DNA of 64,000 nt from Flaccisagitta enflata. Lineage: Eukaryota. Under the pieces are notes generated by a model, which worked only from the letters and a program-made list of their open reading frames with translations, ran no database searches and was not told where the DNA came from. The stretch's first letter is position 1. The number at the start of each line of letters is the position of its first letter. The DNA is taken from positions 17,546,001-17,610,000 of the forward strand of contig OZ231126.1 of assembly GCA_965153355.1 (NCBI GenBank), written 5' to 3'. Positions 1 through 64,000 of this stretch are shown in pieces. Made by a program: the position numbers and the translations under genes.

Positions 1-1486
1 TCTGCATAATCATAAAGATATTTTTTTTTCTTTCTGCACCACTGAAAACATGATTTTGACATTGAGGCGACCGATATACGCGATGTACGGTTTTATATGC
101 GGCATTCGGTTTTATATGCATCCATGTTGTGCAATCAATGGTGAATCTTTAAACAGGTGCTCAAGGAATGAGCAATTTAAGCCGTTTGGACCGATTGAAA
201 CAAGGCCGGATACACGGCAGGACAGTCGCGGACGGTTGGCAGGAGCAGTAATGCATAAACCGCCCACAATTCAGAAATGTGACGGACGGACCGACGGACC
301 GACGGACCGACGGACCGACGGACCGACGGACCGACGGACCGACGGACCGACGGACCGAACGACACGGCAAGGTGTAGAGTCGCGTGTCCGCGACTAAAAA
401 TACTTTCGCTGCGCGGGTGTTCCATTGCTACTGTAAGCAGGTTAATTCCATCTAAATCTAATACGTGGGTGCGCAGAGAGGTGCTCAGAATTTGATTCAA
501 TCTGGCCTGTCTTTCAGCAAACATATTTAATTTTTGCCGAAAAAGTGTATCAAGAAAGTAGGAATAGTTTTGTAGGAAAAGTAGACTGTAAGGTACTGGA
601 TGCACTAGTAATGGAACCAAAAAGGAAATATAAGAAGGGAGCTAACCATCTTTTGATTTTTGAAATAAGTTGATTTTACATCAAAGCAACAATTGAGCTA
701 CCTTATTTCCATTTTCCAATCACGCTTGTGCTTAGATTCTGAGCGCAGTGCGATGGTCTTATTATTTTTTTCCTCCTTCTACATTTTGAAGCTTAGTCTT
801 TTCACAAACAGACTTAAGTGGAAAAGCCACGAGTTTGGATGATTTAAATGTCTGATAAAAAGAATGAGATCCTTTTTAAAGCCACTTGAGTGTTTTTCAC
901 ATTGGATTCGGGGAGAAACTTTTTAATTACTTATCCTCAGGGGGAGAAATGACATTAATGGGCAAAATTATAGGACGCTCTTTTATATTGCGACCGTCGC
1001 GTTGGCTTTTTTCTTTCTGTGCTTGGCAAAATCCGAAGAGATTCATTTATTCCTTTTTTTTTAGTTTTTAAGTGAAGTAATCTTACTTCAAAGTAGTTCC
1101 TAATTTGCGATATTTTTGATATTGCTTTAAAAAGGAATTTTGGTCCAGGCTGTAAAAAAAATCATTTTTTAAAAGTTCATGAATGATTTATTGCCCACTA
1201 GCTATGCAAGTTTGTTAAAGCTTCAAGTATCTTTTGCAACTGTCGTTTTGTCCCTTGACTGTTAAAATCTTCAATACCATCATCTTTTTTCCCTTCAAAG
1301 ATTTAAAAAGGCTGAGGCCTGGTTTACGATCTCTCTAACTTGTTTACCCTCTTTAATCGCCCCCGAATTTGTATTCGTCTCTACCTTTTGTCTCTTTATA
1401 CAAGCTCTAAGAGAGCTCTAAGAAACAAACCTTCGATTGTTCATGTTATGCTTCTCTTTAATTATGCCTGCGCAGTTGGCGACAAT

Positions 1487-1583
<97 letters not shown>

Positions 1584-1703
1584 TTTCTCCCGCCTACTAC
1601 TCTTGTCTTTTCCTTAAGAAATAGAGCATAACTTTATTTGGGTTCCCGCTGGTCAATCGGGGTTTGATTTGCATCATTGGCCGTTAAACTGTCAGACGGT
1701 AAT
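1..1703. repeat. Left copy of inverted duplication (partner 22457-24321); may extend left of the window
   Basis: Collinear with the reverse complement of 22457-24321 throughout (e.g. 1-150 vs 24175-24321; 1340-1700 vs 22460-22830), with scattered substitutions and small indels. Confidence 0.9.
201..395 (-). mobile_element. HINE/DINE-1-like non-autonomous Helentron (family A)
   Basis: On - strand: AGTCGCGG..CGCGACT 5' inverted repeat, (GTCC/GTCG)n tract, 3' subTIR CGCGACT, GCCG-TGTATC-CGGC hairpin, CTTG end. Sits in a T-run; absent from the paralogous site at about 23773-23778. Confidence 0.8.
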
Positions 1704-2309
1704 ATTTTTTTTTTTCTTGCCTTTTCACTATTACGAAAAAGTTATATAATTGCACGAATGAGAAACGATATACATCGGTTAACCTTTAAGTAAGTTTTTC
1801 AAGAAGAGCGGAGGGTACGCTGGAATAATGTTTGCCGTCATTGGATCAATAGTTGTATATTCTATTATATTTGGTTATGTTAAAATTGGAATAACATAAA
1901 GATTTTTTAATACATATTTAAACATCAAAATATAAAAAAAATGAAAAAAAAATCATCAAAAAAGATCTCTCATAGCAATATGATACACAAAGTATAAATA
2001 AAGATATCAATTTTTCTTTTTAGAGTCTCAAACAGAATGAGGTGACGATGATTCAAGCCAAATTTGAGATATGTATCTTATTTTCTTGATATTTTATTTA
2101 ATATCTTAAGTATTAAAACCTTGATTTGACCAACTTCCTGTGCTCGCTTAAAGCCGCTTAACGAGATTAAGCTAACCCTGATATATATCTACATGTATGC
2201 AAAAGCTCAATATGAACAGTTTTGTCAGCTAGCATTCAAAAATATTCTATCTTAAGCAAATTAAGTAAATGCAAAAAGACAGTTTATTAGAAAATGATCT
2301 GAGAGAGAG

Positions 2310-2453
<144 letters not shown>

Positions 2454-2749
2454 GTCAGAAAAAGAAAAAGATTGATATAAGTGATTTCTTGCTTTAGATT
2501 ATGAATTTAATAATTTTCTAGTCCCTTGCTTTTACTTATTCCTTAAATAACCAGATTATGAGTTTTGTCCTTAAAAAAAATATTCATTTGTTTCTATATT
2601 ACTCTGAAATGTTGCATTGTATTTTATGATTCTTTTTGCTCTGAGGTATTTGATACTTATTTTTAGTTAAAAAGTGATGATAGCAATAAGGTTCAGCAAT
2701 ACTCGTATAAATCTACAAGCATCTATCTGCCTTTGTGTTAGTGTCTATG

Positions 2750-2833
<84 letters not shown>

Positions 2834-3231
2834 TGAAGTTTTGATGAACTATTCTATTTCTATCCACGGAGAAGATAAGGCGGCAAAATATTCACTGACG
2901 GGTGTTGTGTTCTGAAAGGTCAAAAGATGCTTCGATTTTGCTAAAAATATGCCAATTTCAGCTAGTCCGCAGTATTTTCGTCGAGGAATCCGAAAATCAT
3001 GGTCTCGAAAGGCTCCGAAAACCATTTCAATATCTTATGCCAATACTTACTTTAAGGTTATTTTTCCTTGTTTCCACTAGTCATATTAATTGTTCGTCGC
3101 TGTTCGAGTACAACATTATTGTCAAACAACAAGAATCACCAATCCGTGGCCATTTCATGTCCCCACCGTATTGGCAGAGATATTTGTTTTGCTGATTCTA
3201 CGAGCTAAGGAAATTTTATATTTTCTAACAG

Positions 3232-3400
3232 GGAGAGAGTTCTAGAACCGGTGAACCTCAAAATTCAAGTGTTAACCTTCAGCTTGAGTATAAAGAAGAA
3301 CCTAAATCAAGCACAAAACATCACTTCAGGGGTCCCACCTATCGACTATTGGTGGCAGCCATTTCTGTTCTCTGCGTTTTGATCTTGATGTATACAGTTG
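3232..3400 (+). CDS. Exon of host gene, putative type II membrane protein (TM segment LLVAAISVLCVLILMYTV)
   Basis: ttttctaacag acceptor and G|gtaagt donor; 169 nt open reading GESSRTGEPQ...RLLVAAISVLCVLILMYTV; phase 1 out matches exon 18361-18582. Confidence 0.55.
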
Positions 3401-3479
3401 GTAAGTTTATCAAGTGCGATACAGCATATTCATATCTAGTCGTGACGAATCGTCATCGCAAGCACCGGTAGTAAAACTA

Positions 3480-3743
3480 TTAAAACAACGTTTAATCGCA
3501 TCATGGAGATTCAGTGCAGAGTGAGCAAAAGCCAGGTCTTTGACCACTCTCTCTTTTTCTATTTCCTCTCTCTTCAATCCCCAATTTTCTCTCTTTCCCT
3601 TTAAATTCTCTCTCCCTCTCTCTTTATCTTTCTTTTTGACTCTGCTGATGCCCAAAGTGGTTTTTGAAAGTTAAGGCAAAAAAGGTGTGTTTTTTCGCTC
3701 ACTCTGCACTGTATCTCCACAATGCGATTAAATTTTGTTTTAA
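3480..3743. mobile_element. TA-flanked MITE with about 50-bp TIRs
   Basis: ttaaaacaacgtttaatcgcatcatggagattcagtgcagagtgagc matches the reverse complement of 3698-3743; TA on both sides. Confidence 0.7.
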
Positions 3744-3862
3744 TATCTGGTCGTGTCCTTCTCTAGGTCGGTTCAATCTTCCTTCAATTCGTAAATCATT
3801 ATTGCGTCATTCAGTAAATCAGGCATCTCAGTCATTGGGCTATGAGACGAATTTCAAAAAAG

Positions 3863-3967
3863 TTCATGACAGGTGGAACAATATCCCTCTGTATACCCAA
3901 ACTAAGGAACATGGAAGAGGGCCTGTGAGCCCTCATTGACTAGTTACTACGCGCATCACTCTTAGTT
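3863..3967. repeat. Dispersed repeat fragment (inverted copy at about 39880-39985)
   Basis: gactagttactacgcgcatcactc and its flanks match the reverse complement of 39880-39985. Confidence 0.7.
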
Positions 3968-4922
3968 GTCCATCTTGCAAAACTAACTTAGCGAAATCCA
4001 TTCTGAGTCTAACCCAATCATGGTTCACTTAGCCAATGGACTAAAAAAGGGAAAAAAAAAATAAGCAAAGTCCTAAACCTTTCAAAGGCGCAAGAAGATC
4101 CAATCTGGTATTTCCCGTTACCTGCACAAGTTGAGCTAGCTGCATTATTTCTAGTCGCAAAAAAAAATCAAGTAAGGAGGCTAAAAAAAGGTCAATCTTG
4201 TGTAAAAAAAACCTGGGGAATCCAACCGTGACCTTTTTAGAGCCCTACGCGGGGGCGTTTAGAAACGGCCCCAAAAAAAACACCAAAAAATGGCTATTTT
4301 TGGGTATTTTTGGCCAAAATTTTGTACTTAAATGGAGGCCAAGTGTTTGAATTCATAGTTGGATATATTTCAAAATGTGAGAGACCAGTAAAACAAGAAT
4401 CATCATATCAATGAAATCGCTGTAAGTTCGCCGGCCCTGGATCAAAACAAACCCGAACTGTAGAATCGCTTACCGTAACTAATTGGATTTTTCGTCTGCA
4501 TCTCATTCTATCCTCAGCATCTGATGCGTTTCATCTTTCTGTAACGACATCACCCCGCTTTATTCAGTATCAGAAAGAAATGTAGGTCACACAATACCGA
4601 TTGACACCTTACTATCGTACGTTTAAGCAACCAATTAAGATTTCTTCTCCAAATATGAAGGAAAAAGATTTCCGACAGCAATATGCAAATTAGCGCAAAC
4701 GACTACCTCAGCGAAAATTATTTTGTTTTAATTGACATCTTAAAGATAACAAAACCACGATGTTTGAAACTTTTTTTTTAGCTTTCTTCATGCGTCACAG
4801 CAAAATAAGAATAAGAAGTTGATTTCAACTCTTTTAACATGAACAAACAGAGAATGATTTATTCTTTTACGTCGTCTTATGCGGTCTGACATTTAGAATT
4901 GTTTCTGTTGTTGTCGATTCCA

Positions 4923-5248
4923 TCACTCTAAGACGATGAGATCTACCAGGCTGTCATCAATTTCGTCGGAAATGTCCACTAATACGATCTGTTTGGACGA
5001 GGCGAGACCAACCACAGGTGGCGTTGCCGGCAACGAGAAAGATAAGGGAGAGGAGGCAGCTAGAGGAACAGAGGAGTTAGGAAGAGAGGAAAGAGGAGGA
5101 GGAGGCAATGGAAGATGAAGGGAAGGATCCGAAGATTGAGGAGGAGGAGGAGGAGGAGGAGGAGGAGGAGGAGGCAATGGGAGATGAAGGGAAGGATCCG
5201 AAGATTGAGGAGGAGGTGGAGCCGGTCCCTCGTAATCCGAAACACCAT
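4923..5248 (-). CDS. Possible Pro-rich exon near the 3' end of the transposon (function unknown)
   Basis: Strong acceptor ttttttttcccaaacag; open Pro/Ser-rich frame ending in an acidic IVLVDISDEIDDSLVDLIVLE tail; internal duplication. No clean splice link to the transposase found. Confidence 0.3.
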
Positions 5249-5270
5249 CTGTTTGGGAAAAAAAAACATA

Positions 5271-5445
5271 CAGTGGAGCTTCACTAGAGCGCACCCGCTA
5301 ATAAGGCATGCCTGCCTATAAGGCATTCTACCCTCTGTCCCATGAGAGATTTTGTAGTTATTTCTATGTTGGCAATAAGGCAGCTTCAGTATAAGGCATA
5401 ATTTTTACTCTGTCCCTTGAAATGCGCTCTAGTGAAGTCCAACTG
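5271..5445. mobile_element. Tc1/mariner-pogo-type MITE
   Basis: TA TSD (5269-5270, 5446-5447); TIR CAGTGGAGCTTCACTAGAGCGCA vs CAGTTGGACTTCACTAGAGCGCA. Confidence 0.85.
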
Positions 5446-5573
5446 TATGTCATTTTAGTTTAAAATCGCAAACGTTTCTTACATCACTATCCCTGTTTAA
5501 CAACCTGCACGGCGCAGGCTGCACCTGGTGGTCAGGTTGGGTGTATCTGATCATTTAATCAACTACAAAGATT

Positions 5574-6642
5574 TTAACCTCTTGAGGGATTCTGATAGAG
5601 TTCAATCGTAGTCAAGGCATCCATCAGCGCTTCATGGTTCTGTTTTCGTGTCTTCTTTCCCGTCTTTGAAAAAATCAAATCGCGTAACTCTTTGCTTGAA
5701 AGTTCAGCGTATGGCGAAGTTTGGGCTGCTGTCGCTGCTGCTCTTTCTTCTGCTTCTTTTTCTCGTCGCTGCCTCTCAGCTGCCTTTTGTCTTTTGCTGA
5801 TTTCCGGATTTGGCGTAGGCGCTTTTCGTTTTCGCGAGGATTTGGCCTCTTCCTCTCTAGCTATCGTCTCTTGCAGTTGGAGACGCAACTCTGCCTGAAG
5901 GGTCTGCTTCGGGAATTTGTGTGAGGTGCGTTGCAAGTGAGTCCGCTTGACACTATCGTTCGCCGCCTCTACAAGTTCGCCCGATAACTTGTTTACGTTG
6001 CCGAACAACTTCACACTCATGGGCAAATGCGTAACAATTATGTGGACGTATGGGGTGATCGAAAATTTCATCTCCTTGAATAATTTCCCCCATTCTTGAG
6101 CTTTTCTTGCTACCTCCTCCGCGTCAGATTGTGAGCAATTGCTAACCAATTCTAATAGGGCCGAGAATTCTTCAAACAGACCGGCAAACTTCATTTTTCT
6201 CTCCCCCGGTAAAATGCCGTCGGAGTTTCTAAGCGCAGGGCCAATTCCTTGAAAAAGCTTCCTCCACAACACACCTGTCAATGCGTTGTGAGACAGTTTT
6301 GCCCTTCCATGATTATCTGCCTCATAAGTGGTAAATGAAACCCCCAAGTCACGTACAAGCTGCTCCAAAGGCTTCGCCAATTTGTCGCCAGTGTACTCGA
6401 CGACTTCATTCATCATTTCGCTCATTAATTTGTCGCCAACCCGCATTCGAGCATGAAGGATGTCTGGGGGAACGCCGTAGATGAGTGGAGTTTCCGCGCC
6501 AAGAGGAATGGTTGGGATAGGTGGTCGCTTCACGCTGGCCTCTTTGTTTCCAGACAGTCGACCAGCTTCTCGACCGATATTTCCGCGCGTCCTTGCTTCC
6601 CCCACTTCATTGAACACTTTCCAGCCGTCATCTTGATCAATC

Positions 6643-6643
<1 letters not shown>
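5574..6643 (-). CDS. RAG1/Transib-like transposase, last coding exon (LH motif, HxxxxH, catalytic E, C-terminal SAP/HeH-like helices)
   Basis: PPDILHARMR resembles RAG1 DALHCDIG; ITPYVHIIVTHLP..FGNVNKLSGELVEAAND resembles RAG1 ITNYFHKTLAHVP..DGSIGAWASEGNESGNK; (CT)n-cag acceptor, phase 1. Confidence 0.85.
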
Positions 6644-6727
<84 letters not shown>

Positions 6728-7263
6728 GAGTGAGAAAGAGAGTGAGAAAAAGAGAACGTGATCTTTCCGTATTATCAATGAGTCTGTGTTTTGTCTATCT
6801 GGTTGTCTTTCTTCTTTATCGCTTTCTTTCAAGCTTTCATTTGGCAATTTCTTAAAAGTCCGTCCGCCCGTCTGTGTCTCATTCTAACTTTCTTTCTTCA
6901 ATTTATTCTTTCAATCTTTTATACTTTACCTTCTTGGGTACATTCAATCTTTCTTACATTCTGTCTTTCTCTCTTTCAAACTTTCTTTCAACCTTTCTAT
7001 TGATATTTCTTTGTTTGTCTGTTTCTTTCTTCCTTCCTTTCTTCCTTCCTTCCTTCCTTCCTTCCTTCCTTCCTTCCTTCCTTCCTTCCTTCCTTTTTCT
7101 TTCTTTCTTTCTCTCTTTCTTCCTTTCTTTCTTTCAATCTTTCTTTCTGTGTCTGTCTGTCTGTCCGTCTGTCAGTCTGTCTTTCTTTCCTTCTTTCTTC
7201 AATTCATTCTTTCAATCTTTTACTTTTTCTTTCCAATGCCAGTACTTTCTTTCTTCCGTTTTT

Positions 7264-7375
7264 AGGTGCGACAAAGCACCTCTATAACTGGCTCTGTCCG
7301 TCGGTTGGTCTGTCTGTCTGTAACGCATTCGTTTGACGATCAACACGTCGCACCTTATTGGCCTACTTGGCCTTG
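7264..7375 (+). mobile_element. Short HINE-like element
   Basis: AGGTGCGA..GCACCT 5' inverted repeat, GTCT/GTCG tract, TCGCACCT 3' subTIR, GGCC-TACTT-GGCC hairpin, CTTG end, in a T-run. Confidence 0.7.
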
Positions 7376-7392
7376 TTTCTTTCTTTCCTTTT

Positions 7393-7456
<64 letters not shown>

Positions 7457-7623
7457 TTTCTTTCTTTCTTTTTTCTTTCTTTCAATCTTTCTTCCAATAT
7501 TTTTTGAATCATTGTTTCTTTCTTTCTCGCTTTCTTCTAATCTTTCTTTGTCTTTCTGTCAGTCTGTCAGTCTTTCTTACTTTTTTTCTTCTTTCCTTTA
7601 TTTTTTTTCTCTCTGTCTGTCTG

Positions 7624-7696
<73 letters not shown>

Positions 7697-7744
7697 TTAG
7701 TCTGTCTGTCTTTCTGTCTGCCTGACTGTCTCAATCTGTCTTAC

Positions 7745-7843
7745 TTGAGCCGAAAGCATCTTTGTGTGCCGTGCAAAAAAGACATGGATAGTTCGCTGTC
7801 GCATTTGAGAGTCCGTACACCATCAACAGAAATTTGAGATCTC
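7745..7843 (-). CDS. Transposase exon with second catalytic Asp and CxxC
   Basis: (G)DLKFLLMVYGLSNATANYPCLFCTAHKD resembles RAG1 [29 protein letters not shown] and the Chapaev GDLK..CFLC motif; cag acceptor, gtaag donor; 99 nt, phase 1 to 1. Confidence 0.85.
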
Positions 7844-8010
7844 CTGTTAACAAAGCCGGATACACGGGCCAAGACAGTGTGGCGTTAATAATTCTTAGAC
7901 ATATCCCTAGCTCTATCAGACCTATCCCAAGCTCTATTGGCCTAATCATAGATGAATGAGATAATAAATGAAATGACAAGTAACATGACGGATGAACGAG
8001 ATGAGTTTTT

Positions 8011-8192
8011 AAGTGCGTCCTCGCACTTCTATTAGAGGTCATGTCCGTTGGTCGGTCGGTCGGTTGGTGGGTCGGTAACGCAATCGTTTCACTCATTCAT
8101 TCATTCATTCATTTATTCATTCATTCATTCATCAAAAACGTTCATTCACAAATTCTTAATCAAGCGAGGCGCACTTATTGGCCTTAACTTGG
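8011..8192 (+). mobile_element. HINE-like element with (ATTC)n core; same family at 35149-35561 (-)
   Basis: AAGTGCGTCCTCGCACTT inverted repeat, GGTC tract, GCGCACTTATTGGCC 3' part; same motifs occur inverted at 35149-35561. Confidence 0.75.
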
Positions 8193-8329
8193 TAAGTGTG
8201 TGTGTGTAAGTGTGAGTGTGTGTGTGTGTGTGTGCGTGTGTGTGTGTGTGCGTGTGTGTGTGCGTGTGTGTGTGAGTTTTTGTCAGTAGGGGGGATGTAC
8301 ATACCCCTGTCATCCCGTCCATGACCATA

Positions 8330-8479
8330 CACTTTTTATCTTTTATAAGAACCTAGTTTATAAGAACATCAAGGCTTGAAATTGCCCCAAAATTAAGAAC
8401 ACTATAGTTATTTCATTAGTAGCTATCTCTTTTGAAGGCTTTGGCCAAAAAATGATGTTCTTATAAAAAATAAAAAGTG
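8330..8479. mobile_element. TA-flanked MITE
   Basis: TIR CACTTTTTATCTTTTATAAGAAC / GTTCTTATAAAAAATAAAAAGTG; TA on both sides. Confidence 0.75.
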
Positions 8480-8520
8480 TAATACAGCCCGTATCCTACT
8501 CCTAACTGGAAAATTGTTAC

Positions 8521-8638
8521 CTCCGAGGACACAATTTATCCTTATCCTGGCACCCGTTTCTTCATCGACGTAGACGCGGTTCTGTGACGCAAACTCTTGA
8601 AATTCTTTCATCGTTTGCGTGAGGCTTGCAGCGAGGAT
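8521..8638 (-). CDS. Transposase exon (ILAASLTQTMKEFQEF..INCVLG)
   Basis: Spliced junction ESYD|ILAASLTQTMKE resembles RAG1 ESDHETLTAILSPLIAE; aag acceptor, gtaac donor; phase 0 to 1. Confidence 0.75.
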
Positions 8639-8734
8639 CTTGAGCAGTTAGAAAAGGACGCCAAGACTGGCCTTAATCATCACATCACATATCATTTGTT
8701 TTTATTTCTTTTGGGATTATTTATATCATCTTAC

Positions 8735-8977
8735 ATCGTAGCTTTCATTAGCCATAACCACAGCGATTGTGCCGAGTTGTAAGGGCTTCGTGTCATTGCA
8801 AAGCGTAAGCGTTGTCACGGTGGCATTTTCGCGACGCGTTATCGACGTTCCATCGGAGGCGAGTTTGAATGTCGCTTCATCACCATCTTTAAGGCCTCCA
8901 ATACGCAGTTGGTGTTTTAGCATCGAGACAGCCTCCGGCCCAAGAGGCACGCGAGCGCCAGGAGTTGTCCCGGCCGT
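8735..8977 (-). CDS. Transposase exon with first catalytic Asp
   Basis: TFKLASDGT resembles RAG1 VVKESCDGM and Transib KWGCDGS; (CT)n-ccag acceptor, gtaaga donor; 243 nt, phase 0 to 0. Confidence 0.8.
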
Positions 8978-8978
8978 C

Positions 8979-9102
<124 letters not shown>

Positions 9103-9289
9103 GACAGAGAGAGACAGAGAGAGACAGAGAGAGACAGAGAGAGACAGAGAGAGACAGAGAGATAGAAAGACGGAGCGATAGAGACGGAGAGACACACAGA
9201 GAAATAATAACTGGAGAAAGAATGAAAATAAAAACAGGACAATTGGCAGAAAAATCTCAAAAGAGTATGGATCCGCAACTGGGGTCAAT

Positions 9290-11607
9290 CGGCGTTGTCA
9301 AATGGCGTCTTCAAATGGCATTGTCAAACGGCATTGTCGAACGGCATTGTCGAACGGCATTGTCGAACGGCATTGTCAAACGGCATTGTCAAACGGCATT
9401 GTCAAACGGCAATGTCAAATGGCATTCTCAAACGGCATTCTCAAGCGGCATTCTCAAACGACATTGTCAAACGGCATTGTCAAATGGCATTGTCAAACGG
9501 CATCGTCAAATGGCATGGCATTGTCAAACGGCATTGTCAAACGGCATTGTCAAATGGCATTGTCAAACGGCATTGTCAAACGGCATTGTCAAACGGCATT
9601 GTCAAACGGCATTGTCAAACGGCATTGTCAAACGGCATTGTCAAATGGCATTCTCAAACGGCATTCTCAAACGGCATTCTCAAACGGCATTGTCAAACGG
9701 CATTGTCAAATGGCATTGTCAAACGGCATCGTCAAATGGCATGGCATTGTCAAACGGCATTGTCAAACGGCATTGTCAAATGGCATTGTCAAACAGCATT
9801 GTCAAACAGCATTGTTAAACGGCATTGTCAAACGGCATTGTCAAACGGCATTGTCAAACGGCATTGTCAAATGGCATTGTCAAACGGCATTGTCAAACGG
9901 CATTGTCAAATGGCATTGTCAAACGGCATTGTCAAACGGCATCGTCAAATGGCATTGTCAAACGGCATTGTCAAATGGCATTGTCAAATGGCATTCTCAT
10001 ACGGCATTGTCAAACAGCATTGTCAAACGGCATGGCATCGTCTAACAGCATTGTCAAACGGCATTGTCAAACGGCATTGTCAAACGGCATTGTCAAATGG
10101 CATTGTCAAACAGCTTCGTCAAACGGCATTGTCAAAAGGCATTGTCAAAAGGCATTGTCAAACGGCATTGTCAAATGGCACTGTCAAAAGGCATTGTCAA
10201 ACGGCATCGTCAAACGGCATTGTCAAATGGCATCGTCAAACGGCATCGTCAAATGTCATTGTCAAATGGCATTCTCAAATGGCATCGTCAAACGGCATGG
10301 CATCATCAAACAGCATTGTCAAACGGCATTGTTAAATGGCATTGTCAAATGGCATTGTCAATCAGCATTGTCAAACAGCATTGTCAAACGGCATTGTCAA
10401 ACGGCATTGTCAAACGGCATTGTCAAACGGCATTGTCAAATGGCATCGTCAAACGGCATTGTCAAACGGCATTGTCAAATGGCATTCTCATATGGCATTG
10501 TCAAACAGCATTGTCAAACGGCATGGCATTGTCTAACAGCATTGTCAAACGGCATTGTCAAACGGCATTGTCAAATGGCATTGTCAAACAGCATTGTCAA
10601 ACGGCATCGTCAAACGGCATTGTCAAAAGGCATTGTCAAACGGCATTGTCAAATGGCATTGTCAAACGGCATTGTCAAACGGCATCGTCAAACGGCATTG
10701 TCAAACGGCATCGTCAAACGGCATTGTCAAATGTCATTGTCAAATGGCATTCTCAAACGGCATCGTCAAACGGCATGGCATCGTCAAACAGCATTGTCAA
10801 ACGGCATTGTCAAACGGCATTGTCAAATGGCATTGTCAAACAGCATTGTCAAACAGCATCGTCAAACGGCATTGTCAAAAGGCATTGTCAAACGGCATTG
10901 TCAAACGGCATTGTCAAATGGCATTGTCAAACGGCATCGTCAAACGGCATCGTCAAACGGCATCGTCAAACGGCATCGTCAAACGTCATTGTCAAATGTC
11001 ATTGTCAAATGGCATTCTCAAACAGCATCGACAAACGACATCGTAAAACCGCATGGCATCGTCAAACGGCATTGTTAAACGGCATTGTCAAACGGCATTG
11101 TCAAACGGCATTGTCAAATGGCATTGTCAAATGGCATTGTCGAACGGCATCGTCATACGGCATCATCAAACGGCATTGTCAAATGACATTGTCAAACGGC
11201 ATTGTCAAAAGGCATCTTCAAACGGCATTGTCAAATGGCATTGTCAAACAGCATTGTCAAACAGCATTGTCAAACGGCATTGTCAAACAGCATTGTCAAA
11301 CAGCATCATCAAACGTCATTGTCAAACGTCATTGTCAAACGTCATTGTCAAACGGCATTGTCAAACGGCATTGTCAAACGGCATTGTCAAACGGCATTGT
11401 CAAACGGCATTGTCAAATGGCATCGTCAAACGGCATTGTCAAACGGCATGGCATTGTCAAACGGCATTGTCAAACGGCATTGTCAAACGGCATCGTCAAA
11501 CGGCATTGTCAAACGGCATTGTCAAACGGCATTGTCAAACGGCATTGTCAAACGGCATTGTCAAACGGCATTGTCAAACGGCATTGTCAAACGGCATTGT
11601 CAAATGG
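9290..11607. repeat. 13-bp minisatellite (GGCATTGTCAAAC)n, about 175 units, intronic
   Basis: Direct tandem units with point variants and periodic GGCAT insertions. Confidence 0.95.
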
Positions 11608-11734
11608 TGCGGACAAAAAAAGAGAGAAAGAAGATAGAAAGAAAGAATGAATGAATGAATGAATGAATGAATGAATGAATGAATGAACGAACGAATGAAT
11701 GAATGAATGAATGAAAGAAAGAAAGAAAGAAAAA

Positions 11735-11778
<44 letters not shown>

Positions 11779-11882
11779 GAGAAAGAAAGAAAGAAAGACT
11801 GGCATTTGAGAATGTATCGCAATTGTTCAGTATGAAAAGAGACTGATGAATAAGACGCAAAAAATTTGAAAAAGATTGTCAC

Positions 11883-12732
11883 CGTGGATATGTTTCCAAT
11901 TTGACTGTTGAGCTCGTGCTCGCGGTTTTTGACGTGAGACGCGCATGGTACGTCAGCGATGTTCCGCAATTTTGCGTAAGCCGAATCAGACAGTCTTTCT
12001 TCGTCCTTCCATCTTGACATGTTCTGAAGCTGCTTCCGTTGTTGAGGATCCAATTCTTCGTAAGTGGGTGGAGCTTTCATGTTGACCTCGAGACGCTCAC
12101 CATTTTCTGAATCTTTGAGGACCATCTTCTCTAGAACCAGACCACGTTTTTCGCCGAATTTGTCGACTTTTTCGCCCCACTGCTTTTTGTAAGCTTGTTT
12201 CGTTTTAGCAATAGCATCAGGGCCGCACTCGGAAAGTCGCTTTTGGCCATACGGTTTAGCTGCTTGTTCCTTTTCTCGACGTAGTTGTTGATTGTCGGCT
12301 TGAAGGCGATCAACCTCTTGCTGTTTTTCACACACCTCAGTTTCAATGGCTGCAATGTGACTCGTTAAAAAACTGTTTCTTTCTGTTAAATCCTTTGATC
12401 TCTGCCGCTCCTCTTCTTGCTCCATCAAGATTTTTTCCCTCTCCTTGACGACGCTTTCCCGCTCATCTGCGCATTTCCCCAACTCTTTCTGCATAATCTG
12501 CAGGCCTTGTTGAAGGTCTTCAACTTGAGTGCGTAACTCTCGCCTTTGAGGATCCCTCTCACATTCCTCCTCAATGGTGATGGAAGAAACATCAACGTCA
12601 AGCTCATCGGGTAAGATATTCAGCTGGAAAATTTCCTTTCGAGTCTTCGCCCAACGCCGCTTCTGGAGAATTCGCCGCCGCAAAATTCCGTACCGTTTTC
12701 GTAAAGGTCTGCTGTTCCTCAGGCCTAGACAC
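11883..12732 (-). CDS. Transposase exon: coiled coil plus NBD/DDBD-like region
   Basis: Long E/Q/K/R heptad stretch, then WKDEERLSDSAYAKLRNIADVPCASHVKNREHELN resembling RAG1 IRVNTFLSCSQYHKMYR..FQPLHALRNAEKVL; ACG|gtgac donor, phase 0. Confidence 0.75.
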
Positions 12733-13138
12733 CTGATTAAATAGTATATGATTTTGTTTACGCTCTATAGAATGCCTCGATTACCCTTCATCAATTATGA
12801 CTTGTTCATTCATTCATTCATACATTCATTCATTCATTCATTCATTCATTCATTCTTATTTCCATTGGAAAACATAAAAAATGGAAAAAGAACTAATCAT
12901 TCATCTATTCATAGATTGATTGATTCATTCATTCATTCATTCATTCATTCATTCATTCATTCCGTAATTGATGACCTTATTGATTCATTCATTCATTCAT
13001 TCATTCATTCATTCATTCATTCATTCATTCATTCCGTAATTGATCACAATGTAACTGGACCCAGTTCTCAAATTTTGTACAGTAGTACACTAATTGACCT
13101 TGCTATAAATATGGAAATACTCCAAAACCTCGTCTTAC

Positions 13139-13260
13139 GTGGTTTCATTAACCGCTTGCAACCCACGCTCGATCCAAAATGCACCACTTGCGGCAACCGC
13201 AAAAACTGCTTGTTTTGTATTTGAGGACCGCGGGACAATAGACGGAATTTCTCGTAAAAC
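13139..13260 (-). CDS. Tentative 5' exon of the transposase gene
   Basis: ttctgcag acceptor; AC|gtaaga donor gives phase 0 to 2, matching exon 12732. An alternative donor at 13129 in another frame also fits. Confidence 0.45.
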
Positions 13261-13368
13261 CTGCAGAAGGAAAAGATGGTCATCCGTACCATAGCTCCAG
13301 AGTTAACAAAGTGACGCGGGATGGCAATATTGTTGCGGACGGGTGGGCAGTGGCATACCATGGCGTAC

Positions 13369-13419
13369 CGTGTAGGTTAGAATTGAAGCTGTGCTGCTGC
13401 TGCGGCTGCTGCAGCAGTT
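13369..13419 (-). CDS. Tentative 51-nt exon of the transposase gene
   Basis: tttcttcag acceptor, ACG|gtac donor, open, phase 0 to 0. Confidence 0.35.
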
Positions 13420-13616
13420 CTGAAGAAACATCACCCCTACAACCCTATTGACTGGTGCAACTCATAGCAGCATCATCACAATTTTAATCCAAATAGTCAT
13501 TTCGGTAGTGACGTCTACATCCACAAGGCGCCCGAGTTGCCCGTGGCCCGATTTGCCCCACTCTCCCCTATCTTTTTAATGCTGCTTTGTTTATGGCTGA
13601 TTGAAGTTTCAAGAAA

Positions 13617-14034
13617 CAAGGCCGGATACAGTCGCGTACGGGTGGGCAGGGGCCATATTTTAGGTCATTAGACCATTTGGGCAGGAGCAGTGGGGTCAAA
13701 AAAATGAAATTATAAAAAAAGTAAAAGATGACTGACCAACCAACCGACTGACAGACAGAAAAAGCGGGTTGTACAGTCGCGTGTACGCGACTTGAAAATA
13801 TGTAAGAACTAGAAATAAGTAACATTTTTAGTCGCGAGCTACGCAACCCTACAGCCCGCTTTGTCGGTCTGTCCATCGGTCCGTCTGTCTGTCTGCTTGT
13901 CCCTCCATCACACTTTACTTTTGTAGGGGTTTTGCGGTCTTTGGCCTAACTGCTCCTGCCCAAACAATCAAGTGACGTCAAATACGGCCCCTGCCCACCC
14001 ACACGCGACTGGGGTAGCCGTGTATCTGGCCTTG
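13617..14034. mobile_element. Two HINE family A copies head-to-head (13617-13792 -, 13830-14034 +)
   Basis: Both have the AGTCGCG 5' end, GTC tract, GCCCACCC..CGCGACT and GGCCTTG 3' end. Confidence 0.75.
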
Positions 14035-14214
14035 TTTAAGAGTAAGTTTTGTGGATATTTCAATGGAAGTAATCAGTGACATTATCGAGAAAAAAAATCA
14101 CAGCAAACAACAAAGAAACAAAGATAAAAAAAAAGATAGAAAGAAAAAAGAAAAAAGACAAAAAAGACAAAAAGAAAAAAAAGACCAAAAGAAAAAAATA
14201 GAAAGATAAAAAAA

Positions 14215-14322
<108 letters not shown>

Positions 14323-14597
14323 ATGAAAGAGAAAAAACAGTTATGTGCGAGAGAATATCGTTATTTTTTTTCTTTTTAGTGCCATTTATGCAAAAAAAAA
14401 AATGATTAAAAAAAAAAGCAACATAGGTGATAGGGAGCAAAACGGATTGGGGACAGATTGACCAACCCACTGACCTAATGACCAATGGAGTCACCAATTG
14501 ACTACCCATCCAACCAAATGAATGACGTACATTTTAACTAGTTCAGAATTACTAAGCACGCAACAAAACCAAACCGTTTATTTAATAGCTTTCTCAC

Positions 14598-15272
14598 CAT
14601 ATTTGGCTGCGGTTCCACGTCATCGACATGATTTGCAGATGTTAGATCCGATGTTCTTGCATTCGACGTAACCGTTACCGTTGAATTCGCATCTGATGAA
14701 CTTGCATCCGACAAATCCGCACCCGACGAACACGCACCCGACGAACACGCACCCGATGAACTCGCACCCGTTGAACTCGCACCCGATGAACTCGCACCCG
14801 ATGAACTCGCACCCAATGAACTCGTACCCGACAAACTTGTACCCGACAAACTTGTACCTGACGAACTTGTACCCGACGAACTTGTACCCGATGGACTCGT
14901 ACCCGATGGACTCGTACCCGATGGACTCGTACCCGATGGTCTTGAAGACGGCGCTGATAAAGACGACAATGCCGTGGAGGCTGACGATGCAAACGGCGAC
15001 GTAAACGGCGAAGTAAACGGCGACGTAAATGGAAAAGTCGCTGGCGGCAGATTTGTAGACGGCAAGTTTGTTGACGATACTGCGCTCGAAAGGTTTCTCC
15101 CAATCCCGACATCAGCCTCATCTTCAGAATCTCCGGCAGGAATACGCTTCTTGATCCTTATCGCGTACCGAACGTTGTGTGAGGGAGGGGGCGTCGCATC
15201 CAAATCGTCCTCTTCATTTTCTGAGCCCGTGAGCGTCTCTTCGCTCACCGAGCGCGCCAAGTCTGGTCCCAA
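14598..15272 (-). CDS. Tentative N-terminal exon: acidic/Ser-rich with 15-bp (SGTSP/SGASS) repeats
   Basis: 225 open codons, GC-richer than flanks, ATG|gtgaga donor in phase 0; same strand, inside the element. True start codon not identified. Confidence 0.5.
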
Positions 15273-18200
15273 ATTGCTTATTTATCAGAATTATCATTGC
15301 TATATTTTTTTGAATTAAGCAGAACCCATAAAATTAACGTATTCATTTTTACAGTCTATTGATAGTCCAATAAGCTAAGCCGCTTATTCAAGAAAAAATC
15401 AAGATACCTATCATAATTGTTTGTGTTCCATTAGGCGTTGGCTTTGTGCGAAATGAAAAACGGCTTAGCTATAATTTTCTCCCGTGCGTTGATGATTTTT
15501 TTATTCAACTTATTTTACAACGACGTTGCAGTTAGCAACTCGGACACGGTAAACTCATCTACTAGCTTGACCTGGTATACCACTGTTTGGTTCATATGTG
15601 ATGATGGGGCTATTGTGGGGTACCTAAAAAGGCTCAAAAAGGGCCCCTAAAGCGAAAACTTAATAGTTTTTTTTTTCACTATGGCTACATAAATGATTGG
15701 AATGCCTTCAAATTTGAATTGGAAGTTCCTAATAAATGCAACTATCATCATGCAAAAAATTGTGGCCCTCCTTAAATGACTTCATAGGAAAATTTGGCCC
15801 CAAAAAACAAAAATCGCTCCAAAAAAATTGGGTTTTTGAGTTCATTGACCTAAAAACAACATTTAAAGGTCAGGGTCCCCCAATTTTTTTTCTCTTTTGC
15901 TAATATAAGATGTTTGGAGGTTCCAAAAAAAATGTCAGAACATATTTCCAAGAACTGACTGAGATATGACTATTTGAAGTGACATGGTAAAATTAAAAAA
16001 ATGACAAAAATGACCATTTTTGGGGATTCTTAGAAAAAATTAAGTGCAAAAAGGGGTCCCAACAGTTTTAATTCATGATTGGGGACACTTAAAGATTTGA
16101 GAGACTAGGAAAACAAGAATCATAATGATGGGGTACCTAAAAAGGCCCAAAAAGGGCCCCTAAAGCAAAAAAAAAAGTTTTTTCTTCATTGTGGCTACAA
16201 AAATGATTGGAATGCCTTCAAATTTGAAATGGAAGTTCCTAATAAATACAACTACCATCATGGAAAAAATTGTGGCCCTCCTTAAATGACTTCATAGGGA
16301 AATTTGGCTTTCTGAGTACATTGACCTAAAAACAACATTGAAAGGTCAGGGTACCCCAATTTTTTTTCTATTTTGCTAAAATAACATGTTTGGAGGTTGC
16401 AAAAAAAATTTCAGGCAATATTTTAGAAAAATGGCTGAGATATGACCATTTGAAGTGACATGGTAAAACTGAAAAACGGCGAAAAAGCCATTTTTTGGGA
16501 TTCTTTGAAAAATTTAAGTACAAAAAGAGGTCCCAATAGTTTTAATTCATAGTTAGGGAAACTCCAAGATGTAAGAGACAAGGAAAACAAGAATCATGAT
16601 GATGGGTCTATTGTGAGGTACCTAAAAAGGCCCGAAAAGGGCCCCTAAAGCAAAAAATAAATATTTTTTTTTCATTGTGGCTACAAAAATGATTGGAATG
16701 CCTTTAAATTTATATATTTATATATTTTTTGTTTTAGGGGCCCTTTTTGGGCCTTTTTAGATACCCCACAATAGCCCCATTGTCATGTTCCTTATTTTCC
16801 TAGTCCCCTATATCTTTAAGTGATCCCAAATAAGAATTAAAACTATTGGGACCTCTTTTTGTACTTAAAATTTTCAAAGAATCCCAAAAAATGGCTATTT
16901 TCGCCGTTTTTCAGTTTTACCACGTCACTTCAAATGGTCATATCTCGGCCATTTTTAAAAAATATTGCCTGAAATTTTTTTTTGCAACCTCCAAACATGT
17001 TATTTTAGCAAAATAGAAAAAAAAATTGGGGTACCCTGACCTTTCAATGTTGTTTTTAGGTCAATGAACTCAAAAACCCGATTTTTTTGGAGCAATTTTT
17101 GTTTTTTTTTAGCCAAATTTTCCTATGAAGTCATTTAAGGAGAGCCACAATTTTTTCCATGATGGTAGTTGTATTTATTAGGAACTTCCACTTCAAATTT
17201 GAAGGCATTCCAATCATTTTTGTAGCCACAATGAAGAAAAAACTTTTTTTTTCGCTTTAGGGGCCCTTTTTGGGCCTTTTTAGATACCCCACAATAGCCC
17301 CATCATTATGATTCTTGTTTTCCTAGTCTCTCACATCTTTAAGTGTCCCCAATCATGAATTAAAACTGTTGGGACCCCTTTTTGCACTTAATTTTTTTTA
17401 AGAATCCCCAAAAATAGTCATTTTCACCATTTTTTAATTTTACCACGTCACTTCAAATGGTCATATCTCAGTCAGTTCTTGGAAATATGACCTGAAATTT
17501 TTTTTGGAACCTCCAAACATCTTATATTAGCAAAAGAGAAAAAAAATTGGGGGACCCTAACCTTTAATTGTTGTTTTTAGGTCAATGAACTCAAAAACCC
17601 AATTTTTTTGGAGCGATTTTTGGTTTTTGGGGCCAAATTTTCCTATGAAGTCATTTAAGGAGGGCCACAATTTTTTGCATGATGGTAGTTGCATTTATTA
17701 GGAACTTCCAATTCAAATTTGAAGGCATTCCAATCATTTATGTAGCCACAATGAAAAAAAAACTATTAAGTTTTCGCTTTAAGGGCCCTTTTTGAGCCTT
17801 TTTAGGTACCCCACAGTAGCCCCATCATGATTCTTGTTTTACTAGTCTCTCACATCTTGAAGTATACCCAACTATGAATTTAAATACTTGGCCTCCATTT
17901 AAGTACAAAATTTTTGCCAAAAATACAAAAAAATAGCCATTTTTTGGTATTTTTTTGGGGCCGTTTCTAAACGCCCCCGCGTAGGGCTCTAAAAAGGTCA
18001 CGGTTGGATTCCCCAGGTTTTTTTACGTAAGATTGGGCCTTTTTTAGCCTCCTTACTATTTTTTTTTTTTTTTTCTACGTAGCCCAACTTGTGCAGGTAA
18101 CGGTTTCCATGATTTTTGTTTGGCTAAAAATATAGGCTAAAAATATGAAAACGTTTAAGGCTTTTTGACCTTAATCAAATGTTACTAACAATTTTGTATA

Positions 18201-18360
18201 AACTCATCCTTTGCAATGGTATTATAGCCTTTATAGGCATCGTGGAAACGTTCAACCTCTTTCTATAGATTTTCATATTTGTCAAGATCACCTTTTTGCT
18301 CTATTGATCAAGAATGAAAAGTCACTACTTGCCTTCTTTCTTTTTTGTTTTATTGCTCAG

Positions 18361-18582
18361 CTGATACATTACAGGAGCGAGCTTCGGCAGCGGCAATTGG
18401 GTATTTGAAGAAAGAGTTGAATGCAAGCTCATATCGAGATGAGAAAATGGAGAATTCCGTAACTGGCGTCAAACTCGATCTTCTGGAAGCTTACCAGAAC
18501 AATACTGAGGAAAGGCGTGAAAAAGCGGAGATTTCCTTGAAGAAAGTCGATGAAAAACTTAATGACATCAGTTTAGGTCTGG
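18361..18582 (+). CDS. Host gene exon, coiled-coil-like stalk
   Basis: tattgctcag acceptor, G|gtaagt donor; 222 nt open (ADTLQERASAAAIGYLKKELN..KLNDISLGL); phase 1 to 1. Confidence 0.55.
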
Positions 18583-18601
18583 GTAAGTTCAATGATCTAA
18601 C

Positions 18602-18731
18602 CAGGGATGTGGAAGCGATTGACCGCTTCCGTTTTGGTGGGTGGGATAGCTACTAGTATTTGAACTACAAAATGGAAGCGGAAGCGGAAGCGGTGGAAGC
18701 GGCATAAAAATCGACCGCTTCCACATGCCTA
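18602..18731. mobile_element. hAT-type MITE
   Basis: 8-bp TSD GATCTAAC; TIR CAGGGATGTGGAAGCG vs TAGGCATGTGGAAGCG; GGAAGC subterminal repeats. Confidence 0.85.
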
Positions 18732-20586
18732 GATCTAACACTCGATGGGACGGCTTGTGGCTGCTACATAACACCTCTCACAAAATTAGGCGTGGGATCA
18801 GAACTTGCCAATAATTGTGTTTATAAAGTCCAAAACAGGAGTCCAGGTTAATGATAATTTCAAAACAAGTTGCCATGAAAGTTCTACAAAAAAACACTTC
18901 AAATCATGTCAACCAATAGCTGAAAATAGCTTCATCAAATGATATCAAGCAATTCTTAGGTTTAGTTTAGCATCAAATTTGTCGCTAAAACCATTCTTTT
19001 AGACAAGGGGTTTCGATATTTTTTTCAGCTGTCACCGACCGTACCTTGGTGCTGTTAACTAATTTTTGTTTGTTTGTGATATAAGAACTTGAGAATGATG
19101 TTTTCTTGCCTTTTTCAAAATAAATCTTAAGGAGGTTTATTTTGTCTAAACATCAAAAATTTCCTCGTCAAAATCATTCAAAATCTTTCACTGGATTTTG
19201 GCGTAACACTTTCTGAGAGCCACACACATTCCCGGGTACACAATTTTGCCCCGGTTTGTAAAAATACCAATGAAAGTGGCTCTCGCCATAGGAAAAAAGT
19301 CGTAAGTGCGAGGTTTTGGAATTTCTTGTGATTGTGTTTTGTCTGTTTGATTGTCTTTTTTTTCTCCAGGCATCTTTTTGGTTTGTTCCACTCTCTACGT
19401 TTACATGCGTTTCTCTGTTTGTTCTTTGACTTTGTTTGCCCGTCTCTTTCTTTCTTTCTCTCTCTCTTTCTCTCTCCCATTCTCATTTTCTCTCTCCTTC
19501 TCTCTCTCTCTCTCTCCCCTTCCCTCATGTAACTCAGGGTTATCGTTGCGGACAGGTGGACAGAGGCATCCAACCCCCATCCACACCTCAATCTCAACCC
19601 CCACACACAAGCATCTAGACCACTTGTTTTTCCACTTTTCCACTCGGACGGACAGACGGACCAACAGACCAATGGATGGACTGACGGACAAAGCCTCTCA
19701 TAGCGTCCAGAGTTGAAATGAGAGAGAGACTGTGCTGCCAGGATGCACAATCATCACCTGGGATATGTCAAAGTTCAAATAGACTTAAACTAACTCGATT
19801 CTTCGAATCTTTGTTTTTGGGAAAAATGAAAAAAAAATCATAGCTCCAATTATCGATCGCACAGAATTCTGCTTGGCGTCATCTGAAAGAGGAGAATAAG
19901 CTCTTTCTTAGCTATTATTTTCATGCAGTCTCATTCTGCCCCCAAAATGCAGCAACTTTTCCAAACGCCCCATAAAACAAAGGGAAATCCATTTTTCTCT
20001 GCAGGACTCAAAAAGACCGAAGGGACTGCGTCTCTTCGACTTTTTTCCAAACTATATTTTAGCGCCGTCAGTGTAAAATTTCAGCCCACTGAATGCATTA
20101 TTTCTATCAATTTCGATTATTATGTGAGAGGTGTTACTTTATGAGCAGTCTCGCAATTTTCTAAAACCTGGTCAAGCACGAAATATGTTATCTGAAATAA
20201 CAATTGACGCGGAGTCACAATATCGTTGCGGACGGGTGGGCAGGGGCATCCAACCCCCAGCCTCACTCAAGCCCCACCACTCAACCCCCTCCCACACACT
20301 CACACCCACAGCATCAAAAGTTCGCGTTTTCAACTCAAGCGTGACAGACGGACCAACCACCCAAAAATATTGCACATTTAAGTTTCAACAATTTTCTGAG
20401 TATGACATGATCTAGAGAATTTATTTGTTTCTTATTCAAACTCTTTGACACTGTTGTTAAGCTTTAAAACTAAAATTTGGATTGGACAAAAAATCATTTT
20501 TCCCCATGACATCCAAACATAGGCCTCTTTTAAGAAAAAAGACCACTTGGCGTGGGTTGATGCCCAGAAATGTATCTTAAAGTTAA

Positions 20587-21069
20587 TAGTCGCAAAAGCG
20601 TTAGATGGTCAGCGGTACCCGTTGCCCCTATGTGAGTGTATGTGGGTGTGAGGTGGTTAGAGGGGCAGCGGCCCCGAAGGGACTGATGACCTACGCTGTT
20701 TTTATTTGAGCCTCCAGGCTTGGATTTGAGCCTCAAGGCTGGGATTTGTGCCTCAAGGCTAGGATTTGGGCTAGATGCTGGGATTTGAGCCTCCAGGCTT
20801 GGATTTGAGCCTCAAGGCTGGGATTTGACCCTCAAGGCTGGGATTCGAGCCTTGAGACTGGGATTTGAGCCTCAAGACTGGGATTTGAGCTTCAAAGCTG
20901 GGATTTGAGCTTCAAAGTTGGGATTTGAGCCTCGAGGCTAGAATATGGGCCTTGAGACTAGGTTTTGGACCTCGAGGGGGGGGGGTACGGAGGAGGAGGA
21001 GGAGAAGGAGGAGGAGAAATTTCTCCTGTGTGAAAGCATAGGTCATCGGCCCCTTCAGGGCCGCTGCCC
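20587..21069 (-). mobile_element. HINE-like family B element with internal 20-bp tandem array
   Basis: GGGCAGCGGCCCC..GATGACCTA inverted pair, (GGGATTTGAGCCTCAAGGCT)n core, GGGGCAACGGGTACCGCTGACC 3' hairpin, T-run target; same family at 59399-64000. Confidence 0.7.
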
Positions 21070-21144
21070 AAAAGCAGCACCAATAAACCCTAAAAACAGA
21101 GAAGAAAAAATTGTGAATTTAAACTTTGGTGTAGTTAAATCGTA

Positions 21145-21846
21145 CCCTATCTTCAAAAGCAACTGTAACCAGCAAAAGATGTATTGTGTGAAAACTATTC
21201 ATATTTCAAAATTTGGGTTTTTTTTATCTAAAAGCATATTTACTGCGGTTTTTTCATGCAAAAATTTAGCATTTTTTGCCCAGTGGTTTAGGTTCTACAT
21301 CATTTGTAAGTGTAACACCAATCGAGGCATTTCAGCTTTTCCTTTCAGACATGAATGGAGGTGTCTCACTTCAAACCTCTGTAACTTTTAAACGCTTTGA
21401 GCTAGAAAGCTGGGATTGGTCTCAAATTAAAGATTTTTTGAAGAAGATTACGTCAGGTTTGAGAAAAAAAGCATAATTTGCTGTATTCATAACATTTTTG
21501 TGTAGGTTTTCACTTTTTTTCATGTTCCATCAACACTCCATGTAAGAATTTATTCTTATTTGATTGAAATATCTTATGATTATGCACATTAAGAAAAACA
21601 AATTAAATTGGTAATGAAAATAAGCTAGATTGGGATAAGTTTTGATATTCTAAATCAATTTCTTGACTTTTCGTGTATAGTTATTGATGTAGATGCTAAA
21701 CCAGTTGAAAAAAAGTGCTGAAACTTTGCATGAAAAAACCGCAGCAAATATGCTTTCAGATAGAAAAAAAAAAAAAAAATTCTGAAAAATGAATTGTTTT
21801 TACACAATACATCTTTTGCTGGTTACAGTTGCTTTTGAAGACAGGG
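21145..21846. mobile_element. Non-autonomous DNA transposon, about 130-bp TIRs, CCC..GGG ends, TA flanks
   Basis: CCCTATCTTCAAAAGCAACTGTAACCAGCAAAAGATG matches the reverse complement of the right end. Confidence 0.85.
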
Positions 21847-22304
21847 TATCAAAGTATTTATTATTTTTTTTTTTTTTGATTCCCTAGTTACCCATCTTCC
21901 TATTGGAGCAACTACATGAAATTTTTACTGTAGTTAGGGGACGCGCTCAGCTGTATGCATATCAAATTTTATAAGAATTTAACAACAGGAAGTATGGTTT
22001 TTGTTGATTTTTTGGTCAAAAAATGAGTTTTCAACATATTTTAAAAGATACATGTTTGGCCCCCTAAATTTCATTACGGCTTAATCAAGAAAAAAATCGC
22101 ATTTTCAAAAACATCAGATCTTTACTATGTCGTGAATGTATTATTATTAGATGAGTATTGACAACAGAAGATTGCAAAAACGTGAATTTTCACACAGTGA
22201 CTCAATGTCATTGATCGTCCCCGCGCTCATTTGGGTGACCACAGGCGGCACCCTGATCAGTCTTTCTGATCATCCTCTTCCTCATCCTATTATTGCCCTA
22301 TTGT

Positions 22305-22399
<95 letters not shown>

Positions 22400-22440
22400 C
22401 ATTATCTCTTTAGCCTTCAGTTTCTTGACCTTATTCTCAT

Positions 22441-22450
22441 NNNNNNNNNN
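22441..22450. other. Assembly gap
   Basis: Ten N bases. Confidence 1.
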
Positions 22451-22456
22451 TTTTTT

Positions 22457-22602
22457 CCAATAACGGTATGACAGTTTAAGGGCCAATGATGCAAATCAAA
22501 CCCCGATTGACCAGCGGGTACCCAAATAAAGTTATGCTCTATTTCTTAAGGAAAAGACAAGAGTAGTAGGCGGGAGAAAGGAAGAGAAAGAGAGGAAGAG
22601 AA

Positions 22603-22666
<64 letters not shown>

Positions 22667-24321
22667 ATTGTCGCCAACTGCGCAGGCATAATTAAAGAGA
22701 AGCATAACATGAACAATCGAAGGTTTGTTTCTTAGAGCTCTCTTAGAGCTAAGAGCTTGTATAAAGAGACAAATGGTAGAGACGAATACAAATTCGGGGG
22801 TGATTAAAGAGGGTAAACAAGTTAGAGAGATCGTAAATAAAACCAGGCCTCAGCCTTTTTGAATCTTTGAAGGGAAAAAAGATGATGTTATTGTAGATTT
22901 TAACAGTCAAGGGACAAAACGGCAGTTGCAAAAGATACTTGAAGCTTTAACAAACATGCATAGCTAGTGGACAATAAATCATTCATGAACTTCAAAAAAT
23001 GAATTTTTTTACAGCCTGGACCAAAATTCCCTTTCAAAGCAATATCAATAATATCGCAAATTAGGAACTGCTTTGAAGTAAGATTACTTCACTTAAAAAC
23101 TAAAAATAAAGAAATAAATGAATTTCTTCGGATTTTGCTAAGCATAGAGAGAAAAAAGCCAACGCGACGGTCGCAATATAAAAGAGCGTCCTATAATTTG
23201 GCCCATTACTGTCATTTCTCCCCCTGAGGATAAGTAATTAAAAAGTTTCTCCCCGAATCCAATGTGAAAAATACTCAAGTGGCTTTAAGAAAGGATCTCA
23301 TCCTTTTTATCAGACATTTAAATCATCCAAACACGTGGCTTTTCCACCAAAGTCTGTTTGTGAAAAGACTAAGCTTCAAGAGGATTTATCTTCTAAATGT
23401 AGAAAAAGGAAGAAGATAATGAGACCATCGCACAGCGCTCAGAATCTAAGCACAAGCTTGATTGGAAATAAGGTAGCTTAATTGTTGTTTTGATGTAAAA
23501 TCAACTTATTTCAAAATCAAGAGATGGTTAGCTTCCTTCTTAGGTTTCCTTTTTGGTTCCATTACTAGTGCATCCAGTACCTTACTGTCTACTTTTCCTA
23601 CAAAACTATTCCTACATTCTTGATTCATTTTGTCAGTAAAAATTAATTATGTTTGCTGAAAGACAGGCCAGATTTAATCAAATTCTGAGCACCTCTCTGC
23701 GCACCCACGTATTAGACTTAGATGGAATTAACAAGCTTACAGTAGCAATGGAACACCCGCGCAGCGAAAGTATTTTTTCAATCGGTCCAAACGGCTTAAA
23801 TTGCTCATTCCTAGAGCACCTGTTTAATAGCCTACTATGAAAACACACTTTTTCAAAGAAAAGTTCTCTATCAAAGCGATATGACTCAAAATCATAAAAA
23901 TAGATGGTCCATAACAAAAATTTGACCATGGGGCTTCTATAAAGTGTGCCCGCCACCACCCCCATATCCCATAGGAAATGTACAGGAGGATTTTAGTCTA
24001 CAGGGTCTCCTATCTTTTATAATGGGAAATGGGGCAAGTGGCGGGCACACTTTATAGAAGCCCTATGACCAAATTTTTGTCTTGAACCATCTTTTTTTGT
24101 GATTTTGAGACATATCTCTTTGATAGAGAACTTTTCTATGAAAAAGCGTATTTTCATAGTGGGCTACTGTTTAAAGATTCACAATTGATTGCACAACATG
24201 GATGCATACAAAACCGAATGTCGCATATAAAACCGTACATCGCGTATATCGGTCACCCCAATGTCAAAATCATGTTTTCAGTGGTGCAGAAAGAAAAAAT
24301 ATATCTTTATGATTATGCAGA
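22457..24321. repeat. Right copy of inverted duplication (partner 1-1703)
   Basis: Reverse-complement collinearity with 1-1703. Confidence 0.9.
23828..24166. mobile_element. Palindromic hAT-type MITE
   Basis: 8-bp TSD CTGTTTAA (23820-23827, 24167-24174); TAG ends; near-complete palindrome; empty site in the paralog at about 149-156. Confidence 0.9.
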
Positions 24322-24477
24322 AATAATAAATCTGATTTCAGCTTCATAAAAAGGGAAACGATTGCAATAAAACCTCATATTTGATGATTAGTTTTCTTTC
24401 ACAGAATCCGATGCATAATTGCATAATATCACGCCAGGTTGCATTAACAGTTTATATTTGATAGATTTAAACATAAA

Positions 24478-24654
24478 CAAGGCCGGATACGCGCATACCC
24501 CAGTCGCGTGCGGGTAGAGACCATAAATAGGGTCATTAGAGCATTTGGGCAGAAGTAAGGTCAAAAACCGCCAAAAACATAAGAAATAAAATGTGACAGA
24601 TCAACCGACCAACAGACGGACGAAGCGGGGTGTAGAGTCGCGCAACACGCGGCT
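24478..24654 (-). mobile_element. HINE family A copy
   Basis: caaggccggatac..cccagtcgcgtgcggg..gcggggtgtagagtcgcg. Confidence 0.7.
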
Positions 24655-25614
24655 AAAGAAAATGAATTCATAGAAATAGAGAAAAAAGATTTGAATAATG
24701 TTCATTGTCTTTCATCTAAATGCATGAATTTTTATTACAGTCACATTGAAATAGATTATTAGCGTTTTAAAAATTTAAAGGAAATAAACGAGGAGAACCC
24801 GCTGTTTTTGTTTTGGTGTATTTCTCTTTTTTATTTTTTTTTTCAAAAAGCAGAATACAAAAAAAAAAGCCCAGGAAAGTTCAAAGGCAAGGCAAAAAAA
24901 GCCCCAAAAATGAGGGAAAGAGAGAGATAGAAAAGGAATCCGGATGAAGTCGTTTAAAATGAGGAAATTTTGGAATTGTTTTGGGATTTGAAAAATCTTC
25001 CTCGGAGCTCTCGGAGATACACAAGATAAAGAAATACAAACAAAGGTAGCAAAAGAAAAGAAGGGGAAAAAGAGAGAGAAAGAAAAAGAGAGAGACCATG
25101 TGCGAAGATGAGCTCGATGTGGTTCACAAGAAAATGATGGGTACGATGATGGTGACGATGACGACGACGTTTACGACATGACGTCGAAATAGTATGCCAC
25201 AGGCGCCAATTATTACGCATTTATTTACGCCTGGGCTGACGAGATGATAAGAGTACACAGAAAGAATGTCTAGAGACTCGTTGAGGAAGAGTGGCCCGGG
25301 GAGGGCTTGGAGCAATTTTCTTCTTGGGAGAATTGATGATTTTGGATTGATCCGATAATAACGCGGACGAGTGGACTCGGCAGGCAATGTGTTTGAAAAT
25401 AGGGACAAGAAATCGTTTTAAAGAGATCAAAATTTCTGGTTGGGATGAGATGAGAAAAAAGCGGGTGACGATGATAATGACGATGAACAGAAAAGCGAAC
25501 AAAGGTTGAAACTAGTTGGTCTGTTGGTTGGTGGTAGCGTTGTAATTTTTGATGATGTCGTTTTTTGTGTGTGTTAGCGTGTGTGTGTGTGTGTGTGTGT
25601 GTAAATGTGTGTGA

Positions 25615-25657
<43 letters not shown>

Positions 25658-25724
25658 TGAGTGAGTGAGTGAGTGAGTGAGTGAGTGTGTGTGTGTGTGT
25701 TTGTGTGAGTGTGTGTGTGTGTGT

Positions 25725-25917
<193 letters not shown>

Positions 25918-25926
25918 AGTGTGTGT

Positions 25927-26062
<136 letters not shown>

Positions 26063-27003
26063 ATGTGTGTGTGTTGATGTGTCTGATGTGTAGGCGGACA
26101 AATCTATTCCCCTCCAGAACTAAAAGTTTCTTCTTGTTTCCATCCAGGTTAGAGACACACACAAACAAGAAAAACAGACAAAAGAGAAAAGTTTTTCCAC
26201 GAGGGACTAAAAGAAGAAGGTAAATTACGACCGAGAATTAAGACGGAACCTCCCATCTCTCGCCTAAACAAATTGAAACAGGGTTTAGTTCCTTTCTCTA
26301 TTTGGAGATGAGAATTCTGAGGACGGAGAAGCAACAAATTTGAGTGACGACGAGAAACAAGATGGAAGTCGCCGTCGCCACACTCGCCGTCGCCACACTT
26401 CTAATCGATCTCGGTGCCATTGTCATGTTTGTCACGGTTATTTGCATACACTAATATTCGTATGCACACGTAAGCATATATAATTATATATACACTTTTG
26501 AGTAGTCCATGATGATACTTTAACGATGATAAAAATTCAAGAGTTGTAAATGCAGCAAACGACATGACATTGTTGCCCTATTTGTTATGAAAATGACTTG
26601 ATGACGATACCAAAGATGGCACTGGTGACTGCAATAACGGAGATGATATTGGCCACGATGATACCGATGATACCGATGATACCGATGATACCGATGATAG
26701 TAGCCGGAAGGTTTTTGTTGGTAAAAATCGGACGTTACAATTGGAGACGTCACCGAACTGAGTGTACGAGGAGAAAAAGAATGCATCCTTCTTGCCTTCG
26801 GGAAATCATCATTATCAATGTCAAAAAACGAAAAGACCGAGTTAGAATCGGCAAAGAGGAGGAGGAGGAGGAGGAGAGGGGGAGGAAGAAGAAAGAAAGA
26901 AACAAAATTGAGGGTAAGGGAACGATGAGGAGGAGGAGGCGGATGAAGAGGCAGAAACAGGAGATGGTAACAGATCCAAACAACGGAAGGTAGAAATAAA
27001 GTA

Positions 27004-27694
27004 CAGATTCGGACGGAATAAAAGATGTTATATGTCACTTTCTAACCCACCCCACCCTACAGGCCTAACCACAAACAGTAGAGACTTGAAATTTGGTATG
27101 TAAAGTCATTGGGGGAATACTTTTGGGGCCATCAGAGGGATTTTTGAATTTTCGCCCCTGAGCGGAGATATGGGGGTAGGGTGGGTCAACCCCTAGGGGT
27201 CCAAAAATTTTGAAAAATTTTTTTTTAATTTTTTAAATTTTTTTGGTTGTACTAGTTGAATATAGTTTATACAATTGTAAAAATCCAAAAATCAATCAAT
27301 AATTCTCAAAATATACAAAATTATGCACATTTAAAGGTTTGAACTGAATATTTTTTAACTACTAAAAATACCTTTAAAATCACTAAAAATCAGAATTTTA
27401 AAATCATTTTTGGTTTTTCATGTTCACTAAAGCTTGATACAACACATACAATTGAAAAAATACAAAATTTCCAAAAAAAATTTTTTTAGATTTTTCAACC
27501 CTCGGGGGTTGCCCCACCCCACCCCCATAACTCCGCTCGGGGGCGAAAATTCAAAAATCCCTCTGATGGCCCCAAAAGCATTCCCCCAGTGACTTTACAT
27601 ACCAAATTTCAAGTCTCTACCATTATTAGTTTGGTCTGTAGGGTGGGGTGGGTTAGAAAGTGACATATAACATCTTTAATTCCGTCCAAATCTG
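27004..27694. mobile_element. Tc1/mariner-type non-autonomous element with about 240-bp TIRs
   Basis: TA TSD; CAGATTCGGACGGAATAAAAGATGTTATATGTCACTTTCTAACCCACCCCACCCTACAG mirrored at the right end. Confidence 0.85.
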
Positions 27695-28662
27695 TAAGAG
27701 AAGAGAACAGAAATGCTTTGAGGGCAGAAACACGCGCGTGTACAAAACTGTTCATCCTCCCTTCAAACTTGGCTATCTCCTTCTGTTTCATTTATTCATT
27801 CGTTGTCTTTTATCTTCAAAACAACGAAAGGAAAAGAAGGATGTCCGGTCAGCCGAGACGAGGGCAAGAGAGAGAGAGAGATAGAGAGGGAGTTGACTGT
27901 CCAAATGTCTCTGTTTTGCATTCCTATCTAAGCGTGTTTCTAGTAACGTAAGGAGGAGGGGATAAATGCTGTCGATGATTGGCCACTCAATTTAATGAGA
28001 CTGAAATGTTTATTTCCTGGGCCATTCTGCGCCGCTCATGTTTAATACCGATCCGGACCAAATGGGCAATTCTGACCATTTGTGGATTTGTGACTACGAC
28101 TACGAGATATAATTCCCACCAATTCTGGCTTTAATGACAATCCTGTCCAATTCCGAATCATCAATGTTCCCATCATACGAGTTTTGTCTCCGCATGTCCT
28201 CATTGTCCTGGGAAGGATGTCAAAAGATGGTAAAGAAACTTCCCCAGTCGCGTATACTGTCGGACGACGCCAAGCCGACGATAGATGTCTTCACGCTGAC
28301 AATCAATATCGTCACGCTGGCAATCGATGTCGTCACGCTGACAATCGCTGACGTCACGCTGACAGTCGCTTATAACGACGTCATTCGTTCATTGTTATTC
28401 GTGTTTTAATTGCGGGATCGAGGCGTGTTTTTACGTCGCCGAGAAGTGTGACAGGTTTTCTTGAATATAATTATTAAGATGATGACAATCATAACGAGAA
28501 AAACACGCGACAGGAGGTCGGCATTGAAAACGCGTAAAATTGTCATAATGTTAAGTTAAATTTGAATTTCAATTAGAAATCATGACAGACAGAGAGACGG
28601 GAAAGAGGATTTAAAATTCAAGAGACAATGTTGATTTTGAAAAAAAATTTTTTTTCGAAAAT

Positions 28663-28818
<156 letters not shown>

Positions 28819-29115
28819 GACAGAGACAGAGAGAGAGAGACAACAGATCTTTGATTTTTCTCAGCTTTTTTCCAAGACTCCGGGAAATGTCTCCTCGATA
28901 GGCGTAAAAGAACGGAGACGGCCCAAAATTTGAAGAGACGATTTTTTAAACGATCACAAAGAAAAAAAAAATCAAAGAAACAAAGTCGAGAGGCAGAAGT
29001 CGAAATTCAAGAAGGGAAAAAAATTGGGAATCAAAGAAGGGAGAATAAAGAGACAGACAGGAAGAAAGAAAGGAAAAAGAAAGAAAAAAAAGGAAAGGAA
29101 GAAAGGAAAAAAAAC

Positions 29116-29171
<56 letters not shown>

Positions 29172-29205
29172 GAGAAAGAAAGAAAGAAAGAATAAAAGAA
29201 AGAAA

Positions 29206-29262
<57 letters not shown>

Positions 29263-30140
29263 ACAGGAAGCGATGCTGTCGCTGCCACTGCCGCCTTGGA
29301 AGTCAGTGCCTTTTTTGTGGGTTTTCCGTGGTTTCAAGGTTATGAACCACAGATGCCGTCACAGCCACAACCCAAAAACGCCGTCATAGCCACATGTTTA
29401 ATGCCATGTGGTTATGAATAAGATTTTTAGAAACAAGAAAAAAAATAAAGACCACAGAAAATTGAATTTCGGGCGGAAACAGAAAAAAAAAACTAAGAGG
29501 AAGTAAGAATTCTTTAAAGAGATTTTTTAGTGTCTTTGACCCTGAAAAAAAATGAACGTCAGAACCCCGCGACTTTTTTCTTGTGATGGGAAGAAAACTC
29601 AAAATCTTTATTTTCTTTGTAAACAAGAACTGGATGTTTCAAAAAAGTTATCGCTCACGCAATATTACTCTTCAAAGCAAATAAGTTTAAAGCTGGTGAT
29701 TTTTTAGGAAAATACGACTTGTGAAGAGGAGAGAAAGAAGGGTAGAAAAACAGCAAAGAGAAAAAAATCTCGAGTGAAAAAGTAAATAAAAAGAACATAC
29801 AGAAAGAAAATATCAGACACTTAGTCTTAGACAGACACTCAAAGGTCGACAAATAGAAAAAGTTGTTGAAAAAAACTTGAGTTGAAAATCAGGAGGAGTG
29901 GTCATGGAAGAAAGGTACGTAATGCAGTTCCAAACAAATGTTTTTGTAAGGACGAAAGAAAGGGTTATTTAAAGGTGATTCGAGCATGAATACAAAGAGA
30001 GAGAGAGAGAGAGAGAAAAAAAGAAAAACAGAAATTCAAAAGAAAACAGAAAGCAGCAAAAAAAAAAAAAAAAATCCTTAGAAAAGTTAGATGAGTAACA
30101 GAATAAAGTAACATGGAAATGAGAGGATAATCGCATGATA

Positions 30141-30239
<99 letters not shown>

Positions 30240-30874
30240 CGTTGTTGTTGTCCGCGATATCTGATTTTCATGTCCTTATAATGCGCCTTATTGGGTCGTG
30301 CCATCGGATCCTTTTGTGACATGTCAATGTGCTATCTGCTTCAACCGTAAGGGGGGCACACGAAAAACTTTAATGAGATGGGAAACATTTTATCTAGGAA
30401 AAAAAAGAAAGAAAGAAAGAATGAAAGAAAGAAAGAAATAATAAATAAAAAAAAATGTAACGGATTATCACGGGGATTGAAAAAAGACATGACAATGATC
30501 GAAAAAGTCCATGTTAGAAAACCATCGCAAGACACCTGTCAAGCATCGAAAACAAGAGACACAAGGATCGAAAAAAGTCGTGACTAACATACAGAAAAGA
30601 CATGACAATAGTCCAAAATTTAAAAAAAAGACATGGCAAAGAACGTAAAGAGACATGACAAAAAACGTAAAAAAGACATGACAAAAAACGTAAAAAAGAC
30701 ATGTGAAAGGAGCGAGGGAACGAATCGTCGGTAAAATCCTCCAAAGAGAGAAAATAAATCCTCTACGATTCCAAAGATTAAGATGATTCCAAGACTGAGA
30801 ATCGGGAAGAAAGCAGGAAATGTTCTAAAGGTGTGGTAAGTTCACATCAGAGAGCGAAAAACCGTCCTAGCTGA

Positions 30875-31530
30875 AGAGAAGGATGAGGAAGATGAGGAAG
30901 ATGAGGAGGGGTAAGTAGATGAGGAGGGTGATGAAGAGGAAGGTGAGGAAGATGAGGAGGGGTAGGTAGATGAGGAGGCTTAGGGAGAGGAAGGTGAGGA
31001 AGAAGAGGAAGATGAGGAGGGGTAAGTAGATGAGGAGGGTGAAGAAGAGGAAGGTGAGGAAGATGAGGAGGGGTAGGTAGATGAGGAGGGTTAGGGAGAG
31101 GAAGGTTAGGAAGAAGAGGAAGATGAGGAGGGGTAAGTAGATGAGGAGGGTGATGAAGAGGAAGGTGAGGGGAATGAGGAAGATGAACAGGATGGTGAGG
31201 TGGACGTGGAGGATGATGAAGAAATTGAGGTGGATGAGGAGGGGGTTGAGGAAGGGGAAGAGGAAGGTGACGTGGATGAGGAGGGACCTGAAAACAGAAT
31301 AGAGGATGATTATGTTGATGAGGAAGATGATTAGGCAGTTGAGATGGATGAGGAGGGGGTGAGGACAGAAAGGAGGATGGTGAGGTGGACGTGGAAGATT
31401 ATGGTGAGGTGGATAAGAAGATGACGAAGAAGGTGAGGTTGATGTGGAGTGAGTTGAGGACAGAAAAGAGGAAGGTGAGGTGGATGAGGATGATGATGAA
31501 GAAGTTGAGGTGGATGAGGAGCGGGTTCAG
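30875..31530. repeat. Purine-rich compound minisatellite (GATGAGGAGGGGTA(A/G)GTA..GAGGAAGGTGAGGAA)
   Basis: About 50-60-bp units that decay rightward. Confidence 0.75.
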
Positions 31531-31974
31531 GACAAACGGGTCGCCCAAGGGCAATATGTGGTCAGCGATAACCGTTGCCCTGCTTTGTATGATTGTGAAT
31601 TTGAGTGACAGGAAGCAGGGCAGCGGCCCGGAAGGAGACAAAGTCCTGCAGAACACAGGGGACTTTTGTTCATTTGTTTGTTCATGCGTCCGTCTGTCTG
31701 TCCGTCCATCCGAGGCCCTCTCAGGCCTGAAATCTGCCCTCTCAAGCATGAAATCTGTCCTCTCAGTCCTTGAATCTGAGAGGGCAGATTAACAGCCTGT
31801 GAGGACAGATTTCAGGCCTGAGAGGGCCGAACTTAGGCCTGAGAGGGCAGATTTCAGGCCTAAGAGGGCATATTTAAGGCCTGAGCTGGTCTGGAGGGGA
31901 CGAACGAACAAATAAACAAACAAACAAAATTCCCCGTGTTCTACAGGACTTCGTCTCCTTCCGGGCCGCTGCCC
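31531..31974 (-). mobile_element. HINE-like family B relative with (TTCAGGCCTGAGAGGGCAGAT)-like internal repeats
   Basis: GGGCAGCGGCCC..GGGCCGCTGCCC inverted pair, GGTCAGCG..CCGTTGCCC hairpin, GTCC/GTCT tract. Confidence 0.65.
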
Positions 31975-34537
31975 AAAAAGAGGAAGGTGATGTGGATGAG
32001 GATGAATAAGTTGAGGTGGATGCAGAGAGGGTTGTGGACAGAAAAGAGGAAAAAGGGGTTGAGGAGTAATAAAAAAAAATTGCCAGAGGTGAGTGAAGAC
32101 GAAAAGACGATCAGCGTGATGTTGAGTCGATGTGTACTCTTTGACAAATAGGAAAAGAAAAAAACAGGATTAAGATCCGATTAGGTTTGTGAAACCAACA
32201 AACAAACCATGCGAATTCACATTGAATAAAATGCCATCGTTGGCTATCGATGGATGAAAAATAAAAGCAAGGTCATGCCGTCAAACGATACGTTTCCAGT
32301 AAAACAGGTTTAAAAAAACCACAAGCTTTTGATAATGGGAGCCAAGGTGTATGTGCTAGGTCACGTCTGTTTCTTCCTATGCTCATGTGGAAATCATGAT
32401 CACGAATTCTTTTAGCTGTTAACTCCTCAATAATTATTTTGAGTCTATTTTTAAGATATACCGTTTGATTTTGCTGACCAATCGAAAAATCTATCTTTAG
32501 AGATGCGCGAATAAAAAAATCTTCATACCCTAAATTCTCTTTATTCCAATTCGATGACGTATGATTTATTGAATCATTTCTAGAAAGAAAAAAAAGTTCG
32601 ATCCACTTCCAAGAAAATATAAATCGGTATTCATTCCTGAAGTTCATTGAGCCAAAAAAGTAAAACAATAGGCAACCCCCAAATTGTTTTGTTTGAATCA
32701 TCCCAAATTTCACGATTCTCAAGTTGGCCCTCTCTCTTCATAACGCTGTATTATTTACTTTGTAATCGATGACAGAGATTAAGATCATTTAAGTTAAATC
32801 AATTTGAATGGCGCGTCGGTAGTGAGTCATTGACCATTGCTCATGTAGGATGTCAATATGAACATCATGAATTGACTTTCAAAAAAGCCAAGTAGTAACC
32901 AGAAGGCTTCAGCTCGTATTTTGTCGGTTTTAGTGAGAACAGCTTCTTCGAGGGTTGGAATCAAAATGCCAATTCATTGATCAACTAAGAGATGATGATG
33001 ATGATGTTTTTAGTTCAAAGTCTTTTCCACCGAAAAAAATACATTTTTTTTCATTCTCAATGAATTGTTTGTTGACTAATGTACACACGTCCACCCATCA
33101 TTTCCTCAATCATCGACGCAATAAAACAACACTCGAAAACACACACAAAAAAGGCAACTGGAACACCCACGTTCGAGCGTTCTTTGGCCGCCCGCGTCGA
33201 TAACATCCTCATTTGAATTGGGAATGACCGATTGTCCGAGCAGAGGTCGGAGATACATGCTAAATTACATGGCGGTAGTCAAGCCGCTCTCTATTTTTTC
33301 GCACACTTGTGGGAGGCGAAAATAAAGCTGAAGTGTGCCACAAGTGAGTGGGTCAAGAATCAAACCAAAAAGAATACACTGCGTTTGTTCGATCAAGTGA
33401 TTTACAACAGCTCTAAGTAGCAGAGGATAAGACAGCGTCTCCCCGAAGGCAACATTTGTGTTTCAAAGAGAGTCAAAATGGAAATTATGAATGAATAAAA
33501 AAGGAAAAACAAGTGAATGATAGTGATTCAGGTGGCTTAGATATAATATTTAAAATAAAAATTTGCATTCATTTAGCAAGAAAAAGTTTAGCCAATGTTA
33601 CTAACAAAAGTTTTTTGAAAATTTCTCCTTTTTTCACTTTTGGTCACTGACAGGGGGCTGGTTTAAATTCTAGATTTGCATAGAAAAAAAAAAACTGAAA
33701 AAACAAAGAACATAGTTCTCTTCCCAAATCGATTACAGAGTGAACTATGTTTTTCAAAATGCAAAATTTCCCTGTGTATGGCTTTCTTAGAATTTAAACC
33801 ACAGAAAATGAAAAAAAGTGTAAGTAGAAATTTGCTGAAAACCATCATTTTCCTACTTGTTTCCATATGAATTGCATAGTTCAAATTCCTTTTTTTGTCA
33901 GAATATGATAATAAGGTATATACCAAGTGTCTTTAGAGGCAATTTATCTACTAAAAGCGTTCCAGCTCAATCATTGTTGTGATAATGATGCAAAAAGTCT
34001 GGTGAAACACTTAATTTTCCTTCGAAAATTCGCCGTCATAATGGCTTACTGTTACCAATGTGTGAAAAACCGTGAGTACCGGAACGTGTTGGATGAATAC
34101 GCTAGTGAACAAAATGAAAAAAAAGTAAAATAAATGAACGATTTTTTGAATAAATAAATCAATCGTTGAATGATTGACAAGAGGGACGAATTTAAAAGGG
34201 CAAAAGAAGCGATAATTTCATGACAAAGTTGATTGTTGAAACCATTAACAGTCAATAAACGCAATACATGAACGCCTTGAACAAAACCGTAACGGAACGA
34301 TTGAAGGAACAGGAAGACAAAAAATGACCCCTTCAGGGTAAAGTAACCGTCATCAGCTTATTTGTTTTGCTAGGTTCAGGTTGGAAATACAGCTACAGCA
34401 CGTCAACAGGCAGTCAACGCGATACTCAAACTCTTCAAGTGATAGATAACAAATCATAATTCATTCATTCCGCCTTTTGTCTTCTTTGACTGGGACAGTT
34501 GTGAAGTGAAGAAATGTAAACAAAGAATGAATATTAA

Positions 34538-34593
<56 letters not shown>

Positions 34594-34912
34594 ATGTATC
34601 CACACAAAAGGAATACAATAAGGATAGCGGAGATAACCTTCTTCGTTGGTGGAAGATAACCTAAGTTCAAGCAAACAAGATCCCGCTTCCATCAACACCG
34701 ATCACCGCACGATGAAAAAAATGTTGATGAGAAATGTTGAAATAACGATGATGATGCCGATGGAGGGAATGAAGGAGAAGGAATGGAATAGGGAGAGGGA
34801 GCAGAAGAAGAAGAAGAAGAAGAAGAAGAAGAAGAAGAAGAAGAAGAAGAAGAAGAAGAAGAAGAAGAAGAAGAAGAAGAAGAAGGACAAGAAGAAGAAA
34901 AAGAAGAAGAGC

Positions 34913-34946
<34 letters not shown>

Positions 34947-35148
34947 AGAAGAAGAAGAAGAAGAAGAAGAAGAAGAAGAAGAAGAAGGGGAACAAGAAGA
35001 AGAAGGGGAAGAAGAAGAAGAAGAAGGGGAACAAGAAGAAGAAAGAAGAAGAAGAAGAGGAAGAAGAAAAAGAAAAAGAAAGAGAAAAAGAAAAAGAAAA
35101 AGAAAAAGAAAAAGAAGAAGAAAGATTGATGGCTAAGGAAGAAATAAA

Positions 35149-35561
35149 CAAGGCTAAGTGAAGGCCAATAAGTGCGCCTCGCTTGATTAAGAATTTGTGA
35201 ATGAACGTTTTTGATGAATGAAAGAATGAATGAATGAATGAAAGAATGAATGAAAGAATGAATGAATGAATGAATGAATGAATGAATAAATGAATAAATG
35301 AATGAATGAATGAATGAATGAATGAATGAATAAACGAATGAATGAATGAATGAATGAATGAATGAATGAATGAATGAATGAATGAATGAATGAATGAATG
35401 AAAATGAATGTTGTAAGGCATGAAAGGTGATAGGAATGAAGAAATACGTCAGAATGAGCCGTTTTACGCATTTCAAACGTTTGCGTGACCGACCGACCAA
35501 CCGACCGACCAACCAACCAACCCACGGACATGACCTCTTTTAGAAGTGCGAGGACGCACTT
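35149..35561 (-). mobile_element. HINE-like element with (GAAT)n core
   Basis: Reverse complement of the 8011-8192 family. Confidence 0.75.
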
Positions 35562-35837
35562 AAAAAGACTGACCCGATCAATCTCCGACTGTATGACTTC
35601 ACAGCTTCTTTCTTCTTTTTACATCCATGTTTAAACTTACCAAAGCTTAGCAAAAAGGAAATATAATTGGAGAAAAAAAGTTTACCTACCTAATTCTCAG
35701 GAATTCTCCTTCTTTTTCGGGAATTTCAAATTGAAGCATGAAACCAAATTCCATCTTTGATAAAGATGAATAGCTTTGGAAATGAAAGGACTGCGCGATG
35801 ATGATGTGAGAGGGCAGAAATCTTATTCAAATCTAAT

Positions 35838-35928
<91 letters not shown>

Positions 35929-36015
35929 AGAGAGACAGAGAGGACGGTCAGACAGACCGACTTGACAGCAGTCCCAACACAATTAATGATTTGGGTAGTT
36001 ACCTTAGCAGAGTGA

Positions 36016-36076
<61 letters not shown>

Positions 36077-36348
36077 AATGATGATGATGATGATAATGCT
36101 CACTCCCAGCTGATGGGTGTTAATTGCATCAAACTTGCGTTGCTCAAGATTTTGAAAATGTCAACATAAGTTGTGAGCCATGTTTAATTTTGATTGCATT
36201 TCCTTCTTTTCGCGCCTTTCAGCTAAAACCATCTCTTTTTATTCATATGGAGAAAAAAACTTGCTTTTCATCGAATAATGCTATCACTTCCTAACCTGAG
36301 GAGTATACAGATGAGAGAATGAGAGAGAAAGAGAGAAAGAGAGAAAGC

Positions 36349-36450
<102 letters not shown>

Positions 36451-37023
36451 CAGACAGAGACAGACAGAGACAGACAGAGACAGACAGAGACAGACAGACA
36501 GACAGAGAGACAGGAAAAACATATTAGAATCAGGATCAACCAGACATCAGGAAAAAAGATAGCCAGACAATGAAACAACAATGGACACAAAGAGACACAA
36601 AGAGAAATCATTACGCAGTGAAAAGGAAATTGTCGTGCACATGCGTTGTTTTTCGTGTGCACACAATTTGAACCCAGATTCTTGTTTGGTGCCATCGAAG
36701 TTTGTCAATATTGTTTCAGGTGAGGGTGGAAAACAAGAGACTCATTAAAACGACAGAAAATATCGATATCTGGGAGACTGGCACACTTATCAAATGCCTG
36801 GTTTATGGTTAACTATCTACAAATTTTTACTCTTGACTACCAAGCTAAGTTGTGAACAAAATCTGAGTCAATGAAACAACTTTTTTTTCAAGATTATCAA
36901 CAGAAACAAAAAATATCAACAAAACGAATGACGATGGCGAAAGAGCAACAAAAGTTGCCTTGGGTCAGGGGCAAAGGAAGTATTGAGCGTATTGGCTCCT
37001 AACATTAATTTCAATCTGTGTCA

Positions 37024-37219
37024 TTAATTGTGAGTTTTTACGTGTGTTTTAAGATTACCTTTACAGGCAAAACTTGCGTGGCAGATATCGCATTGAAACG
37101 GTTTCTCTTGAGAGTGAATTCTACTATGTAACGTCAGCGAATGTTTTTCGGAAAAAGCCGATGGACACTGAACGCATAAGAATGGTTTCTTGCCGGTGTG
37201 GATTTTTTGATGTGACTAA
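37024..37219 (-). pseudogene. Decayed 3' C2H2 fingers after the premature stop
   Basis: IHTGKKPFLCVQCPSAF and IHSQEKPFQCDICHASFACKGNLKTHVKTHN* can be read across two frameshifts. Confidence 0.8.
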
Positions 37220-38941
37220 CTATGCTTTGCTGGCAAATTCTGATGGACATTGGTCACACTGATAGGGTTTTATACCCAAATGGATACTCTTGTGAGCTTT
37301 AAGATTACTGATTGAGGAAGAAGTAAATGAACATTGATCACATGCGTAAGGTTTTTCTCCCTTGTGCATCATCAAATGAGATCTAAACCCCGAATTATTC
37401 GAGTAACTCTTTGGGCAGAATTCACATTGATATGGTTTTTCTCCAGTATGCGTGCGATTGTGAATCTTCAAATCTTTATTCGTGTAAAACACTGACTGGC
37501 ACAATTCACATTTGATCATTTTTGGATTGTGCTTTTTAGGCGTGGAAGTTGGATCTCCTATTTTTCCATTGTGACTCTTTAAGTGTTTTTTCAGATTACA
37601 TGATTGAGAAAAGGCCGACGGACATAGGTTGCATTTGAAAGGTCTTTCTCCAGTGTGAACTCGCTCATGACTTTTCAATTGGTTACTCTCCGTGAATTCC
37701 TTTGGGCAAAGATTACACTTGTGAGGCTTTTCTCCTAAATGGACTTTTTGGTGAATGCGAAGAGAATTACTGTAACCAAACGTTGATGGGCAATCTTTGC
37801 ACTTATATGGTTTTTCTTCCGTATGGCTTGTCATGTGCAATTTTAAAGATGGTTTTGAAGAGAAAGTCAAAAAACATGTGTCACAACGGTGGAGTTTCAT
37901 TCCGCTGTGAATCCTTTCCTCGTGTCTTTTTAGATTAGACTTTGCACGAAACTGTGCTGGGCATGATTTACATTGAAATGGCTTTTCTCCAGTATGCACC
38001 CTTTGATGATGTGTCAAATAGCTCATTCTCGAAAAAGATGATGAACAGAGTGAACATCTGTAGGGCTTTTCTACGACATCGCGATGGTCTTTGATGTGTT
38101 TGCCAAGGTGAGATTTGGTGCTGAACTTTTGAGGACACAAGTGACATTCAAAACCCTTCTCTCCGCTGTGTATGCTGAGCATGTGATTATTAAGACTGCC
38201 TTTTAAGCGAAACACTGATGGACATAGTTCACATTTAAATGGTTTTTCACCAGTATGGATCATGACATGTTTGTTAAGATGTTTCTTTAAGGCAAAACTC
38301 CTCTGACAAGTTTCGCATTGATAGGGCTTCTCTCCCGTGTGGGTTTTTGTGTGAATAGTTAAGTCCCCCTTTTGAGCAAATGCTGATGGACATTGATTGC
38401 ATTGGTAGGGTTTTTCACCAGTGTGGGTTCGTATATGGTTAGTTAAAGTAGGCTTTTGTGTAAAAGTAGCTGGACACAAGTGACAGTTATAAGGTTTCTC
38501 CCCTGTATGGATCCTCGTATGCGTCTTTAGGGCAGATTTACATGCAAAACTGGCCGGACATACTTCACATTTGAAAGGTCGTTCACCAGTATGAGTCCTC
38601 ATGTGCTGTTCTAGTTTGCTTTTATTTGGAAAGGCAGCGGAACATGATCCACAACTTATTTTTAGTACTTTGATTCCTGAATGAACCTTCATGTGCGTTG
38701 TCAAATCGGATTTCCGTGCAAATGCTGCTTGACATTCGTTACATGCAAATGGTTTTTCTCCAGTATGAATTATAGTATGAGCATCTAGTTTATATCTACT
38801 AACACATGTAGCAAGACATATCTCACATTGTAACGGTTTTTTATCCTTTTGCATTCGGCGCTTAGTAGCGTTTTCTGATTCACTTGAATTTCTAATATTG
38901 TTTTGTGAAACATTCAATTTCATTTCATGCGATTCTTCCAT
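37220..38941 (-). CDS. Tandem C2H2 (Kruppel-type) zinc-finger protein, 18 complete fingers
   Basis: 573-aa uninterrupted ORF with CxxC..HxxxH fingers and TGEKP linkers; the 19th finger is cut by TAG. Confidence 0.92.
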   Translation of the reverse strand: MEESHEMKLNVSQNNIRNSSESENATKRRMQKDKKPLQCEICLATCVSRYKLDAHTIIHTGEKPFACNECQAAFARKSDLTTHMKVHSGIKVLKISCGSCSAAFPNKSKLEQHMRTHTGERPFKCEVCPASFACKSALKTHTRIHTGEKPYNCHLCPATFTQKPTLTNHIRTHTGEKPYQCNQCPSAFAQKGDLTIHTKTHTGEKPYQCETCQRSFALKKHLNKHVMIHTGEKPFKCELCPSVFRLKGSLNNHMLSIHSGEKGFECHLCPQKFSTKSHLGKHIKDHRDVVEKPYRCSLCSSSFSRMSYLTHHQRVHTGEKPFQCKSCPAQFRAKSNLKRHEERIHSGMKLHRCDTCFLTFSSKPSLKLHMTSHTEEKPYKCKDCPSTFGYSNSLRIHQKVHLGEKPHKCNLCPKEFTESNQLKSHERVHTGERPFKCNLCPSAFSQSCNLKKHLKSHNGKIGDPTSTPKKHNPKMIKCELCQSVFYTNKDLKIHNRTHTGEKPYQCEFCPKSYSNNSGFRSHLMMHKGEKPYACDQCSFTSSSISNLKAHKSIHLGIKPYQCDQCPSEFASKA

Positions 38942-39227
38942 CTTCGGCTTAAATTCCTTTTTTTTTTTTCATTTAGGTCTTCGAGGCAGGGAGGAAAAAC
39001 GTTCGATCATCAAAGTAGTGAGCGAAGAAACATGCACTTCTTTAAAAGGGCACTCAGGACAGCGAATGGGAGTAGGATATCATTCGACGACAAGGACCAC
39101 AGATTTTAAGTATGGAGCGAGCATTTGAGGCTTAGATCACGGATTTGAGACGAAAGGCACTATGGCTAACAGACGGGCCGATTGGACCTGATTAACTTTA
39201 ATCTGCTCGGCGCGACAGAGTTCTGCG

Positions 39228-39337
<110 letters not shown>

Positions 39338-39573
39338 ATATACACACAGTCTTGTCTAACATACGACCGCGGATTGGCGAGTCATTTTCATTGATCATTT
39401 CTAGCAACACTGTCTGATTGTGCGATTCTCGGGCAGATGCGTTGTTTTCCGTGTGTACACAATTTGATCCCAGATTCTTGTTCGGTGCTCGTTAATATAA
39501 TTTCAGGTGAGAGCGTAGAGCAAAAGTCAACAGGAATCGTCGATACGCCACAGCGTGATATGTTTAAATGTAT

Positions 39574-39721
39574 CAAGGCCGAATACACGGCCACCAGTAA
39601 CGGACGGGTGGGCAGGGGCGGCTATGCGCGTTTTCCCACTTTTCGACTCGATCAGCTCTACGGACCGACCGACCGACGGACGGACGGACAAAGCCTCTTA
39701 TAGAGTTGCGTATCCGCAACT
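39574..39721 (-). mobile_element. HINE-like element
   Basis: caaggccgaatacacggc..gggtgggcagggg..GACC/GACG tract..agagttgcgtatccgcaact. Confidence 0.65.
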
Positions 39722-41331
39722 AATAACTTCCTCATAACGGATCCAAAAGTAAAGGAAATCATTCTGGAAAAGAAATGCATTTCAGTCTCCTGCAATCATT
39801 TGCGAATGGTACTCTGATAGTTACATAGAGTTTTGGAATAGAGTGAGAGGGAATGTTATTCAAATCCTGTTTTATGGAAAACTAGGAGTGATGCGCGTAG
39901 TAACTAGTCAGTGAAGGCTCACAAGGCCCCCTTCCATTTGTTTTAGTCTGGGTATAGTGAGGGATGTTGTTCCACCTATCATAAACCCGTCCCATACAGT
40001 CCTCAATGAGTTTCACAGAGGGAGTTAGCTGTACCCAAAATATCCTGATTTAAGGAGAATATATGTTTAAACTTTTAGACAAACCGACAAAGACAGACAT
40101 ACAGAAAGCAATAGCATCCTGTGCGTGCATGTGCACATCTGTGTGAGATCGCTTTTTCGATAAGGAAAGAAAATCACGCGCTTTAAGTTATTTAAACCCT
40201 TTGAAGAATTCGATATAACTCGGGTCTAACGCCTACTACGCCTTCTACCTCTGACGCATACGCACGTGCGGCCACACACCCACACTGACGCACGTGCCAT
40301 ATCGCAGGCTCCATCCAGCAATCGACATCGTATCCCGCTGTGCTATCGACAACGTGGTTCGAGTAGACCACACACGTATCTTCAAACTTCCCCTTATTAT
40401 TTTTCCACCGACACCGCCTCTTTCCACGTTCATTTGGACAAGTACCCCGTTTCGAGTAGTTGCATTAAAGGCAAGGTGTGTGGCATCAGACAAATCCAAC
40501 GAAGAGACAAGCAAGTGGAACTCTATGCAAACAAGTATCTCTCGAATGTATTGATTCATCTCTATCACGGGAAAAGTTGGTTGGTTGGTGAGAGGGTTTA
40601 AGACTATGGTACTTGGGATAGAAAGTCATCGGTCGGTACGCAAGAGGAAATATGTGTTGATAATTCTTAGATTACTAATAACAAGAATGAATGCACACAC
40701 GTGTCCAATTCAAGCCTTATTATTATACAGGGTTCCACTCATGTCGTGTCTCATTGTCTCAACCATTGAGGCTTGAAAAATCATTGTGAGTGACTATTTC
40801 CTCTGATTTTTTTTCATTCTTTTTTGTTGCCCCAAATGAGAAAAGAAATAAAAATCCTTCCATTGAAAATTCAAATAGTCTCTAGAATTTGAGAGCCTTC
40901 CCTCTTTGAATTAAGGCAAACACGTTAATTTTCTTATCTTTTTTCCCTTTTGCTTACCTAAAACTTTCCCCGCTTCTTTTTCCACCAGAAAAGGGGAAAA
41001 ACTAAACGAGAGAAAAGTTTTAAGAGTTGAAGGGGGGGGGGGAGAGATGAGGAAGGAGTGAAGAAATCAATGGAATAATTTGCTTGAGCAAAGAGAGCCT
41101 TTTTTTTCAATGTGTAACCAGCGCATGCAATCTAGACTGCGAGTCGTCCAAAGTGATATTGGGTCAACATTTAGAACCATTATTGAGACTGTCTTTCGCG
41201 CTTCAGCCAAATTAGCAACTGAGAAAAAAAATGGTTAAAAGGTTGACTCCGTGCGTGCGTTTGAGTTAAGACTTTTTGCATAGCTTCAACAAAAAGAAGG
41301 GGACAGACGTGACAAACTGTTGGTTACGAAT

Positions 41332-41389
<58 letters not shown>

Positions 41390-43914
41390 ACTTGGGTAAT
41401 TGTTAAATCGGATCTACAATATGCTGTGCAAAAAGTTGTGCGTTCAGATTATCAGGTACATGTTCTGGTAGATGTTATGTACATGATCATAAAAGATGGC
41501 CACTTCATTCTCTTCTCATTCATCGGTTATCAACAAAAGAGAAACTTTATTTCGGGGGATTTTTATGCAAATTAGTTATTTGCGCGTGGATTGTTTGCCA
41601 CGGAGCTGCCCAGCCTAAAAACGACTCCACGACTCCGACCTGGATTTCTCTCTCTCGGACTTGAAGAGATAAGACGAGATAAAAACGCGATCATGAACAC
41701 GCATAAATTATTCAACACGCAGACAGGAAGGAGTTTTAAGTTGCGTGCGCAGATCTATCGCACACGCGTTATCTCTCTTCTCGTTCATTCATGCGCATGT
41801 AACTGTAGTTACATCTTTTATTGCGTGTAAGTTATCTTAACACGCATTTGCATGACCCGACATCAGGCTGAGAGTTAAGGAGGGGAATGGTAAAGGAAAT
41901 GGGGCAGAACGCTTCGATACGACGCGGCCGCGACAAGGGCCAAGACAAGGTCAGTTAAAAAAGAAACTGCTCAACTGAACATATAAATGGAAATCTATAT
42001 GAAACCGGAAGCAAGCAGAAAATGAGAAGAATTTTCCCTCCTTAAGATTCGTCGAAGGAAGCAAGAACTGTATGATAGTAATGACTTCACAATCTGAAAT
42101 CTCTGACCCTATTTATTGCTAGAGCTGCATCTTGGTCGGGGATGCGATTGAAAATAAACATTGGTAAATAGTTTTCCTAACTCTTCATCCGGTCAGAGTG
42201 TCTTATAATTCTTCCTTTAATCTCGAGCTCAATCTCAGGACATACGGCAGTCCAATAAACGGTCTGTAGTCTTCGAGTTAAGCGACAGTCAGGTCTGTCC
42301 GGCCAAGCTGCCATCGTTGAGCTCTGTCCGGCAAAGTTGTCGTTATTCTGCCCGTTGGCCGGCGTCCCGGCGTTCCGGCGTCCCGGCGAGAAAAATATCA
42401 AAGGCTGAAAACCGTTGCCGCCTTTGAGCAAACAAAATGAAAATTCCCCCGCTTAAGTGTCGCGAGGTGCGAAAAGTTTAGTCGCCAAACACTTTTTATA
42501 TGCAAATGCACGACCTTGCCCCAGATATATATCATCATTTACATATAAAAGCACCAGGAGAAAAGACGATCTAGCGGAGGGACAGACGGACAAAGTCACA
42601 GACAGGCCACACAGATCGACCGACCGAAAAATTGACGGACACACAGGCTGACAAAAACCGATTAATCAGATGGTAAGAATTTCAACCCAGAAATGAAATC
42701 TCGAACACAGGATAAAGTCATGTCACCGCGTGACTTAATTCAGACGAATGATAAAGAATCGACAATTAGGTCAAACATCAGAAAGTGAATCCAGATGAAA
42801 GCTGTATGTCGATGACATCGATACTGACACAGGCATATCGATACTGACACAGGCAGATTGTGGGTCAAAACCATTTCATTCTTAAGACAAAATTACCGTT
42901 TCAATCGGCGGGTGACAAATTGACAAATTGAGACTAAGAAGCAACTTTGTTCTAGCTTTAGTGTGGTCTTTAGGGCAGCTGCACGTAGGATTCTGGGTCG
43001 ACTCGAGGTGGGCCATTAGAATAGAAAAGACTTTCTTCTTTGGAGGTCAAAACGCTGATCAAGTCGAGGAAAATCCAGGACTCAGTATTTTGTCCTGGAT
43101 TTTATTGTAACTGGGTTTTTCAGATCACGTTATTTATGCCAATTTCCTACCGGCCTAGGAAATATGTTCAAGAATAAGAAGAACAACAATTTTTTGTTCA
43201 AAAACGTAGACCTACTCTTGATATCCCACCAATTCTCAGAACAAGAATTTATGAAAAGGTTATCAAAACTAATCTGAGTATTCAGAAAGTTGATTGCGGT
43301 TGAAAAAAAAAACAATGCACACAGTACCTGAAGACGACGCAATGGGAACCCCAAGACAAAAAAAAAAGACGCTATGACGAAATAAAGATGAAAATCCAAT
43401 TTTACCAATGAGGTGAATTAATGAAATTAAGACGTGCATTGAAAAAGGGCCAAGAACTAAGTTTTAATGATGTCGAAATAATTTCTTCGCTGTTCTTCAG
43501 CTACTGTCTTTAGCAAAGAGTTATGAGTTTATTTGTTTGTTTTTTTTTAGATCTTTGACTGATGAAGATGAAGGCTGTGCTTGGGAGTGAAAAGCGGAGA
43601 ACAAACGAATCGCACGCGCGATCGAGCCGGACACCTAATTCTTAACAAATTCGCACTCACTCGCACGCTCTCATTCTCTCCATCTTTCTTTCTTTCTCTC
43701 TCTCTCTCTCTCTCTCTCCAATTGCCTAATCACCCGCGCAGATTAAACCTAACTACATTTAAGCATTTCCCTCAAACTAACTGACAAATCAACCAACAAA
43801 CCGATTGTAAAAAAAAACCTATAGTGATCGTTAGTTTGCACGCGACAAAATCCACATGAAGACGCAATGACGCGCGAAGGAACAAATGGCAGAGGACAAT
43901 AAAAGTTGGGACAG

Positions 43915-44023
<109 letters not shown>

Positions 44024-45106
44024 ACCAAATGTCAGGATGCGGGGTAAGTCAAATGTCAGAGAGAAAGAGAGAAAGAAAAGAGCGAAAGAGCGAGAGAGAG
44101 AAAAGAGAGGAAGAGAGCTAAGGATTTTTTCAAGGGGGGGGGGGGGGTGGGAGAGGGAAATACGTAAAGTACCCTCGCCCGTTGATTGGCGAATTGGGTG
44201 AGTTTCAGCAAAAGACGAGGTTGATTGGATGCAAAGAAAAGTAAAGCCCAAAGGCAAAGGGACGTTGTCAACGGCAAAAGGTCAGCAAAAATTGGAAGGA
44301 ATCAGTTGGGATGAAGAGGAGGAAGAAAAAGAAGTAGAAAAAGATGAGGAAATAGCGAATGAAAAAGCAGAAGAAGAAGAAGAAGAAGAAGAAGAAGAAG
44401 AAGAAGAAGAAGAAGAAGAAGAAGAAGAAGAACAAGGAGAAGAAAATGAAAAAAAGGAACAAAAAGAAGAAGCCGAAGAAAAAGAAGAAAAAGAAAAAGA
44501 AGAAAAAGAAAAAGAAAAAGAAAAAGAAGAAAAAGAAAAAGAAGAAGAAGAAGATAAAAAGAAAAAGAAGAAGAAGAAGAAGAAGAAGAAGAAGAAGAAG
44601 AAGAAGAAGAAAAAGAAAAAGAAAAAGAAAAAGAAAAAGAAAAAGAAAAAGAAAAAGAAAAAGAAGAAGAAGAAGAAGAAGAAGAAGAAGAAGAAGAAAA
44701 AGAATAGGAAGGAAAGGAACAAGAAGAAGAAGAAGAAGAAGAAGAAGAAGAAGAAGAAGAAGAAGAAGAAGAAGAAGAAGAAGAAGATAAGATGAAGGAG
44801 AATGAGGACAGGGAGAAGAAGGAGAATATGAAGAAGGAGAAGAGAGAGAAGGAGAAGAGGAAGATGATGATGATGAAAAAGAAAAAGAAAAAGAAAATCG
44901 GAAGCGGGAAGGCCGAATTGTGGAGGCGGAGTGGGCGGCAGTGGAAAAGTAAAACTAAGGAAAAGTCAACATGACAGGCATGATCGAGTTGGGCAGAATT
45001 GCAAGTCAGAAACATGAAACTTGTTTGTTCTTTAAAGATCGTCGTAAGAAACGTTGTTCTGATCTCACCCTAATTTGCATGAAGCAGCTGATACTCCTGC
45101 TAAAGT

Positions 45107-57638
<12,532 letters not shown>

Positions 57639-57713
57639 CTGAAAAGGGGAGAAAACATTCAGAAAATGGCAAATGAATGTCTTAAGGACGTTTTCTTTGG
57701 AAAGATGGATCCT

Positions 57714-60700
57714 CATGTACCCCGCCCTCATGTACCCCAAAATGAGAAACTGGCTCTATATAGTGGGATTTTTTAATATGTACCCTCCATGTACCCCTAC
57801 ACAATAGCCTGGGGATTGATCTCTCATGTACCCTAAGTTATGCTCATGTACCTTTCATTGAAACTGGGGATTGATCCCTCATGTACCCAAAGTAACCCTC
57901 ATGTACCCCTTTTATTGAGAGTGGGTTTCAATCTCTCATGTACCCCTCATGTACCCCCTTCTATTCTCCATGTACTCTTCATTGAGACTGGGTTTCGATC
58001 TCTCATGTACCCTTCATGTACCCCCTTTGCTTCTCCATGTACCCTTCATTGAGACTGGGGTTTGATCTCTCATGTACCCCCCATGTACCCACTTCGATTC
58101 TCCATCAACCAATGCAAATTCCATGTTACATGACATGACATGCTATCTCGGAAACCGTTGATCGTAGAGCTTTCTAAGTGTCACCAAAAGTTCCATTTGA
58201 CAACTAGATGTAAGTTGATGTTAGACATGTCACAACATAAGCTGAGATAAATAGTTCCAGAGTAATAATGTAAAAACTGAAACTCACCATAATATGCAAA
58301 TGAGGAGAGCCTTTATTGAGACTGTGTTTCGATCTTTCATGTACCCCTCATGTACCCCATTCCATTCTCCATGTACCCTTCATTGAGATCGGGGTTTGAT
58401 CTCTCATGTACCCCTTATGTACCCCCTTTGCTTTTTCATGTACCCTACAATGAGACTGGGTTTTGATCTCTCATGTACCCCTCATGTACCCCCTTCTCTT
58501 CTCTATGTACCCTTCATTGAGACTGGGTTTCAATCTCCCATGTACCCCTCATGTACCCCCTTTCTTTTCTCCGTGTACCCTCATTGACACTGGGTTTTGA
58601 TCTCTCATGTACCCTCATGTACTCCCTCTTACTCCATGTACCCTACACAGACTGTTTCGATCTCATGTACCCCTCATGTACCCCCTTCTCTCCTCTATGT
58701 ACCCTTCATTGAGACTGGGTTTCGATCTCTCATGTACCCTCTATGTACCCCCTTGCTTCTTCAAGTTCCTACAATGAGACTGTTTTGATCTCATGTACCC
58801 CCATGTACCCCTTTCTTTTCTATGTACCTTCATTGAGACTGGGTTTCAATCTCTCAACCCTCATGTACCCCCCTTTCTTTTCTCCATGTACCCTTTTGGG
58901 ACTGTTTTGAGCTCTCATGTACCCCTCATGTACCCCCTTCTTATCTCCATGTACCCTTCATTGAGGTTGGGTTTTGATCTCTCATGTACCCCTCATGTAC
59001 CCCATTCCATTCTCAATGTACCCTTCATTGAGACTGGGGTTTGATCTCTCATAACCCCTCATGTACCCCCTCCTTATCTCCATGTATCCTTCATTGAGAC
59101 GGGGTTTCGATCTGTCATGTACCCCTCATGTACCCCCATTGTTTCTCCATGTACCCTACAATGAGACTGGGTTTTGATCTCTCATGTACCCCTCATGTAC
59201 CCCATTCCATTCTCCATGTACCCTTCATTGAGACTGGGGTTTGATCTCTCATGTACCCCTCATGTACCCCGTCTTTATCTCCATGTATCCTTCATTGAGA
59301 CTGGGTTTCGATCTCTCATGTACTCCCTCTTTATTTCCATGTACCCTACAATGAGACAGGGTTTGGATCTCTCATGTACCCCTCATTTACCCCCTTTTGG
59401 GCAGCGGCCCCGAAGGGGCCGATGACCTATGCTTTCACACAGGAGAAATTTCTCCTCCGTACCCCCCCTCCTCCTCCGTCCCCCCCCATACCCCTTCAAG
59501 ACCAAATCTCAGCCTTGAGGTCCAAATCCCAGCCTTGAGGCCCAAATCCCAGCCTTGAGGCCCAAATCCCAGCCTTGAGGCCCAAATCCCCACCTTTAAG
59601 CTCAAATCCCAGCTTCAAGGCCCCAATTCCAGCCTCCAGGCTCAAATAAAAACAGCATAGGTCATCGGCTCCTTCGGGGCCGCTGCCCCTCTCACCACCT
59701 CACACCCTCATACACATAGGGGCAACGGGTACCGCTGACCATCTAACGCTTCTTCTTCTTCTTCTTCTTCTTCTTCTTCATCTTTGTTTTCTTCTTCTTC
59801 TTCCTTTTAGCAGCTTCTGATCTGCCAATGACCTATGCTTTTCACACAGGGCAAATTTCTCCCTCCTCCTTCTCTCTCTCCTTCTTCCTCGCTTTGGCCT
59901 CGAGACTCCAACTCCCAGCCTCAGGCCCAAATCCCAGCCTCAAGGCCCAAATCCCAGCCTCAAGGCTCAAATCCCAGCCTCAAGGCCCAAATCCCGGCCT
60001 TGAGGCCCAAATCCCAGCCTCAAGGCCCAAATCCCAGCCTTGAGGCCCAAATCCCAACCTTGAGGCTCAAATCCCAGTCTCGAGGCTGAAATCCCAGTCT
60101 CGAGGCTGAAATCCAAGCCACGTGGCTCAAATCCCCACCTTTAAGCTCAAATCCCAGCTTCAAGGCCCCAATTCCAGCCTCCAGGCTCAAATAAAAACAG
60201 CATAGGTCATCGGCTCCTTCGGGGCCGCTGCCCCTCTCACCACCTCACACCCTCATACACTCACATAGGGGCAACGGGTACCGCTGACCATCTAACGCTT
60301 CTTCTTCTTCTTCTTCTTCTTCTTCTTCTTCTTCTTCTTCTTCATCTTTGTTTTCTTCTTCTTCTTCTTCTTCTTCTTCCTCTCCTTTTGGGCAGCGGCC
60401 CCGAAGAGGCCAATGACCTATGCTTTCACACAGGGCAAATTTCTCTCCTCCTCCTTCTCCTTCTCCTTTGCCCCCCCGCTTTTGGCCTCGAGACCCAACT
60501 CCCCGCCTCAAGGCCAAAATCCCAGCCTCAAGGCCCAAATCCCAGCCTCAAGGCCCAAATCCCAGCCTCAAGGCCCAAATCCCAGCCTCAAGGCCCAAAT
60601 CCCAGCCTTGAGGCTCCAATTCCAACCTAGAGGCTCAAATCCCAGTCTCTAGGCTCAAATCTCAGCCAAGAGGCTCAAATCCCTGCCTCTAAGCTCAAAT

Positions 60701-62680
60701 CCCAGCTTCAAGGCCACGATTCCAGCCTCCAGGCTCAAATAAAAACAGCATAGGTCATCGGCTCCTTCGGAGCCGCTGCCCCTAACACCATCTCACACCC
60801 TCATACACTCACTTAGGGGCAACGGGTACCGCTGACCATCTAACGCTTTTGCGACTATTTTATCTCCATGTACCCTACAATGAGACTGGGTTTCCATCTC
60901 TCATGTACCCCTCATGTACCCCCTTCTCTTCTCTATGTACCCTTCATTGAGACTGGGTTTCCATCTCTCATGTACCCCTCATGTACCCCCTTCTCTTCTC
61001 TGTGTACCCTTCATTGAGACTGGGTTTCGATCTCTCATGTACCCCTCATGTACCCCCTCCTTATCTCCATGTACCCTTCATTGAGGTTGGGTTTTGATTC
61101 TTCATGTACTCTCTCATAAATTTCTTTATCTCCATGTCCTTCATTGAGACTGGGTTTCGATCTCTCATGTACTCTCATGTACCCTGTTGTTTCTCCATGT
61201 ACCCTACAAAGACTGGTTTTATCTCATGTACCCTCATGTAACCCCATTCTCTATATACTTCATTGAGACTGGGTTTCGATCTCCATGTACTTATGTAAAA
61301 TTTCCTTATCTCCATGTAACCTTCATTCATTGACATCTTTCATCCCTCATGTACTCTTTCTATCTCCATACCCTTCATTGAGGCTGGTTTTGATCTCTCA
61401 TGTACCCATCATATACCCCATTCTATTTTCCATGTAGCCTTCCCATTGAGACCCGGGCCCATGGCCTCATGTACTCCCTGCCATAATCTCCATAACCCAT
61501 TGAGACTAAAGCCACCCTGTGGCCATACCCCCTCTTATTTCATGTACTTACAATGAGACTGGTTTGGGATCTCATGCACCCTGCGTACCTCCCCTTCTCT
61601 TTCATTTCACTCCCTTCATTGAGACCGGGAGTTCTGATCTCCTCATGTACCTCATGTTCCCCTCTTCCTTTTTCTATTTACCTCTTCATTGAGCCTGTTC
61701 TGATCTCATGTACCTTCATGTACCCCCTTTGCTTCTTCATACCCTAAATGAGATCTGATTTCCATTCATGTACTTTCATGTACCCCCTCTTCTTTCTATG
61801 CACCCTTCATTGACTTGGTTTTGATCTTCATATACCATGTGTTCTCATATTCTTATTCTCAATGTTCCTTCACTGAGATTTAGGTTTGATCTTCTTACCT
61901 CATACTTTGTCTCCATGTATCCTTCATTGAGACTGGGTTTGATCTCTCATACCCTCATGTACCATTATTTCTCCATGCAGTTTCCTACACGAGACACATC
62001 TTCATGTACCCCCATGTACCATTTATATTTTTCATTGATATCGGCATCTCATGCCTCACAAACCCTCTTGTTACCTCGATGTACCCTTCATTGAGGCTCA
62101 GATTCCATCTCTCATGTACCTCTCATGCACCATCTCCTTATCTCCATGTACCCTTCATTGAGACTGGGTTTTGATCTCTCATGTACCCCTCATGTACCCC
62201 CTTTGCTTTTTCATGTACCCTACAATGAGACTGGGTTTCCATCTCTCATGTACCCCTCATGTACCCCCTTCTCTTCTCTATGTACCATTCATTGAGACTG
62301 GGTTTCGATCTTTCATGTACCCCTCATGTACCCCATTCCATTCTCCATGTACCCTTCATTGAGATTGGGGTTCGATCTCTCATGTACCCCTCATGTACCC
62401 CCCTCTCTTCTCTATGTACCCTTCATTGAGACTGGGTTTAGTTCTCCCATGTACCCCTTATGTACCCAATTCCATTCTTCATGTACCCCTCCTTGAGACT
62501 TGGGTTCGATCTCTCATGTACCTCTCATGTACCCCCTTCTCATATCCATGTACCCTTTTATTGAGACCTGGTTTCAATTTTCCATGTGCCCCTCATGTAC
62601 TCCCTTCTTATCTCCATGTACCCTTCCTCGAGACTGGGTTCTGATCCTTCATGTACCCCTCATGTACCCTTCTATTCTCT
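57714..62680. repeat. 67-bp satellite (CTCTCATGTACCCCTCATGTACCCCCTTCTCTTCTCTATGTACCCTTCATTGAGACTGGGTTTCGAT)n
   Basis: Period 67 (e.g. 60901 to 60968); interrupted at 58105-58310 and 59399-60857; degenerate at about 61100-62100. Confidence 0.9.
59399..60857 (+). mobile_element. Three head-to-tail family B elements (59399-59749, 59828-60299, 60390-60857)
   Basis: Repeated GATGACCTATGCT / (CCCAGCCTCAAGGCCCAAAT)n / GGGGCAACGGGTACCGCTGACCATCTAACGCTT modules separated by (TTC)n. Confidence 0.75.
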
Positions 62681-62903
62681 ATGTTTCCATCTGTCCGCAA
62701 ATGTCTTGCTGTGTTTCCTTCCTTTTTTTTCACATCTAACTATAATTTTTTCTTATGTATTATTGGGCTGGTTCACTTTGTTTCTCTTCAATAGGAGGAT
62801 GAGGGAAAAAAACATGGCTATCATCATAAATAATACTATGTTGTGAATGAGACAGTATCAATGTCATGGGCAAAACAATAAAGAGAAGATGCTACATCTA
62901 AAT

Positions 62904-63487
62904 AGTCGCAAAAGCGTTAGATGGTCAGCGGTACCCGTTGCCCCTATGTGAATGTATGTGTGGGAGAGGTGGTTAGAGGGGCAGCGGCCCCCGAAGGGGC
63001 CGATGACCTATGCTGCTTTTATTTGAGCCTCAAGGCTGGGATTAGGGCCTGGAGGCTGGAATTTAGGCCTCCGGACTGGGATTTGAGCCTTGAGGCTGGG
63101 ATTTGAGCTTCAAGGCTGGGATTTGAGCTTCAAGGCTGAGATTTGAGCCTCAAGGCTAGGTTTTGAGCCTCGAGGCTGGGATTTGAGCCTCAAGACTGGG
63201 ATTGAGCCTCGGAGGCTGGGAATTGAGCCGAGGTTGGATTTGAGCCTTGAGGCTGGGAATTGAGTCAAGGCTGGGATTGAGCCGAGGTTGGGATTTGAGC
63301 CGAGGCTGGGTTTTGAGCCGAGGTTGACGAGCCCGAGGCTGGGATTTGAGCCTCGAGGCTAGAATTTCGGCCCGGGAGGGGGGGGGGACGGAGAAGAAGA
63401 AGAAGAAGAAGGAGAAGAAGGAGGAGAAGGAGAAAGTTTCCCATATGTGTGAAAGCATAGGTCATCGGCCCCTTCGGGCCGCTGCCC
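62904..63487 (-). mobile_element. Family B element, complete; another copy starts at about 63872 (+)
   Basis: Same ends and 20-bp array as 20587-21069. Confidence 0.75.
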
Positions 63488-64000
63488 AAAAAAGGAAGAA
63501 GTGATTTAAAGAAAACTGAGAGCATTATAATGCTCCATATTTTCTTTGAATTACATACTTGGTTAATGGACCAGCCCACATGTGTATCATGCTATAATAA
63601 AATGAAACATTTTAGTGATTTTTGGAAGACACTTTTTTATTATATTATCAAGTATGTCTGTAGGATCATAATTTTTCTATTTCTGGTTTGTTATTTTGAA
63701 AAAAAGTTGAAACACGCAACTGTGGCCATGTTGGGCTTGTTTTTTTATCAGTTTCCAAACAGAATTATTTTCTTCCTACAATATGCCTTCCTTTGGATTC
63801 TGATTCCCTTCATTTATTCCATGGCAGTCAAACACACTCACTCACACACCATACATTAAAACTTTCCTTTTGGGCAGCGGCCCCAAAGGGGCCAATGACC
63901 TATGCTTTCACAAATAAGGGAAATTTCTCCTTCTTCTTCTCCTTCTTCTTCTCCTTCTCCTCCTTCTCCGTCCCCCCCCCCTCGAGGCCCAAATCCTAGT

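What the first reader, a model, noticed from the sequence alone, without database searches (positions are those of the whole stretch)
4402..4420. Apparent 2-bp TSD and minimal TIR for a RAG1-like enzyme
Seen: the mirror arm gives the empty site aatcATgatgggg, and the filled site is aatcAT-[CATATCAATGAA..TTCATATGTG]-ATgatgggg. Established: Transib/RAG make 5-bp TSDs, Chapaev 3-4 bp, and Mirage and many animal EnSpm 2 bp; CAC ends are typical of Transib, RAG and Chapaev. The right end CACATAT is heptamer-like and the left end CAT may be a mutated CAC. An alternative reading is a 5-bp TSD ATCAT/ATGAT with one mismatch and a damaged left end.
Basis: partly seen in the sequence, partly recalled or inferred. 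Interest (0 to 1): 0.7.

Follow-up and report, generated by a model that had tools for sequence, protein, structure and literature searches.

The report
RAG1-like transposon duplicating one base
This jumping gene encodes an intact relative of RAG1, the enzyme that assembles antibody genes, but it duplicates only one base of host DNA where it lands, not the two to five described for its relatives.

Summary
The element is real and RAG1-like, but the reported 2-bp TSD and CAC end are wrong. It spans 4404-15598 (CATATC...CATATG). The 'TG' read as part of a heptamer is flank: the two bases after CATATG vary across 44 copies. The mirror arm used as the empty site is an outlier; 29 of 29 other host-repeat copies read AAGAATCAT|GATGATGG. 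The window insertion therefore duplicated one base, T. Across 68 paired copies in four subfamily groups, 45 show a 1-bp match (16.3 expected; 0 of 100,000 permutations reached it); 2-bp matches are near chance, 8 vs 4.8. Of the 23 exceptions, 14 fit one duplicated base plus an extra C on the transposon's 3' end, a state scattered on the tree. The gene reads as an intact 8-exon, 1057-aa DDE transposase, and a homolog folds like RAG1 (Z 27). A 2025 paper gives 2-5 bp for this clade; 1 bp is cited only for unrelated PHIS elements. Repbase was not checkable. Best reading: a RAG1-fold lineage that integrates with a 1-nt stagger.

The parts
4403..4403 (+). left copy of the 1-bp target-site duplication (T)
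   Evidence: 29 of 29 empty paralogs read AAGAATCAT|GATGATGG
4404..4416 (+). left TIR, downstream of the gene (CATATCAATGAAA; family consensus CATATCGACGAAA)
   Evidence: homology with other copies starts at this base while flanks differ; consensus
4404..15598 (-). whole autonomous-looking transposon, 11,195 bp
   Evidence: both ends shared with dispersed copies of 0.5 to 14.5 kb, one pairing 36.6 kb; closest copy 98-99% identical at both ends
5574..6643 (-). exon 8: H765, H902-x4-H907, catalytic E927, C-terminal tail, stop
   Evidence: AG acceptor, open frame; 76 matches in the genome
7745..7843 (-). exon 7: catalytic D670 (GGDLKFL), C689-x2-C692
8521..8638 (-). exon 6
   Evidence: GT-AG borders, in frame
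8735..8977 (-). exon 5: catalytic D590 (KLASDGT)
   Evidence: aligns with the invariant D-G of homologs
9211..11600 (.). 13-bp tandem array inside intron 4 (approximate limits)
11883..12732 (-). exon 4: coiled coil and pre-RNase H region
   Evidence: aligns with the homolog profile from residue 292
13139..13260 (-). exon 3
   Evidence: GT-AG borders, in frame; not confirmed by homology or RNA
14598..15262 (-). exon 2: Ser/Gly-rich low-complexity region with a 15-bp repeat
   Evidence: not confirmed by homology or RNA
15408..15414 (-). putative exon 1 (ATG ATA G)
   Evidence: inferred from a GT donor and frame only
15586..15598 (-). right TIR, upstream of the gene (read inward CATATGAACCAAA; family consensus CATATGGACCAAA)
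15599..15599 (+). right copy of the 1-bp target-site duplication (T)
4115..4403 (+). host foldback repeat, left outer arm, interrupted by the insertion
   Evidence: 87% inverted match to 17827-18103; 40 genomic matches listed
15599..18103 (+). rest of the host foldback repeat, including the mirror arm that lost a GAT at about 17821-17826

Best explanation
An autonomous-looking cut-and-paste DNA transposon of the RAG1-fold (CMCT) kind, with short imperfect 13-bp TIRs beginning CATAT (CATCT in a distant subfamily). Shown: the ends, the 1-bp duplication, an unbroken DDE reading frame and many dispersed non-autonomous copies. Inferred: the transposase excises the element and joins its two 3'-OH ends to target phosphates only one nucleotide apart, and host repair of the two 1-nt gaps gives the 1-bp TSD, at weakly palindromic A/T-rich sites. 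About one insertion in five carries one extra C on a transferred 3' end. That base most likely arises at each transposition from an end cut one base long, for example by re-cutting a head-to-tail (signal-joint-like) junction, whose next base is always C.
For: Empty site 29 of 29. 1-bp match 29 of 44 in the window's group (10.05 expected; 0 of 200,000 permutations), 13 of 15 in a group whose transposase-bearing copies are about 45% identical in protein (0 of 100,000), and 45 of 68 overall. Further empty paralogs fit 1 bp (L053) or 1 bp plus the extra base (L102, L028, L068). The extra-C model fits 14 of 23 non-matching copies against 7.07 expected, 55 of 100,000 permutations; A or T as the extra base fits 3 of 9 and 3 of 10. 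The extra C needs 10 changes for 11 copies, and two copies with identical ends differ in it. Eight GT-AG exons give 1057 aa without a stop, with D590, D670, E927, CxxC and HxxxxH. The homolog profile hits RAG1 at E 7e-10; the model of homolog P0039 matches RAG1 at Z 27.1, rmsd 3.5, 434 aligned, and HzTransib at Z 22.6, rmsd 4.2, 406 aligned.
Against: 23 of 68 copies do not show a plain 1-bp match and 9 fit neither 1 bp nor the extra-C model. Among those 9: one clean 5-bp repeat (L083, CCATA; 5-bp matches 2 of 68 vs 0.15 expected, the other in a CT microsatellite) and three that read as 2 bp (L052, L077, L084). In group B only 2 of 7 match plainly (1.0 expected), 2 more with the extra base. G as the extra base also fits 3 of 4, which a junction or hairpin origin does not predict. 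The extra-C model was formed after seeing these data. Three extra-C cases (L004, L054, L094) read equally as 2-bp TSDs, and L028 also reads as 3 bp. The L115 paralog is ambiguous. Empty sites are paralogs, not alleles; the one allele test was inconclusive. The fold was predicted for a homolog, not the window's protein. No expression or activity was shown, and exons 1-3 are unconfirmed.
Confidence: 0.8

Rival explanations
1. 2-bp TSD with a CAC-type right end, as in Mirage, animal EnSpm or ESTA.
For: The mirror arm lacks a GAT and so gives an AT overlap. 8 of 68 copies have a 2-bp match, three of which fit only that reading. A Transib relative with an apparent TA TSD is described (bioRxiv 10.64898/2026.08.26.747230).
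Against: 29 of 29 paralogs carry the GAT; the bases after CATATG are not conserved; 2-bp matches are near chance, 8 vs 4.82.
Confidence: 0.03
2. The stagger is variable: mostly 1 nt, sometimes 2, 3 or 5, and the 'extra C' cases are partly longer TSDs or later mutations.
For: L083 5-bp, L052/L077/L084 2-bp, L028 3-bp readings; 3-bp matches 4 of 68 vs 1.19 expected. RAG itself gives 3-5 bp mixes (PMC1131882).
Against: It does not explain why 11 of 15 non-matching group A copies begin their right flank with C, nor the net +2 with a non-target base at L102 and L068. It is compatible with the best explanation as a minor component.
Confidence: 0.3
3. Same 1-bp TSD, but the extra C is a P nucleotide from a hairpin formed on the transposon end and opened one base off-centre: piggyBac-type polarity in a RAG1-fold enzyme.
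For: C is exactly the palindromic extension of the terminal G; it appears at either or both ends (L006 and L055 both) and arises anew at each insertion.
Against: hAT, Transib and RAG form the hairpin on the flank, not the transposon end (PMC5499845). A re-cut end-to-end junction predicts the same C, so sequence cannot separate the two.
Confidence: 0.15
4. Integration is blunt (0 stagger) and the single base is added by repair, templated or not.
For: A third of copies lack a plain match, and the extra bases lean to C/G, as untemplated additions can (recalled, no call).
Against: In 45 of 68 copies the added base equals the neighbouring target base, for all four letters in group A (T10, A9, G6, C4), and the target preference is symmetric about one central base.
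Confidence: 0.08

Closest known systems
Transib / RAG1 / RAGL (ProtoRAG)
   Same: RAG1 core fold with DDE triad and C2H2 zinc site; CA...TG ends.
   Different: 1-bp instead of 5-bp TSD; CAT instead of CAC/heptamer-like ends; only 14-17% identity in the structural alignments of homolog P0039; long coiled-coil N-terminus, and a weak SAP-like C-terminal hit in 3 of 40 homologs.
CMCT clade: EnSpm/CACTA, Mirage, Chapaev, Transib, Plavaka, ESTA, Lanisha (PMC12730594)
   Same: [quoted passage not shown]
   Different: The clade is described as making 2-5 bp TSDs; this lineage makes 1 bp. Its place in the CMCT tree was not computed.
Nozomi-related Transib elements (bioRxiv 10.64898/2026.08.26.747230)
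   Same: Precedent that TSD length (5, 3, apparent 2 bp) and termini change within a RAG1-fold lineage.
   Different: None reaches 1 bp; those are dipteran Transib elements, while the named relatives here are uncharacterised proteins of mussels, a soft coral, an acorn worm and a sea cucumber.
PHIS group (Harbinger, ISL2EU, Spy, Nuwa, Pangu)
   Same: Described as making no TSD or 1-4 bp TSDs (PMC10045372): the precedent for 1 bp.
   Different: A different transposase family; the PHIS groups in PMC4482050 have sequence-specific targets, whereas here the duplicated base can be any letter.

Membership tests
Transib/RAG | RAG1-core transposase with DDE triad and zinc-binding C2H2 | tested here: met
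   D590, D670, E927, C689/C692, H902/H907; profile hit to RAG1 E 7e-10; homolog fold Z 27.1
Transib/RAG | 5-bp TSD | tested here: not met
   0 of 44 in the window's group; 2 of 68 overall, one in a microsatellite
Transib/RAG | CAC(AATG) heptamer-like terminus | tested here: not met
   CAT at 44 of 44 right and 43 of 44 left ends; CATCT in group C
Transib/RAG | phylogenetic grouping with Transib or RAG1L transposases | not tested
   no reference Transib, Chapaev or RAG1L sequences were held as session proteins; no tree built
RAGL (ProtoRAG-type) | linked RAG2-like gene | not tested
CMCT clade | C(2)C and H(3-4)H motifs between second D and E | tested here: met
   CLFC at 689-692 and H902-x4-H907; definition
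CMCT clade | 5'-CA..TG-3' termini | tested here: met
CMCT clade | 2-5 bp TSD | tested here: not met
   1 bp in 45 of 68 and at the window's empty site
   3-bp 4 of 68, 4-bp 0 of 68
Chapaev | N-terminal Cys/His zinc domain (motifs quoted; its link to Chapaev is recalled) | tested here: inconclusive
   read by eye: no C-x2-C before residue 689 in the protein printed, but exons 1-3 are unconfirmed
Mirage / animal EnSpm / ESTA | 2-bp TSD | tested here: not met
   8 of 68 vs 4.82 expected
Any Repbase or Dfam family | sequence match to a catalogued consensus | not testable with these tools

The most novel reading that the evidence does not exclude
An unnamed lineage of RAG1-fold transposons, widespread in marine invertebrates, defined by CATAT/CATCT ends and a 1-nt integration stagger. 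It would be the shortest TSD in the RAG family, and its recurrent extra C would record an intermediate (re-cut end-to-end junction, or transposon-end hairpin) not described for Transib. An intact 1057-aa copy allows a direct test.
Probability: 0.45. Interest if true: 0.8.

Novelty: new variant of a known kind. Interest (0 to 1): 0.68.

Why it matters
TSD length reflects the spacing of the two strand-transfer reactions in the transpososome. A RAG1-fold enzyme that cuts the target one base apart instead of five must hold target DNA differently with the same catalytic core. That offers a natural comparison for how RAG and Transib set their geometry and how the ancestor of the V(D)J recombinase could vary. 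It widens the stated CMCT range (2-5 bp). It would also help explain why this family stays unannotated, since TSD-based classification cannot see a 1-bp duplication in single copies (inference). A near-scarless cut-and-paste enzyme could be of use as a tool.

Tried and rejected
Rows dropped before counting: 16 of the 60 raw pairs (12 internal false left-end motif matches, 1 damaged right end L005/L046, 3 segmental duplicates L018, L026, L121). Unpaired ends were left out (L008, L017, L023, L024, L120, L039). In groups B and C, L193-L195 (shared flanks; end duplicated in two of them) and L090 (no upstream end found) were left out; several divergent copies (L079-L082, L088-L092, L097-L099) gave no usable second end, and 8 group C loci were not paired. 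Word-indexed search with exon 8 found nothing among long proteins. Pfam gave nothing for the window's exons and only sub-threshold RAG1 hits in 9 of 40 homologs. JGI metagenome search found no locus, so no TSD was measured in another species. The ESM Atlas returned unnamed clusters and RAG1 clusters, a lead only. Earlier-findings look-ups were empty. Literature searches for a 1-bp TSD found nothing relevant; the library lacks most subscription journals and Repbase Reports. The CMCT tree file in the PMC12730594 supplement was cut; 18 of its 20 parts were not read. Inheritance of the extra C from a master copy was rejected. Retention of a donor-flank base was considered and disfavoured, because it would give all four letters.

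Full report
Observation. The insertion interrupts a foldback repeat whose mirror arm reads AAGAATCATGATGGGG. The window's own internal units of that repeat read AATCAT-AAT-GATGGGG or AATCAT-GAT-GATGGG, which cast doubt on the mirror arm as the empty site. A genome search with the left flank listed 40 matches; 30 were fetched, one being the window. All 29 others read AAGAATCAT|GATGATGG at this position. The mirror arm has lost one GAT.

The ends. The left 297 bases have 40 scored matches in the genome and the right 301 bases have 19. Homology starts at CATATC (4404) and stops at CATATG (15598). In 44 independent paired copies the first three bases are CAT at 44 right ends and 43 left ends, and the two bases after CATATG take 15 values, TG in 4. 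There is no CAC and no heptamer. The consensus ends are CATATCGACGAAA and CATATGGACCAAA, an imperfect 13-bp TIR, 10 of 13 matching in the window copy. With the right end and the empty site corrected, the window insertion gained one target base: AAGAATCA-T-[element]-T-GATGATGGGG.

Family-wide TSD. After dropping 16 of 60 raw pairs (listed under Tried and rejected), 29 of 44 show last-left = first-right base, against 10.05 expected from mismatched pairing; none of 200,000 permutations reached it. Matches of 2, 3, 4, 5 and 6 bp number 4, 3, 0, 0, 0 against 3.56, 0.86, 0.30, 0.12, 0.05. The catalytic exon has 76 matches in the genome, so I paired the ends of more distant subfamilies. Group C has CATCT ends and its transposase-bearing copies are about 45% identical to the window protein; it gives 13 of 15 (3.86 expected, 0 of 100,000). 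Group B (61-63%) gives 2 of 7 and group A2 1 of 2. Overall 45 of 68 match, 16.3 expected. The duplicated base can be any letter. Symmetrised flanks favour A or T at offsets 2 and 3 (72 and 76 of 90), a weak palindromic preference centred on one base.

The exceptions. Of 23 non-matching copies, 18 have G just outside the upstream 5' end or C just outside the downstream 3' end, which is a C added to a transferred strand. Removing it restores a 1-bp match in 14 (7.07 expected; 55 of 100,000 permutations). A and T as the extra base fit 3 of 9 and 3 of 10, G 3 of 4. This model was formed after seeing the data. Empty paralogs support it at L102 (94% identity; counted among the plain matches but with a net gain of two bases), L028 (94%) and L068 (73-89%); L053 fits plain 1 bp; L115 is ambiguous. 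On a tree of the 44 group A ends the state needs 10 changes for 11 copies (shuffled mean 9.8), and L068 and L069 have identical ends but differ in it. It therefore arises per insertion. Nine copies fit neither reading, including one 5-bp repeat (L083) and three 2-bp readings (L052, L077, L084); some variability in stagger is not excluded. An element-less allele exists at L055 in run X1, but its 8 junction letters were not shown.

The enzyme. Eight GT-AG exons on the minus strand give 1057 aa with no internal stop. The protein scores 348 bits against a profile of 40 homologs and carries D590, D670, E927, C689-x2-C692, H765 and H902-x4-H907. Exons 1-3 rest on splice signals and frame only. A profile of 13 genomic copies of exon 8 found 592 proteins at E up to 0.001; the two profiles align at probability 99.9. 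Named relatives are uncharacterised proteins of Mytilus, Dendronephthya, Ptychodera and Holothuria. The homolog profile hits RAG1 chains at E 7e-10 and BbRAG1L at 3e-5. The AlphaFold model of homolog P0039 (mean pLDDT 87) matches RAG1 at Z 27.1 (rmsd 3.5, 434 aligned), BbRAG1L at 24.4 (4.5, 452), HzTransib at 22.6 (4.2, 406) and P element transposase at 13.0 (5.5, 352). The window's own protein was not folded.

Mechanism. Shown: ends, duplication, reading frame, dispersed derivatives. Inferred from general DDE chemistry (PMC5499845, passages): the two 3'-OH ends attack target phosphates one nucleotide apart and gap repair duplicates that base. For the extra C, a head-to-tail junction re-cut one base long predicts exactly C at either end, and RAG is reported to open signal joints by nick-nick cleavage (PMC1820826, passages). 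A transposon-end hairpin opened off-centre predicts the same base but has the opposite polarity to that described for hAT, Transib and RAG. Untemplated addition remains possible. Sequence alone cannot decide.

Comparison. PMC12730594 (passages; supplement parts 1 and 19 of 20) defines the CMCT clade by C(2)C and H(3-4)H motifs, mostly CA..TG ends and 2-5 bp TSDs. This element meets the first two and not the third. PMC1131882 (passages) and PMC9435367 (first of two parts) give 5 bp for Transib and RAGL. bioRxiv 10.64898/2026.08.26.747230 (abstract and sections 14 and 20; supplements closed) reports 5, 3 and apparent 2 bp among Transib relatives, so TSD lability in this fold is known. PMC10045372 (passages) says PHIS elements make no TSD or 1-4 bp TSDs, so 1 bp has a precedent outside CMCT; PMC4482050 (passages) showed no 1-bp group in the passages seen. 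PMC4455052 and PMC8245031 (passages) added nothing. Searches for a 1-bp TSD found no relevant paper, but the library lacks Repbase Reports and most subscription journals. I recall, without a call, that Repbase holds unclassified non-autonomous elements named for 1-bp TSDs; whether any belong to this lineage is unknown. No phylogeny against reference transposases was built, so I do not file it under Transib, Chapaev or any named group.

Verdict. This is a RAG1-fold transposon lineage with CAT ends and a 1-bp TSD, well supported within one genome, with an intact copy in the window. New variant of a known kind; interest 0.68.

Noticed in passing
window 4115-4403 and 15599-18103: The host is an abundant foldback repeat of about 2.8 kb built of roughly 520-bp units in inverted arrangement; 899 first-look candidates, 40 scored. 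Family not identified.
   Followed up: partly
window 24-1703 and 22460-24299: A second, larger pair of long inverted arms (94-95% complementary) encloses both the foldback repeat and the transposon, suggesting three nested elements.
   Followed up: no
window about 9211-11600: A 2.4-kb array of a 13-bp unit lies inside intron 4 and creates long spurious open frames on the plus strand.
   Followed up: no
L083 / L158:228 (G000:C1:26990511-27001988): One group B copy is flanked by a perfect 5-bp repeat, CCATA, the Transib/RAG length, unlike its sisters.
   Followed up: partly
L112:1497-2214: A contig of run X1 lacks the element and has 8 other letters at the junction, possibly an excision footprint.
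   Followed up: partly
window 37220-38968 (-): A 582-aa open frame with about 17 C2H2 zinc fingers, unrelated to the finding.
   Followed up: no
window 5574-15414 (-): The transposase gene has seven introns, several filled with microsatellites, yet stays in frame; the genome holds many diverged copies with the catalytic exon open.
   Followed up: partly
L028 and L102: Two short derivatives sit in two copies of the same host repeat at different positions, so each supplies the other's empty site.
   Followed up: yes
L227, L232 (group B upstream ends): The first 14 bases of the TIR are tandemly duplicated at the end of two related copies.
   Followed up: no
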